From positions 1 to 56,295 of the forward strand of contig JAGBBQ010000086.1 of assembly GCA_017938425.1 (NCBI GenBank): a DNA stretch of 56,295 nt, read 5' to 3'. Below the pieces are notes generated by a model. The model was not told the origin of the DNA. It did not search any database and saw only the letters and a program-made list of their open reading frames with translations. This DNA is from Clostridia bacterium. Its GTDB lineage: Bacteria; Bacillota; Clostridia; Oscillospirales; CAG-272. Made by a program: the position numbers and the translations under genes. This document shows, piece after piece, positions 1 through 56,295 of the stretch. The first letter of the stretch is position 1; every line of letters begins with the position of its first letter.

Positions 1-384
1 CGATGAGGAGAAATTTTAAAAGACAAGGCGTAAGGGCGCGAGCAAGTCGAAGCCGTATTCTCATACGGCGAGCCGCGCGAGTCCACCGTCAACGCAGTAT
101 TTTGAATTTTATCCCATCGAGCTCGCCTCGATGAGGAAAAAATTTAAAAGACAAGGCGTAAGGGCGCGAGTAAGTCGAAGCCGTATTTGCATACGGCGAG
201 CCGCGCGAGGCGACCGACAACGCAGTATTTTGAATTTTATCCCTTCGGGCTCGCCTCGATGAGGAGAAATTTTAAAAGACAAGGCGTAAGGGCGCGAGTA
301 AGTCGAAGCCGTATTCTCATACGGCGAGCCGCGCGAGTCGACCGACAACGCAGTATTTTGAAATTTATCCCATCGAGGGTCTGA
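1..384. repeat. Tandem array of a 128-bp unit with 3 copies (1-128, 129-256, 257-~384). It is truncated by the window edge and may continue upstream.
   Basis: The unit-start motif cgatgagga recurs at 1, 129 and 257. Copies differ by only a few substitutions. Each carries the hairpin gccgtat-NNNN-atacggc (e.g. 52-69) and catcgag-ctcgc-ctcgatg across the unit junction. The last copy abuts or overlaps the stop codon (365-367) of the minus-strand CDS. Confidence 0.9.
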
Positions 385-2896
385 GAATGGCGTAGTAGTT
401 GCCAACCGACATCATGCGGGAAAGCCTTACGGTGGCGGAATAAACGTCTGACGTCAAAGCGTCGGTGGAGAGATTGATCAGGGTATCGGAGCCAACGTAC
501 ATATAGACGCGCTCGCTTGACGAGAACTTCGCGACGACGATATCGCCGATATTGAGAGCCTGGGTGCGGGGGAGGCGGCTGCGATCGGTATTCGGCTTCA
601 CGGTTTCACCGTAGCGCTCGGGGGTATAGAAACGGAGACCGCCGTACATCGTGGGAACGATCATCGAGTAATACTCACTCTCGGTGTTCAGCTCATAGCG
701 CGTTTTTACAAGATCGTAGATCACGGGGGTGAAGAGAGAGGTATAGACGCTCTCATCGGAGAAGGGAGACTCAAGGCCTGCCTCGGCGTAGATCGCGTTG
801 GCGAGCTCAAAATTCACATAGCCGTAGGGATTGGCGCTCTTGAATTTTTCCACGGCGGTGAGGATCGCGCTCTGCTCCTGCTCCGTAAGGGTATTTGCGA
901 TCGTGATCCTCGGGCAGGTGTGGAGCACGCCGCCGACCGTGGAGCGCGTGCTGTAGACGGCCTCGCCGTTCTTTCCGCTCACGGTCACGCTATAGGAAAG
1001 CTCCTTCGTCGCACCGGGAGCGACGGTGACCGAGGCGGTCAGCTTATTTCCGCTTTCGGTGAAGCTTCCCTTGGAAAGGAGCGTTGCACCGACGGGAAGC
1101 GTTTCCTCGACGGCAAGCGTTTTCTCGGTCTTGCCAAGGTTCTTGATCACGAAGGTGAAGGTCACCGTATCACCGACACTCGCCGTTTGTCCCTCGGGAT
1201 GCGAGGAAAGCTTTTCGGAATAGATGTCTGCAAGATCTTCCATACGGTGAAGCGTATTCTCGGGGATCTCCATCTTCTCGCTCACAAAGGCATCGAGCGG
1301 ACGGACGATGGAAAGCGAGGTCACATAGCCGTCGCCCTTGAACACATAGTTCGCGGCATCGGGATTAAAGAGGTAGCCGAGGATATTCATATAGCGGACG
1401 GTCGGCTCATAGGTCTCCGAATCCACGCTGTAATTATAGGAAGCGCCGCTCGAATGGATCAGAACGCCGTTTCCGATATAGAGCATTACGTGACCGTTTC
1501 CGTTGTTACGGCGGATCACAACGAGATCTCCGACCGCAAGCGTTTCAAGGAAGAGCGCCTTCTCGGCATCCATATCGGCATCGCTCATATTGGCATAGGG
1601 ACGGAAGAAATAGGGATATTCGGGCGCACCGACGGTGCCGCCGTTTACATAATAGGAAGCGAGATTCTGCGTGGTATAGCGGTAGCCGAGATCGAGGCCA
1701 AGGGCGTTGCGGTAACACTCATAGGTGAAGGCGGCACAGTTCAGATAGCCCCACTTCTGCGAGGTATAATCCTCGGGACGGTACTGTCCGATCTGCCAGC
1801 GGTATTCGCCGCGATAGTTTCCGCTCAGCGAATGGGGCATTCTCGAATCGTCATACTGCGCACGGTAGCCGCGCTGCAGATACGCCTTTGCAGTTGCGAT
1901 CAAGGCCTTTTGCGGCTCGGTGAGAGAAAGGGGGGCTTCCTCCATTGCATACGTGAGCGTTGCAAGCTGCATCGAGGGGCGAAGAACGGCGTAGGCTTCT
2001 GCGTTTTTTATATCGGCGATCACGGCATTCTTATTCGCTACCGCGCATCCGTTCATTACTGAAATGAGGTCGATTCCGTCATAAATGTAAACCTTTGCTT
2101 GCGTTTCGCCACCAACAAGGAGGATATCGCCGATCACGAGATCACAGATCCTCGGCAATACGCTTTCGCCCATAAGCGTTGCTTTTACCGCATCCGACGA
2201 AAGGCTGCCGCCGAAGAGCGAGGGGGCAACGAGGGCGCGGATATTCCCGATATCGGTCTCGGTGCCTGCCACGCGGTCAGACACCGCGAGCATCAGGATC
2301 TGCTCCACGGAGAGCGCCTCCGAGAGCTTCGGCGCCTCGGAGAAGGCAACGAGATACATATCGCGAAGAAGCTTGACGGCAGAGATATTCTCGCTGTACA
2401 TCAGTGCGAGGATCGCATCCTTCATACGGCTCCGCTCCGAGCCCTGCAGGGTGCGCGCCACGATATTCTCGCAGGCATTCGTCTGCTTCTCACCGATAAC
2501 GGCGGCGGCAGACGAAACCTTCATTCCGTTCTTATAAGCCGCGCCGAGGCGGACGGTATAAGAAACCGTGACGGTCTCTCTCGCCTTCACGGTGACCTTA
2601 GCGGAGAGCGCAGTACCCTCCGCGGTAAAATCGCCGCCGACCAGCACCGTGTTTTCGGGAAGCGTATCCTTGATAAGAAGGCGCGCGCGCTTACCCGCGT
2701 TGCTCGTGATCTTCACCGTATAGGTGATCTCCCCGCCCTCCGAAACGGTCATTGCCGGGGAGGCGTACTTTTCAAATTCCATTTTTTCCAGCATTTTCGG
2801 TGCATTCTCCTTTGGAAGAAAAACAATGAGGCAGACAACGCCCGCAACCAAAAGCGCGGCCGCAGCGGCGATGACGATCTTTATATATGCTTTCAT
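365..2896 (-). CDS. Membrane-anchored large protein with DUF11-like repeat domains and an NlpC/P60-like (papain-fold) cysteine peptidase/amidase domain
   Basis: 843-aa ORF with an N-terminal TM anchor (IVIAAAAALLVAGVVCLIVFL). There are two Ig-like repeat segments (GGEITYTVKITSN...VTVSYTVRL and GDTVTFTFVIKNLG...ELSYSVTV). A Cys...His pair sits in NlpC/P60-like context (WGYLNCAAFTYECY ... GNGHVMLYIGNG). On the minus strand, RBS aaggaga lies upstream of the ATG. Confidence 0.7.
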   Translation of the reverse strand: MKAYIKIVIAAAAALLVAGVVCLIVFLPKENAPKMLEKMEFEKYASPAMTVSEGGEITYTVKITSNAGKRARLLIKDTLPENTVLVGGDFTAEGTALSAKVTVKARETVTVSYTVRLGAAYKNGMKVSSAAAVIGEKQTNACENIVARTLQGSERSRMKDAILALMYSENISAVKLLRDMYLVAFSEAPKLSEALSVEQILMLAVSDRVAGTETDIGNIRALVAPSLFGGSLSSDAVKATLMGESVLPRICDLVIGDILLVGGETQAKVYIYDGIDLISVMNGCAVANKNAVIADIKNAEAYAVLRPSMQLATLTYAMEEAPLSLTEPQKALIATAKAYLQRGYRAQYDDSRMPHSLSGNYRGEYRWQIGQYRPEDYTSQKWGYLNCAAFTYECYRNALGLDLGYRYTTQNLASYYVNGGTVGAPEYPYFFRPYANMSDADMDAEKALFLETLAVGDLVVIRRNNGNGHVMLYIGNGVLIHSSGASYNYSVDSETYEPTVRYMNILGYLFNPDAANYVFKGDGYVTSLSIVRPLDAFVSEKMEIPENTLHRMEDLADIYSEKLSSHPEGQTASVGDTVTFTFVIKNLGKTEKTLAVEETLPVGATLLSKGSFTESGNKLTASVTVAPGATKELSYSVTVSGKNGEAVYSTRSTVGGVLHTCPRITIANTLTEQEQSAILTAVEKFKSANPYGYVNFELANAIYAEAGLESPFSDESVYTSLFTPVIYDLVKTRYELNTESEYYSMIVPTMYGGLRFYTPERYGETVKPNTDRSRLPRTQALNIGDIVVAKFSSSERVYMYVGSDTLINLSTDALTSDVYSATVRLSRMMSVGNYYAILRPSMG

Positions 2897-2929
2897 ATCG
2901 TTTCTCCTTACATTTGCCTTACGTTATTC

Positions 2930-2935
2930 ATTATA
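2930..2935 (-). promoter_or_regulatory. Candidate extended -10 (TGcTATAAT on the minus strand) for the 843-aa gene
   Basis: The minus strand reads ...ttttttctttgcTATAATgaataacgtaaggcaaatgtaaggagaaacgatATG. No good -35 was identified. Confidence 0.4.
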
Positions 2936-2988
2936 GCAAAGAAAAAAGGCGTTTTCTTGCCATTTTCATTTTATTTGATGCCATTTTT

Positions 2989-3828
2989 TTACTTCTTCGC
3001 TTTTCTTCCGCAGGCAAGAAGGAAAAGGGAGAGCAAAAGCAACGCCGTGAGCAAGGGGGATGCCTCCATACCGAAGCCGCCGCCCGTGAGAAGCGGAATG
3101 CGGCTTTCGAGCACAAAGAGCGAGAGGCTCGGCGCATTTCCGCTCACCTCCACGCCGACAAGACTCAAAGAAAAATTCCAGCCCGCGTGAAAAAGGCAGG
3201 CGGGAAGCAGGCTTTTCGTTTGCTGCGTGAGGGCGGCAAACAAAAGACCGAAGAGAAAAATATTCACAAGGCCGAGCAGCGAGAGCGCGGGATTGAAAAT
3301 ATGCATCAGGGAAAAGAACGCGGCGCTGATGAGAGCCGATGCGCGCCCTCCGTAACGTGCCGACAGAGAGGACATCAGCAGACCGCGGCAGAGCAGCTCC
3401 TCTGCACTTCCCTGCACAAGATAGCCAAGGAAAAGAAGCAAAAGATACGGCAGCGGTGCCGCATTCACGCCTGCAAAGGCGTATGCGCCGACAAGGAGGA
3501 GAGCCCCCATTAAGAGAAAAAGAAACAGTGCGCTTAAAGGAAGGAACAAAAGCTGACGCGCACGAAAGTGCGCCCCCGAAAGGTACAACGCATCCCGCGC
3601 GCCCCTCGCGTCCAGACGCAAAAAAACGAGAACGGGGAGCAGCACCGCCGCCGTCCCAAAAAGAGAGAGGACGGAGGAAAGCGCGGGCGGCGCCGGGATC
3701 AGCAAAAGAAGCGCGGGCGCCGAGGCAAGACAAAGGTAGGAAAGAAAGGCCGCGATCAGCAGCTCGGCAAGACCGAGGCGTGAGGGCCGGTCGGCTTTCC
3801 GATCGGGAAACAGACGGCAAAGGATCAA
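2989..3828 (-). CDS. CPBP family intramembrane glutamic endopeptidase (CAAX protease-like)
   Basis: Multi-TM ORF with the CPBP motifs SAEELLCRG (EExxxR), FFSLMH (FxxxH) and HAGWN (HxxxN). The TTG start overlaps the TetR stop (TTGA), so the exact start is uncertain. Confidence 0.8.
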   Translation of the reverse strand: MILCRLFPDRKADRPSRLGLAELLIAAFLSYLCLASAPALLLLIPAPPALSSVLSLFGTAAVLLPVLVFLRLDARGARDALYLSGAHFRARQLLFLPLSALFLFLLMGALLLVGAYAFAGVNAAPLPYLLLLFLGYLVQGSAEELLCRGLLMSSLSARYGGRASALISAAFFSLMHIFNPALSLLGLVNIFLFGLLFAALTQQTKSLLPACLFHAGWNFSLSLVGVEVSGNAPSLSLFVLESRIPLLTGGGFGMEASPLLTALLLLSLFLLACGRKAKK

Positions 3829-4382
3829 AGCAGCGCCTCCCCGATCTTTTCCGAAACACGGTCAAGCGTTGCCTTATCCGTGGGAAGCTCGCCGCGCAGC
3901 ATCAGAAACACGCTGCCGTAAACGAGCGTCAGAAGCGTGGTGCGCAGGTCGGAAACGTACGCCTCTCCCTCGCCGCGCAGAGCGGCAAGCGCACGCAGGG
4001 ACTCGCACAGCTTCGCGCCGAAGCCGAGAACGTCCGCGTGGTCCGAGAGAAACAGAACGCTGCGGAAATTCGGATTGCCGATCCAAAAGCGCATATAGGC
4101 GACGCAAAGCGCACGCACGCGCGCGTCGAGCGCGGGCACAGCGCTCTCGATCGTATGACACATCAGGAGCCATTGCTCCTTTATATAAGATATGATGGCT
4201 TCGATCAGCGCCTCTCGGCTTTTGAAATGCCGATAGGGTGCCGCACAGGAGACCTCCGCCGAGACAGCCACGCGCCTGAGAGAAAAATCCACCGCTCCGT
4301 GTGCCTCCAGCTCCTTCAAGCCCGCAAGGATCAAGCGCTTTTTCACGCTCTCCTCGATATAAATATCCTCCATATCGCACAT
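3825..4382 (-). CDS. TetR/AcrR family transcriptional regulator
   Basis: N-terminal TetR HTH signature (ILAGLKELEAHGAVDFSLRRVAVSAEVSCAAPYRHFKSREALI), 185 aa. Translationally coupled to the downstream CPBP gene. Confidence 0.9.
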   Translation of the reverse strand: MCDMEDIYIEESVKKRLILAGLKELEAHGAVDFSLRRVAVSAEVSCAAPYRHFKSREALIEAIISYIKEQWLLMCHTIESAVPALDARVRALCVAYMRFWIGNPNFRSVLFLSDHADVLGFGAKLCESLRALAALRGEGEAYVSDLRTTLLTLVYGSVFLMLRGELPTDKATLDRVSEKIGEALL

Positions 4383-4399
4383 CCTTTTTCAAGTTTTTT

Positions 4400-4414
4400 G
4401 TAAACAGTGTTTAC
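4400..4414. promoter_or_regulatory. Perfect 7-1-7 palindrome GTAAACA-g-TGTTTAC, a candidate TetR operator (site 1)
   Basis: Lies 18 nt upstream of the tetR start codon. It has the same half-site family as the palindrome at 4533-4547. Confidence 0.6.
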
Positions 4415-4493
4415 ATAGGTACTCACATTGTAGCATATTTTTTTCCATTTTACAATAATATTCTAAAAAATTATAATTATTTCCTTAAAATAC

Positions 4494-4521
4494 TTGACAT
4501 TTGAAAAAAATTTGCTATAAT
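4494..4521 (+). promoter_or_regulatory. Sigma-A type promoter of the aromatic amino-acid operon
   Basis: TTGACA (4494-4499), 16-nt spacer, TGc-TATAAT (4516-4521); consensus hexamers with an extended -10. Confidence 0.8.
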
Positions 4522-4532
4522 ATATACATCAA

Positions 4533-4547
4533 GTTAACACTGTTAAC
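4533..4547. promoter_or_regulatory. Perfect 7-1-7 palindrome GTTAACA-c-TGTTAAC, a candidate TetR operator (site 2)
   Basis: Located between the -10 box (4516-4521) and the aminotransferase start (4572), in a repressor roadblock position. Confidence 0.6.
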
Positions 4548-4571
4548 ATATAAAGACGAGAGGTATTGTCC

Positions 4572-5756
4572 ATGAACGAGAGAATGCGCGGTCTCGGCGC
4601 GAAGAAATCCATCATCCGAGAGCTTTTTGAATATGCGAAGACGGTGCGTGCCGAAAAGGGCGCAGACAGCGTTTTTGACTTTACCATCGGCAATCCCTCC
4701 GTAGGCGCGCCGCAGGCGGTGGCAGATGCGATGAAGCATCTGATCGATACCGTGCCCCCCGAGGTGCTGCACGGCTACACCTCCGCGCAGGGCGATCCCG
4801 CCGTTCGCGAGGCGATCGCATCCTATATCCGCGATACCTTTCACGCCCCTGCACAGGCGGACCGCATCTATATGACCGTCGGTGCGGCGGCGGCACTCTC
4901 CATCTGCTTCGCTGCGATCCTGAATCCCGGCGATGAGGTGATCGTGCCCGCGCCCTACTTCCCCGAATACAAGGTGTTCGTTGAGACTGCGGGCGGCGTG
5001 CTTCGCCCCATCCTCTCCCTTCCGGGCTCGATGAAGCCCGATATTGCCGCGATCGGCGCGGCGATCAACGAGAGGACGAGGATCCTCCTGATCAACTCCC
5101 CGAACAACCCGAGCGGCGCCGTGATCGACAGCGAAAGCCTCACCGCGCTCTGTGCCCTGCTTGCCGAAAAGAGCCGCGAATTCGGACATACGATCTACCT
5201 CGTCGGCGACGAGCCCTACCGCGAGCTCGCTTATGACGGCGTGGAGGTCCCCTACCTTACGAATTATTATAAGAACACGCTCGTTTGCTACTCCTTCAGC
5301 AAATCGCTCTCCCTTGCGGGCGAGAGGATCGGCTACGTGCTGCTGCACCCCGAATGCGAAAACGCATCCGATATGTACGCCGCGATCTGCGGCGCGGGCA
5401 GAGCGCTCGGCTACGTCTGCGCCCCCTCGATGCTCCAGCTTATGATCCCCTACTGCCTCGGCAAGACGAGCGATATTTCGATCTACGCGAAAAACAGGCA
5501 GATGCTCTACGAGGGACTTACCTCCTTCGGCTACGAATGCGTAAAGCCCGAGGGTGCCTTCTACCTCTTCCTAAAATCTCCCGAAAGCGACGCTTATGCC
5601 TTCCTTGAAAGAGGCAAGGCGCACGGCCTGCTCTTCGTTCCCGGTGACGATTTCGGCTATCCCGGCTACGTCAGGATCGCCTATTGCGTGCAGAACGAGA
5701 CCATCGCAAAAGCGCTTCCGCGCTTCGAGGCACTCGCAAAAGAATACAATTTGTAA
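4572..5756 (+). CDS. Pyridoxal-phosphate-dependent aminotransferase, class I (aspartate/aromatic aminotransferase-like)
   Basis: Motifs INSPNNPSG and the PLP-lysine context YSFSKSLSLAGERIGY. ATG at 4572 lies 8 nt after RBS gagagg; the track's TTG at 4566 is too close to the RBS. Confidence 0.9.
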   Translation: MNERMRGLGAKKSIIRELFEYAKTVRAEKGADSVFDFTIGNPSVGAPQAVADAMKHLIDTVPPEVLHGYTSAQGDPAVREAIASYIRDTFHAPAQADRIYMTVGAAAALSICFAAILNPGDEVIVPAPYFPEYKVFVETAGGVLRPILSLPGSMKPDIAAIGAAINERTRILLINSPNNPSGAVIDSESLTALCALLAEKSREFGHTIYLVGDEPYRELAYDGVEVPYLTNYYKNTLVCYSFSKSLSLAGERIGYVLLHPECENASDMYAAICGAGRALGYVCAPSMLQLMIPYCLGKTSDISIYAKNRQMLYEGLTSFGYECVKPEGAFYLFLKSPESDAYAFLERGKAHGLLFVPGDDFGYPGYVRIAYCVQNETIAKALPRFEALAKEYNL

Positions 5757-5786
5757 ACTATACTTTGAATTATAGAGGATCTTCTT

Positions 5787-6878
5787 ATGAATCTTTTGGA
5801 TGAAGCAAGAATAGAGATCAATGCCGTTGACAGAGAGATGGCCGAGCTTTTCGAGAAGAGAATGCGTGCGAGCGAGAAGGTCGCGGCCTATAAAAAGGAC
5901 AACGGGCTCCCGATCCTTGACCCGGCGCGCGAGGCGGCGGTGATCGAGAAAGGCGCCTCCTATATTAAGGACGAGACCCTGCGGGAATATTACGTACAGT
6001 TTTTAAAGAGCACGATGAAGATCTCGCGCGACTACCAGGGCAGGCTGCTTGACGGGATGCGCGTCGCCTACTGCGGCACCGAGGGCGCCTTTGCCCACAT
6101 TGCGAGCCGCAAGCTCTTCCCCGACGCGACGAAGATCGCTTATTCCAACTTCGAGGCGGCCTACGATGCCGTGGAAAACGGTCAATGCGATGCCTGCGTG
6201 CTCCCCGTGGAGAACAGCTCCAACGGCGAGGTCGGCTCGGTGACGGATATGCTCTTCTCGGGCTCGCTCTACGTGAACGGAATGATCGAGCTCGCGGTCT
6301 CCCAGGACCTTCTGGTGCTGCCCGGCACAACGGCGGCTGACATCAAGACCGTGATCAGCCATCCGCAGGCGCTCGGCCAATGCGCCGACTATATCACGCA
6401 GCGCGGCTACGCGACCAAGGAATTTTCCAACACGGCGCTCGCCGCCAAATGGGTGGCAGAGAGCGGCGACCGCTCCTGCGCGGCGATCGCCAGCGCCGAG
6501 GCGGCACAGATCTTCGGCCTCTCGGTGCTGGAAACGAACATCAACGGAGCGCGCAACAATACAACGAAGTTCGTCGTGCTTTCGCGCGCCTCCCACTCGC
6601 ATAAGAGCTCGGAGATGGGGCTGCATTCCATTCTGACCTTCACCGTACGCAACGAGGCGGGCGCACTCGCCAAGGCGATCGAGGTCATCGGCCGCCACGG
6701 CTTTAATATGAGAACGCTCCGAAGCCGCCCGATGCGCAAGCTTCTGTGGCAATATTACTTCTACGTGGAGGCGGAGGGCAACATTGACTCCCCCGAGGGC
6801 GAGAGGATGCTGACCGAGCTGAACGCCTACTGCGACCGCCTCAGAGTGGTCGGCACTTACGTTAAAAACGATGCCTGA
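5787..6878 (+). CDS. pheA: Bifunctional chorismate mutase / prephenate dehydratase
   Basis: N-terminal chorismate mutase helix (LDEARIEINAVDREMAELFEKRMRASEKVAAYK). PDT domain (VAYCGTEGAFAHIA ... VLPVENSSNGEV ... TKFVVL). C-terminal ACT-like region (SILFTVRNEAGALAKAIEVIGRHGFNM). Confidence 0.92.
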   Translation: MNLLDEARIEINAVDREMAELFEKRMRASEKVAAYKKDNGLPILDPAREAAVIEKGASYIKDETLREYYVQFLKSTMKISRDYQGRLLDGMRVAYCGTEGAFAHIASRKLFPDATKIAYSNFEAAYDAVENGQCDACVLPVENSSNGEVGSVTDMLFSGSLYVNGMIELAVSQDLLVLPGTTAADIKTVISHPQALGQCADYITQRGYATKEFSNTALAAKWVAESGDRSCAAIASAEAAQIFGLSVLETNINGARNNTTKFVVLSRASHSHKSSEMGLHSILTFTVRNEAGALAKAIEVIGRHGFNMRTLRSRPMRKLLWQYYFYVEAEGNIDSPEGERMLTELNAYCDRLRVVGTYVKNDA

Positions 6879-6889
6879 AGGAGGCTTTT

Positions 6890-7912
6890 ATGGATTTCAC
6901 ACTTAAGCACGCGCTCGGTTCTTACACCGTGCACTCCGCTTACGGCGGACTTCAAGAGATCGGTAAATACTTCAAGCTTGACAGACGCGTTCTGATCGTG
7001 ACCGACGCGGGCGTTCCGAGCGAATACGCAAGGACCGCGGCGGCGGCCTGCAAAGAGCCGCATATCGTTACCGTGCCGATGGGCGAGGAGAGCAAGAGCA
7101 TCGAGACGATGAAGATGCTTTGCGAAAAGATGCTCGCATACGGCTTTACGAGAAAGGACGCCGTGATCGGCATCGGCGGCGGCGTTGTCGGCGACCTTGC
7201 CTGCTTTGCCGCATCCGCTTATATGCGCGGCATTGATTTTTACAACGTACCCACGACCGTGCTTGCCGCCGTGGATTCCTCCGTGGGAGGCAAATGCGGC
7301 GTCAATCTCGCGGGCGTGAAAAACATCGTCGGCGCTTTTTATCAGCCGAAGGGCGTGCTTTTCGATGCCCGGCTTCTGCGGACCCTGCCGAAAAGGCAGA
7401 TCGCGGCAGGCCTTGCCGAGGCGATCAAGATGGCGGCAACCTTTGACGAATCGCTGTTTTCCCTCTTCGAGACCGAAGAGATCACCGAGAACCTTTACGA
7501 GCAGGTCATCTTCCGTGCCGCCTCACTCAAGGCGAGGATCGTGGAGGCGGACGAGCGCGAGGGCGGCATCCGCAAGTCCCTGAACTTCGGACATACCTAC
7601 GGGCACGCGATCGAGGCGGCGGGCGGTATGGCGCAGCTGCTGCACGGCGAGTGCGTGGCGCTCGGCATGCTTCCCTTCTGCTCGGATGCGGTCTACGAAA
7701 GGCTTTTCGGGGTGCTGAAGCGCTTCTCTCTTCCGACGGCGCTTCCCTTCGAGGCGCGCCTTGCGCTTCCCTATCTTTCTCACGATAAGAAATGGGGCGA
7801 GCGCGGCGTGGACGCCGTTTTCTGCGAGGCGATCGGAAGCTTTGAGATCCGCACGCTGACGAAGGACGCGCTTCTCGCTACCATCGAAGGCGCGCAGAAG
7901 CGATACCGCTAA
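6890..7912 (+). CDS. aroB: 3-dehydroquinate synthase
   Basis: IGGGVVGDLACFAASAYMRGIDFYNVPTTVLAAVDSSVGGKCGVN and metal-site HGHAIE/HGECVALG motifs. RBS aggagg. Confidence 0.93.
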   Translation: MDFTLKHALGSYTVHSAYGGLQEIGKYFKLDRRVLIVTDAGVPSEYARTAAAACKEPHIVTVPMGEESKSIETMKMLCEKMLAYGFTRKDAVIGIGGGVVGDLACFAASAYMRGIDFYNVPTTVLAAVDSSVGGKCGVNLAGVKNIVGAFYQPKGVLFDARLLRTLPKRQIAAGLAEAIKMAATFDESLFSLFETEEITENLYEQVIFRAASLKARIVEADEREGGIRKSLNFGHTYGHAIEAAGGMAQLLHGECVALGMLPFCSDAVYERLFGVLKRFSLPTALPFEARLALPYLSHDKKWGERGVDAVFCEAIGSFEIRTLTKDALLATIEGAQKRYR

Positions 7913-7957
7913 ATTCACTTTTTTTCGGTCGCCACGGGCGACGGAGAGGAGTTCAAT

Positions 7958-9052
7958 ATGAAAAACACATTCGGCAATACCCTCAGCATCACGCTTTTCG
8001 GCGAGAGCCACGGCAGCGCGATCGGCGCCGTTCTGGACGGACTTGCACCCGGCGTTGCAATCGATGAGGATTTCATACATACAAGACTTTATCAGAGAAA
8101 GCCCAAGGCGGGCACGGGCACGGCACGCCGCGAGACCGACGAATACAGGATCCTCAGCGGTGCGGTCGGCGGCAGGACCACGGGCACGCCGCTTTGCCTC
8201 GTGATCGAGAATCAGTGCCAGCACAGCGGCGACTACGATGCGCTTCGCTATACGCCGCGCCCCGGACACGCGGACTATGCGGCAGAGGAAAAATACCACG
8301 GCTTCCAGGATACCCGCGGCGGCGGCCATTTTTCGGGCAGAGTGACGGCGGCGGTGGTTGCAGCGGGCGCCCTTGTGGAGGCGGCGCTCAGAAGGCACGG
8401 CATTTATATCTACACGCACATTCAGCGTATGGCGGATATTTCGGACGAGGCACTCTCGCAAGACAGCCGCGCGGTGCTTGACACGGCGGAATTTCCCACC
8501 GTTTCCCGCGAGGCGGAGGCGGCTATGAAGGCACATATTACGGCGGCCGGCCAAAGCGGTGACAGCGTTGGCGGCATTCTCGAGACCGAGATCGTCGGCC
8601 TGCCTGCGGGTATCGGCGAGCCCTGGTTCGACAGCCTTGAGAGCATGCTCTCTCACGCACTCTTCTCCATCGGCGGCGTGAAGGGCGTGGAATTCGGCGC
8701 CGGCTTCGCGATCGCGGATATGCGCGGCAGCGAGGCAAACGATGCGTATTATTACGACAGCGGCCGTGTGATGACGAAAACGAACAACAACGGCGGCATC
8801 GGCGGCGGCATTACCAACGGTATGCCCGTGCGTTTCCGACTTGCGGTGAAGCCGACGCCCTCGATCTATAAGGAGCAGATGACCGTGGATCTTTCCAAGG
8901 GCACGGATACCCCTCTCACGATCGGCGGACGGCACGATCCCGCGATCGTTCACAGAGCCGCTCCCGTCGTGAATGCGATGACGGCACTCTGCATTGCAGA
9001 TCTTCTGACCGTTCGCTACGGAACGGACTTTTTAAAGGTTGGTTTGAGGTAA
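7958..9052 (+). CDS. aroC: Chorismate synthase
   Basis: N-terminal FGESHGSAIGAVLDG, RPGHADY, GGGHFSGR and GGRHDPAIV signatures. Confidence 0.95.
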   Translation: MKNTFGNTLSITLFGESHGSAIGAVLDGLAPGVAIDEDFIHTRLYQRKPKAGTGTARRETDEYRILSGAVGGRTTGTPLCLVIENQCQHSGDYDALRYTPRPGHADYAAEEKYHGFQDTRGGGHFSGRVTAAVVAAGALVEAALRRHGIYIYTHIQRMADISDEALSQDSRAVLDTAEFPTVSREAEAAMKAHITAAGQSGDSVGGILETEIVGLPAGIGEPWFDSLESMLSHALFSIGGVKGVEFGAGFAIADMRGSEANDAYYYDSGRVMTKTNNNGGIGGGITNGMPVRFRLAVKPTPSIYKEQMTVDLSKGTDTPLTIGGRHDPAIVHRAAPVVNAMTALCIADLLTVRYGTDFLKVGLR

Positions 9053-9058
9053 AGAAAA

Positions 9059-10297
9059 ATGCTATACGGCTGTATTGGCGAGAAGCTCGGACACAGCTTC
9101 TCCAAGGAAATACACAATATGATCGGCTCATACGTCTATGAGCTGAAGGAGATCGACAAAGACGATCTGGACGCGTTTATGCGGCGAGGAGACTTTCTCG
9201 GCATCAACGTGACCATTCCCTATAAAGAAAAGGTCATCCCCCATCTCGCCTGCATCGACGAGAGCGCCAAGGCGATCGGCGCGGTCAACACCGTTGTTAA
9301 TCGCGGCGGCAAGCTTTACGGCTACAATACCGATTTTTACGGAATGGCGCAGCTTATCCGCCACGCGGGTATTTCCGTGAAGGGAAAGAAGGTCGCCATT
9401 CTCGGAACGGGCGGCACCTCCAAGACGGCAAGAGCCGTGGCGTCGCATCTCGGCGCAAAGACCGTGCTCGTTGTCAGCCGCACGAAAAGCGAGGGAACGG
9501 TGCTCTACGATACGCTCTATCAAAGGCACAGAGACACCGAGATCCTCATCAATACGACCCCCGTCGGAATGTATCCGCATTCGGACAGCGCGCCGCTCGA
9601 TATTTCGCTTTTCAAAAAACTTTCGGGCGTGATCGACGCGGTCTACAATCCTCTGAACACGTGTCTGATCTGCGCGGCAAAGGAGCGCGGCATCCCTGCG
9701 GAGGGCGGTCTTTACATGCTGGTGGCACAGGCGGTGCGCGCCTCGGAGATCTTTCTTTGCAAGCAGTACGACAGCGCGCTGCTTGACGGCATCTATAAAA
9801 AGATACTGACGCAAAAGAAGAACGTGGTTCTGATCGGTATGCCCGCAAGCGGCAAGACGACCGTAGGCCGCCTGGTTGCCGAAAAGCTCGGGCGCGGCTT
9901 CACGGACACCGACGATCTTATCACGGTCACAAGCGGCGAGCCGATCTCCCGTATCTTTGAAAAATACGGAGAAAAGGAGTTCAGACGCCGCGAATGCGAG
10001 CAGATCAAGAACGCATCCGTATCGGTGGGGAACGTGATCGCAACCGGCGGCGGTGCGGTATTAAACAAGATAAATGTAAATAATCTTTCGCAAAACGGAC
10101 ACATTTTCTTCCTTGATCGCTCACCCGAGCTTCTGATACCGACCGAAGATCGGCCGCTTGGAAGCACGAAGGAGGCGATCCTTAAGCGCTACAAGGAGCG
10201 CTATGATATCTACTGTGCCTCCTGCCACACGCGCATAGAGGCCGACGGCGACGTCGAGACGGTCGCACAAAGAATCATTGAGGAGTTTTACAAGTGA
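9059..10297 (+). CDS. aroE/aroK: Fused shikimate dehydrogenase / shikimate kinase
   Basis: The N-terminal half is SDH-like (GHSFSKEIHN, NVTIPYKE, NTDFYG, ILGTGGTSKTA). The C-terminal third has the shikimate kinase P-loop (VVLIGMPASGKTTVGRLVAEKLG ... FRRRE ... ATGGG). Confidence 0.9.
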   Translation: MLYGCIGEKLGHSFSKEIHNMIGSYVYELKEIDKDDLDAFMRRGDFLGINVTIPYKEKVIPHLACIDESAKAIGAVNTVVNRGGKLYGYNTDFYGMAQLIRHAGISVKGKKVAILGTGGTSKTARAVASHLGAKTVLVVSRTKSEGTVLYDTLYQRHRDTEILINTTPVGMYPHSDSAPLDISLFKKLSGVIDAVYNPLNTCLICAAKERGIPAEGGLYMLVAQAVRASEIFLCKQYDSALLDGIYKKILTQKKNVVLIGMPASGKTTVGRLVAEKLGRGFTDTDDLITVTSGEPISRIFEKYGEKEFRRRECEQIKNASVSVGNVIATGGGAVLNKINVNNLSQNGHIFFLDRSPELLIPTEDRPLGSTKEAILKRYKERYDIYCASCHTRIEADGDVETVAQRIIEEFYK

Positions 10298-10743
10298 AGC
10301 TTTTAGTTATCAACGGACCCAATCTGAATATGCTCGGCATCCGCGAGCCGAAGCACTACGGCAAGGAGAGCTACGAGGACCTCCTTGAAAAGCTTGCCGC
10401 GCACGCAGAAAAGCTCGGCGCGGAGCTTCTTTGCTATCAGTCGAACCACGAGGGCGCGCTCGTTGACAGGATCCAGGAGGCGTACTTCGAGGGGGTGGAC
10501 GGCATCGTGATCAATCCCGGCGCATACACCCACACGAGCATCGCGCTTCTGGATGCGCTGAGCTCCGTTTCCATCCCGACGGTGGAGGTACACATTTCCG
10601 ATGTATCAAGGCGTGAGGATTTCAGGCAGATCAGCTATCTGCGCGCCGCCTGTGTCGCGACCATTGCCGGCCACGGAACCGACGGTTACCTGGAGGCGAT
10701 GACACTTTTATCCGAACGATTTAAAGGAGCAAAGCAGCTATGA
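10294..10743 (+). CDS. aroQ: Type II 3-dehydroquinate dehydratase
   Basis: LVINGPNLNMLGIREPKHYG ... QSNHEG ... INPGAYTHTSIAL ... EVHISD. GTG start 8 nt after gaggag, overlapping the upstream stop. Confidence 0.95.
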   Translation: MKLLVINGPNLNMLGIREPKHYGKESYEDLLEKLAAHAEKLGAELLCYQSNHEGALVDRIQEAYFEGVDGIVINPGAYTHTSIALLDALSSVSIPTVEVHISDVSRREDFRQISYLRAACVATIAGHGTDGYLEAMTLLSERFKGAKQL

Positions 10744-11954
10744 CGGTTACCATTGAGCCATCGCGCGCGGTGGGAGAGGTATTCGCGCCTCCCTCCAAGA
10801 GCATTGCGCACCGACTTCTGATCTGTGCCGCGCTTGCGGGCGGAACGAGCCGCGTGCGCGGCATCAGCGACTGCGAGGACGTACGCGCCACGCTGCGCTG
10901 CCTCGAGGGACTTTCCATTCCCTACGAGATCTCGGGCGACTGCGTGACCGTCTGGGGCAAGCCGCTCGCGGATGCCGATCCGAAGAATCCGCTTTTTGCG
11001 GGAGAGAGCGGCAGCACGCTGCGCTTTCTCATCCCGCTGGCGCTTCTTTGCGAAAAGAGGGTCTGCTTCACCGCAAAGAGTTCGCTCCTCGCCCGCCCCT
11101 TCGGCGTTTACGAGGCGCTCGCTGCGGAAAAGGGATTTTTCTTTGAAAAAAACGGGGACTCCATCACCGTGGAGGGGCCTCTTACCTCCGGGGACTACCG
11201 CGTGCCCGGCAATATTTCGAGCCAATTTATCAGCGGTCTGCTCTTTGCGCTGCCCCTGCTTTCGGGTGACAGCCGCATCATCATTACCACGGCGGTGGAG
11301 AGCCGCTCGTACATCAATCTGACCGTCAAGGCGCTGGCGCAGTTCGGCGTTACCGTTCGCTGGGAGGACGAGCACACGCTCCTCATTCCGGGCGGACAGA
11401 GCTACCAAAGCCGCGAGATCAGCGTGGAGGGCGACTATTCCAACGCCGCCTTCCTCGATGCGCTGAACCTTTTCGGCGGCGAGGTCACGGTCAAGGGGCT
11501 GGACAGCGAAAGCCTGCAGGGAGATAAGATCTACCGCCAATACTTCCCGATGCTCGATCTCGGCGTTCCGACGCTGCACATCGGGGATTGCCCCGACCTC
11601 GGCCCGATCCTTTTCGCGGTCGCGGCAGCGAAGAACGGCGGCGTTTTCAGCGGCACGCGCAGGCTTCGCATCAAGGAATCCGACCGCGCGGCGGCCATGG
11701 CAAGCGAGCTTCGCAAGTTCGGTGCGACCGTCACGGTCTACGATGACAGCGTGGTGGTCTTCCCCGGCAGCTTTCACGCACCGACCGAGCCGCTGGAGGG
11801 ACACAACGACCATCGCATCGTTATGGCGCTCTCGGTCCTTCTCTCCTTTACGGGGGGCGCTATCGTCGGCGCAGAGGCCGTCAAGAAGAGCTATCCCTCG
11901 TTTTTCAGGGATGCCGCGATGCTTGGCATCCGCGTGAAGGAGGAAACAAAATGA
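10740..11954 (+). CDS. aroA: 3-phosphoshikimate 1-carboxyvinyltransferase (EPSP synthase)
   Basis: PPSKSIAHRLLICAALA, GESGSTLRFL, LRIKESDR, DHRIVMA motifs. Overlaps aroQ by 4 nt. Confidence 0.95.
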   Translation: MTVTIEPSRAVGEVFAPPSKSIAHRLLICAALAGGTSRVRGISDCEDVRATLRCLEGLSIPYEISGDCVTVWGKPLADADPKNPLFAGESGSTLRFLIPLALLCEKRVCFTAKSSLLARPFGVYEALAAEKGFFFEKNGDSITVEGPLTSGDYRVPGNISSQFISGLLFALPLLSGDSRIIITTAVESRSYINLTVKALAQFGVTVRWEDEHTLLIPGGQSYQSREISVEGDYSNAAFLDALNLFGGEVTVKGLDSESLQGDKIYRQYFPMLDLGVPTLHIGDCPDLGPILFAVAAAKNGGVFSGTRRLRIKESDRAAAMASELRKFGATVTVYDDSVVVFPGSFHAPTEPLEGHNDHRIVMALSVLLSFTGGAIVGAEAVKKSYPSFFRDAAMLGIRVKEETK

Positions 11955-12826
11955 CACTGAACAGCAATATGAATATTCTCATCGTCGGTCTCGGCGTTAT
12001 GGGCGGAAGCTATGCGCGCGCACTGACGAAGAAGGGCTTCCGTATTCGCTGCATCACAAAGGATGCGGCCGATATCGAATACGCGCTCGGCGAGGGGATG
12101 ATCGCCGAGGGTGCGGTCGAGGTGCGGGCGGATTGGCTTGCAGAGGCGGATCTTATCGTTTTCGCGCTCTATCCCAAGACCTTTATTTCCTGGATCAAGG
12201 AAAACGGACACCTTCTTAAAAGAGGTGTGACGATCACCGACGTCAGCGGTGTCAAAAGCGGCGTGATCGCAAGCATCCAAGGGCTTCTGCCCGAGGGCGT
12301 TGAGTTTATCTCCGCGCACCCGATGGCAGGCCGAGAGCGCAGCGGCGTTGCCTTCAGCGACGACTCGGTCTTTACCGGCGCGAACTATATCGTTGTCCCC
12401 ACCGAAAAAAACACCGAGAAGGCGATCCTCCTTTGCGAGGCATTGGGAAGAACGCTCGGCTTTTTGCGCATCTCCCGTCTCGACGCAGAGGCGCACGACC
12501 GAATGATCGCCTTTCTCTCGCAGCTGACGCACTGCATCGCCGTTTCCCTTATGAACTGCAACGATGCCCCCGATATGGAGAAATACACGGGTGACTCCTT
12601 CCGCGATCTGACGCGCATCGCCAAGATCAACGAGAATATGTGGAGCGAGCTTTTCCTTCTGAACAAGGATGCTCTGCTCGCAGAGATGGATGCCTTTGCA
12701 AAGGAGTTTGCCGACTTCCGCGCCCTGCTTGCGGCAGAGGATGCCGAGGGGATGAAGGAAAAAATGCGCGCATCCACCGCAAAAAGAATGAAGTTTGATA
12801 AGCCGAAAGGAAATACTGCATTATGA
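11951..12826 (+). CDS. tyrA: Prephenate dehydrogenase
   Basis: Rossmann N-terminus ILIVGLGVMGGSYARAL, SAHPMAGRE, and the HDRMIAFLSQLTH motif. Overlaps aroA by 4 nt. Confidence 0.92.
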   Translation: MTLNSNMNILIVGLGVMGGSYARALTKKGFRIRCITKDAADIEYALGEGMIAEGAVEVRADWLAEADLIVFALYPKTFISWIKENGHLLKRGVTITDVSGVKSGVIASIQGLLPEGVEFISAHPMAGRERSGVAFSDDSVFTGANYIVVPTEKNTEKAILLCEALGRTLGFLRISRLDAEAHDRMIAFLSQLTHCIAVSLMNCNDAPDMEKYTGDSFRDLTRIAKINENMWSELFLLNKDALLAEMDAFAKEFADFRALLAAEDAEGMKEKMRASTAKRMKFDKPKGNTAL

Positions 12827-13848
12827 ATATGAAATTCTACAGAAAGCTCCCGATCCCCAAGGAGATCAAGGAGCAATTCCCCGTTTCCGAGGAGATCGCC
12901 ACACTGCGCGACAAAAAGATCAATGAGATGAAGGATATCTTCAGCGGTAAGGACGACCGCCTTATGCTCGTGATCGGCCCCTGCTCTGCCGACAGAGAGG
13001 ATGCCGTGATGGATTATATCTACCGTCTCAAGCGCGTGCAGGAGCGCGTGCAGGATAAGGTGATGCTCATCCCGCGTATCTACACGAACAAGCCCCGTAC
13101 CACGGGTGACGGCTACAAGGGACTCTTCTCCCAGCCCAACCCCGATGCCGCGCCCGATCTGCTTTCGGGCGTGATTGCGATGCGTAAGCTGCATATGCGC
13201 GCCATCAAGGAGACCGGCTTCGCTTGCGCGGATGAGATGCTCTACCCCGAGAATCACAGATACCTTTCGGACCTGATCGGCTACGTCGCCGTCGGTGCAA
13301 GATCGGTGGAGAACCAGCAGCACCGACTGACCGCGAGCGGTCTGAACGTGCCCGTGGGAATGAAGAACCCGACCAGCGGCGACATTACCGTTATGATGAA
13401 TTCCATCAAGGCGGCGCAGCACTCCCACATTTTCTGCTACCGCGGCTGGGAGGTCGAGACCGAGGGCAACCCTTACGCGCACGCCATTCTGCGCGGCTAC
13501 GTGGACAGACTCGGGCGCACGCATTCCAACTACCATTACGAGGATCTTGCGGGTCTTTACGAGACCTACAAGACGAGCGGACTTGAGAACCCTGCCGTGA
13601 TCATCGATACAAATCACGCAAACTCCGCAAAGAAATATCTCGAGCAGGTGCGCATTGCCAAGGAGGTTCTGCACAGCAGCCGCTACTCGAAGGACGTGCG
13701 CAGCATCGTGAAGGGCCTGATGATCGAGAGCTATCTCGAGGACGGCGCACAGAGCGACACCTCGGTTTACGGCAAATCCATCACCGACCCCTGCCTCGGC
13801 TGGGAAAAGACCGAGGCGCTGATCCTGCACATCGCGGATATCGTATAA
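12823..13848 (+). CDS. 3-deoxy-7-phosphoheptulonate (DAHP) synthase, class I (AroF/G/H-like)
   Basis: LVIGPCSADRED ... IPRIYTNKPRTTGDGYKGLFSQP ... IDTNHANS, resembling E. coli-type DAHP synthases. Overlaps tyrA by 4 nt. Confidence 0.9.
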   Translation: MNMKFYRKLPIPKEIKEQFPVSEEIATLRDKKINEMKDIFSGKDDRLMLVIGPCSADREDAVMDYIYRLKRVQERVQDKVMLIPRIYTNKPRTTGDGYKGLFSQPNPDAAPDLLSGVIAMRKLHMRAIKETGFACADEMLYPENHRYLSDLIGYVAVGARSVENQQHRLTASGLNVPVGMKNPTSGDITVMMNSIKAAQHSHIFCYRGWEVETEGNPYAHAILRGYVDRLGRTHSNYHYEDLAGLYETYKTSGLENPAVIIDTNHANSAKKYLEQVRIAKEVLHSSRYSKDVRSIVKGLMIESYLEDGAQSDTSVYGKSITDPCLGWEKTEALILHIADIV

Positions 13849-13849
13849 A

Positions 13850-14377
13850 ATGATAAAAAGAAAAACGCAAAGACTCGTTTTATCGGGGCTTCTCGTGGCG
13901 CTCGGGATCATTCTTCCCTACGCGACGGCACACGGCATGGGGCTGGCAGGCACGCTGCTGCTCCCCATGCACATCCCCGTGCTTTTGTGCGGCTTCCTTT
14001 GCGGCCCGATCTACGGAGCGCTTTCAGGCGCAGTCCTGCCGCTTCTCAACTGCCTGCTCACGGGAATGCCCGCCCCGTTTCCCATGCTTCCGATCATGTT
14101 CTTCGAGCTCTCCGTTTACGGGCTCACGAGCGGCCTTCTTTTTGAAAAAACAAGGCTGGGGAAAATGCGCTTCGGAATATACATTGCCCTGCCCGCCGCT
14201 ATGATCTGCGGCCGCATCGCTTATGCGGCGGTCTTTCACATCCTTCTCTTCACCTTCGGCAGCCTTCGTGCGCTTGCGGTGGGTGCGGCGATCGTCACCG
14301 GTCTACCCGGCATTCTATGCCAGCTTCTGATCATACCTCCGATCGTTTTTCTGATCCGCGAGCGCTTGAAGTATTGA
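13850..14377 (+). CDS. ECF-transporter S (substrate-capture) component-like membrane protein
   Basis: 175 aa with about 5-6 TM helices, an N-terminal basic stretch followed by LVLSGLLVALGIILPY, and size and topology typical of ECF S components. It starts 2 nt after the DAHP synthase stop. Substrate unknown. Confidence 0.6.
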   Translation: MIKRKTQRLVLSGLLVALGIILPYATAHGMGLAGTLLLPMHIPVLLCGFLCGPIYGALSGAVLPLLNCLLTGMPAPFPMLPIMFFELSVYGLTSGLLFEKTRLGKMRFGIYIALPAAMICGRIAYAAVFHILLFTFGSLRALAVGAAIVTGLPGILCQLLIIPPIVFLIRERLKY

Positions 14378-14390
14378 TTTTTTAAAAAAA

Positions 14391-14430
14391 CAAGCGGATA
14401 TGCAAATAATTCTTTGCATATCCGCTTGTT
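14391..14430. terminator. Bidirectional rho-independent terminator between convergent genes
   Basis: caagcggatatgcaaa-taattc-tttgcatatccgcttg, a perfect 16-bp stem flanked by an A-run (14384-14390) and a T-run (14429-14432). Confidence 0.9.
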
Positions 14431-15987
14431 TTATATTTCTTCGCTATCGTTCTGGAAGGTGGAAAGCTCTCTTGCGATCTGCTTTGGAAGATCCGACGGA
14501 ATGACACCGAAGCTCGAAAACTCCCTGGCAAGGGTATCCGCGGCGCGGCCGTGGAAATACGGCGCGAGCGCGGCGGCGACGATGGGCGAGGCGCCCGAGG
14601 CGGCGAGGGACGAAAGGAAGCCCGCAAGCACGTCTCCGCTTCCCGCCTTGGCAAGCGCCGACGAGCCCGTATGGTTGATATAGAGCTCCTCTCCGTCCGT
14701 GACGAGGGTGCCTGCCCCCTTCAGAACGAGAATGCAGCCGACGTCCTTCGCAAAGGCGCGCGCACTTTCGATGCGATGCTTTTGCACAGTGGAGATACCC
14801 ATTCCGGAAAGGCGGCAGAACTCCATCGGATGCGGCGTCAGAATCACGGGGCGCACCGCGGCGCGCAGAGCGGCAAGGCTCTCTTCTCTGTCAATGGCAA
14901 GCGAATTGATGGCATCCGCATCCAAAATCAGCGGACCGCCCTCGGAGGCGAGAAGCGCGCGAATGAGCGTGCCGAGCCCGCGGCTCTGTCCCGAGCCGCA
15001 GCCGATCAGGGTCGCCTTATGCTTTCCGGATGCCTGCGTCAGCGCGGCGATGGCGGATTCGCTTATATTCTCCGTATCCTCGGTCTTTTCATAGATGACC
15101 TCGGGAAATCTCTTCACAAGCTCGGCGCAGAGAGGCTCCGTGCCGTAATAGCGGATAAGGCCGACGCCGCCGCGCAGCGCGCCCTCCAGCGCGAGAGCCG
15201 CCGCGCCCCGATAGGTCTCGCTGCCCGCGATCACCATCAGACTGCCGAAGCTGCCCTTATGCGTATTCTTCTCTCTCGCGGGAAGATTCTGCTCCACCCA
15301 GCATTTCTCGATCAGGCGGTTCGGAAACGGAAGCTGCGCCTCGAGCTCCGCCGTGGGAAGCGAAAGATCGTCCAGAATGATATCACCGACGAAGGAGCGC
15401 GCGGGATAGGATAGGATGCCGACCTTGATAAAGGAAAGCTCCACCGTGGCGCCGACGTAGATCGCATCCTCGGTCACGCTTCCGTCATCGGCATTGACGC
15501 CGAGCGGCACGTCCACCGCGATCTTCTGCACACCGACGGCGGCCTTTACCGCCTTGGCAAGGCGGCGCAGATTCTCGGGGATCTCGCCGCGAAGGCCCGT
15601 GCCGAAGATCGCATCCACGATGCAATCCGCCGCGGTGAGATCCATGCGCGACTCCTCCTCCTCAGTCAAGGAAAGAAGGCTGCCGCCGAGCGACAGATAG
15701 CGCTCTACGAAGGAGCGGCCGACATCGGTCTTCTGCCCTGCCTGCAATACGTCGTATACGACGACGCGGTGGGTATCCATCAGCTCGATCGCGGCGGAAT
15801 AGCCGTCCGCTCCGTTATTGCCGCGCCCCGCCAATATGACGACGCGACCGCCCGCGGGGATACGCTCTCTGACCACCTTTGCGACGGCTCTGCCGGCGCG
15901 CGTGATCAGCTCCTGCATCGGAATACCGAGCTTCTGCTTTGCATATGCATCGATCTCAGAGATCTGAGAAGAGGTTACAAGCTTCAT
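14431..15987 (-). CDS. nnr: Bifunctional NAD(P)H-hydrate epimerase / ADP-dependent NAD(P)H-hydrate dehydratase
   Basis: N-terminal YjeF_N (VILAGRGNNGADGY) and C-terminal carbohydrate-kinase-like dehydratase domain (THKGSFGSLMVIAGS ... GSGDVLAG). Confidence 0.92.
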   Translation of the reverse strand: MKLVTSSQISEIDAYAKQKLGIPMQELITRAGRAVAKVVRERIPAGGRVVILAGRGNNGADGYSAAIELMDTHRVVVYDVLQAGQKTDVGRSFVERYLSLGGSLLSLTEEEESRMDLTAADCIVDAIFGTGLRGEIPENLRRLAKAVKAAVGVQKIAVDVPLGVNADDGSVTEDAIYVGATVELSFIKVGILSYPARSFVGDIILDDLSLPTAELEAQLPFPNRLIEKCWVEQNLPAREKNTHKGSFGSLMVIAGSETYRGAAALALEGALRGGVGLIRYYGTEPLCAELVKRFPEVIYEKTEDTENISESAIAALTQASGKHKATLIGCGSGQSRGLGTLIRALLASEGGPLILDADAINSLAIDREESLAALRAAVRPVILTPHPMEFCRLSGMGISTVQKHRIESARAFAKDVGCILVLKGAGTLVTDGEELYINHTGSSALAKAGSGDVLAGFLSSLAASGASPIVAAALAPYFHGRAADTLAREFSSFGVIPSDLPKQIARELSTFQNDSEEI

Positions 15988-16067
15988 TTTTTACACCTTT
16001 CTTGGGTATTTTCAATAAAGCACAAAAATTGATTTTGTGTTTTTTGTACGAAGTAACAAAAAGATAC

Positions 16068-16096
16068 TTTACAAATCCCTTGTTTTATGCTATACT
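16068..16096 (+). promoter_or_regulatory. Sigma-A type promoter for the cytidylate-kinase-like gene
   Basis: TTTACA (16068-16073), 17-nt spacer, TGc-TATACT (16091-16096). Confidence 0.65.
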
Positions 16097-16133
16097 ATTA
16101 AAAAAATACAGCGAAACAAAGGAGAGTGATCTT

Positions 16134-16760
16134 ATGTCTAAGAAACTTATCATTACCATTGCCCGTCAATACGGAAGCGGCGGCCGCGAGATCGGCGAAA
16201 AGATCGCGGCAGCACTCGGCATTCCGCTTTATGACAAGGAAATCATCAAGGATGCCGCCGCACAGGGCGATCTGCACGTGGACGTGATCAAAAAGAGTGA
16301 GGAGACCGCGGCAAATTCCCTTCTTTACACGCTTGCTATGGGCTCCAACGTTTTCGGCGCCTCCATGTCCTTCGGATATAAGATGCCTCTCAACGATAAG
16401 CTCTTTATTCTCCAGTCCGATATTATCAAGAATTATGCCAAGGAGGGCAGCTGCGTGATCATCGGCCGCTGCGGCGACTACGTGCTGCGCGACGAGAGCA
16501 ACCTTCTGCGCGTTTTCGTCTTCGGAGATCTTGACCACCGCAAGCAGAGAGTGATCGAGCGCCATCCCGACGTGAAGGAATCTCAGGTCGTGGATATCAT
16601 CAACAAGACCGACAAGCGCAGAGCGTCCTACTACAACTTCTACACCGGGCAGAAGTGGGGCAAGTATGACAACTACGATCTGACCGTGAACTCCTCCACG
16701 CTTGGCATCGACGGCGTGGTTGACACCGTTGTTGCGCTCGCGAAGGAAAAAATGGAATGA
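16134..16760 (+). CDS. Cytidylate kinase-like family protein (P-loop NTPase)
   Basis: MSKKLIITIARQYGSGGREIGEKIAAALGIPLYDKE is the typical N-terminus of this family. ATG at 16134 lies 7 nt after RBS aaggagag. The upstream part of the track ORF (15939-) overlaps the promoter and is rejected. Confidence 0.85.
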   Translation: MSKKLIITIARQYGSGGREIGEKIAAALGIPLYDKEIIKDAAAQGDLHVDVIKKSEETAANSLLYTLAMGSNVFGASMSFGYKMPLNDKLFILQSDIIKNYAKEGSCVIIGRCGDYVLRDESNLLRVFVFGDLDHRKQRVIERHPDVKESQVVDIINKTDKRRASYYNFYTGQKWGKYDNYDLTVNSSTLGIDGVVDTVVALAKEKME

Positions 16761-16770
16761 TTTTTAAAAG

Positions 16771-16809
16771 AAGCCGAGGCTCGTGACAGAGAGCCTCGGC
16801 TTTTATTTT
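16771..16809. terminator. Bidirectional rho-independent terminator
   Basis: aagccgaggctc-gtgacaga-gagcctcggctt followed by ttttatttt and preceded by aaaag, between convergent genes. Confidence 0.9.
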
Positions 16810-16823
16810 GGGAAAGCCCCTGC

Positions 16824-17738
16824 TTAGAAATTATCGGGATATACGCCCTCTTCCTTCAGACGGCGGAAGGCCTCGACGACCGCGACCTTATCCTCCTTAT
16901 AGGTCACACCGTACCACTTATCGGTGTTGGAGAGCACGCGCACGTCTGCCTTGCCCTCTCCGATCAGATCCGAAACGACGGAGGGGAGGAAGAACTCGCA
17001 CTTCTCGGGGTTCTTCGGCAGGTTCTCCGTAAGGAAGGCGGAGAAGCGCTTCGCGCACTCCTCGATGTACGAAGGTGTGAAGCCCCAGAGGTTCATCGAA
17101 ACGAGGGCCTCGGGATCCAGCACGGTATCCACGCCGTCCTCGGTATAGTAGATCTCGCCGTTTTCGCGGATGCCGATCTTCGTGCGCTCCACAATCTCGG
17201 TGAGAAGGCCGTTCTCATCCTTGGTGCAGATGCCGCGCGAGACCGTTCCCTGCTCGGTGACGGTATTCTTGATGCGGTAGCCGACCATCGCATAGTGATA
17301 CTTTTCGTCATCCTCGGCATTCTTCAGAAAATCGTAGATCTTCGTAAAGGCGTTGGCGCCGTAGTAATCGTCCGCATTGATGACTGCGAAGGGCGCCTTC
17401 ACCGTGCCGAGGCAGGTGAGAATGGCGTGCGCCGTGCCCCACGGCTTCTTTCTTCCCTCGGGAACCGAGAAGCCCTCGGGCAGAGCGTCCAGCTCCTGGT
17501 ATACGTACTTCACCTCGATATCCTTGCCCGCGAGATGCTTATCCATTACCTCACGGAAATCCTTCTCGATCTCCTTCTTGATAATAAAGGTGACCGCCTT
17601 GAAGCCTGCGCGGATCGCATCGTAGATCGAATAGTCAATGATGATATGACCCTTATCGTCCACCGCGTCGATCTGCTTCAGACCGCCGTAACGCGAGCCC
17701 ATGCCCGCCGCCATGATCACAAGTTCGGGATTTTTCAT
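16824..17738 (-). CDS. Sugar-phosphate nucleotidyltransferase family protein
   Basis: N-terminal NTP-transferase signature VIMAAGMGSRYGGLKQ and INADDYYG. RBS ggagga precedes the ATG on the minus strand. Confidence 0.8.
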   Translation of the reverse strand: MKNPELVIMAAGMGSRYGGLKQIDAVDDKGHIIIDYSIYDAIRAGFKAVTFIIKKEIEKDFREVMDKHLAGKDIEVKYVYQELDALPEGFSVPEGRKKPWGTAHAILTCLGTVKAPFAVINADDYYGANAFTKIYDFLKNAEDDEKYHYAMVGYRIKNTVTEQGTVSRGICTKDENGLLTEIVERTKIGIRENGEIYYTEDGVDTVLDPEALVSMNLWGFTPSYIEECAKRFSAFLTENLPKNPEKCEFFLPSVVSDLIGEGKADVRVLSNTDKWYGVTYKEDKVAVVEAFRRLKEEGVYPDNF

Positions 17739-17880
17739 TTATGTTTCCTCCGAATGTTTATTCTTTTCTTGTATTTTAGCACAGTTTATTAACAAATGCA
17801 AGAGTCGCGGAGCAAAAAACACTATTTTAAAAGGTTTTTAACCGAAATTACAAAAAAGTTGTAAACATTTTCCTTTTTAC

Positions 17881-17909
17881 TTGCAAAAGAGTGATGCTTG
17901 GTGTATAAT
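17881..17909 (+). promoter_or_regulatory. Sigma-A type promoter for yajC
   Basis: TTGCAA (17881-17886), 17-nt spacer, TATAAT (17904-17909). Confidence 0.7.
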
Positions 17910-17941
17910 AGAATGGAAAAATTCGAAAGGATAAATAAAAA

Positions 17942-18340
17942 ATGCTGAATTTTGCACTTTTAACCGAGACCGCACAGAACGGAGGCGGTATGTGGGGCAC
18001 GATCATTATGATCGGTCTGCTCTTCGTTTTCCTTTACTTCTTCATGATCCGTCCCCAGAAGAAGCAGGAGCGCAAGGATGCCGAGATGAGAGATTCTCTC
18101 GCCGTTGGCGACGAGGTCACCACCATTGGCGGCATCATCGGCAAGGTCATCTCCATCAAGGGCGAGACCTTCGTGCTTGAGACCACCAGAGAGAAGACCC
18201 AGATCCGCTTTCTCAAGGGCGCGGTCCGCACTATCGACGTGAAGACTGCCGACGTTGCGGCGGCCGTTGTTGAGGCGAAGGAGGCCGAGGCGGCGGTTGA
18301 GGAGACGGCTGTCGAGGACAAGAACGCAGACGCAAAGTAA
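17942..18340 (+). CDS. yajC: Preprotein translocase subunit YajC
   Basis: TM segment followed by FFMIRPQKKQERK ... LAVGDEVTTIGGIIGKVISIKGETFVLE, the canonical YajC core. The start could instead be the internal ATG (MWGT...). Confidence 0.88.
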   Translation: MLNFALLTETAQNGGGMWGTIIMIGLLFVFLYFFMIRPQKKQERKDAEMRDSLAVGDEVTTIGGIIGKVISIKGETFVLETTREKTQIRFLKGAVRTIDVKTADVAAAVVEAKEAEAAVEETAVEDKNADAK

Positions 18341-18358
18341 TTTTTCCGTCATAGAAAA

Positions 18359-18407
18359 GGATCTGTGCGCATACCCTTTAACAGAAGGGCGCACAGATCC
18401 TTTTTTT
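18359..18407 (+). terminator. Rho-independent terminator after yajC
   Basis: ggatctgtgcgc ... gcgcacagatcc, a 12-bp stem followed by ttttttt. Confidence 0.9.
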
Positions 18408-18446
18408 GCGCCCGTATCAACGCCGCACGGCAGGACGGAGCGTTTT

Positions 18447-18839
18447 ATGAAATCTAAGCACAAAAATACGAAAAGCACCCCGAAAAAAAGGATCCTTTAC
18501 GGGCTTCTGATCTCCGTTTTTTCCCTTCTCTCGATCCTTCTGCTCGCCTCTCTTCTGATCCTGCTTACGCGCGATCCTCTATCGGGCAGCGACCGCTACT
18601 CCTCTCTGATCTTTGCGGCGGCAGGCGTGCTTGCAGGCTTTCTCGGACGGCGGCTGATCGGCGAGCGGATCTTTCTCGTTTGCCCGGCGCTCACGGTGCT
18701 GATCGCGCTTCTTCTCGGGCTTTTTCTCTCGGGCGGGCACATCGCCCCCTCCGCGCTCCTCTCCGAGGGGATCTATCTCGCCTCTGCCGCCCTCACCTTT
18801 TACGCCGCGGCAGCGAAGAAAAAGAAGCGGCACCGCTGA
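18447..18839 (+). CDS. Small hydrophobic membrane protein of unknown function (about 4 TM)
   Basis: MKSKHKNTKSTPKKR followed by four hydrophobic segments and a basic tail KKKKRHR. The upstream Arg-rich part of the track ORF overlaps yajC and its terminator and is rejected. Confidence 0.55.
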   Translation: MKSKHKNTKSTPKKRILYGLLISVFSLLSILLLASLLILLTRDPLSGSDRYSSLIFAAAGVLAGFLGRRLIGERIFLVCPALTVLIALLLGLFLSGGHIAPSALLSEGIYLASAALTFYAAAAKKKKRHR

Positions 18840-18847
18840 CCCTTGCA

Positions 18848-18879
18848 GCAATCTTTTTTTCGAAAAAGATTGCTTTTTT
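18848..18879 (+). terminator. Rho-independent terminator
   Basis: gcaatcttttt-ttcg-aaaaagattgc plus tttttt. It is followed by an extended -10, TGTATAAT (18891-18898), for gpsA. Confidence 0.85.
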
Positions 18880-18926
18880 CTTTCCGTTCGTGTATAATGA
18901 AAGCAAAACACAGAGGGGAGATACCT

Positions 18927-19937
18927 ATGGCAACCATTACAGTGCTCGGCTCGGGCAGCTGGGGCACGGCGCTTGCGCGTACACTTTCTCTCGGCGGACA
19001 CGAGGTTTATCTCTGGTCACGCAAGGAGCAGACCACGCGCGCGCTTTGCGAGGCGAGGGAAAACAAGCGCTACCTGCCCGGCGTTTCGCTCGAGGGCATA
19101 CATTTTACAAGCGATATATCCGCCGTGCGCGGCGCCGATGCCTGCATTCTTGCCGTCCCCTCCTCCGCGATCGGGGAAACGGCAGCGCGCATCGCACCGT
19201 ATATCGAAGCGGGACAAGCCGTGATCTCTGCCGCAAAGGGCTTCGATCCCGAGAGCGGCGATCGGCTCTCCGAAACGGTGAAAAAGCACATTCCGCACGC
19301 CTCCGTCTCGGTGCTGAGCGGGCCTTCGCACGCCGAGGAGGTTGCCCTCGGGCTTCCGACGACGAACGTGATCGCAAACAGCGACATCCGAAGAGCACAG
19401 CACGTGCAGGCGCTCTTCACCTCAGGGAGCTTTCGCATCTACGCCTCCGACGACGTGATCGGCGTGGAGCTCGGGGGTGCTTTGAAGAACGTGGTCGCGC
19501 TCTGCGCGGGCATCAGCGACGGGCACGGCTACGGAGACAACACCAAGGCGGCGCTGATGACGCGCGGCCTCTCCGAGATGATTCGCCTCGGCGTGAAAAT
19601 GGGCGCAAGGCACGAGACCTTTATGGGGCTTTCGGGTATGGGCGATCTGATCGTGACCTGCACGAGCGTGCACTCACGAAACCGCCGTGCCGGCATTCTG
19701 ATCGGGCAAGGGCGCAGCGTTGCCGAGGCGGAGACCGCGGTCGGTATGGTCGTTGAGGGCATACGCGCGGCAAAGTCCGCTTATATGCTGAAGGAAAGAT
19801 ACGGCGTGGATATGCCGATCGTGGACGCGGCGTACCGCCTTCTGTTTGAGGGAGCAAAAACCGAGGACTGCGTGCGCGCTCTGATGGGGCGGCCGCTGAA
19901 AAACGAGACAGAAAAATACATTGAAGAATTAAATTAA
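18927..19937 (+). CDS. gpsA: NAD(P)H-dependent glycerol-3-phosphate dehydrogenase
   Basis: MATITVLGSGSWGTALA, LSGPSHAEEV, GALKNVVALCAG and DLIVTCTS motifs. RBS gaggggag upstream. Confidence 0.93.
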   Translation: MATITVLGSGSWGTALARTLSLGGHEVYLWSRKEQTTRALCEARENKRYLPGVSLEGIHFTSDISAVRGADACILAVPSSAIGETAARIAPYIEAGQAVISAAKGFDPESGDRLSETVKKHIPHASVSVLSGPSHAEEVALGLPTTNVIANSDIRRAQHVQALFTSGSFRIYASDDVIGVELGGALKNVVALCAGISDGHGYGDNTKAALMTRGLSEMIRLGVKMGARHETFMGLSGMGDLIVTCTSVHSRNRRAGILIGQGRSVAEAETAVGMVVEGIRAAKSAYMLKERYGVDMPIVDAAYRLLFEGAKTEDCVRALMGRPLKNETEKYIEELN

Positions 19938-19972
19938 ATTTTTCACCCAAGATTATAAAGGAGACTTTTTCT

Positions 19973-21451
19973 ATGAACGAGAAGTTTTTTGTTACCTACG
20001 AGCAGTTCGGCGCGGTCGGCGACGGAAAAACCGATGACATTGAGGCCATTGCGAAGGCGCACGCATATGCAAACGAGCACCGCCTGCCCGTGAAGGCAAA
20101 GGACGATGCGACCTATTACATCGGCGGCAAATGCTGCCCCGTTACGGTCAAGACCTCGACCGACTTCGGCAAGGCGCATTTCATCATCGACGACAGAGCG
20201 TGCGAGGCGCATAACAAGCATATCTTCTACGTGACGAGCGACTGCGAATACTACCCCGTTCAGATCGACAAGCTCGACAAGGGGCAGAAGAAGATCGATA
20301 TTCCCCACAAGGGCAACATCTTCGTTAAGGTCAGAAACGAAAACAAGCGCGTTTATATCCGCTACGGCGCAAACCAGAACAACGGCAACGCACTGATCGA
20401 CTACTTCACCGTGGATAAGGACGGCAACATCGGCACGCTGATGGCCTGGCAGTTCGACGAGGTGACCGAGGCTTGGGCGAAGTCCACCGATGAGGAGCCG
20501 ATCCGCATCGAGGGCGGCACCTTTACAACGATCGCAAACCTCGATCCCTTCGAGAAGCGCAGATACCACAGCCGCGCCTTCTCCTGCAAGCGCTCGCACG
20601 TGCATTTTCGCAATATCACGCATCTGATCTCGGGTGAGCCCGAGCCCGAGGAGCATTACAGCTCGCCCTATGCGGGCTTCCTCTGCATTGAGGACTGCTA
20701 TGACGTCACGGTCGAGAACGTGACCTTCACGCCCCACAGGACCTATCACTTCACGATGGCGAACGGCGTCATCAATGCGATCGGCACCTACGAGATGAAC
20801 GGCGGCGGCACGATCGGCTTAAAGCTCATCGGCCTCAGGCAGACGATCGACATCCAGGACTCCCGCTACTGGGGACTGATGGGAACGAACTTCTGCAAGG
20901 ATATGCTGCTCGAGGACTGCAAGATCTCGCGCTTTGACGCGCACTGCGGCGTGCATAACGTGACGATGCGGGGCTGCGAGTTCGGCCACGTGACGATGGA
21001 GGTCATCGGCTTCGGCAATTTCCTTTACGAGAACGGCATCAACCACGGCTCGCGCTTCTTCCTTCTGCGCGGTGACTACGGCTCCTTCTTCAAGGGTGAC
21101 GTGACCATCCGCCACGCAGTCTGGGATGCCATTCCCAACAGCGTAAACGGCAAATCCTTCTTCTTCAATGCATCCAATGGCGGCACGCACGATTTCGGCT
21201 ACACCTGCGAGATGCCGAGGCACATCCTGCTGGAGGACGTGCTGATCGACGATAGCCGCATCGGTGAGGGACACGAGGAGCCCTGCCTCTTCAACGCCTA
21301 CTGCAAGACGCTCGACTGCGAGCGCCCCTTCCCCTACGGTCTGCCCGAGACGATCACGCTGAAAAACGTGCGCACCAAGAGCGGCAAGCCCGTGAAGATC
21401 TTCGCGGACGCTTCGCTCTTCGAGGGTGTGAAGGTTATCATCGAGGACTGA
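19973..21451 (+). CDS. Right-handed beta-helix protein with an N-terminal pectate-lyase-3-like domain (copy 1). No signal peptide; function unknown, possibly a glycoside hydrolase or lyase.
   Basis: N-terminus YEQFGAVGDGKTDDIEAIAKAHAYANEH matches the pectate_lyase_3 / GH28-55-like motif GAxGDGxTDD. 492 aa; RBS aaggaga; no hydrophobic leader. Confidence 0.65.
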   Translation: MNEKFFVTYEQFGAVGDGKTDDIEAIAKAHAYANEHRLPVKAKDDATYYIGGKCCPVTVKTSTDFGKAHFIIDDRACEAHNKHIFYVTSDCEYYPVQIDKLDKGQKKIDIPHKGNIFVKVRNENKRVYIRYGANQNNGNALIDYFTVDKDGNIGTLMAWQFDEVTEAWAKSTDEEPIRIEGGTFTTIANLDPFEKRRYHSRAFSCKRSHVHFRNITHLISGEPEPEEHYSSPYAGFLCIEDCYDVTVENVTFTPHRTYHFTMANGVINAIGTYEMNGGGTIGLKLIGLRQTIDIQDSRYWGLMGTNFCKDMLLEDCKISRFDAHCGVHNVTMRGCEFGHVTMEVIGFGNFLYENGINHGSRFFLLRGDYGSFFKGDVTIRHAVWDAIPNSVNGKSFFFNASNGGTHDFGYTCEMPRHILLEDVLIDDSRIGEGHEEPCLFNAYCKTLDCERPFPYGLPETITLKNVRTKSGKPVKIFADASLFEGVKVIIED

Positions 21452-21468
21452 CAAGGCAATAAAGGCTT

Positions 21469-21502
21469 GCGTGCGCACGAAAGAAACGTGCGCACGCTTT
21501 TT
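21469..21502 (+). terminator. Rho-independent terminator between the two beta-helix paralogs
   Basis: gcgtgcgcacg-aaagaaa-cgtgcgcacgc, a perfect 11-bp stem followed by ttttt. Confidence 0.9.
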
Positions 21503-21599
21503 ATATCAAAATATTCAAAATTATTCACCGATTTTTCTATTGTCTGCGCATCCGCTTTATGGTACACTTAAAGAAAAAAGCGAAACGGAGGGCAGGATT

Positions 21600-23078
21600 T
21601 TGGAAAACGGGCAATTGGTTACTTACGAGGCGTTCGGCGCGGTCGGAGACGGAAAAACCGACGATATGGAGGCGATCATCCGCGCACACGCATATGCGAA
21701 TGAGCACACCCTTCCCGTAAGGGCACGGGACGATGCGACCTATTATATCGGAGGACGGGCGGGCGCCATCGTGATCCGCACCTCCACCGATTTCGGCAAG
21801 GCTCACTTCGTAATTGATGACAGAAGTGTCGAGGTGCCGGGCGAGCATCTTTTCTTTGTTAACAGCGATTTTGACTACTATCCTGTACATATTGACAAAA
21901 TCGACAAGGGTCAGAAGCGGATCGATATTCCGCACGAGGGCAATATTTACGTTAAGGCCGTGAACGAAAACAAGCGCGTATATATCCGCTACGGCGCGAA
22001 CGCGAACAGCGGCGCGGCATTGCGCGACTACTTCACCGTGGATGGGGACGGCAACATCGGCACATGGATGCCATGGCAATTTGACGAGGTGACCGAGGCA
22101 TATGCAAAATCCACCGATGAGAGAGCCATCACCATCCGCGGCGGTATTTTTGAGAACATCGTCAACCTCGACACGCTCGAAAACCGCCGTTATTACGGAC
22201 GCGGTATTCTCTGCACGCGCTCGCACGTGCATTTTCTCGATATGACGCATCTCGTTACGGGAGAGCCCGAGCCCGAAGCGCATTACAGCTCGCCCTACGG
22301 CGGCTTTCTCAACGTGGACGAATGCGTGGACGTAACGGTGGAAAATTTGCTTCTCACGCCGCACAGGACCTACTACTTCACGATGCCGGGCGGCGGCATC
22401 AACGCGATGGGCTCCTACGGCATCACCGCCTGCGGCGCGATCGGCTTAAAGCTGATCGGACTCAAGCAAACGGTTGATATTCTCGACACCCGCTATTGGG
22501 GGCTGATGGGCTCCAATTACTGCAAGGATATGCTGCTCGATCGCTGCGTGATCTCGCGCTTTGACGCGCATCAGGGCGTGCATAACGTGACGATGCGGGA
22601 TTGCACCTTCGGCCATGCGAAGCTGCAGGTGATCGGCTTCGGCGAATGTCTCATCGAGCGCTGTCGGATGCACGGCGGCCTCCTGATGCTGCTGCGCAGC
22701 GACTACGGCTCCTTCTTCGACGGCAGCGTCACCGTGCGCGACTGCGAATGGAGGATCCTTCCCTATGACAAGATCGGCTACCTTCTCGCCGCAGGCAACA
22801 ACGGCAAGCACGATTTCGGCTATCCCTGTATGCTCCCGAGGAATATTTCCGTTGAAAACCTGCTGATCGACGATACGGAAACAAACGCAGACTATGCGGG
22901 CACCTATCTTTTCAGCGACTACGATACCTACAGCGAGGAATTCGCAAACGGCAGACCCTACCCCTACGGACTGCCCGAGACGGTGACACTGAAAAACCTG
23001 CGCACCAAGAGCGGCCGCCCGATCGCGCACTTCAAGGACGAACGGCTCTTCCCCGGCGTGAAGGTAACGGAAGAATGA
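21600..23078 (+). CDS. Right-handed beta-helix protein, paralog of 19973-21451 (copy 2)
   Basis: Collinear with copy 1 (YEAFGAVGDGKTDDMEAI, STDFGKAHFVIDDR, NENKRVYIRYGAN, SRFDAHQGVHNVTMR, PYGLPETVTLKNLRTKSGRP). A TTG at 21600, 7 nt after ggagg, gives exactly 492 aa like copy 1. The track start at 21471 lies inside the upstream terminator. Confidence 0.65.
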   Translation: MENGQLVTYEAFGAVGDGKTDDMEAIIRAHAYANEHTLPVRARDDATYYIGGRAGAIVIRTSTDFGKAHFVIDDRSVEVPGEHLFFVNSDFDYYPVHIDKIDKGQKRIDIPHEGNIYVKAVNENKRVYIRYGANANSGAALRDYFTVDGDGNIGTWMPWQFDEVTEAYAKSTDERAITIRGGIFENIVNLDTLENRRYYGRGILCTRSHVHFLDMTHLVTGEPEPEAHYSSPYGGFLNVDECVDVTVENLLLTPHRTYYFTMPGGGINAMGSYGITACGAIGLKLIGLKQTVDILDTRYWGLMGSNYCKDMLLDRCVISRFDAHQGVHNVTMRDCTFGHAKLQVIGFGECLIERCRMHGGLLMLLRSDYGSFFDGSVTVRDCEWRILPYDKIGYLLAAGNNGKHDFGYPCMLPRNISVENLLIDDTETNADYAGTYLFSDYDTYSEEFANGRPYPYGLPETVTLKNLRTKSGRPIAHFKDERLFPGVKVTEE

Positions 23079-23098
23079 CCGCCTGCGTATAATGAGTT

Positions 23099-23805
23099 GG
23101 AAGAAAACCGCAGTTTTTCAACCTTAATTCCTTTTAAATTTGATATTAAGAAAAAAGAGGCACTGATTAAACAGTACCTCTTCTTTTTTCGTTTTCGGTT
23201 ATCTCGGGAGGCGCGATGCAAGGCATCGCGAATGAAATCCGCGAAAGCGGATAAAATAGGAAGCCCCTTGGGGCAAACAGATCCCGAGGAGAAATCGTCG
23301 TTCTTCGCCCCGAAGGCGTATATACATACGCCGAGAGGAAGAAAACGGCGATAGAAAACGAAAATACAATAAGAACGGAAGAAAACCGCAAGGTTTTCAA
23401 CCTTAATTCCTTTTAAATCTGATATAAAGAAAAAAAGAGGCACTGATTAAACAGTACCTCTTCCTTTTTTCGTTTTCGGTTATCCCGGGAGGCGGAAGCC
23501 CCAAGTTTTCGTTTTCGGTTCTACCGGGAGGCGCGATGCAAGGCATCGCGAATGAAATCCGCGAAAGCGGATGAAATAGGAAGCCCCTTGGGGCAAACAG
23601 ATCCCGAGGAGAAATCGTCGGCTGAGCCGCGAGAAGCGTACAAGCGTACGCTGAGCGGTGAAACGGCGATAGAAAACGAAAATCCGATAAGATGGAAGAA
23701 AACCGTAGGTTTTCAACCTCAATACCTTATCAAATACGCAAAAAGAAAAGGAAGAGGCACTGATTAAACAGTACCTCTTCTTTTTCGTTTTCGGTTCTAC
23801 CGGGA
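23099..23805. repeat. Head-to-tail array (about 2.4 copies) of an approximately 280-nt, highly structured, non-coding unit
   Basis: Units start at 23099, 23377 and 23694, each with motif ggaagaaaaccg. Each holds multiple conserved hairpins, two of them with GNRA loops. Copy 2 has a ~39-nt internal partial duplication (23467-23505). The array fills the gap between convergent stops at 23078 and 23820. Confidence 0.9.
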
Positions 23806-23819
23806 TATGTTCCCCAAAA

Positions 23820-24665
23820 TTAATATTTTTTGTTTTGGAGTGCAGTCTCCGTATTGTATATCGCCTGCTTCGCCGCCTTATCCGAATGCATAACGATATA
23901 ACTGTAGATACTGTCAAAAAGCGCGAGCTGCGCATAGCGCGAGGAAAGACCGAGGATCGAATACTTGGTTTCGGCGGATCTCGTGAAGAGCGCGTAATCC
24001 GCGGCGGAGACGATCGGGGACTCGCCGTAGTTGGTCACACAGACGGTGGTGGCGCCGCAGATCTTGCAAAGGCGCAGGGCATCCACGATGTCCTTGGAGG
24101 CGCCCGAATGCGAGATGCCGATGGCAACGCTGCCCCGCTTCAGATGCGAGGCGATGATCGCCTGCATATGGTTATCGCAGCAGGCCTGCGCAGAGAGACC
24201 GAGGCGCAGCAGCTTATGCGCGGCATCCTGCGCAATGGCGGCAGAGTTTCCAAGCCCGAAAAGCACCGTTCTATCACTCTTCATCACAAGCTCTGCCACA
24301 CGCGCAAGCTGCTCGGCATCCAGGACCGACTCGGTATTCTTCAGCGATTCGACCACGCCTGCGTTTTGCTTTTTAAAGATCTCGTAGCAGGAGTCCTCGC
24401 GCGTGATCTCACCGCCGAGAGAGGAGGAGGCGCCCATCTCGCTCGCGAGACGGAGCTTCAGCGCCTGGTAGCCCTCCAGTCCCAGCCTGCGCGAAAGACG
24501 CACCACCGTGGCATCGCCGCAGCCACAGCATTTTGCAAGCTCGGAGATCGAAAGCGCGATCATCTCGCCCGTATTATTTAATATATAATTCGCGATCCTT
24601 TTTTCCGCGGGCCCCATCTCATCCCGAAGAAAGCGAAGCTTATGCGTGATCGATTCCATTTTCAC
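23820..24665 (-). CDS. MurR/RpiR family transcriptional regulator (HTH_6 + SIS domain)
   Basis: N-terminal RIANYILNN...ISELAKCCGCGDATVVRLSRRLGLEGYQALK and a C-terminal SIS domain (LFGLGNSAAIAQDAAHKLLRLG ... ISHSGASKD). Confidence 0.92.
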   Translation of the reverse strand: MKMESITHKLRFLRDEMGPAEKRIANYILNNTGEMIALSISELAKCCGCGDATVVRLSRRLGLEGYQALKLRLASEMGASSSLGGEITREDSCYEIFKKQNAGVVESLKNTESVLDAEQLARVAELVMKSDRTVLFGLGNSAAIAQDAAHKLLRLGLSAQACCDNHMQAIIASHLKRGSVAIGISHSGASKDIVDALRLCKICGATTVCVTNYGESPIVSAADYALFTRSAETKYSILGLSSRYAQLALFDSIYSYIVMHSDKAAKQAIYNTETALQNKKY

Positions 24666-24670
24666 ACCTC

Positions 24671-24691
24671 AAATGAAAATAATTTTCATTT
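24671..24691. promoter_or_regulatory. 9-3-9 palindrome AAATGAAAA-taa-TTTTCATTT, a candidate RpiR operator
   Basis: A perfect inverted repeat 6 nt upstream of the rpiR-like start codon, in the divergent intergenic region. Confidence 0.5.
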
Positions 24692-24747
24692 ATTGTATCA
24701 TAAAGGCGCAAAAATGTCAATTCCGTAGAAAAAAATTTCAAAAATTG

Positions 24748-24776
24748 TTGCAAAGAAAAATGCCGTATGGTAGAAT
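24748..24776 (+). promoter_or_regulatory. Sigma-A type promoter of the catabolic operon
   Basis: TTGCAA (24748-24753), 17-nt spacer, TAGAAT (24771-24776). Confidence 0.6.
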
Positions 24777-24816
24777 AAAGCCATCAATAAATAATTAAAT
24801 TAAGGAGAATTTTGTT

Positions 24817-26253
24817 ATGCAAATTCAGATGAATGAATTTTTGTTCTCAATGATCCTGACCGAGCTGGAGGATGCCGTGGGCAAGGAAAACTGCTCCGTG
24901 CGCCAGATCGACAAGGTCACCCACAGCGTGGACTACTATTGGCTCTCGCGCATGTGGGCGGATCGCGGCTGCCGTATGCCCGAGGCGGACTATATCGTTT
25001 GCCCCAAGGATGCGACCGAGGTCTCCAAGGTCGTGAAGATCGCGAACTACTATAAGCTTCCTGTGACCGTTTGGGGTGCGGGCGGCGGCACGCAGGGCGG
25101 CGCGATCCCCGTTTGCGGCGGCATTTTGCTTGACACCAAGAGAATGAACCAAATCTACGAGGTCAACACCGAGGGTATGTACATAGAGTGCGGTACGGGT
25201 GCGATCTACAAGCACATCGAGTGGGCCGCCAACGAGGTCGGCAAGGCAACGATGCACTACCCCTCCTCCCTTACCTGCTCCACCGTGGGCGGCTTCCTTG
25301 CGCACAGAGGCATCGGCGTTTGCTCCACGAAGTACGGCAAGATCGACGATATGGTGCTGAAGATGGAGGTCGTTCTCCCCAACGGTGATATTATCGAGAC
25401 CAGCCCCGCGCCCAAGCACGCGGCGGGCCCCGACCTGAACCAGATCTTTATCGGCTCGGAGGGCACGCTCGGCATCATCACCAAGGCGCAGATGCGCATT
25501 TACGATATGCCCGAGGAGCGCCGCTTCAGAGGATTCCTCTTCCAGGATATGCACGGCGCCTTCCAGGCATCGCGCGAGCTTCTGCAGAAGTTCAAGCCCT
25601 CGGTCATGCGCCTTTACGACGAGGCAGAGACCGCTTCGCTCATCAAGAAGATCGTCGGCGTGGCGCGCAAGGGCGCGTTTATGAACGTGGCCATCGAGGG
25701 CTGCCGCGAGCTCGTTGAGGTGGAGGAGAAGTTGCTTCTCGACACCTTCAAGAAGTACGGCGCCGAGGACCTTGGTAGCGAGTACGGCGAAAAGTGGTGG
25801 AAGGAGAAGATCACCTTCTTCTACCCCGGCCATATGATGGATATCCCCCAGATGTTCGGCACGATGGATACCATTGCACCCTACGGAAAGATCGAGGAGA
25901 TCTACTGGGCAATGAAGAACGCCATCGAATCGAACTTCCCGCAGGCGAAGTTCATCGCGCATTTCTCGCATTGGTATGAGTGGGGCGCGATGGTTTACGA
26001 CCGCTTCATCATCGACGGCAAGGACGTGCCGAAGGATCCCGTGGAGGCGCTGCGCCTGCACCAGGAGGTCTGGACCTGCGGTGTTCGCGCGGCACTTGCG
26101 CACGGCGGCGTCGTCAACGACCATCACGGCGTGGGCATCAAGCTCGGCCGCCTGATGAAGGAGCAGTACGGACCCGCAATGCAGGTATTTGAGGGACTGA
26201 AAAAGCAGTTAGACCCCAACGGTATTATGAATCCGTTCAAGCTGGGTCTTTGA
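24817..26253 (+). CDS. FAD-linked oxidase family protein (GlcD / alkyl-DHAP-synthase-like)
   Basis: FAD_binding_4-type N-terminal half (VCPKDATEVSKVVKIANYYKLPVTVWGAGGGTQGG) and a C-terminal NDHHGVGIKLG motif. RBS aaggag. Confidence 0.85.
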   Translation: MQIQMNEFLFSMILTELEDAVGKENCSVRQIDKVTHSVDYYWLSRMWADRGCRMPEADYIVCPKDATEVSKVVKIANYYKLPVTVWGAGGGTQGGAIPVCGGILLDTKRMNQIYEVNTEGMYIECGTGAIYKHIEWAANEVGKATMHYPSSLTCSTVGGFLAHRGIGVCSTKYGKIDDMVLKMEVVLPNGDIIETSPAPKHAAGPDLNQIFIGSEGTLGIITKAQMRIYDMPEERRFRGFLFQDMHGAFQASRELLQKFKPSVMRLYDEAETASLIKKIVGVARKGAFMNVAIEGCRELVEVEEKLLLDTFKKYGAEDLGSEYGEKWWKEKITFFYPGHMMDIPQMFGTMDTIAPYGKIEEIYWAMKNAIESNFPQAKFIAHFSHWYEWGAMVYDRFIIDGKDVPKDPVEALRLHQEVWTCGVRAALAHGGVVNDHHGVGIKLGRLMKEQYGPAMQVFEGLKKQLDPNGIMNPFKLGL

Positions 26254-26269
26254 TAGGAGGTAGAGTGAA

Positions 26270-27355
26270 ATGATGATGTCTGAAAAGTGCAAGCAGCACG
26301 TTGATTCCTGCCGTTTTTGCTGGATGTGCCATCACATCTGCCCCATCGGCAATGCGACCGGCCACGAGAGAAGCACGCCCCGCGCAAGAGCGCTCGGTAT
26401 CTCTCTCGTAAACAGAGGCGCGATCGAGCTCTCCGAGATCATGGATAATATTTACGAGTGCGCGGGCTGTGGCGCCTGCGTGCACGATTGCGTGACGGGA
26501 TGGGATCCCGTAATGTTCACCAAGGAGGTCAGAATGCAGGCGGCGCTGGAGGACCGGCTGCCGGATTATATCGGCAAGATGGTGGATGCCTGCCTCGAGA
26601 CCGGAAACGCCTACGGCAAGACCGTGCTTTGCGAAAGACTCAGCGCGAAGATCGCAGAGCACAGCGCTCCCACCGATACCCTTCTCTTCCTCGGCGCGGA
26701 TGCGCGCTATATGGCCTGCAAACAGGCAGCACAGGCGATCGAGGTGCTGGAGAAGGCCGGCGTTCGCTTTACCGTGCTTGCCGACGAGCCCGCCTCGGGC
26801 GCACAGATGGATTTTCTCGTCGGCGCGATCGAGGAGACGAAGGAGCAGATGGCCGCTGCCGCCAAGGCGATGAACGGCTACAAGACCGTGGTCCTCTACG
26901 ATCCCTTCGATGCAAAGGCCGTGAAGCAGACCTATCACGAATACGGCGTGGAGCTTAGCGCCTCCGCCGTGACCTATACCGCCTTCCTTGCAGAGCTTGT
27001 GAAGAGCGGCGCGCTGAAGGCTGAGAAAAAGCTTGGCGCCGTCGTTTTGCAGGATGCCTTCCAGCTCTCCCGCGACCTCGGCGAGACCGAGGAGGCAAGA
27101 GCTGTCGTTTCGGCATTTGCGGAGCTGCACGAGATGCATCTCAACCGCGCCGAGACCGTATGGGCAGGCAATATTCTGATGGCACAGTACATTCCCGACG
27201 TAATGAAGCTCGTTGCGAAAAGAAGAATTTTCAATGCAAAGAGCCTTGGAGAGGATACGATCGTGACCACCTCCGTTTCCGAATACGTTTCGCTGAAGAA
27301 CGCGGAGGACGAGGGCGTTAAGATCCTTTCTCTTGAGGACCTGATTCTCGCTTAA
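26270..27355 (+). CDS. (Fe-S)-binding protein, GlcF/GlpC/HdrD-like partner of the FAD oxidase
   Basis: Two cluster motifs, CRFCWMCHHICP and CAGCGACVHDC, followed by a Cys-containing CCG-like domain. RBS aggagg. Confidence 0.75.
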   Translation: MMMSEKCKQHVDSCRFCWMCHHICPIGNATGHERSTPRARALGISLVNRGAIELSEIMDNIYECAGCGACVHDCVTGWDPVMFTKEVRMQAALEDRLPDYIGKMVDACLETGNAYGKTVLCERLSAKIAEHSAPTDTLLFLGADARYMACKQAAQAIEVLEKAGVRFTVLADEPASGAQMDFLVGAIEETKEQMAAAAKAMNGYKTVVLYDPFDAKAVKQTYHEYGVELSASAVTYTAFLAELVKSGALKAEKKLGAVVLQDAFQLSRDLGETEEARAVVSAFAELHEMHLNRAETVWAGNILMAQYIPDVMKLVAKRRIFNAKSLGEDTIVTTSVSEYVSLKNAEDEGVKILSLEDLILA

Positions 27356-27366
27356 GGAGGCACAAA

Positions 27367-28206
27367 ATGTTAGTCAATTTGCAAACGATCATTGATATGG
27401 CGGAAAAGGGCGGCTATTGCATCCCCGCCTTCAACGTTTATAATACCGAAACCGTGATGGGCGTGATCGACGCCGCAGAGCAGGAGAGAGCCCCCGTGAT
27501 CATTCAGATCTACCCCCGACTGATCAACGAGGCGGTCGGCTTCTATATCGCACCTGCGGTCGTTGCGGCGGCAAGACGCGCGAGCGTTCCCGTTTGCTTC
27601 CATCTCGACCACGGCGCGGGCATCCCCGAGGTCAGCCGCAGCCTTTACTGGGGCGCGACCGGCATTATGCGCGACGCCTCCACCGAGGATTTTGAAAACA
27701 ACGTGCGCAAAACGCGCGAGGTCGTGGAGCTTTGCGCGCCCCTCGGCATCGGCGTGGAGGGCGAGCTCGGCCACATCGGCAGCGTGAACGATGCCGAGAT
27801 GGACGAATTCACGAGTCCCGAGGAGGCGGGCGAATTCGTGCGCCGTACGGGCGTTTGCTGCCTCGCGGTGCTGGTCGGCAACGCGCACGGCCACTACAAG
27901 AAGCCCCCGAAGCTGGATATTGAGCGCATCCGCAGGATCCGCGAGACCACGGGCGGCATTCCGCTCGTGCTGCACGGCGGCTCCGGCATTCCCGACGAGG
28001 AGGTCAAGGCGGCGATCGCGGCGGGCATCCGCAAGATGAACATCGGCACGGACGTTTGCTGTGCCTTTGCCGACGGCACCAAGGCGGCGCTCGACGATCC
28101 CAAGAGAAGCATCGGCGTTGACGTATTTATGAAGCGCGCGATCGAGAGCGTGAAGGCGCTTGCCGTAGAAAAGATCAGGCTCGTGGGAGCGGACGGTAAG
28201 GCGTGA
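27367..28206 (+). CDS. Class II ketose-bisphosphate aldolase family protein (FBA / tagatose-1,6-bisphosphate KbaY / IolJ type)
   Basis: YCIPAFNVYN, FHLDHG, GELGHIG and LVLHGGSG motifs of the class II aldolase family. Confidence 0.88.
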   Translation: MLVNLQTIIDMAEKGGYCIPAFNVYNTETVMGVIDAAEQERAPVIIQIYPRLINEAVGFYIAPAVVAAARRASVPVCFHLDHGAGIPEVSRSLYWGATGIMRDASTEDFENNVRKTREVVELCAPLGIGVEGELGHIGSVNDAEMDEFTSPEEAGEFVRRTGVCCLAVLVGNAHGHYKKPPKLDIERIRRIRETTGGIPLVLHGGSGIPDEEVKAAIAAGIRKMNIGTDVCCAFADGTKAALDDPKRSIGVDVFMKRAIESVKALAVEKIRLVGADGKA

Positions 28207-29120
28207 TGAAGAAAAGAATCGTTGCGATCGGTGCCTGCGTTGCCGACACGCTGATGACCCTGCCGCACTTCCCGAAGGAGGACTCGAAGCTGCGCGCCCT
28301 CGCAAGCAAGACGGCAGGCGGCGGACCTGCGGCGACCGGTCTCGTTGCCGCCGCAAGGCTCGGCGCGGACGCGGCCTTTATCGGCAATCTCTCCTCGGAT
28401 GCCTCGGGCGCGTTTCTGCTCGCAGATTTTAAAAAATACGGCGTTTCGACCGAGCACATCCGCGTGCTAGACGGATACCGCTCCTTCTGCTCGGTGATCT
28501 GGCTTTCCGAGGAAAGCGCCAGCCGCACCTGCGTTTTTGACCGCGGTGATCTGCCGCCGCTCACCCTGACGGATGCGGCGCGTACGGCGATAAAGGATGC
28601 CGCGATCCTGATGGTGGACGGAAACGATATGGATGCCGCCGTGGAGGCGGCACGCCACGCAAGGGAGAGCGGCACGGCGGTGCTTTACGACTGTGGCGGT
28701 CTTTACGAGGGCGTTTTTCGTCTGCTCGCTCTGACCGATATTATGATCCCCTCCGAGGAATTCGCGCTCGGGCACACGGGCGAGAGGGATGCCGAGGCGG
28801 CGGCAAAAAAGCTTTTTGCGCTTTATTCCCCCCGCGTGGTCGTGATCACGCAGGGCAGCCGCGGCGGCCTCATCTACGACGGCGAGAGCCTCACACGCTA
28901 CCCCGTCTTCCCCGTTAAGGTCAAGGACTCGAACGGCTCGGGTGACGTTTTTCACGGCGCCTTCGCCTTCGGACTTACCAAGGGCTATTCTTATGAAAAA
29001 TGCGCACGCTTTGCAAGCGCCGTTTCCGCCCTCAAATGCACGGGCGTCGGCGCAAGAGAGAGCGTTCCCTCTTTTGAGAGAGTTTTGGAATTTTTAAAGG
29101 AGAACGATTATGAGCTTTAA
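28206..29120 (+). CDS. PfkB-family carbohydrate kinase
   Basis: Ribokinase-like fold: GGGPAATGLVAAARLG near the N-terminus and the C-terminal DSNGSGDVFHGAF (DTxGAGD-type) motif. TGATG overlap with the aldolase stop. Confidence 0.88.
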   Translation: MKKRIVAIGACVADTLMTLPHFPKEDSKLRALASKTAGGGPAATGLVAAARLGADAAFIGNLSSDASGAFLLADFKKYGVSTEHIRVLDGYRSFCSVIWLSEESASRTCVFDRGDLPPLTLTDAARTAIKDAAILMVDGNDMDAAVEAARHARESGTAVLYDCGGLYEGVFRLLALTDIMIPSEEFALGHTGERDAEAAAKKLFALYSPRVVVITQGSRGGLIYDGESLTRYPVFPVKVKDSNGSGDVFHGAFAFGLTKGYSYEKCARFASAVSALKCTGVGARESVPSFERVLEFLKENDYEL

Positions 29121-29898
29121 GAAAAAATATGAAAAGGCCACAGGCTATACCCCCATCTGCAAGATCGGCGAATGCTCCTTAAAGAAGCTGGAGTTCGGCA
29201 TCATCGAGCTGGAGGCAGGACAGTCCGTTGACTACTGCACTGAGGATAAGGAGACCGCCTTCATCCTGCTTTACGGACACTGCGACGTTGCGTACGCAGG
29301 CGGAAAATTCGAGAATATCGGTAACAGAAGCACCGTGTTTGAAAACAGAAGAGCCGAGAGCTTTTATATGCCCCGTGATATGAAGCTGACCGTGACGGCG
29401 CGCGATCATCTGAAGATCGCCGTTTGCGCGACTCCCATCGCGGAGGCGACCGAGCCGCAGGTTCTGCGCGAGGACCACGTTGCCCTCAAGCTGCTCGGCA
29501 GAGTTCCCTTCCAGAGAGAGACCAGCTTTATCATCGACGGCAATTCCAACGCCAAGATCCTCACCGTGGGTGAGGCTTACACCACCGAGGGCAACTGGGC
29601 AGGCTTCCCGCCCCACAAGCACGACGAGGACAATATGCCGACCGAATGCGTCGCGGAGGAGATCTATTACTTCCTCTTCGAGCCCGAGCAGGGCTTCGCC
29701 GTGCAGTGCCTTTACACCTCGGACGGCGAGATCGACGAGGCGTACCGCGTAAAGAACGACGAGCTTGTCGAATTCCCGCGCGGCTATCACTCCACCGTCT
29801 CCACCCCCGGCTACAAGACCTATTTCCTCTGGCTGATGGCGGGCGATTATCAGGGCTTCAACCGCTCTAATGATCCGGAGCACGACTGGATAAAGTAA
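29110..29898 (+). CDS. iolB: 5-deoxy-glucuronate isomerase (IolB) family cupin protein
   Basis: FPPHKHDEDNMPTECVAEEIYYF ... GYHSTVSTPGYKTYFLWLMAG matches the IolB family pattern. Confidence 0.8.
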   Translation: MSFKKKYEKATGYTPICKIGECSLKKLEFGIIELEAGQSVDYCTEDKETAFILLYGHCDVAYAGGKFENIGNRSTVFENRRAESFYMPRDMKLTVTARDHLKIAVCATPIAEATEPQVLREDHVALKLLGRVPFQRETSFIIDGNSNAKILTVGEAYTTEGNWAGFPPHKHDEDNMPTECVAEEIYYFLFEPEQGFAVQCLYTSDGEIDEAYRVKNDELVEFPRGYHSTVSTPGYKTYFLWLMAGDYQGFNRSNDPEHDWIK

Positions 29899-29901
29899 AC
29901 A

Positions 29902-30930
29902 ATGATTGTCAAATTCAAGGAAAATCGCGTCAGACGCGCGTATATCGGCGGCGCACGGATCGACCGCTTTGTCGGAAAGAGCGATGCACGGGACGGAAGA
30001 TATCCCGAGGAATGGCTCGCCTCGACGGTGGAGGCCTTCAACCCCGATATGCCGAAGGCGGGCGAGGGAATTTCCTATACGGAGGAGGGCGAGAGCTTTA
30101 GCACGCTTCTTGAAAGAGACGGCGAGCGGCTGCTCGGTAAGAATGCCTATCTTTCTGACAGCGGCAAGCCCTCCCTGCTCGTCAAGCTCCTCGATTCCGC
30201 GGAGAGACTCGTGATACAGTGCCATCCGACGGTGGAATTTGCAAGGGAGCGCATGGGCTCTCCCTTCGGCAAGACCGAATGCTGGTACATCCTCGACGCA
30301 GAGCCCGATGCCACGGTGTATCTCGGCTTTAAGGAGGGGATCACGAGGGAGCGCTGGGAGGCGCTCTTCCGCGCGCAGGACGTGGACGGAATGCTCGCCT
30401 GCCTGCATCAGTTCCCCGTCAAGGCGGGAGATCTCTGGTTCGTGGCGGGCGGCGTGCCGCACGCGATCGGCGGCGGCTCCTTTATGATCGAGCTGCAGGA
30501 GCCGAGCGATCTGATGGTGATCCCCGAGCGCGTGACGCCCTCGGGCGTGACGCTGGCGGACGCAAAGCTGCACGGCGGTCTCGGCTTCGACGGAATGTTC
30601 GACGTATTTAACTATGAGGGGCTTTCCGAGGATGAGACGCGTGAGCGCTACTTCCGTCATCCCGAGCGAAAAGAAAACCAAACGGTTCCGATCGTGGATG
30701 CTTCCTTAACGGATAAGTTTTCCATGTCGCGCATCCGCGTGTCGGGCAGGGCAAAGACGGATCTTTCCGATTCGTATGCGGTTGCTGTTGTCACGGAAGG
30801 AAACGGAACGGTTCTTTCGGACGGAAAGCAAATTCCCCTGAAAAAAGGAGATAATTTCTTCGTGAGCGCGTGCACAGGACCTCTTTATATGGAAGGAAAT
30901 ATGGAGCTTGTCCTTTGCATCAGCCATTGA
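29902..30930 (+). CDS. Type I phosphomannose isomerase-like protein (cupin)
   Basis: LVIQCHP ... GKTECWYILDA ... VPHAIGGGSFMIELQEPSD, matching the ManA class I zinc-site motifs. Confidence 0.8.
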   Translation: MIVKFKENRVRRAYIGGARIDRFVGKSDARDGRYPEEWLASTVEAFNPDMPKAGEGISYTEEGESFSTLLERDGERLLGKNAYLSDSGKPSLLVKLLDSAERLVIQCHPTVEFARERMGSPFGKTECWYILDAEPDATVYLGFKEGITRERWEALFRAQDVDGMLACLHQFPVKAGDLWFVAGGVPHAIGGGSFMIELQEPSDLMVIPERVTPSGVTLADAKLHGGLGFDGMFDVFNYEGLSEDETRERYFRHPERKENQTVPIVDASLTDKFSMSRIRVSGRAKTDLSDSYAVAVVTEGNGTVLSDGKQIPLKKGDNFFVSACTGPLYMEGNMELVLCISH

Positions 30931-30948
30931 TAGAAAAAGGAAATATAA

Positions 30949-32631
30949 ATGGAACACATAGAAAGTAAAGCGCGAGAGCTTTCTCTTGATTTTCTTGAAA
31001 ACGAGAAGCAATACAGGCTCGGCTTCGTGGAGGCGGAGCAGCCGAATCCGAAAACGAAGGGGCTTGGCGAGATTACCGTGAAGGATACTGAGGCGGGTGT
31101 CCGTATGCTCCTTTCGGTGGATGAGGATCTTATCGGTCTTTTTGAAAAAACGCTTTTTTCGGAGCGGTTTGACAATTTTTTCGATGCGGTTTTAAATACG
31201 CTGAAAAACCGAAAGCGTGTCTTTATCTCCGGATGCGGCGCCTCGGGCAGACTTTCCATGCGGCTGGAAGCCTCCTTCCGCCAAGCGGTCAAGGCTTGCG
31301 CCGAGAAGGATCCCGCGATGCGATCGTATGAAAATAGCGTGCTCGAGATCATGACGGGCGGAGATTATGCGATCATCCGCTCGGTGGAGTCCTTTGAGGA
31401 CTATACGGAGCTCGGATGCGCGCAGGCAAGGGATATGAGGGTAGAAAGCGGCGATCTTCTGATCGGCGTCACCGCCACGGGAGAAACCACCTCGATTCTC
31501 GGCACGGCCAAGCAAGCGCTTGCAAGCGGCGCAAGGGTGTGGATGGTGATCTGCTCGGATCCCCGGAGCATCATCGGCAAGCTTGCGCGTGTGGATGCCG
31601 TGTTCACGCACAAAAACTGCGAAAGCCTCTATATGAAGTGCGGCGGTATGGCGCTCACGGGTTCAACGCGAATGCAGTCTTCCACAATTGAGCAGGCGAT
31701 CATCGGTGCGGCCTTGGAGCTTTCGCTGGATGCCTTGCTCGGGAAAAAAGAGACTGTGCAGGAGAAAAAATCCGCGCTCGCCCACGGCTTTGCGCAGTGC
31801 ATCGCAATGCTCGGCACGGAGAAGAACGTGAAAACAGCGGTGCGGCAGATCGAGACGGAGACCGCGCTCTATGAAAACGGCGGTCACGTGACCTATTTTG
31901 CGGATGAATATCTTCTGGACGTTCTCGCCGATACGACCGAGAGAACGCCAACCTTCACAACGCCGCCCTTCCGTCCGCAAAAAAACAAAAATGCACCGCT
32001 TTCCTGGGCATTTGTGAAAAATCCCTTTCTCGATACGGTCAGCGCCTGGCGCTCCTGCTTTGAGAGAGTGCCGAGATGCTTGAACAGAAGTGAGGCGGAG
32101 TACCGTGATCTCGGCATTAAAGAGGCGGATATCCAAAGGATTCCTCGCATTTCCTTGGATGCGTTATATGAATTTGAGATCGGCAACGAGCCGGATCTTG
32201 AGCGTGAGGGCGAAAATACGCTTTGCACCTGGGTTGGCTACGGAGAGGAAGCGCCGAAAGAATTTTTCGAAAAATCCAAAGGATTTGCTGCCGCATCCGT
32301 TTGGACGCTTGGCGATACGGAGCTTTTAACGGTGCAAACGCAGATGAAGCTCTTTGAGCATCTTGCTATGAAAATGATGCTGAACTCGGTTTCCACCCTG
32401 ACGATGGCAAAGCTCGGCAAAATCCGCGGCAACTATATGGTGCATCTCAATATCAGCAACAAAAAGCTGGTGGACAGAGCCACGCGCATGATCGCCGATC
32501 TTTGCGGCGTGGATTACGAAACGGCAAGTTACGAGCTGTTTTACAGCAAGCTTCTTTTGGAAAAGCTCGGGAAATCGACCTCGACAACGGTTGAGACCAT
32601 AGACAGGCTCGGGCAAAAATCGGGCAAATAA
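30949..32631 (+). CDS. MurQ/GCKR-family SIS-domain protein of extended (560 aa) architecture
   Basis: MurQ-like blocks FISGCGASGRLSMRLEAS, GGDYAIIRSVESFED, IGVTATGETTS and LTGSTRMQSSTIEQ. About 250 extra residues follow before the MurQ-like C-terminal block NYMVHLNISNKKLVDRATRMIADLCGVDYETA. Confidence 0.65.
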   Translation: MEHIESKARELSLDFLENEKQYRLGFVEAEQPNPKTKGLGEITVKDTEAGVRMLLSVDEDLIGLFEKTLFSERFDNFFDAVLNTLKNRKRVFISGCGASGRLSMRLEASFRQAVKACAEKDPAMRSYENSVLEIMTGGDYAIIRSVESFEDYTELGCAQARDMRVESGDLLIGVTATGETTSILGTAKQALASGARVWMVICSDPRSIIGKLARVDAVFTHKNCESLYMKCGGMALTGSTRMQSSTIEQAIIGAALELSLDALLGKKETVQEKKSALAHGFAQCIAMLGTEKNVKTAVRQIETETALYENGGHVTYFADEYLLDVLADTTERTPTFTTPPFRPQKNKNAPLSWAFVKNPFLDTVSAWRSCFERVPRCLNRSEAEYRDLGIKEADIQRIPRISLDALYEFEIGNEPDLEREGENTLCTWVGYGEEAPKEFFEKSKGFAAASVWTLGDTELLTVQTQMKLFEHLAMKMMLNSVSTLTMAKLGKIRGNYMVHLNISNKKLVDRATRMIADLCGVDYETASYELFYSKLLLEKLGKSTSTTVETIDRLGQKSGK

Positions 32632-32653
32632 TGATTTTGGGAAGATAGATAAA

Positions 32654-33844
32654 ATGAAAAGAGATTTCAGCTTATACGCAAAGGAATTTGAGGACGTTTT
32701 GCTCGGCAATTTCGTGCCGTTCTGGACAAAATTCTCTCCCGACAAGGAATACGGCGGCTATCTTTGCGGCTTTATGCGGGACGGAGAGCTTTTCCTTGAG
32801 GATAAATCCGTCTGGCAGCAGGGGCGCAGCCTCTGGATGTTCTCCAAGCTATACAACGAGTTCGGCGGCAAGGCGGAATGGCTCGCGGCGGCAAAATGCG
32901 GCTACGACTTCATCAATAAATACTGCTTTGCCGAAAACGGACATATGTATTTCCGCGTGACGCGCGACGGAAAGCCCCTCGTGGAGCGCCGCTATTACTT
33001 CTCCGAGGCGTTCGCCGTGATGGGCTACGCCGAATACTACAAGGCAACCGGCCTTGCCGAGGCAAAGGAGAAGGCGATCGCGCTCTTCGACAAAATGATC
33101 TATTACTACACCTCGCCCGGCGTTTTCACCCCGAAGGTGAATCCCGAGACCCGCAAAAACCGCGGCCACAGCATCGTGATGATCATGATGAACGTGGCAC
33201 AGACCGTGCGCGAGATCCACGCGGACGAGAAATACGATGCGCTGATCACCGATTGCTTGAACACGATCACCTCCATGTTTATCAAGGAGGAGGAAAAGGC
33301 ACTTTTCGAGACCGTAGGTGCGGACGGTGAGCGGCTCAACTCCCCCGAGGGGCGCCTCATCAATCCCGGGCATAGCATGGAGACTGCCTGGTTTATGATG
33401 AAGGAGGCGATCCACAGAAAGGACAAGGCGCTGATGGAGCGCTGCATGCAGGTGCTGCTCTGGTCACTGGATCTCGGATGGGATAAGGAGATGGACGGCA
33501 TCCTCTACTTCGTTGACGTGGAGGGAAAGCCCGTGACGAGCCTTGAATGGGATATGAAGCTCTTCTGGCCGCACTGCGAGGCGATGATCGCGCTGGCGAT
33601 CTCCTACCTCTATACGAGAGATGAAAAATATATGGTCTGGTTCGATCGGATCAAGGAATACGTATGGGCGCACTTCCCCGACGAGGGGCATCCCGAATGG
33701 TTCGGGCATCTGCACCGCGACGGCACGCCGATCAACACCATCAAGGGCTCGGACTGGAAGGGTCCCTTCCATAACGTACGTGCCTTTATGCTGCTCACGC
33801 AGATCTTCAAAGCAATCGGCGAAAATAAGTCCTTGGGCTTTTAA
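32654..33844 (+). CDS. AGE-family epimerase/isomerase (N-acylglucosamine 2-epimerase / cellobiose 2-epimerase-like)
   Basis: (alpha/alpha)6 family blocks: FWTKFSPDKEYGGY, VWQQGRSLWMF, INPGHSMETAWFMM, FWPHCEAMIA, EWFGHLHRDG. Confidence 0.85.
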   Translation: MKRDFSLYAKEFEDVLLGNFVPFWTKFSPDKEYGGYLCGFMRDGELFLEDKSVWQQGRSLWMFSKLYNEFGGKAEWLAAAKCGYDFINKYCFAENGHMYFRVTRDGKPLVERRYYFSEAFAVMGYAEYYKATGLAEAKEKAIALFDKMIYYYTSPGVFTPKVNPETRKNRGHSIVMIMMNVAQTVREIHADEKYDALITDCLNTITSMFIKEEEKALFETVGADGERLNSPEGRLINPGHSMETAWFMMKEAIHRKDKALMERCMQVLLWSLDLGWDKEMDGILYFVDVEGKPVTSLEWDMKLFWPHCEAMIALAISYLYTRDEKYMVWFDRIKEYVWAHFPDEGHPEWFGHLHRDGTPINTIKGSDWKGPFHNVRAFMLLTQIFKAIGENKSLGF

Positions 33845-33864
33845 TTCTATAAGGAGAAGCGAAA

Positions 33865-34662
33865 ATGGAAACAAAGATTAACAATATCCGCATTAAAAGC
33901 GTACCGAGCGAGTGGGACGTATATTTTGATATGGCGCTCGTGATGCTCGACGAAATTATGAAAAACAACGCGGCCGGCAAGAAAACGGTGATGATCGTGC
34001 CCGTCGGCCCGACACAGCAATACCCCATTCTCGCAAGGCTTGTAAACCAGCTGCGCGTGCCGCTGCACGACGTTCATTTCTTCAACATGGACGAATATCT
34101 CGTCTCCCCCTCCGAGGAGGTGGCTTATACCGATCCCATCAGCTTCCACTACCGTATGCAGCACGAATTCTACGATCTCGTGGACAAGGAGCTCGTGATG
34201 CCCGAATCGCAGCGCCACTTCCCGAAGCCCGGCTGCGAGGCAGAATACGATGCGCTGATCGAGGCGCTCGGCGGCGTGGACCTCTGCCTTGGCGGCCTTG
34301 GCATCAACGGTCATCTCGCCTTCAACGAGCCGCCCGAGGCAGACTGCCCGATGAGCGCAGAGGCCTTCGGCGCGCTCGGCACGCGCGTGCTTCCCATCTC
34401 CCGCGAAACCAAGACCATCAACGCCTACGGCTATCAACGCGGCGACCTGCGCGGTATGCCCGAATGGTGCATCACCGTCGGTATGAAGCAGATCCTCGCG
34501 TCAAAGCGCGTATACATCGCGCTCAACCGCCCCTGGCAGCACGGCATCTTCAAGCACGTGATCGGTGATACGCCCACCGCGGCGATCCCCGCAAGCCTTT
34601 TGCAGAGACACGGCGACGTTCTCTTCTGCGCGGCGGCGGACATTCTCGAAGGACTTTTCTGA
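33865..34662 (+). CDS. Glucosamine-6-phosphate deaminase (NagB)-family protein, copy 1
   Basis: FFNMDEY ... LGGLGINGHLAFNEP ... TVGMKQILASKRVYI, the NagB/6-phosphogluconolactonase fold signature. Confidence 0.85.
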   Translation: METKINNIRIKSVPSEWDVYFDMALVMLDEIMKNNAAGKKTVMIVPVGPTQQYPILARLVNQLRVPLHDVHFFNMDEYLVSPSEEVAYTDPISFHYRMQHEFYDLVDKELVMPESQRHFPKPGCEAEYDALIEALGGVDLCLGGLGINGHLAFNEPPEADCPMSAEAFGALGTRVLPISRETKTINAYGYQRGDLRGMPEWCITVGMKQILASKRVYIALNRPWQHGIFKHVIGDTPTAAIPASLLQRHGDVLFCAAADILEGLF

Positions 34663-34675
34663 CAGAGGATAAAAA

Positions 34676-36148
34676 ATGAAGTATTTACTCGGAGTTGATT
34701 TCGGCGGCGGCGCCTCCAAGGCGACGCTGCTCGACGAAAACGGACGCATTGCCGCGGAGCATACGGTGGAATACCCGACGCTCTACCCCGAGGCGGGTGC
34801 CTGCGAGCAATCCCCCGCGGACTGGATATCGGCGCTTTGCGAGAACACGAAAAGCCTCATCGAAAAAAGCGGCATCGACGCTGCGGACATCGCGGCGGTG
34901 GCACTCGACTCGGCCACGCACACCTCGCTGCTTTGCGACGAGAACTTCCGTCCGCTCGGCAATGCGATGCACTGGACCGACAGCCGCAGCCGCGTAGAGG
35001 CAAACGAGCTTCTTTCGCAGCACGGCGAAGAGATCTTTAAAAAAACCTTCCATAAGCCCGACACGATCTGGACGCTGCCCCAGCTTTGCTGGATGAAGCG
35101 GCACAGGACGGAGCTTTTCGATCGGGCGCGTTATATTTTCTTTGAAAAGGATTATTTAAGGTACTTTCTGACCGGGGTCTTCTGCACCGACTATATCGAG
35201 GCCGAGGGCAGCATGCTCTTCGACTGCAATACGATGGTCTGGGACGAGGCGCTTTGCGCGCTTGCGGGCATCCGCACCGATATGCTCCCGCCCATCAAGA
35301 GTCCGACCGATACGGTCGGCTTCGTTACGGTTGAGGCGGCAAAAACGACGGCGCTTGCCGCCGGCACACCCGTGATCTGCGGCTCGACCGATACGGTGAT
35401 GGAGATCTTTGCCTCGGGCGCGGTGGAAAAGGGAGATATGACCGTGAAGCTGGCGACGGCGGGGCGCATCTGCGTGATCACCGACCGCCCCTGCCCCGAC
35501 CGCCATCTCGTGAACTATTCGCACATTGCCGAGGGGCTCTGGTATCCCGGTACGGCAACGAAGGCGGCGGCGGCATCCTACCGCTGGTACAGAGACACCT
35601 TCGGCGAGGACTACCGCACGCTGGATGCGGCGGCCGCCGCTCTGCCCGTGGGCGCGGAGGGTGTTTTCTTCCACCCCTACATCAACGGCGAGCTGACCCC
35701 CTACGCAGATCCCCTGCTTTGCGGCAGCTTTACCGGTCTGCGCGCCACCCATACGAAGGCGCACTTCACGCGCGCCGTGCTCGAGGGCGTTGCGCTCTCG
35801 CTGCTGGAGAGCAAGCAGTACCTCGACGGGCTCGGCATCCCCCATAAGGGATACGCCACCCTGATCGGCGGCGGCGCAAAGGGAACGCTCTGGCGGCAGA
35901 TCACCGCCGATGCACTCGGCATTACCCTGCACGTCACCGAGAGCGCAGACTCCTCGCTCGGCTCCGCGATGCTTGCGGGCATCGCCGCCGGCATATTTAA
36001 GGACGCGAGGGATGCCGTACAAAAATGCGTGAAGCGCGTGGCGACGGTGACCCCCGATCCCGAGAATACGGAAAAATACAAAGCGCTTTTGGGGACCTAT
36101 AAGAGGATCCATGATGCGCTTGCACCGATCTATCACGAAAACAAATAA
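34676..36148 (+). CDS. FGGY-family carbohydrate kinase (xylulokinase/glycerol kinase-like)
   Basis: N-terminal YLLGVDFGGGASKATLLD, HWTDSR and C-terminal GGGAKGTLWRQITADALG motifs. Confidence 0.88.
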   Translation: MKYLLGVDFGGGASKATLLDENGRIAAEHTVEYPTLYPEAGACEQSPADWISALCENTKSLIEKSGIDAADIAAVALDSATHTSLLCDENFRPLGNAMHWTDSRSRVEANELLSQHGEEIFKKTFHKPDTIWTLPQLCWMKRHRTELFDRARYIFFEKDYLRYFLTGVFCTDYIEAEGSMLFDCNTMVWDEALCALAGIRTDMLPPIKSPTDTVGFVTVEAAKTTALAAGTPVICGSTDTVMEIFASGAVEKGDMTVKLATAGRICVITDRPCPDRHLVNYSHIAEGLWYPGTATKAAAASYRWYRDTFGEDYRTLDAAAAALPVGAEGVFFHPYINGELTPYADPLLCGSFTGLRATHTKAHFTRAVLEGVALSLLESKQYLDGLGIPHKGYATLIGGGAKGTLWRQITADALGITLHVTESADSSLGSAMLAGIAAGIFKDARDAVQKCVKRVATVTPDPENTEKYKALLGTYKRIHDALAPIYHENK

Positions 36149-36171
36149 AACAAGTAAAAGGAGATTTGAAA

Positions 36172-37029
36172 ATGAAATACACGGACATCAATCTGATCCC
36201 GCCCGAGGAGCTCGGCGTTGGAAGCAATATTAAGCTGAACGTATGCGAGCACGAGGTCGATATGTACTGGAAGGTCGCGATCGAGGTGCTTGAGGTCATT
36301 GCGGAAAACAACCGCAAGGGCGAGCCCACCGTTATGATCGTTCCCTACGGCCCTCTCGGTCCTTACGCGCGCATTGCGGAGCTCGTGAACAAATACCGCA
36401 TCTCCCTTAAAAAGTGCGTTTTCATCAATATGGACGAATACCTCACCGAGGATCTCCAATACATCGATTATAACCATCCCCTCTCCTTCCGCGGCGGTAT
36501 GGACAGGACCTTCTACTCCAAGGTGGACGAGGAGCTGAACGTGCTTCCCGAGAACCGCATCTTCCCCGAGCCCGGCAACGAGGGCCGCATTCTTGAGATC
36601 ATCGAGAAGTACGGCAAGCTGGATATGGCGTTCGGCGGCGTTGGCATCAACGGCCATTACGCCTTCAACGAGCCCCCGGAGGCAGGGGAGAAGGTGACGC
36701 CCGAGGAATTCGCGCAACGCCCCACCCGCACGCTGAAGATCGCGCGCGAGACGAGGACCATCAATGCGTTTATGAACTGCGGCGCGAACATCGAGGCGAT
36801 CCCCGAGAACTGCATCACCGTGGGTATGAAGGAGATCCTGATGGCGAAAAAGATCCGTATGTGCATGCCCCGCGACTGGAACGCGGCGGCACTGCGCAAG
36901 GTGCTTCACGGCGGCGTGACGGCAAGCGTGCCCTGCTCGCTCTTCCAAAACCATCCCGACGCGCTTCTCTACGCGGCGAAGGTGGCGACTGCCTGCCCCG
37001 TGCCCGAGATCCGCGTTTACAACAAATAA
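36172..37029 (+). CDS. Glucosamine-6-phosphate deaminase (NagB)-family protein, copy 2
   Basis: FINMDEY ... FGGVGINGHYAFNEP ... TVGMKEILMAKKI. ATG at 36172 lies 7 nt after aaaggaga. Paralogous to 33865-34662. Confidence 0.85.
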   Translation: MKYTDINLIPPEELGVGSNIKLNVCEHEVDMYWKVAIEVLEVIAENNRKGEPTVMIVPYGPLGPYARIAELVNKYRISLKKCVFINMDEYLTEDLQYIDYNHPLSFRGGMDRTFYSKVDEELNVLPENRIFPEPGNEGRILEIIEKYGKLDMAFGGVGINGHYAFNEPPEAGEKVTPEEFAQRPTRTLKIARETRTINAFMNCGANIEAIPENCITVGMKEILMAKKIRMCMPRDWNAAALRKVLHGGVTASVPCSLFQNHPDALLYAAKVATACPVPEIRVYNK

Positions 37030-37030
37030 T

Positions 37031-38218
37031 ATGAAGAAAATGATCGTTTCGGGGGTGCGCGCGGTCTTGCCGACGGGCATTCTCGAGGACTGCTGCGTGC
37101 GCATCGAAAACGGCGTGATCGCCGCGCTTGACTGCCCCGACCGTGAAATGGCGGGCTACGAAAGCCTTGACGGCGGCGGCGCGTATCTCTTCCCCGGCTT
37201 TATCGACCTGCACGTGCACGGCGGCGGCGGCGCGGACTTTATGGATGCGACGCCCGCGGCGTTTGAGACTGCGGTCAGAACCCATCTTGCGCACGGCACC
37301 ACGCGCCTCTATCCGACCGCGATGAGCGCGACGGAGGAGGACCTTGCCGCCTTTATCGCGGCGTATCACACATTTAAAAAGGAAAGCCCCCTTGCCGCTC
37401 TGGCACCGGGGCTCCATCTGGAGGGGCCGTATTTTCAGGGCGCGGGGCAAAAGAGCAGCGGTGCACAGCCGAAGGGCGTGCTGCGCCTGCCCGACCTTGC
37501 CGAGGTCGACCGCCTGCTTGCGCTTGCACACGGCGCGATCCTTCGCTGGGATGCGGCGCCCGAGCTTGCGGGTGCGCCCGCATTTGCTTCGTATCTGAAG
37601 GCGCGCGGCATCCGCACCGCCGTGGCACACACAGATGCCACCGCAGAGGAATGCGCGAGAGGCTTTGACAGCGGCTTTTCCCACGTGACGCATTTTTACA
37701 ATGCGACGAGCATGCACAGAAAGCGCGAACAGACGGTGTACGCCGGCGTGGTGGAGGCGACCTACCTTGACGACCGCGTCAGCATAGAGCTGATCGGCGA
37801 CGGCTGCCATATTCCGCGCGAGGATATTCTGCTTGCGATGAAGATCAAGGGAGCGGAGGCGGTTTCCGTGATCACGGACGCCACGCGCATCGCGGGCACG
37901 GACTGCAAGACCGCCAAGCTCGGCAGCCTGAAAAACGGCACCGACGTGATCGTGGAGGACGGCGTGGCAAAGCTGCCCGACCGAAGCTCCTTTGCGGGAA
38001 GCATTGCCACGATGGACCGCTGCCTGCGCGTTTTGTGCGAACGCTATGGGATCATGCCGAGCACGGCGTCGGTGCTTCTTTCGCTTGCGCCCGCGCGCTA
38101 TATGGGAATTGCAGACAGAAAGGGATCGATCGCCGTCGGCAAGGACGCGGATCTCTGCCTCGTCACAGAGGATTACAAAATCAAGAACGTGATCGTCGGC
38201 GGCGAGATCGCCGTCTGA
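37031..38218 (+). CDS. nagA: N-acetylglucosamine-6-phosphate deacetylase
   Basis: GFIDLHVHGGGGADFMD, HLEGPY, VAHTDAT and HFYNA motifs of NagA amidohydrolases. Confidence 0.9.
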   Translation: MKKMIVSGVRAVLPTGILEDCCVRIENGVIAALDCPDREMAGYESLDGGGAYLFPGFIDLHVHGGGGADFMDATPAAFETAVRTHLAHGTTRLYPTAMSATEEDLAAFIAAYHTFKKESPLAALAPGLHLEGPYFQGAGQKSSGAQPKGVLRLPDLAEVDRLLALAHGAILRWDAAPELAGAPAFASYLKARGIRTAVAHTDATAEECARGFDSGFSHVTHFYNATSMHRKREQTVYAGVVEATYLDDRVSIELIGDGCHIPREDILLAMKIKGAEAVSVITDATRIAGTDCKTAKLGSLKNGTDVIVEDGVAKLPDRSSFAGSIATMDRCLRVLCERYGIMPSTASVLLSLAPARYMGIADRKGSIAVGKDADLCLVTEDYKIKNVIVGGEIAV

Positions 38219-38234
38219 CAAAGGATAAGCGCTT

Positions 38235-39605
38235 ATGAAAATCGTTGTTTGCATCCGCCTCGGGCCGGACGGAGAGCCCGGCCCCTTTGACGCCTGCGCG
38301 TACGAGGCGGCGCTCCGTATCGAGGGAGCGGAGATCACCCTGCTTTCTATGGCGGGCGAGGCGGCGAAAGAGCCGCTTTTACGCCTGACACGGCTCGGCG
38401 CGCAGCGTGCCGTTTTGCTATCGGATCGGGCGTTTGCGGGCGCGGATACGCTTGCGACCGCCAAAACGCTCGCGGCGGCGCTGAAAAGGCTTTCGCCCGA
38501 TCTCGTGATCACGGGAAGGCAGACGCTGATCGGAGATACCGCGCAGACCGGGCCGATGCTCGCGGTGCTTTGCGGCTACCCGATGATCACGAACGTGATG
38601 TCGGTTGACCGTGTGGATGCGGGTATCACCTGCACCACGCGCACCGAGGGACAAAGGCACGCCCCCTTCCCTGCGCTGATCACCGTGGAGCGCTTTCTTT
38701 CGCTGCGATTTCCGCGCCTGCGCTCACGTATGGGCGAGCTAACGGTATGGAACGCGGCAGAGCTCGGGCTATCCCCCGACGGTGTGGGGCTTGCGGGCTC
38801 TCCGACCCGCGTGCTGAGGACCTTTGAAAACCAAAGCGGCCGAAGAAAATGCAAGATGATCCGAAGAGAGGCGCTGCCCGAGGTCATCTCCGAGGCACTC
38901 GCCGCCTACCGTACGGTCGGTGCTTCCCCGTCTCCCTCTCCCGAGCGGCTATCTCGGCTATGCACCGTCGGAGAAGCGCCGATGGAATTTGCCAAAAGCG
39001 TCAGCGACGATATTACCGTCATCCCCATGACCGACGCGGCGACCGTGGCCGAAGCGATCGCGGCGCTTGCGCCCTCCGCGGTGCTTTGGGGCAGCGATGC
39101 TCCTGCAAAGCAGATGGCGGCAGAGGTGGCGGCACGCCTCTCTCTCGGTCTTTGTGCCGACTGCACGCGTCTGGAGGCGGAGAACGGCGCGCTGATGATG
39201 TACCGCCCCGCGCTCTCGGGCAGCACCGTTGCAAAGATAAAGAGCCTGACGCGCCCTGCGATGGCGACCGTAAGGACCGCAAGCGAGGGACATACGGACG
39301 TCGTTGTCGGTCTCGGATACGGCGTGAAGGACGAGCTCGCGCGTGCGATGAAATTTGCCGAGGCGCTCGGCGCAGAGACCGTGGCAAGCCGCAAGCTCGT
39401 GGACAACGGCTATCTTCCTTATGAAATGCAGCTCGGGCTGACCGGCAAAACGCTGAGCCCGCCCGTTTATATCGCGATCGGCATTTCGGGCGCGGTGCAT
39501 CATACCGTGGGTATGCAGGGCGCGGCAACGGTCATTGCGATCAACCCCGATAAGGATGCACCTATCTTCGATTATGCGGACTTTGGCATCATAGAAAATT
39601 TTTGA
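38235..39605 (+). CDS. Fused electron-transfer-flavoprotein beta-like/alpha-like protein (EtfB-EtfA fusion, compact form)
   Basis: The N-terminal ~190 aa is ETF-beta-like (KIVVCIR ... ACAYEAALRI ... ADTLATAKTLAAALKRLSPDLVITGRQTLIGDTAQTGPMLA). The C-terminus is the ETF-alpha FAD domain (LVDNGYLPYEMQLGLTGKTLSPPVYIAIGISGAVHHTVGMQGAATVIAINPDKDAPIF). Confidence 0.75.
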   Translation: MKIVVCIRLGPDGEPGPFDACAYEAALRIEGAEITLLSMAGEAAKEPLLRLTRLGAQRAVLLSDRAFAGADTLATAKTLAAALKRLSPDLVITGRQTLIGDTAQTGPMLAVLCGYPMITNVMSVDRVDAGITCTTRTEGQRHAPFPALITVERFLSLRFPRLRSRMGELTVWNAAELGLSPDGVGLAGSPTRVLRTFENQSGRRKCKMIRREALPEVISEALAAYRTVGASPSPSPERLSRLCTVGEAPMEFAKSVSDDITVIPMTDAATVAEAIAALAPSAVLWGSDAPAKQMAAEVAARLSLGLCADCTRLEAENGALMMYRPALSGSTVAKIKSLTRPAMATVRTASEGHTDVVVGLGYGVKDELARAMKFAEALGAETVASRKLVDNGYLPYEMQLGLTGKTLSPPVYIAIGISGAVHHTVGMQGAATVIAINPDKDAPIFDYADFGIIENF

Positions 39606-39619
39606 AAGGAAATGCGATT

Positions 39620-41029
39620 ATGTTGGATTATAAGATCAAGATCGGGCTCGTGGCGATGCGCAGAAACACCACGGACCGCCCGAGAGGGACCTTTCTCACC
39701 TGGTATTCCGCAGAGCAGCGCGGCAAGCGCTTTGTGGAATATATTGAAAAGAATTTTTCCGATGATCGCGTGAGCTTCACGGACAACAAGGGCATCGGCA
39801 TCGAGGATCTTGTCTTTGATGACAAGAGCGCGGCGGAGGTCGTAGAGCGCTTTCGTGCCGAGGCGGTGGATGCCGTGATGATCATCAACTGCAACTTCGG
39901 CAACGAGGAGGCGGCGGCAGACATCGCACAGGCGCTCGGAAAGCCCGTGCTTCTCTGGGCACCGCTGGACGATGAATACTACACGGACGGTATGCGCCCG
40001 ACGGACTCGCAGTGCGGCATGTTCGGCGTTTCCCGACAGATGCAGAGATATCATATTCCCTTCTCCTACATCCCCTCCTGCGAGGTGGACTCCGAGGAAT
40101 TCAAGGAGGGCTTTGACCGCTTCGTGCGCGTGGCGTGCATGGTCAAAAACTTCAAGGGCATGCGCATCGGTCAGATCGGCGCGCGCCCCGCTCCCTTTTT
40201 CTCGGTCATCTGGAACGAGGGCGAGCTGATGGAGCAATTCGGCATTCGCATCATCCCCATCAATTTCGCCGTCATCGAGCAAAGGATGAAGGATGCACCC
40301 GCGCTTTACGCCGACGAGATCGCCGAATACGAGACCTATTTTACCTCGAATTACGCGCTGGACGCGCTGACACCGAAATACGTTCACGCAATGGCAACGC
40401 TGGCGGCCGCATACAGGCATCTTTTCGAGGAATTTCGCTTAGACGTGATATCCGCCGAGTGCTGGACCGCGACGCCGATCATGTTCGACGGGCTTGCGCC
40501 CTGCGCGGTCTACGGTCTTTTGAACGATCTCGGCTATATGATCGCCTGCGAGAGCGACCTGCACGCGGCAATGACGATGGTGCTTTTAAAGTGCGCTACG
40601 CTCGGCCGCGGCTATCCGCTCTTCGGCGAATTTACCGTGCGGCATCCGCAGAATAAGAATGCGGAGCTGCTCTGGCACTGCGGCCCCTTCCCTCTCTCGC
40701 AAAAGGCACCCGAGAGCCGCGCGCGCCTCGTCAACCAGCGCATATGGATGCGGGCGAAGGACGGAGAATACACCGTCGCGCGTATCGACCGCGAGGAGGG
40801 CGGAAAATATATGCTGCTCCCTCTGCGCTGCCATACCACCGAGGGACCCGAGACGCACGGAACGTATATTTGGGGCGAATTCGAGGATCTCGGCGCTGTG
40901 GAGGCGCGGCTGATGGAGGGACCTTACATACATCACTTCATCGAGATCGAGGGCGACTACACGGCACAGCTCAGGGAATTCTGCAAGTATTTCCCGCGGC
41001 TTCATATCGACAACGCGCTGAATACATAA
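39620..41029 (+). CDS. L-fucose/L-arabinose isomerase-family protein (sugar isomerase, specificity unknown)
   Basis: About 470 aa, with an N-terminal KIGLVAMRR Rossmann-like module, PTDSQCGMFG, and a C-terminal beta-barrel-like part with HGTYIWGEF...YIHHF. The family call is by resemblance only. ATG at 39620 lies 9 nt after aaagga. Confidence 0.55.
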   Translation: MLDYKIKIGLVAMRRNTTDRPRGTFLTWYSAEQRGKRFVEYIEKNFSDDRVSFTDNKGIGIEDLVFDDKSAAEVVERFRAEAVDAVMIINCNFGNEEAAADIAQALGKPVLLWAPLDDEYYTDGMRPTDSQCGMFGVSRQMQRYHIPFSYIPSCEVDSEEFKEGFDRFVRVACMVKNFKGMRIGQIGARPAPFFSVIWNEGELMEQFGIRIIPINFAVIEQRMKDAPALYADEIAEYETYFTSNYALDALTPKYVHAMATLAAAYRHLFEEFRLDVISAECWTATPIMFDGLAPCAVYGLLNDLGYMIACESDLHAAMTMVLLKCATLGRGYPLFGEFTVRHPQNKNAELLWHCGPFPLSQKAPESRARLVNQRIWMRAKDGEYTVARIDREEGGKYMLLPLRCHTTEGPETHGTYIWGEFEDLGAVEARLMEGPYIHHFIEIEGDYTAQLREFCKYFPRLHIDNALNT

Positions 41030-41063
41030 TGAAAGGGGATGCTTCATTCCGGCATCACCCCTA

Positions 41064-41112
41064 CAGAGCGAGGATTTCGTTAAAAAACACGGCATCTTCG
41101 CTCTGTTTTTTT
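41064..41112 (+). terminator. Possible operon-end terminator
   Basis: cagagcga ... tcgctctg, an 8-bp stem with a large 26-nt loop, followed by ttttttt. Confidence 0.45.
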
Positions 41113-41251
41113 GCTTTCAAGCCCAAAGCAGTCCGGATCCTCTTATTCTGAATGACTCCGCCCCTGCTTTTGCGGTGCGATCTATGCATACGGATTTGTT
41201 TCCAAATCTGCAGGAAAATTTTAACAAAAACACAGCTTTGTTCATTTTTTG

Positions 41252-41280
41252 TTGACAAATCCAACGTTTTATGCTATACT
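41252..41280 (+). promoter_or_regulatory. Sigma-A type promoter of the MarR-led cluster
   Basis: TTGACA (41252-41257), 17-nt spacer, TGc-TATACT (41275-41280). Confidence 0.75.
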
Positions 41281-41323
41281 GTAAGGGTGTTTGTTGATAT
41301 TTCAACATGAAAAGGAGCAAGAA

Positions 41324-41767
41324 TTGAAGCAGAGGTTTGAGACCTTCACGGTTCTGATCAACAAGATCAGCCGCAATATCAGAAAGATAAAGAACCAGGA
41401 GATGGCGGCGTACGGACTGCGCAGCACCCACGTTTCCTGCCTTTACTTCCTCTACTGCGCGCATTCACTGACCGCGACCGAGCTTTGCGAGCGCTGCGAG
41501 GAGGACAAGGCGACCGTATCGCGCGCCCTGGAATTTCTCGAAGAGAGGGGCTTTACCGCCCGCGCGCCCAAGGCTGCGAGGAGGTACAAGAGCCCCGTAT
41601 ATCTGACCGAAAAGGGCCTCGAGGCAGGAAAGAGGATCCACAATAAGGTCGGGCTCGTGCTCGACGAGGTCGGCGTCGGTCTTTCCGATGCGGAGCGCGA
41701 CCTTTTTTATAAATATCTCGGCATTATCAGCGATAATCTCGAGCACATCACGGAAGAACTGTCCTGA
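41324..41767 (+). CDS. MarR family transcriptional regulator
   Basis: Winged-HTH block LTATELCERCEEDKATVSRALEFLEERGF. TTG at 41324, 7 nt after aaaggag, is preferred because the track start (41291) is only ~10 nt from the -10 box. Confidence 0.85.
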   Translation: MKQRFETFTVLINKISRNIRKIKNQEMAAYGLRSTHVSCLYFLYCAHSLTATELCERCEEDKATVSRALEFLEERGFTARAPKAARRYKSPVYLTEKGLEAGKRIHNKVGLVLDEVGVGLSDAERDLFYKYLGIISDNLEHITEELS

Positions 41768-41806
41768 CCGTGATCGACACGCATACCGAATAAAGGACGA
41801 TTTTTT

Positions 41807-43102
41807 ATGACGAAAAAAACACCGAAGCTTATCCGCTGGGTCAGGCTTGACAATGCGGCTAAAATATATCCCGCCGCAAGAAAAAGAAACTGGAGCAATA
41901 TATACCGCCAATCCGTTACCCTCCGCGAGGAGGTGGATAAGACCGTGCTTGCCTCTGCCCTTGAGATGAACGTGAAGCGCTTCCCCACCATTGCGGCAAG
42001 GCTTCGCAAGGGGCTTTTCTGGTTTTACCTGCAGCAGGTGGATGCCGCCCCCGAGATTCGCGACGAATACAGCTATCCTCTCGTTTATATGAGCAAGGCG
42101 GAGATGCGAAAATGTGCCTTCCGCGTGATCGTTTACAAAAAGCGCATCGCCGTGGAATTCTTTCACTCTCTCACCGACGGAAACGGCGCGATGGTATTCT
42201 TAAAGAACCTCGTGGCGGAATACCTTGAGCAAAAATACGGTATATCCATCCCTTATGAAAACGGCATCCTTGACCGCAGAGAGGAGCCGCGCGAGGAGGA
42301 GATGGAGGACTGCTTCCCGAAAAACGCAGGCCCCGTGCCTGCCAGCCGCCGCGATACCGATGCCTGGCATATGTACGGCACACCGCAGAAGGACGGATTT
42401 TTGCATATGACCTGCTTTTGTCTCTCCGTTGCGGATGCCCTGGATGTGGCGCACCGCTACAATGCCACACTGACGGTATTTATGACCGCGGTGATGATGA
42501 TGGCACTGCTAAGGCTGCAAAACGAGATGGTGCCCCAAATAAAGCAGCAGAAGCCGGTCAAGGTGCTGATCCCGATCAACCTGCGCCACCTTTTCCCTGC
42601 GAGAACGCTCAGAAATTTTGCGATGTACACGATTCCCGAGGCCGATCCGCGGCTCGGCGAATATACCTTAGAGGAGATCATAGAGATCATACGGCACAAG
42701 ATGGGCGCGGAGTTTACCGCGAAGCATATGAGAAGCGTGATCGCCACCAACGTGAACGACGAGAAAAATCCGCTCGTGCGCCTGATCCCTCTGCCGCTGA
42801 AGAACCTGGTGATGAAGGCGATCTTCAACAGCGTGGGCGAAAAAAAGGCCTGCCTGACGCTCTCCAACATCGGAAGGATCGAGGTGCCCGCGGTGATGCA
42901 GCCCTATATCGAGCGCTTCGACTTCGTGCTTGGCGTGCAGGCGGCGGCACCCTACAACTGCGGTATGCTTTCCTACGGCGATACCGTATACCTAAGCTTC
43001 ATCCGCAACATCGAGGAGCCCGCGCTTGAGAGGCACTTTTTTGAGGTGCTGCACGCGCTCGGTCTGCCCGTGACCGTGGAAAGCAACAGAAACGAGAGGT
43101 AA
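41807..43102 (+). CDS. Condensation-domain-like acyltransferase with an HxxxDG motif (annotated in databases as alcohol acetyltransferase / WS-DGAT-PapA5-like superfamily)
   Basis: The catalytic-type motif FFHSLTDGNGAMVF lies about 120 aa from the N-terminus. 431 aa, two-lobed size typical of CAT-like condensation enzymes. Confidence 0.6.
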   Translation: MTKKTPKLIRWVRLDNAAKIYPAARKRNWSNIYRQSVTLREEVDKTVLASALEMNVKRFPTIAARLRKGLFWFYLQQVDAAPEIRDEYSYPLVYMSKAEMRKCAFRVIVYKKRIAVEFFHSLTDGNGAMVFLKNLVAEYLEQKYGISIPYENGILDRREEPREEEMEDCFPKNAGPVPASRRDTDAWHMYGTPQKDGFLHMTCFCLSVADALDVAHRYNATLTVFMTAVMMMALLRLQNEMVPQIKQQKPVKVLIPINLRHLFPARTLRNFAMYTIPEADPRLGEYTLEEIIEIIRHKMGAEFTAKHMRSVIATNVNDEKNPLVRLIPLPLKNLVMKAIFNSVGEKKACLTLSNIGRIEVPAVMQPYIERFDFVLGVQAAAPYNCGMLSYGDTVYLSFIRNIEEPALERHFFEVLHALGLPVTVESNRNER

Positions 43103-43106
43103 TGCT

Positions 43107-43802
43107 ATGTACTGTATAAAATGCGGCGTGAGGCTCGCCGATACGGAAAAGAAATGCCCACTCTGCGGCACGACCGTTTACCATCCCGAGATGGCGCGAG
43201 AGGCGGCGGAGCCTCTCTATCCCGAGAAAAGGATGCCGACCACCGCTTCGGGAAGAAAGGTGTTCTGCGGGGCGATCATCATACTCTTTATGTTCCCCCT
43301 CGTGCTTACCTTCCTTTCGGACATCTGGCCGGACGGACAGATCGACTGGTTCGGCTTCGTGGCGGGCGGCATCGTGCTCGCGTACCTGACCTTCGCCTTC
43401 CCCGTATGGTTCGAGAAGCCCAATCCCGTGATCCTCGTGCCCTGCAACTTTGCCGCGTATATCGCGTATATTCTGTACGTCTGTCTCGCGACGGGCGGCA
43501 GCTGGTTCTTCTCCGTGGCGCTCCCCGTTTCGCTCGGCGCGGCGGCGATCACCTGCACGCTCGTTTCCCTGCTCTACTGCCTCAAGGGAAAGGGCAGGCT
43601 CTATATCATCGGCGGCACGATCATCGCCATCGGCGCGCTGATGCTTATGATCGAATGGCTGATCGTGAAGGAATTTTCGGTTCCCTTCGTCGGCTGGTCG
43701 CTCTACCCCCTGATCACACTGGCTCTTTTCGGAGGGCTTCTCATTTATCTCGCAATGAATCGCGTCGCACGCGAAAAAATTGAGAGAAAGCTGTTTTTCT
43801 GA
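43107..43802 (+). CDS. Zinc-ribbon domain protein with about 5 TM helices
   Basis: N-terminus MYCIKCGVRLADTEKKCPLCGT (CxxC...CxxC), followed by multiple hydrophobic segments. Starts 4 nt after the acyltransferase stop. Confidence 0.7.
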   Translation: MYCIKCGVRLADTEKKCPLCGTTVYHPEMAREAAEPLYPEKRMPTTASGRKVFCGAIIILFMFPLVLTFLSDIWPDGQIDWFGFVAGGIVLAYLTFAFPVWFEKPNPVILVPCNFAAYIAYILYVCLATGGSWFFSVALPVSLGAAAITCTLVSLLYCLKGKGRLYIIGGTIIAIGALMLMIEWLIVKEFSVPFVGWSLYPLITLALFGGLLIYLAMNRVAREKIERKLFF

Positions 43803-43822
43803 CCGATTGGAGGACAATACGT

Positions 43823-44998
43823 ATGGCCACCGCTATCAAAACACAAGACGCCGCCGTCGCATTCGCTGCGGCTATCGAGATCCGCGAGGTGCACACCAAA
43901 AAGGAGCTTCACACCTGGGTCCGATTCCCGAATACGCTCTATAAGGAAAACGAGTGCTTCGTTCCCTTCCTTGAAAGCGACGAGATGGATACCTTCTCGG
44001 GCTCCGTCGAAAAAAATCCCGCGTACAAATTCTGCGAGACGCGGCTCTTCCTCGCCTACAAGGACGGCAAGGCGGTCGGAAGGATCGCGGGACTCATCAA
44101 CCGCGCATACAACGAAAAATGGAAAAAGAACGCCATCCGCTTCACACGCTTTGACTTTATCGATGACCCCTCGGTCTCCTCGGCGCTCTTCGGCGCCGTG
44201 GTCGCATGGGGCAAGGAAAACGGCCTTACCGAGATCATGGGACCGATCGGATTTACCGATATGGACCACGAGGGAATGCTCGTCGAGGGCTTCGATGAGT
44301 TCAATATGTCAATAACATTTTACAATTTCCCTTATTATCTTACCCATATGGACAGACTCGGGCTCGTAAAGGACATCGACTGGATCGAATATGAGATCAG
44401 CGTTCCCACCGAGATCCACCCCGCGCTTGCGAGGATCTCGCAGAGGCTCATCCGTATGCGCGGCTACGAGGTCGTGACCTACACCGACCGCGAGGTGCTC
44501 CATAGAGATGCCCTCGAGGCCTTCAAGGTGATCGACGTCGCCTTCTCGAAGCTCTACGGCACCGTGCCGCTGACGCCCGAGATCATCGAAAACGCCGTCA
44601 ATAGCTATATTCCCCTGGTGCATCTCGATTACATCTGCGCCATCAAGGATAAGGAGGGGAAAATCATCGCCTTCGGCGTGATGGTTCCCTCTATCGCAAA
44701 GGCGCTGAAGCGCTCGCACGGCAAGCTCTTCCCCCTCGGTATTTTCCGTATGCTGCACGCGCTCAAGGGCAAAAACGACACCCTGGAGATGTACTTCGTT
44801 GCGGTAGAGCCCGAGCATCAGATGGAGGGCGTGCCCGCGATCCTGATCACCACGTTGCTCGAGAAGGCGATCAAGAACGGCATCCGCTTCTGTGAGACGG
44901 GGCCGATGCTGGAGACCAATGCGGACGTGCACAGCCTCTGGCGCCCCTTCGAGCACAGGCAGCACAAGCGCCGCCGCTGCTTTATCAAGAGCATTTAA
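43823..44998 (+). CDS. Uncharacterized about 390-aa protein, probable GNAT-fold acyltransferase
   Basis: The GNAT assignment rests on general resemblance (FLAYKDGKAVGRIAGLIN ... VAVEPEHQMEGVPAILI, the acetyl-CoA-loop-like Q/RxxGxG/A position). RBS ggagg. It is a real-looking ORF with normal composition. Confidence 0.5.
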   Translation: MATAIKTQDAAVAFAAAIEIREVHTKKELHTWVRFPNTLYKENECFVPFLESDEMDTFSGSVEKNPAYKFCETRLFLAYKDGKAVGRIAGLINRAYNEKWKKNAIRFTRFDFIDDPSVSSALFGAVVAWGKENGLTEIMGPIGFTDMDHEGMLVEGFDEFNMSITFYNFPYYLTHMDRLGLVKDIDWIEYEISVPTEIHPALARISQRLIRMRGYEVVTYTDREVLHRDALEAFKVIDVAFSKLYGTVPLTPEIIENAVNSYIPLVHLDYICAIKDKEGKIIAFGVMVPSIAKALKRSHGKLFPLGIFRMLHALKGKNDTLEMYFVAVEPEHQMEGVPAILITTLLEKAIKNGIRFCETGPMLETNADVHSLWRPFEHRQHKRRRCFIKSI

Positions 44999-45096
44999 GA
45001 AACGTACGGCACGAAATATTCGGCTTGCAAGGAAGCCTTTATTACTCAAACCGCAAATTTTTGGACGGCCGCCATCGGCGGCGGAACGGAGCTTTT

Positions 45097-45495
45097 ATGA
45101 ACGAAAACAAAAAGCAGCTGAAGCAGATGATCAAGTTCACGCTTTTTTCGGTGTCTGCCGGGATCATACAGGTTGGCACCTTTGCGTTGCTTGAGATTTT
45201 TATCAAGACCTACTGGATCCCCTATCTTACCTCCCTCGTGCTTTCCATTCTCTGGAACTTTACCCTGAACCGAAGATATACCTTCAAATCGGCGGCGAAC
45301 GTGCCGATCGCAATGGCGAAGATATTCGGCTTTTATCTCGTCTTCACGCCGCTCTCCACCTGGCTCGGCAACCTTGCGGAGGGTGCGGGCGTCAACGATT
45401 TTCTCATCCTCGGCGTGACGATGCTTGCAAACTTCGTGCTTGAATTTCTCTTTTCCAAGTTTTTCGTTTACCGCGGAAAAGAGGATACATTATAA
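45097..45495 (+). CDS. GtrA-family membrane protein
   Basis: IKFTLFSVSAGIIQVGTFALL ... ILWNFTLNRRYTFKS, the GtrA signature. 132 aa with 4 TM helices. Confidence 0.85.
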   Translation: MNENKKQLKQMIKFTLFSVSAGIIQVGTFALLEIFIKTYWIPYLTSLVLSILWNFTLNRRYTFKSAANVPIAMAKIFGFYLVFTPLSTWLGNLAEGAGVNDFLILGVTMLANFVLEFLFSKFFVYRGKEDTL

Positions 45496-45615
45496 ATAAA
45501 ACAGGGGTATTGTGAAATGAACACAGTACCCCTTTAATAATATGCCTGAATTCTTAATGCGACAGCCCCTTTTTTGGAAGATCACGGATATTTCTGCCGA
45601 TTCTTCAGTTTTTTC

Positions 45616-45644
45616 TTTACATTTTGAAATAAATATAGTATAAT
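45616..45644 (+). promoter_or_regulatory. Sigma-A type promoter of the unknown-LemA pair
   Basis: TTTACA (45616-45621), 17-nt spacer, TATAAT (45639-45644). Confidence 0.75.
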
Positions 45645-45664
45645 GCTGTTAGGAGGTGAAGCCG

Positions 45665-47272
45665 ATGAATGAAATGATCTATAATCCGATGGAAGAATTT
45701 GACCGAAAATTCAAGGATCTTCACTTGGAAAACACGAAAAAGCATTTCGATATGCTGACCGAGCAGTCACACATCGACGTGGAGGCGAACCGCAAGACGG
45801 TCAAGGAGCATAAGAGGCTCTCCGAGAACCTCAAAAAGATCAAAAGAAGATATAATCTTTTGCGCGTGCTTCGCATTCTTATGTATATCACGCTCCTTCT
45901 GATCCCGATCGTGATATGGAAGGTCACCCCGAGGATCCGGGCGCTGAAGGCCGAGATCGAGCGTGCGGACCAAAGGATCGAGGAGCTTTACGAGCTGGCG
46001 CTCTCCCAGATGGCACCGCTCAACGCGCTCTTTACCGACCGCGATTCGCTGATGATCATCGAGCAAACGATGCCGCTCGTTTCCTTTGCTCCCTGCTTCA
46101 CGGCACAGCAGGAGGCGAATATGGTGACGAATTACGATTTCGAGGCCGAGAGCGAGGAGAACGGATCCACCGTGGATCTGCTCGCCGGTGAATATAACGG
46201 CAACCCCTTCCTTTTCGAGAACCGCTTATGCCACACCATGGGCACGGAGCTTTATCACGGCTATAAAACGATCCGATGGTCCGAGCGCTACCGCGGCAGC
46301 GACGGAAAGATGCACACGCGCACGCGCACGCAGAGCTTGCACGCGACCGTGCAGAAGCCGAAGCCCTTCTTCACCTCGCAGGTGCGGCTGCAATACTGCG
46401 CGCAGGGCGGGCCGGAGCTTTCCTTCACGCGCGATGCGACGAACCTTGACGAAAAGAACGAGCGGCAGATCGAGCGCTACGTAAAAAAGGGCGAGAAGCG
46501 GCTGAAGAAAAAGACCGACAAGGCGATCGGCAAGAACCAAAGCTTCACGAGCATGTCCAATACCGACTTTGAGGTCCTCTTCGACGCGCTCGACCGCACG
46601 CACGAGGTGCAGTTCCGCACGCTCTTCACCCCCTTGGCACAGACGAATATGGTGGATCTCATCCGCTCGCAGACCGCCTACGGCGACGATTTCCATTTCA
46701 TCAAGAAAAAGAGAACGAATACGATCATCACCGAGCATAGCCAAGGGCGTGCGATCACCGTTCCCGCCTCGGCGTACGTATCCTATTCCTACGATTACAC
46801 GAAGGAATGCTTCATCGGAAGAAATACGGAGTTTTTCAAGCAGGTGTACTTTGATTTCGCGCCCCTGCTCGCCATTCCTCTCTATCAGGAGCGCCCCGTG
46901 CATTCGCTGCAGCCGATCCCCGATTGCCCGCATGCCTATTCCCACAGGGAATGCGAGGCGCTTTCCTACGCGGTGAGCACCGAATACACCGTGCATCCCT
47001 CCACCAAGACGCAGGCAATACTGAGATCCGTTCCCGTGCGCTCCGAGGGCGGCGTGGACGAGATCTGTATCAAGTCCTTCTCCTACGATATCGTTCCCCG
47101 CGTGGACTACGTCAGCGTGCACGGAGACGACGGACGCTGGCACAGCGTTCCTGTTCCGTGGGACGATTACATCCCCCTTACATCGAGCCATAGCTTCTTC
47201 GTCGCAAGCGAAGCGCTCGCGGCAGAGCACTTCATTATGGCGAAGCGAGGCGGACTTTGCATTTTTAATTAA
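45665..47272 (+). CDS. Uncharacterized 535-aa protein: N-terminal coiled-coil, one TM helix, then a large globular domain of unknown family
   Basis: ATG at 45665 lies 8 nt after aggagg. TM segment LRVLRILMYITLLLIPIVIW is flanked by charged helices (KAEIERADQRIEELYELA). I recognised no family motif. Confidence 0.6.
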   Translation: MNEMIYNPMEEFDRKFKDLHLENTKKHFDMLTEQSHIDVEANRKTVKEHKRLSENLKKIKRRYNLLRVLRILMYITLLLIPIVIWKVTPRIRALKAEIERADQRIEELYELALSQMAPLNALFTDRDSLMIIEQTMPLVSFAPCFTAQQEANMVTNYDFEAESEENGSTVDLLAGEYNGNPFLFENRLCHTMGTELYHGYKTIRWSERYRGSDGKMHTRTRTQSLHATVQKPKPFFTSQVRLQYCAQGGPELSFTRDATNLDEKNERQIERYVKKGEKRLKKKTDKAIGKNQSFTSMSNTDFEVLFDALDRTHEVQFRTLFTPLAQTNMVDLIRSQTAYGDDFHFIKKKRTNTIITEHSQGRAITVPASAYVSYSYDYTKECFIGRNTEFFKQVYFDFAPLLAIPLYQERPVHSLQPIPDCPHAYSHRECEALSYAVSTEYTVHPSTKTQAILRSVPVRSEGGVDEICIKSFSYDIVPRVDYVSVHGDDGRWHSVPVPWDDYIPLTSSHSFFVASEALAAEHFIMAKRGGLCIFN

Positions 47273-47297
47273 ATTTTTATATAAAGGAGATAACAAT

Positions 47298-47966
47298 ATG
47301 GCAAATCAGCTTGACGAGCTTAATCCCGAGATCCGCGAGGAGGGTCTGGACACCAACGTGATCGTGAAGAAGCTGCCCGCCGAGGTCGGCATCGGCTCCA
47401 AGATCTTCGAGATCCTTCTTTGGGTATGCGCTATCATCCCCGGCGTGATCTTCCTTTTCAAGAAGATCCATGCGCAAAAGCACTTTGATCAGCTGCAGCA
47501 GCGCATCCAGAGAAACGCATCGCAGATCGACAACTATCTTGAGCAGCGCGTGATCGTGCTGCAGAACTGCGCACGTCTTCTCGACAAGGCGATCGACCTT
47601 GACAAGAGCACCTTCGAGAACATCGCGAAATACCGCGCCGGATACAAGGAGGATTCCGACGTCGCACGCAACGAGCTGAGCGGGCAGGTGGATAGGATCT
47701 CCCGCAGCGTCAACGTCGCGATGGAAAGCTACCCCAATCTGCAGGCACACAGAGAGATCGCGGATGCGATGCAGCAGAATATGTATCTGCAAAGAGAGAT
47801 CACCGCGGCAAGAGAGCTTTACAACGATACCGTGAACGAGTGGAACAAGGATATCTTCGCCTGGCCCACCAAGAAGATCGTTGCCGCAAAGAACGGCTAC
47901 ACCACGCGTATCCCCTTCGCTGCCTCGCAGGAGATCAAGGAAAAGGCGAGAGGCGTTTTCTTCTGA
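47298..47966 (+). CDS. lemA: LemA family protein
   Basis: A single TM (IFEILLWVCAIIPGVIFLF) followed by LemA blocks (QIDNYLEQR ... NIAKYR ... YPNLQAHREI ... LQREITAARELYNDTVNEWN ... FP). RBS aaaggaga. Confidence 0.85.
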   Translation: MANQLDELNPEIREEGLDTNVIVKKLPAEVGIGSKIFEILLWVCAIIPGVIFLFKKIHAQKHFDQLQQRIQRNASQIDNYLEQRVIVLQNCARLLDKAIDLDKSTFENIAKYRAGYKEDSDVARNELSGQVDRISRSVNVAMESYPNLQAHREIADAMQQNMYLQREITAARELYNDTVNEWNKDIFAWPTKKIVAAKNGYTTRIPFAASQEIKEKARGVFF

Positions 47967-47973
47967 TAACAAA

Positions 47974-48009
47974 ATGAAAAGGACGGGAACCGTTTCCCGT
48001 CCTTTTCAT
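47974..48009. terminator. Bidirectional rho-independent terminator between lemA and the convergent regulator
   Basis: atgaaaaggacgggaa-ccgt-ttcccgtccttttcat, a perfect 16-bp stem. The right arm contains the stop codon of the minus-strand gene. Confidence 0.85.
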
Positions 48010-49088
48010 TTTCCCCTCGTTTTTCTCAGCGCGCGCCGCACACGGTTGATATGCCGCTCGAAATCGCCGCTTTGCAAAAGCTGCGCGAGCACGAGCTGCT
48101 CAAATACGGGCACGGTGCAGGAATAGAAGCCGAGCTTCTTCTCGAACGTGCCCACCAGCGAGCGCGGCAGCACCATATATCCGATACGCAGCGCGGGAGA
48201 AACGGTTTTGGAAAAGGTGTTCATATAGATCACGTTATCTCCGTCGGAAAGCGAAAAAAGCGTATCCTCGGGCTTGGAGGAGACCGAAAACTCCGATTCA
48301 AAATCGTCCTCGACGATGATGCGGCCGTCCTTTGCCGCCCAGCGTATATATTCGTGGCGCTTATTGGCGGAGGCGGTAATACCCGTCGGATAGCTGCGGT
48401 AGGGCGTGGTATGAATGACCGTTGCCCCCGTACCGGCAAGCGCGGCACTTTCTATCCCGTCGTGCGAGAGAGGAAGCCGCTCGCAGCGCACGCCTGCCGC
48501 GCGGTAGATCTGCTCGATCTTCTGATAGGACGGCGACTCCAGGCCGTATACCCGATCTCTTCCGAGCATCGTGATGATCAGGCCGTACAGATACTCTGCG
48601 CCCGAGCCGATGACGATCTGACAGCGCTCCGCGCGCATACCGCGGTTGCGCATAAGATAGCTGCGGATCGCCTCGCGCAGCTCGACCGTTCCCGGGTTGG
48701 GAGAGCGCTCCATCAACCCTTCGGCATAATCGGAGAGCACGCGGCGCATCGTTCTTGCGAGGACCGAAAACGGAAAATCCGGGTGCTTACGGCTGCTATG
48801 CGCGACGGCGCGCGGCTTATATGCTTCGGCGGGCGCGGCAAAGCCGTCCGCCTCTCTGAAGATCACGAAGAAGCCGCTTCTCTCCCTCGACTCCGCATAC
48901 CCCTCGTCGCAAAGCAGGGCGTACGCATGATCCACCGTCACCGTGCTGACCGCAAGCTCGTCGCAGAGAAGCCGTATGGAGGGCAGCTTCTCACCGTACG
49001 GATAGATCCCCGCGATAATGTCCTGGCGTATTTGCCTGTAGATCTGCATATATACGGGGCGGTCGTTTTTATCGATCGTGTATTTCAT
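48006..49088 (-). CDS. MocR/PdxR-like GntR-family regulator (wHTH + aminotransferase-fold domain), short form
   Basis: N-terminal GntR HTH (PVYMQIYRQIRQDIIAGIYPYGEKLPSIRLLCDELAVSTVTVDHAYALLCDEGY). Aminotransferase class I/II large domain with NTFSKTVSPALRIGY (PLP-lysine context). It ends right after HINRVRRALRK, so the usual C-terminal small domain is absent. Confidence 0.8.
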   Translation of the reverse strand: MKYTIDKNDRPVYMQIYRQIRQDIIAGIYPYGEKLPSIRLLCDELAVSTVTVDHAYALLCDEGYAESRERSGFFVIFREADGFAAPAEAYKPRAVAHSSRKHPDFPFSVLARTMRRVLSDYAEGLMERSPNPGTVELREAIRSYLMRNRGMRAERCQIVIGSGAEYLYGLIITMLGRDRVYGLESPSYQKIEQIYRAAGVRCERLPLSHDGIESAALAGTGATVIHTTPYRSYPTGITASANKRHEYIRWAAKDGRIIVEDDFESEFSVSSKPEDTLFSLSDGDNVIYMNTFSKTVSPALRIGYMVLPRSLVGTFEKKLGFYSCTVPVFEQLVLAQLLQSGDFERHINRVRRALRKTRGK

Positions 49089-49179
49089 CTGTATATATAA
49101 AATTCTCCTATTCTGACTGTTTTTATATCAACAAAACTATTATATAATAGAATCACAAAAAATGCAAGGAGAAAAAACA

Positions 49180-50010
49180 ATGGCTTACAAAAAAATCCTT
49201 ACGATCCAGGATATATCCTGTGTCGGTCAGTGCTCGCTGACGGTGGCGCTCCCGATCCTCTCCGCCTGCGGCCTTGAGACCTGCATCCTTCCCTCCGCGG
49301 TGCTTTCGACGCACACGGCGGGCTTCAGCGGCTTCACCTTCCGTGATCTGACGGACGATATGCCCGCGATACAGGCACATTGGCAGAAGGAGGGCATTCG
49401 CTTCAGCGCGATCTACACGGGGTATCTCGGCAGCGTCAAGCAGGTCGGCTACGTGCAGAGCATTCTCGATACGATGGGCACCGAGGATTGCGTTCGCATC
49501 GTGGATCCCGCGATGGCGGACAACGGTAAGCTATATTCGATCTTCAACGACGAGTACGTAGCGGCAATGCGCGGGCTCTGCGCATCGGCGGACATCCTGC
49601 TCCCCAATATCACCGAGGCCTGCTTCCTCGCAAAGGTCGAATACCGCGAGACCTACGACGAGGATTACATCCGGACGCTCCTTGAAAAGCTCGCGGCGCT
49701 CGGCGCACGGACGGTCGTTCTCACCGGCGTCGGCTACCGCCCCGGCAAGACCGGCGTGGTCGTTTACGAGAACGGCAATATCCGCTATTACGAGCATGAC
49801 AAGGTATCCAAGGGCTGCCACGGCACGGGCGATATCTACGCCTCCGCCTTCACGGGCGCACTTATGAACGGTAAGGAGATCCTTGAGGCGGCAAAGATCG
49901 CCGCGGACTACACCGTGAAATGCATCGTCAATACGCAGGGAGATGAGAGCCACTGGTACGGCGCGAAGTTTGAGACCGCGCTCGGCGATCTGATGGCGGC
50001 GCTCGCGTAA
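49180..50010 (+). CDS. pdxK: Pyridoxal/pyridoxamine kinase
   Basis: ILTIQDISCVGQCSLTVALPILSACG ... IYTGYLGS ... DPAMADNGKLY ... GTGDIYASAF. ATG at 49180 lies 7 nt after aaggaga. Confidence 0.88.
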   Translation: MAYKKILTIQDISCVGQCSLTVALPILSACGLETCILPSAVLSTHTAGFSGFTFRDLTDDMPAIQAHWQKEGIRFSAIYTGYLGSVKQVGYVQSILDTMGTEDCVRIVDPAMADNGKLYSIFNDEYVAAMRGLCASADILLPNITEACFLAKVEYRETYDEDYIRTLLEKLAALGARTVVLTGVGYRPGKTGVVVYENGNIRYYEHDKVSKGCHGTGDIYASAFTGALMNGKEILEAAKIAADYTVKCIVNTQGDESHWYGAKFETALGDLMAALA

Positions 50011-50024
50011 GAGCATACAAATAA

Positions 50025-50063
50025 AGCGGCTTTCGTTTACCGACGAAGGCCGCTCTTTTTTTG
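50025..50063 (+). terminator. Rho-independent terminator after pdxK
   Basis: agcggctttcg ... cgaaggccgct (one mismatch) followed by cttttttt. Confidence 0.8.
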
Positions 50064-50350
50064 CGTGCAAGCCCGCGCTCCGATATACGCAAGGGAGATC
50101 CTCCCTCTCTACGGGGCTTAATCAACAAAAATGTAAACCGTCGGTTTGCTTTTTTTCGCATATCAGGACGCAATTGTAAAAAAAGCAACCGTCCTTTGAC
50201 AGATTGAAAGCCGGCGGTTGGTGGTGCGTAACCGCGGTTTATGCTATCATATCAATACAAAAAAATGAACGAGCATTTTTTTGCTTTCATCAATTATTTT
50301 CTTCTCTTTTGGACATAATAGATGGTAACAAACAAAAAACGGAGGTATGT

Positions 50351-51013
50351 ATGTTCAAACACGAAAAGCTTTTATTTCATCCTGTAGAGGTGGAGCGGCC
50401 GAATCCGCAATATGCCGTTTTGCTCCAGGAGCAGCTCGGCGGCGGAAACGGAGAACTCAAGGCGGCGATGCAGTATATGTCGCAGAGCTTTCGCATTAAG
50501 GATCCCGAGATCAAGGATCTCTTCCTCGACATAGCGGCCGAGGAGCTTGGGCATATGGAAATGGTGGCGCAGACCATCCATCTGCTCAACGGACACGACG
50601 TGGACGCGACCAAGGTGCAGGCGGGCGAGGTGCAGACACACGTTCTGCTTGGACTCAATCCCGGACTCATCAATGCCTCGGGCTATTCGTGGACCGCGGA
50701 TTACGTTACCGTTACGGGCGACCTGTGCGCCGATCTGCTCTCCAATATCGCTTCCGAGCAGAGAGCCAAGGTCGTTTATGAGTATCTTTACCGCCAGATC
50801 GAGGACAAGAAGGTCAGAGAGACCATTGATTTCCTTCTCAACCGCGAGGAGGCGCACAATCAGATGTTCCGTGACGCCTTTAATAAGGTACAGGATACCG
50901 GCTCGAACCGTGATTTCGGTACGACCAAGGCGGCAAGGATGTACTTCTCGCTCTCGAATCCGGGACCGAATACGTTTGCGACGGGCGAAACGCACGCGCC
51001 GTCCTTTAACTGA
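50351..51013 (+). CDS. Manganese catalase family protein (CotJC-like)
   Basis: PNPQYAVLLQEQLGGGNGELKAAMQYMSQSF ... AAEELGHMEMVA ... SEQRAKVVYE ... EEAHNQMF, the di-Mn ferritin-like motifs. ATG lies 5 nt after ggagg. Confidence 0.9.
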   Translation: MFKHEKLLFHPVEVERPNPQYAVLLQEQLGGGNGELKAAMQYMSQSFRIKDPEIKDLFLDIAAEELGHMEMVAQTIHLLNGHDVDATKVQAGEVQTHVLLGLNPGLINASGYSWTADYVTVTGDLCADLLSNIASEQRAKVVYEYLYRQIEDKKVRETIDFLLNREEAHNQMFRDAFNKVQDTGSNRDFGTTKAARMYFSLSNPGPNTFATGETHAPSFN

Positions 51014-51107
51014 ATCTCAAAAAATCACCGTCAAGCCCTTGGCGGTGATTTTACATACCGTATATTTCAGCGATCGCTTTGGCAGAAGCGGGAAAGAGGT
51101 GTTCATT

Positions 51108-52058
51108 ATGTGTACGGCCGTTTGCTATAGAAGCAATGCCGATTATTTTGGCAGGAATCTGGATCTTCACTGCGGATACGGCGAGAGCGTAGTGATCACT
51201 CCGAGAAATTATGAAATAAAAATGCGCTGCGAGGCGCCGATACGGTCGCACTACGCAATGATCGGTATGGCCGCCCTCCGCGATGGATTCCCTCTTTACT
51301 ACGAGGCTACGAACGAAAAGGGGCTCTCTATGGCGGGCTTGAATTTTCCCGAAAACGCATGCTACCTTCCCTTCGCAAAGGGAAAGGACAACATTACACC
51401 CTTTGAGCTTATTCCTTGGATTTTAGCGCAGTGTGTCTGTGTTGATGAAGCGAAGGCTCTACTTACCAAAATCAATTTGATCAATATTGATTTTAACGAG
51501 CAGCTTCCATTGTCACCGCTTCACTGGATGATCAGCGATAAAAAGCAAAGCATTGTTGCGGAGCCGCTGAAGGAGGGACTGAAAATATACGACGACCCCT
51601 TCGAGGTCCTCACCAACAATCCGCCCTTTGAATATCACTGTACGAACGTAAGCAACTATATGGGACTGAGCAATGGCAAAGCGACCGACCGATTCAAGGA
51701 AGGCATACCTGTGAAAAACTACAGTCTCGGCTTAGGCGCCTTGGGCTTGCCCGGAGATTTTTCGAGCGCGTCGCGGTTTATCCGGGCACTCTTCGTAAAG
51801 GAAAACTCGGCATCGGAGCGAAACGAAAAATCAAATGTGAATCAGTTCTTTCACATTCTGAATTCCGTTGCGATGCCAAGGGGGTGCGTTCGGGCGGACG
51901 AGGGCTTTGAATATACGCGCTACAGCAGCTGCTGCAATGCGGATACGGGTGTTTATTATTACACGACCTATGACGAGCGTGCGGTCACCGCGATCCCTAT
52001 GCACGGCGCTGATCTGAATGCATCGTGCTTATACACGTATGACGTCAGGGGCTTATAA
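51108..52058 (+). CDS. Choloylglycine hydrolase family protein (linear amide C-N hydrolase; bile-salt-hydrolase-like)
   Basis: An Ntn-hydrolase N-terminus MCTAV (Cys2 nucleophile) followed by YFGRNLD. 316 aa. The upstream part of the track ORF (50547-) is the out-of-frame shadow of the catalase gene. Confidence 0.88.
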   Translation: MCTAVCYRSNADYFGRNLDLHCGYGESVVITPRNYEIKMRCEAPIRSHYAMIGMAALRDGFPLYYEATNEKGLSMAGLNFPENACYLPFAKGKDNITPFELIPWILAQCVCVDEAKALLTKINLINIDFNEQLPLSPLHWMISDKKQSIVAEPLKEGLKIYDDPFEVLTNNPPFEYHCTNVSNYMGLSNGKATDRFKEGIPVKNYSLGLGALGLPGDFSSASRFIRALFVKENSASERNEKSNVNQFFHILNSVAMPRGCVRADEGFEYTRYSSCCNADTGVYYYTTYDERAVTAIPMHGADLNASCLYTYDVRGL

Positions 52059-52079
52059 CCGCTTCGGCAAATGCAAATC

Positions 52080-52109
52080 TTGACATGAACAGAAAACATG
52101 TGTTATAAT
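52080..52109 (+). promoter_or_regulatory. Sigma-A type promoter of ktrBA
   Basis: TTGACA (52080-52085), 18-nt spacer, TGt-TATAAT (52104-52109). Confidence 0.75.
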
Positions 52110-52176
52110 ATGAAAAAAAGGACCCCGCCGACTGCTGACGACATTGGTTCCTTTATGCTTTTTTGAGGATGTACTT

Positions 52177-53538
52177 ATGGTCAGAAAAAAGAGATTTGCT
52201 TTGTCTACCACGCAAATAATATTGCTGAGCTTTCTTGTCACAATCCTGCTCGGAAGCTTGCTTCTTTCATTGCCGATCAGCTCTGCAAGCGGAGAAGCCG
52301 TGCCGTATCTTGACGCGCTCTTTACGGCAACCACCTCCACCTGCGTGACGGGACTCGTTACGCTTCCCACCGTGTCAACGTGGAGCGTATTCGGTCAGAT
52401 CGTCATATTGCTTTTGATACAGATCGGCGGTCTTGGCATCATCACCATTATGTCGGGGCTGATGCTTCTTCTCAATAAAAAAATGGGGATCGGCGACCGC
52501 TTGCTCATACAGGACGCATTCAATCTCAACACCATGGCGGGGCTTGCCGAGTTCGTTAAGAACGTACTGCTCGGCACGCTGGTCATCGAAGGGATCGGTG
52601 CCATTCTGTATATGCTCGTATTCGTTCCCGAATTCGGCGCAAGAGGTATCTGGATATCGATATTCAATTCGGTTTCCGCCTTTTGTAACGCCGGTATCGA
52701 CATTATTGCGGAAAACAGTCTTTGTAATTACGCCACAAATTTCCTGATCAACACCGTCACCTCCGTGCTCATCATACTCGGCGGTCTCGGCTATATCGTT
52801 TGGTGGGACGTGCTTCGTGTTGTGCGGAGCCGCTCTCCGAAAAATCGCAGGATATTCAGGCATCTGACCCTGCACTCCAAAATCGCGATCACCGTCACCG
52901 CGGGACTTATTACCGTCGGTGCGCTCCTCATTTTTATTTTTGAATATTCCAATCCCTTGACCATTGGAGAGATGTCTCTCTTTGATAAAATTCAGGTGTC
53001 CTTCTTCCAATCGGTCACCACGAGAACCGCGGGCTTTGCTACAATTTTGCAAGAGGATCTGACGAACGCCTCCGCTGCCGTATCGATCATTCTGATGATG
53101 ATCGGCGGCTCACCCGTGGGAACGGCAGGCGGTATGAAAACGGTAACCGTTGCAGTTCTTATCTGCGCGGCGACAGCCACCATCAGAAACAAAAGCAGCG
53201 CAACCCTGTTCGGACGCCGTCTTTCCGCGGGATCGGTGCAAAAGGCCGTTGCCGTGGCGGTAGCATTCCTTTCGATCTGCACCGCATCCGCCGTGCTTTT
53301 GATGGCGACGAGCAACGTCTCTGCCCTTGACGCGGTCTACGAAACGGTCAGCGCGACCGCGACCGTAGGTCTTTCGAGAAATCTGACGGCAACGCTTAAC
53401 ACATTCGGAAAGCTGCTCATCATAATAACGATGTATTTCGGCAGAGTCGGCCCCATCTCGCTTGCGGTGGCGCTCGGAAGCAAGAACGAAAGCCAGAACG
53501 TGATCGCCGAGCCGACGGCGGATATCAGTATAGGATAA
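52177..53538 (+). CDS. ktrB: TrkH/KtrB-family potassium uptake membrane subunit
   Basis: ALFTATTSTCVTGL, AFCNAGID, TTRTAGFAT and SATATVGLS pore-loop-like repeats (four MPM motifs). Start at MVRKKRF. Confidence 0.9.
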   Translation: MVRKKRFALSTTQIILLSFLVTILLGSLLLSLPISSASGEAVPYLDALFTATTSTCVTGLVTLPTVSTWSVFGQIVILLLIQIGGLGIITIMSGLMLLLNKKMGIGDRLLIQDAFNLNTMAGLAEFVKNVLLGTLVIEGIGAILYMLVFVPEFGARGIWISIFNSVSAFCNAGIDIIAENSLCNYATNFLINTVTSVLIILGGLGYIVWWDVLRVVRSRSPKNRRIFRHLTLHSKIAITVTAGLITVGALLIFIFEYSNPLTIGEMSLFDKIQVSFFQSVTTRTAGFATILQEDLTNASAAVSIILMMIGGSPVGTAGGMKTVTVAVLICAATATIRNKSSATLFGRRLSAGSVQKAVAVAVAFLSICTASAVLLMATSNVSALDAVYETVSATATVGLSRNLTATLNTFGKLLIIITMYFGRVGPISLAVALGSKNESQNVIAEPTADISIG

Positions 53539-53550
53539 AGGAGAAAAGAC

Positions 53551-54201
53551 ATGAAGGTAAAGAAAACATACGCAGTCTTCGGACTCGGCAGATACGGCAC
53601 GGCCGTAGCAAAAGAGCTTGTGGAGAACGGCATGGAGGTCATCGCCGTTGATAGCGAGGAAAGGATCGTCAACGATGCGGCAGCCTATCTGCCCGTGTGC
53701 AAATGCGCCGACGTGACCGACGCGGAGGTCATCTCCCGTCTTGGGATCGGCAATATCGATACGGTCATCATTTGTATGGCAAGCAATCTCGAAGCAAGCG
53801 TGATGGCGATCACGCTTTGCAAGGAGGCGGGCGTCAAGACCGTGATTGCCAAATGTGCCAACGAGATGCATCAGAAAATACTGCTTCGCGTGGGCGCGGA
53901 TCGGGTCGTTTTTCCCGAAACCGAATCGGGGATCCGTCTCGCCAAGAATCTGCTCAGCTCCGGCTTCATTGATATGCTCTCCCTGTCCAAGGATGTATCG
54001 GTGGTAGAGATCAACGTGAAGGACGAGTGGCGCGGCAAAAACCTGATCGAATTGAATCTGCGCAAAAAATACGGCTTCAATATCGTCGCTATCAAGGAGG
54101 GCGAAAGGGTCAACGTTAACATCAATCCCGAGCAGGTGCTTGACGGAGAGACCACGCTGATCGTTATTGCAAATACGGCAAGTTTAGGAAAGCTGAAATA
54201 A
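53551..54201 (+). CDS. ktrA: TrkA/KtrA-family potassium uptake regulatory subunit (RCK_N + RCK_C)
   Basis: YAVFGLGRYGTAVAKELVENGMEVIAVD Rossmann motif and a C-terminal RCK_C region (EINVKDEWRGKNLIELNLRKKYGFNIVAIKEG). Confidence 0.92.
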   Translation: MKVKKTYAVFGLGRYGTAVAKELVENGMEVIAVDSEERIVNDAAAYLPVCKCADVTDAEVISRLGIGNIDTVIICMASNLEASVMAITLCKEAGVKTVIAKCANEMHQKILLRVGADRVVFPETESGIRLAKNLLSSGFIDMLSLSKDVSVVEINVKDEWRGKNLIELNLRKKYGFNIVAIKEGERVNVNINPEQVLDGETTLIVIANTASLGKLK

Positions 54202-54205
54202 GCGC

Positions 54206-54243
54206 GAGGGCTGACGAAATCGATCGTCAGCCCTCAAAATTTG
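54206..54243 (+). terminator. Hairpin terminator after ktrA
   Basis: gagggctgacga-aatcga-tcgtcagccctc, a 12-bp perfect stem with a weak U-tract (aaaattt). Confidence 0.65.
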
Positions 54244-54275
54244 CGTCGGAGGAAACAAATAAAACGTCCAAGAAG

Positions 54276-54327
54276 AAAAACTGCCTCTTACGCTTACAAA
54301 TCAGATAAAAGTAAGCGTGAAAGGCAG
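54276..54327 (-). terminator. Rho-independent terminator of the minus-strand ATPase gene
   Basis: The minus strand reads ctgcctttcacgcttac-ttttatctgattt-gtaagcgtaagaggcag followed by ttttt. Confidence 0.8.
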
Positions 54328-54336
54328 GTAAATCTG

Positions 54337-55638
54337 TTACATCTCCAAGCTGTCGATCTTAAGGAGAAAATCGTAAATGCTCATAATGAGATAGCCTTTT
54401 TCGTTGGTCCAAGGCTTGATAATATCACCAACGATAATAATCTTCTTAAACGAATCATCAATGTGATCAAGAGAAGCAGTCTCTTGATCCATTTTTTCTC
54501 TGTCGGGGATTGCAAAAGCGGATTGGATATAATATCTCTTACTTCCGAGATTGCATACAAAGTCTACCTCGGAGTGAACGGTAGTTCGTTTTCCTTCTGC
54601 GTTCTTACGAGTGTAGTTTACAATACCAACATCAACGTTATAGCCACGAATCAAAAGCTCGTTATAAATGATGTTCTCCATAATATGAGTACGCTCTTGC
54701 TGACGGAAATTCAGCGCAGCGTTACGCAAACCGATATCGGTAAAGTAATATTTGAATGGACTGTCAATATATTTTCGTCCCTTGACATCGTATCGCTCTG
54801 CGCGATTGATAATAAAAGCGTTGGTTAAATAGGTGATATAGTTTGAAACGGTAACCTCGGAGGTGCTGATCTGCGAGCTTTTGAAGGTTTTCGCAAGCTT
54901 GGGGGGATTGGTGAGTGAACCGATAGCAGATGCTAAAATCTCAACGAGCGTGTCCATTACCACGTCACCCCCGATATTATGGCGTTCGATAACGTCCTTA
55001 ATATAGGTTTCGCTGAGGTTATCGCGAAGATATTTGGATTTGTCTGCATCGCGCTTTTTAGATAAAACCAACGGCAGACCTCCGTAGGTCGAATACTCGG
55101 TGAATGCCTCGTATTTATCGCCTTCATACACGGAGAAGAATTCCGAGAAGGAAAGCGGATACACGCGCACCTCATCGCCTCTGCCACGGAATTCGGTCAT
55201 AACGTCCGATGAAAGAAATCTGGAATTACTGCCTGTGATATACACGTCAACATTGTTGCGGCGTAAAAGACCGTTCAGGATACCGTAAAGACGGATAGGC
55301 TCGTTTTTGCGAAGCTCCTCGCCCGAAATAGCGAACTGAACCTCGTCGAGCAGAACGTAGTACATATCCTTGCCGTCCGAGATTTTGCTGTGCAGAAATT
55401 CGGATAATCTATCAGGATCACGCAGCTGTTTATTATCATCGTCGTCAAGAGCAACCTTGATAATATGATCCTCGCTTACACCGTTTTCAAGAAGATAGTT
55501 ATAGTACAGGTTAAATAGCAAATAACTTTTACCGCATCTGCGAATGCCGGTGATTATTTTGATAAGGCCATTTTCTTTTCTGTCGATGATCTGATTTAAA
55601 TAAAGGTCACGGTTAATACTCTTCATATATGTCTCCAC
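54337..55638 (-). CDS. AAA+ ATPase with a C-terminal DUF4143-type domain (COG1373-like ATP-binding protein)
   Basis: Walker A in ITGIRRCGKSYLL, Walker B in MYYVLLDEVQ. The C-terminal part has a restriction-endonuclease-like pattern (GYNVDVG ... EVDFVC ... YYIQS). 433 aa. Confidence 0.8.
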   Translation of the reverse strand: METYMKSINRDLYLNQIIDRKENGLIKIITGIRRCGKSYLLFNLYYNYLLENGVSEDHIIKVALDDDDNKQLRDPDRLSEFLHSKISDGKDMYYVLLDEVQFAISGEELRKNEPIRLYGILNGLLRRNNVDVYITGSNSRFLSSDVMTEFRGRGDEVRVYPLSFSEFFSVYEGDKYEAFTEYSTYGGLPLVLSKKRDADKSKYLRDNLSETYIKDVIERHNIGGDVVMDTLVEILASAIGSLTNPPKLAKTFKSSQISTSEVTVSNYITYLTNAFIINRAERYDVKGRKYIDSPFKYYFTDIGLRNAALNFRQQERTHIMENIIYNELLIRGYNVDVGIVNYTRKNAEGKRTTVHSEVDFVCNLGSKRYYIQSAFAIPDREKMDQETASLDHIDDSFKKIIIVGDIIKPWTNEKGYLIMSIYDFLLKIDSLEM

Positions 55639-55758
55639 TTTGTGATTTTATGCAAATGCAAGGTTTTACAAAGTAATAATACCATATTATCCCCTAAAAG
55701 TCAAGAGATATTCGACAATTCACTTTTTGATTTTATGCAAGTACAAGGTTTCACAAAG
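55636..55758. repeat. Two 38-nt direct repeats (55636-55673 and 55721-55758), each containing an imperfect inverted repeat
   Basis: cactttGtgattttatgcaaAtGcaaggtttTacaaag versus cactttTtgattttatgcaaGtAcaaggtttCacaaag (34 of 38 identical). They lie in the upstream/5' region of the ATPase gene, and each ends in ...(t/c)acaaag, mirroring the 5' cttt(g/t)tga. Confidence 0.8.
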
Positions 55759-56048
55759 CAAAAGTGCCATCTCCTCTCAAAAATTGCATCGCTGTAAGCA
55801 AAGAAAACGCTCGGCGAAAAAGTTGGATTTATTTTCGAAAAGTGCCGGACTTCCTCCCTCTTCTGTGGTATGTTGTGCGAACAGGAGTTGCAAAAGGACA
55901 CATAATAGGCGAATAGAATAACAAGGCATCGGTGAAAAATCCGATGCTTTTTTAATAAAAACGCGCGTAAATTCATCAAGAATTATTGACGAAACAGCGA
56001 TTTTATGATATAATATGACATATTAAGAATGAATATGGAGGAAAATGA

Positions 56049-56270
56049 ATGACTCTGTCACAGAAGGTAAGATACATAAGAGCCGAGAGATTACTAAGCC
56101 AACAGGAATTTGCCGATGCGGTGGGCGTTTCCTATTCCACCGTCAGCCGCTGGGAGCGTGAAAATCGCAAGCCGCAGGCGAGAGCCATCGGCAAGCTCAT
56201 AATTTGGTGCAAGGAAAACGTTATAGATTTATCGGACGTGGAGGAACACTATAATGAGAATAAAACGTAA
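56049..56270 (+). CDS. XRE-family helix-turn-helix transcriptional regulator (73 aa)
   Basis: LSQKVRYIRAERLLSQQEFADAVGVSYSTVSRWERENRKP, the canonical HTH_3 pattern. ATG lies 6 nt after ggagga. Confidence 0.85.
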   Translation: MTLSQKVRYIRAERLLSQQEFADAVGVSYSTVSRWERENRKPQARAIGKLIIWCKENVIDLSDVEEHYNENKT

Positions 56271-56295
56271 GTTTATACATATTTTTTCGTTTTTA

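Follow-up and report, generated by a model that had tools for sequence, protein, structure and literature searches.

The window analysed here, a stretch of 56,295 nt of Clostridia DNA, contains a gap of 741 nt between two convergent stop codons, that of an open reading frame (ORF) on the + strand (stop at 23078) and that of an RpiR ORF on the - strand (stop at 23820). The gap contains an array of 2.4 head-to-tail, non-coding units of 280-317 nt each at positions 23097-23805 (Table 1). According to direct-repeat analysis, the copies start at 23097, 23377 and 23694, and blastn gave identities of 78-85% among them. The gene to the left of the array likely starts with the TTG at 21600, and the genes called on both sides of the array have housekeeping or sugar-metabolism functions.

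An earlier, sequence-only reading of this DNA had described a gap of about 740 bp filled by 2.4 head-to-tail copies, an internal partial duplication of 39 nt in copy 2, and the absence of an ORF conserved between the copies, and all three descriptions proved correct. The partial duplication was confirmed at 23464-23494 and 23503-23533 (spacing 39); the same 39-nt truncated module also terminates the array beside the RpiR gene and is duplicated in several strains. No ORF is common to the copies in any frame, because indels of 1 nt shift all frames. Tandem Repeats Finder did not report the array because the copies differ by indels, while the repeat finder and BLAST did report it. The copy number was checked by blastn and covariance models built from the copies were run on the 56-kb window, as that reading had proposed; both confined the unit to the convergent gap, and no second copy was detected elsewhere in the window.

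Table 1. Features of the convergent gap and its flanking genes (positions in the window; P1, P2 and P3 are helices of the core domain)
Feature	Position	Strand	Basis
Left flanking gene: second of two tandem paralogs, 492 aa, without Pfam hit; 3' end adjoins the array	21600..23078	+	
Repeat unit 1, 280 nt: H1, T1 and core 1	23097..23376	+	direct-repeat family D1/D2; blastn
H1 hairpin of copy 1, imperfect: GAAAACC-GCA-GTTTTTC, one mismatch	23103..23119	+	
Terminator hairpin T1, AAGAGGCACTG-ATTAAA-CAGTACCTCTT	23155..23182	either	A-run upstream, T-run downstream
Core 1, three-way junction (predicted)	23184..23365	+	RNAfold; RNAalifold; covariance model R1, 200.8 bits
Core 1, P1	23186-23196 with 23354-23364	+	RNAfold, RNAalifold
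Core 1, P2; encloses hairpins 23212-23230, 23237-23252 and 23263-23274	23203-23209 with 23282-23288	+	
Core 1, P3; holds 7-bp hairpin 23315-23332	23294-23300 with 23346-23352	+	
Repeat unit 2, 317 nt: H1, T2, 39-nt partial core duplication and core 2	23377..23693	+	direct-repeat analysis, blastn
Terminator hairpin T2, 16 pairs and T-run	23430..23467	-	terminator scan
39-nt partial core: P1 5' strand, P2 start and GGAAGCCCC	23467..23505	+	direct-repeat analysis, strain comparison
Core 2: P1 23506-23516 with 23672-23682; 7-bp hairpin 23635-23652	23504..23683	+	R1, 226.9 bits; RNAfold, RNAalifold
Partial unit 3: H1, T3 and core truncated after GGGATATGTTCCCC; adjoins RpiR stop codon	23694..23819	+	direct-repeat analysis, strain comparison
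Terminator hairpin T3, 12 pairs, then CTTTTCTTTT	23751..23780	-	terminator scan
Right flanking gene: RpiR/MurR-family regulator, HTH_6 and SIS, ATG at 24659; stop directly at unit 3	23820..24659	-	

Each unit begins with the small hairpin H1, continues with a hairpin of the intrinsic-terminator type and has as its third part a core domain closed by an 11-bp helix. In copy 1, H1 had been drawn as a perfect stem with a GCAA loop (GAAAACC-GCAA-GGTTTTC); the hairpin is indeed present at that position, but it is imperfect and its loop is GCA. Perfect copies of H1 are found at 23382-23399 and 23699-23715, with the perfect GCAA form in copy 2. Its loops are GCAA, GTAA, GTA, GCA or GAA, and its stem occurs as GAAAACC/GGTTTTC or GAAAAAC/GTTTTTC, a compensatory difference.

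The second hairpin of the unit has the composition of a predicted intrinsic terminator, namely a G+C-rich hairpin followed by a U-tract. T1 is preceded by an A-run and followed by a T-run, and is therefore predicted to be bidirectional in this window; its stem has a C.A mismatch on the + strand, where the - strand has a U.G pair. All ten variants have a CUUUUCUUUUU-type tail directly behind the hairpin on the - strand, and the hairpin is predicted to be more stable there than on the + strand, whereas on the + strand 5-8 non-U bases separate the stem from the T-run in about four of the ten. Likewise, the minimum free energy (MFE) of the link region is lower on the - strand in 10/10 variants, and the z-score is better in 9/10. 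T3 is likely the terminator of the RpiR gene. Some variants contain chimeric terminator stems with mismatches, a sign that selection is relaxed rather than strict.

The gap is structured beyond chance, with MFE z-scores of -14.4 for the + strand and -9.4 for the - strand. The core domain, of about 135-300 nt, is predicted to fold into a three-way junction that is closed by the helix TTTTCGTTTTC/GAAAACGAAAA and carries optional peripheral hairpins; the 5' strand of the closing helix is the T-tract of the terminator. RNAfold and RNAalifold predict the same junction in every copy, including a minimal core of 134 nt, with junction strands of 7, 4-6 and 1 nt. A perfect inverted repeat of 11 bp bounds every core, with additional TATC/GATA pairs beyond a 3-nt bulge, and the cores span 131-298 bp from one terminal inverted repeat to the other. 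All helices that the sequence-only reading had proposed on paper, among them the 11-bp long-range helix, the CTCGGGA/TCCCGAG helix enclosing three hairpins and the 7-bp hairpin in both copies, were recovered by these two programs (for RNAfold, on single copies). The same reading had stated that the hairpin with a 7-bp stem and a 4-nt loop differs completely between copies 1 and 2 and yet remains paired. The compensatory change is there, but the difference is smaller than claimed: two of the seven stem pairs differ, both of them compensated, together with three of the four loop positions (ATAC versus AAGC). Five stem variants of this hairpin were found, all of them paired.

The compensatory changes were quantified by comparison with shuffled alignments, and the pairs changed on both sides exceeded those in the shuffles. 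In the model-fitted alignment 94% of the cells are paired and the count of pairs with both sides changed is 17, versus 7.5±1.7 in shuffles (0/500), and in the unfitted MAFFT alignment of the 3' arm 97% of the cells are paired and 5 pairs changed on both sides, versus 1.7±1.0 (1/500); these counts are based on about 14 distinct sequences that are closely related, recombine and come from two species, and the shuffles ignore phylogeny. In palindromes, templated repair at the DNA level can be an alternative source of compensation.

The structure had been assigned to the + strand, and this assignment applies to the cores, which contain 29 G.U cells versus 9 A.C cells, an invariant U.G pair in P3 and, as claimed, GNRA tetraloops, along with CUUG loops. 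The MFE of the + strand is lower in 8/8 cores, a preference that is modest after correction for base composition (z-scores). It does not apply to the terminator hairpin, which is better on the - strand. Thus, the strand signals conflict: the cores favour the + strand and the terminators the - strand.

Next to these predictions, we searched for known families and for other copies of the unit. In agreement with the earlier statement that the fold matches no known RNA family, Rfam 15 gave no match at gathering score for the whole window. At permissive E-values, the gap and four strain variants gave only sub-threshold hairpin or terminator look-alikes, such as mir-6 (37 bits versus a gathering score of 58) and a CsrB terminator segment. 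ARAGORN detected no tRNA or tmRNA in the window. An invariant 19-mer searched in 185,579 GTDB representative genomes gave 10 loci, all of them chance matches, and no real copy. Of two patterns searched in JGI metagenomes, one gave no locus and the other 31, which are considered chance matches because their overlap with the array never exceeded about 50 nt. In IMG/VR, two patterns were scanned by exact word at the level of locus counts, which were 1 and 2, and nothing related was identified. A blastn search of phage records gave one chance match of 57 nt, and one of plasmid records gave nothing. Finally, a six-frame pseudo-protein search with the translations of the repeats gave 8000 candidates, none of them significant.

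Several other candidates were considered and rejected. A second tandem array, at positions 1-377 of the window, shares a 25-nt hairpin module with the one in the gap, but the local alignment score of 30 barely exceeds the shuffle maximum of 28; it was not detected by the P3 covariance model and is treated as at most doubtfully related. A CRISPR array was rejected, the 39-nt sub-repeats being directly adjacent without spacer and the neighbours being housekeeping or sugar-metabolism genes. With E-values allowed up to 10, no family of hammerhead or other self-cleaving ribozymes was matched; P1 and P2 are joined by GGUUAUC or GGUUCUA, not by CUGANGA, and the resemblance to the hammerhead in junction lengths is superficial. 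An integron attC site was rejected on sequence grounds. As for a CsrA sponge, the GGA motifs are not conserved, GGAAG being changed into GGCAG or GAAAG.

The array is known from one locus in two close, uncultured species of Clostridia. Ten contigs of this species and two of the second carry it at the same location, and its right-hand end point is identical in all of them. The labels XIEF21, TONG22 and LIUQ22 suggest that the samples may come from the ruminant gut. Among strains with flanking genes that are at least 99.3% identical, it is a mosaic that expands, contracts and swaps hairpin modules, so that copy number and modules vary; at least three types of P2 and at least four types of P3 occur in the cores, and at least ten terminator variants in the links. 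The mechanism of expansion and contraction would be recombination between the internal repeats of the array itself.

Between the two species, the backbone of the minimal 134-nt core is 92-96% identical, unpaired junction strands included, versus 83-91% for the link in the same tract. For the RpiR gene, identity is 84% overall and 59% at third codon positions, and for the GlcD-like gene 91% overall and 76% at third codon positions. Judged from these identities, the conservation of the core between the two species is higher than that of neighbouring synonymous sites. In the last 40 codons of the RpiR gene, however, 33 of the 40 third positions are identical between the species, versus about 22/40 elsewhere. 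This unusual similarity of the RpiR 3' end suggests a shared recombination tract, and the high identity of the cores could reflect a recent tract of this kind.

The array is absent downstream of RpiR orthologs with 73-86% aa identity, where a simple terminator or unrelated hairpins are present. At the equivalent place, the RpiR 3' end of relatives has a single terminator of 42 nt; therefore, nothing so elaborate as the array is needed for termination. A 78% ortholog of the + strand gene is followed by a terminator and then by a promoter and a tRNA-like sequence. Relative to other species, the array is located at a break in gene order.

We tentatively interpret the array as a new, lineage-restricted BIME-, NIME- or BOX-like array of terminators plus structure that would act on the 3' ends of both genes, an interpretation to which we give somewhat less than an even chance. 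Each unit would supply a terminator that is canonical for RpiR (- strand) transcription in every variant, and that may be used from the other side in this window. The repeated terminators would stop transcription arriving from either gene. From both directions the cores are located behind terminators, and they would therefore be produced only by read-through. Read-through RNA from the + strand gene would fold into the junction domain, which may be a barrier to 3' exonucleases or a protein-binding 3'-UTR structure, like the REP/BIME clusters of E. coli. REP clusters are both terminators and stabilisers, and their presence between convergent genes is correlated with elevated expression of the two (bioRxiv 10.64898/2026.03.23.713779). 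For the array, transcription, its strand and an effect on termination or RNA stability are all inferred.

Among known elements, those nearest in kind to the array are mosaic clusters of intergenic repeats described in other bacteria. REP clusters or BIMEs of Enterobacteria (e.g., REP325) are, like the array, hairpin repeats in alternating orientation at gene 3' ends and between convergent genes, which vary in copy number between strains (REP/BIMEs also in location), and they act as partial terminators and as stabilisers of upstream mRNA (bioRxiv 10.64898/2026.03.23.713779). REPs, though, are palindromes of 20-40 nt that occur hundreds of times, are linked to RAYT transposases and have a GTAG or CGTC head. 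The array, in contrast, is not a short high-copy palindrome: it has a unit of 280 nt with a three-way junction of 135-300 nt and a classical intrinsic terminator, and is found at one locus in 56 kb. The sequence CGTC also occurs in P3 (ATCGTCG), which, being a tetranucleotide, is no evidence for a REP head.

NIMEs, the neisserial intergenic mosaic elements, are variable non-coding blocks of about 50-150 bp between short conserved inverted repeats, and are mosaic among strains (PMC1797815). The variable cores and links of the array are similarly split by the alternating TTTTCGTTTTC/GAAAACGAAAA repeat, a likeness in mosaic organisation only, which is no sign of homology; NIMEs and the array share no sequence similarity. 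Unlike the array, NIMEs are numerous and dispersed, have a 20-bp dRS3 repeat and more than 100 block families, and are tied to variation of flanking surface-protein genes. BOX elements, which are present in roughly 100 or more copies, resemble the array in their modular build, in which the internal modules vary in number, and in being rich in secondary structure. They have the organisation boxA-boxB(n)-boxC, are found in one species and its nearest relative and are sometimes transcribed with neighbouring genes (PMC3049150). Unlike the array, they are interspersed throughout the chromosome (PMC3049150) and are not terminator-based, and no sequence similarity was found between the two.

The units might instead be tandem genes for an undescribed structured RNA, each giving an RNA of about 270 nt from its own promoter, composed of H1, the junction domain and a terminator, that would act in trans or bind protein; we consider this unlikely, though still a serious contender. 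The same holds for the related proposal that the core of 135-220 nt is an undescribed structured RNA encoded in tandem, under purifying selection on sequence and fold, with a trans-acting or protein-binding role of its own and with the terminators setting its 3' ends. Such an RNA would be new, since Rfam gave no match. The anatomy of the unit is that of an RNA gene ending in an intrinsic terminator; the core backbone and junction strands are conserved above the level of synonymous sites; the junction is kept while peripheral hairpins are optional, as in many structured RNAs; and both the covariation and the G.U bias fit. The sequence-only reading had also suggested that each unit could be an independent sRNA gene. 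However, the promoter search, which covered sigma-70-type sites, revealed none that keeps its position across any of the sets of variants, whichever strand is read. Moreover, the universal terminator belongs to the - strand, and the G.U pairs and tetraloops favour the + strand. Tandem paralogous sRNA genes, such as LhrC1-4 of Listeria, PrrF1/2 and OmrA/B, are arranged head-to-tail, each with its own intrinsic terminator, an identifiable promoter and a seed that is single-stranded and conserved. The array differs from them in the lack of a conserved promoter among the variants searched and in terminator and core favouring opposite strands. It is also restricted to a single locus in two close species, and copy number and modules are free to vary among near-identical strains, an uncommon pattern for RNA genes that are sensitive to dosage. 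A different RNA-based scheme, that of the long direct repeats of type I toxin-antitoxin systems (E. coli LDR, Ibs/Sib and Hok/Sok), with a hydrophobic peptide, an antisense RNA and long-range pairing, would account for long direct repeats, for terminators that work both ways and for closure by a long-range helix. A - strand ORF of 77 codons with a hydrophobic start (23167-23400) is even present in one copy, but copy 2 and the strain variants have frameshifts in it. A type I system is hardly credible and is effectively refuted, because no reading frame is conserved.

It is distinctly unlikely that the array is selfish or formerly mobile DNA, i.e., a MITE-, REPIN- or PATE-type core bounded by TTTTCGTTTTC/GAAAACGAAAA that was inserted next to terminators and amplified locally, its hairpins being recognition structures for a transposase. 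The inverted repeats around cores of this size, the mosaic make-up with a copy number that varies among strains, the site between convergent genes at a gene-order break, and a between-species identity above that of the flanks, as after recent spread, all fit such an origin; pneumococcal BOX, RUP and SPRITE elements, likewise found in one species and its closest relative, were judged parasitic (PMC3049150). Many metagenome contigs also end inside the array, but a tandem unit longer than the assembler k-mer explains these breaks alone. Of the features of a MITE, terminal inverted repeats are present, whereas target-site duplications and dispersed copies were not found: the flanks of seven distinct cores have no common direct repeat, no second copy was found in 56 kb, and nothing related turned up in the GTDB, JGI, IMG/VR, phage and plasmid searches described above. 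Nor is there a transposase among the genes called within about 6 kb on either side. The REP/MITE alternative of the sequence-only reading is therefore disfavoured, and the site and end point are the same in both species, as vertical descent predicts. We regard as rather improbable that a spacer with a terminator was simply duplicated in tandem at this site, as a neutral change that gave the array no function of its own. Its apparent conservation and compensation would then stem from recent common descent, from gene conversion among the copies and from templated repair in palindromes. The chimeric, mismatched terminator stems, the free variation of unit number and content, the relatives without array and the RpiR 3' end that is also unusually similar between species agree with this. 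Against it, the core is better conserved than the link within the same tract, variant stems stay paired far more than in shuffles, and minimal and expanded cores keep the same junction.

If our preferred interpretation of a BIME-, NIME- or BOX-like module is true, the array is a new example, in uncultured gut Clostridia, of such an array outside the usual taxa; to our knowledge, no counterpart to REP/BIME, NIME or BOX elements has been described in these bacteria. The narrow distribution and the lack of a link to function limit its significance for now. The numbers of terminators and RNA domains between the convergent genes differ among strains in which the flanking genes are identical, which would be regulatory variation without coding change. 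Should the core instead be an independent RNA, it would represent a new compact three-way-junction family, in which natural indels map the dispensable arms. Metagenome contigs were collected for the genes beside the arrays of both species, and at least 14 of these 18 contigs end within about 500 nt after entering an array; such elements therefore fragment assemblies and are under-represented in MAGs.

The repeat array between the left gene and the right gene, which encodes an RpiR/MurR-family regulator, is real, and the sequence-only reading had described it in largely accurate terms. Each unit consists of a hairpin H1, a terminator hairpin T (T1, T2 and T3 by copy) and a core closed by the 11-bp helix P1; we refer to the non-core part, including T, as the link. 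A repeat finder bore out both the tandem copies and the internal 39-nt duplication; the copies are 78-85% identical to one another by blastn, which found nothing comparable to the unit elsewhere in the 56-kb window. Tandem Repeats Finder did not report the array, because its copies differ by indels. Relative to shuffled sequence, folding of the gap gave z-scores of -14.4 for the + strand and -9.4 for the - strand. No reading frame is conserved between the copies, in line with the earlier claim that they have no common ORF. All the helices originally drawn were recovered, with two corrections: H1 is present, but its stem in copy 1, drawn as perfect, is imperfect; and the 7-bp hairpin of the core (P3b) does show compensatory change, but its sequence is not completely different between copies, since two stem pairs differ, both compensated, together with three of the four loop positions. 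The shortest natural core, without the optional hairpins, is 134 nt long.

Features of the window and anatomy of the repeat unit
Feature	Position (strand)	Sequence	Remarks
Tandem paralogs	19973-21451; 21600-23078		492 aa each; the second is the left gene (+)
Gap	between 23078 and 23820		741 nt, between the ends of a + strand and a - strand ORF
Copies 1, 2 and 3	start at 23097, 23377, 23694		repeat finder
39-nt duplication	23464-23494; 23503-23533		repeat finder
Inverted repeat	23174-23196 with 23354-23376		repeat finder
RpiR/MurR-family gene	23820-24659 (-)		right gene
H1		GAAAACC-GCAA-GGTTTTC	compensatory stem variant GAAAAAC/GTTTTTC
T, terminator hairpin			A-run upstream and T-run downstream in the window; T2 and T3 called as - strand terminators by a scan
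P1, core-closing helix		TTTTCGTTTTC paired with GAAAACGAAAA	5' strand is the T-tract following T
Core interior			three-way junction inside P1
P2		CTCGGGA/TCCCGAG	carries hairpin P2c (GCCC-CTTG-GGGC) and two optional hairpins
Optional P2 hairpins		CGCGATGC-AAG-GCATCGCG; ATCCGC-GAAA-GCGGAT	
P3		ATCGTCG/CGGCGAT	invariant U.G pair; holds P3a and the 7-bp/4-nt hairpin P3b
128-nt tandem array	1-377		non-coding
NlpC/P60 + DUF11 gene	365-2896 (-)		
63-nt direct repeat	55636-55698; 55721-55783		non-coding
TTGACG-N17-TATAAT	~55987-56015		strong promoter-like site
12-mer	56282-56293	TTTTTTCGTTTT	

The tandem paralogs have no Pfam match at E-values up to 0.001; with an E-value limit of 1e-50 they have 2,777 homologs, of which most belong to uncultured Clostridia, including MAGs, and one carries PF13229 (Beta_helix). 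Their N-terminal GAVGDGKTDD motif suggests a pectate-lyase-like fold. The two genes are separated by a terminator and a promoter-like site, and each seems to be served by a terminator and promoter of its own. Past RpiR are genes for a GlcD-like FAD oxidase, an Fe-S protein, an aldolase, PfkB, KduI and a mannose-6-phosphate isomerase-like cupin.

Searches for exact matches to the RpiR and left-paralog proteins gave 11 same-species contigs from metagenomes or MAGs, with RpiR nucleotide identities of 99.3-100%; the majority of the 11 stop within the array. Although the flanks are near-identical, the arrays differ strikingly among strains. The gap is 547 nt in the sole other strain in which it is complete; the optional P2 hairpins are present in some strains and absent in others; some strains carry an unrelated insert in P2 or a 130-nt insert with three hairpins in P3; and the terminator exists in at least 10 variants, including mismatched chimeras. 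In a second species, whose RpiR identity is 94% at the protein level and 84% at the DNA level, the array occupies the same location and has the same end point adjoining the RpiR stop codon. The 134-nt core there matches most first-species cores at 92-96% identity and core 1 of the window at 88%, and the link is 83-91% identical to that of the first species. Third codon positions are 59% identical between the two species in RpiR and 76% in the GlcD-like gene, and within RpiR (compared with L022 and L023, the second-species contigs) the identity is ~55% for codons 1-240 and 82% (33/40) for codons 241-280. The divergence is mosaic, which suggests a recombination breakpoint within RpiR, adjoining the array. 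Given the unusual similarity of the last 40 RpiR codons, the array may be part of a recombination tract shared more recently, inside which the core is kept better than the link. A conserved junction domain within a hypervariable array is an unusual combination.

Pairing is maintained in the variants. In a model-fitted alignment of the 14 distinct copies, 94% of the cells are paired, every measure is better than in all 500 shuffles and all slid registers, and 17 pairs are changed on both sides versus 7.5±1.7 in shuffles. With the P3 arm aligned by MAFFT and no fitting to the model, 97% of the cells are paired and five pairs are changed on both sides versus 1.7±1.0, which was equalled in one of 500 shuffles; the covariation counts rest on few, closely related, recombining sequences. 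P3b occurs as AGCGTAC/GTACGCT, GGCGTAC/GTACGCC, GGTGTAC/GTACACC and GGCGTAT/ATACGCC, together with the G.U intermediate GGCGTAC/GTACGCT, and the terminator stems GGAAGAGG/CCTCTTCC, GGTAGAGG/CCTCTACC and GGATGAGG/CCTCATCC are mutually compensated. Part of these "compensations" are swaps of whole modules, and templated DNA-level repair in palindromes can be another source of apparent compensation.

The strand signals conflict: the cores favour the + strand and the link the - strand. In the cores, G.U cells outnumber A.C cells (29 versus 9), the U.G pair of P3 would turn into a mismatched C.A on the - strand, and the + strand is the one that gives GNRA (GCAA, GUAA, GAAA) and CUUG loops, as had been pointed out for the GNRA tetraloops. 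The + strand also has the lower MFE in all eight cores, a preference that is modest when base composition is controlled. For the link, MFE is lower on the - strand in all 10 variants and the z-score is better there in nine of them, a C.A mismatch of the window terminator on the + strand is U.G on the - strand, and only on the - strand does a U-tract immediately follow the stem in every variant. As seen from each flanking gene, the cores sit behind a terminator.

The element has a single known locus, in two close species, because relatives, collection scans and covariance models gave no other copy; the exact-word scans are blind to diverged relatives. Where the RpiR protein of a relative is 73-86% identical, the neighbouring gene is another one, and the gap either measures 42-95 nt and holds a plain terminator or has unrelated hairpins. 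In an exact-word scan of one genome per species (185,579 species), the invariant 19-mer gave chance matches only; two further patterns were absent from JGI metagenomes, IMG/VR gave three matches to array patterns at the exact-pattern level only, and blastn against phage and plasmid records gave nothing related to the array. Covariance models, the proposed follow-up, were built for the whole core (R1) and the P3 arm (R2); both detected only the two cores in the window and the expected orthologous copies in the other loci. In a further Clostridia MAG, the region downstream of the left gene's 78% ortholog (L072 5486-6157, L073 5055-5659) contains a terminator, a promoter (consensus TTGACT-N17-TATAAT) and tRNA-like sequence; one such sequence looks like tRNA-Pro(UGG) and another has the same anticodon-arm motif, GCGCGCGTGCTTTGGG. 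In contig L024 (3841-4198; RpiR 82% identical), a 358-nt gap with at least five unrelated short G+C-rich hairpins with 4-6-nt loops replaces the array, so convergent genes in this clade may often be separated by hairpin-rich gaps.

No curated family explains the array. The best-supported reading, which we hold tentatively, is a lineage-specific mosaic working as a compound 3'-end module. Its repeated terminators would insulate the convergent genes from each other, acting strongly against transcription from RpiR and more weakly against that from the left gene, poorly so in some strains; transcripts running through from the left gene would adopt the junction-domain fold, and this domain could serve as a 3' barrier or binding platform. 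Such a role would parallel that of E. coli REP clusters, among them clusters located between convergent genes. That the units are independent genes of a new structured RNA is possible but rather doubtful, since no promoter-like site occurs at a conserved place on either strand and the strand signals are at odds. The inverted repeats would suit a non-autonomous mobile element; the search for further copies and target-site duplications found neither a second copy in the 56-kb window nor a duplication, no transposase was seen, and no mobile-element gene is among those called within ~6 kb on each side, so that we consider this origin unlikely. Neutral duplication is quite improbable, as the core is kept better than the link and the variants stay paired, and type I toxin-antitoxin repeats, which lack the conserved ORF here, can be given almost no credence.

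The organisation of the array resembles that of BIMEs and of neisserial NIMEs, with their variable blocks between short inverted repeats, and pneumococcal BOX elements are likewise modular and limited to one species and its nearest relative. However, the features by which each is defined (short unit, high copy number, dispersal, transposase or specific repeat) are missing from the array, which has no sequence in common with any of them; it is therefore a new variant akin to these repeats and a member of none of the three families. With so narrow a distribution and strand signals that disagree, both its mechanism and its significance are uncertain.

The 128-nt tandem array (period 128 nt, at least 2.9 copies, 92% matches) is truncated by the window start, adjoins the 3' side of the NlpC/P60 + DUF11 gene and is moderately structured (z about -4). 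A 25-nt hairpin module is common to this array (CGAAG-GCCGTAT-TCTC-ATACGGC-GAG) and copy 1 of the main array (CGAAG-GGCGTAT-ATAC-ATACGCC-GAG), with a G-C to C-G flip, a similarity that is not significant. Most metagenome contigs with the flanking genes (L001, L003-L011, L022, L023, L071) stop inside one of the two arrays; a metagenome contig with the same NlpC/P60 + DUF11 gene stops within the 128-nt array. Both arrays therefore break assemblies, and MAGs will contain them less often than they occur. The L072 and L073 contigs likewise break at their terminator/promoter/tRNA-like region. The final bases of the window, ATATTTTTTCGTTTTTA, include a 12-mer identical to the P1 5' strand plus T-tract of the repeat unit; they come just past the end of a small ORF, after its stop codon, which by eye has an XRE-type HTH look. 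The 63-nt direct repeats (78% identity, spacing 85 nt), with an internal inverted repeat ACTTTGT...ACAAAGT, lie ~250 nt upstream of the promoter-like site and a small regulator gene, and may be operator sites.
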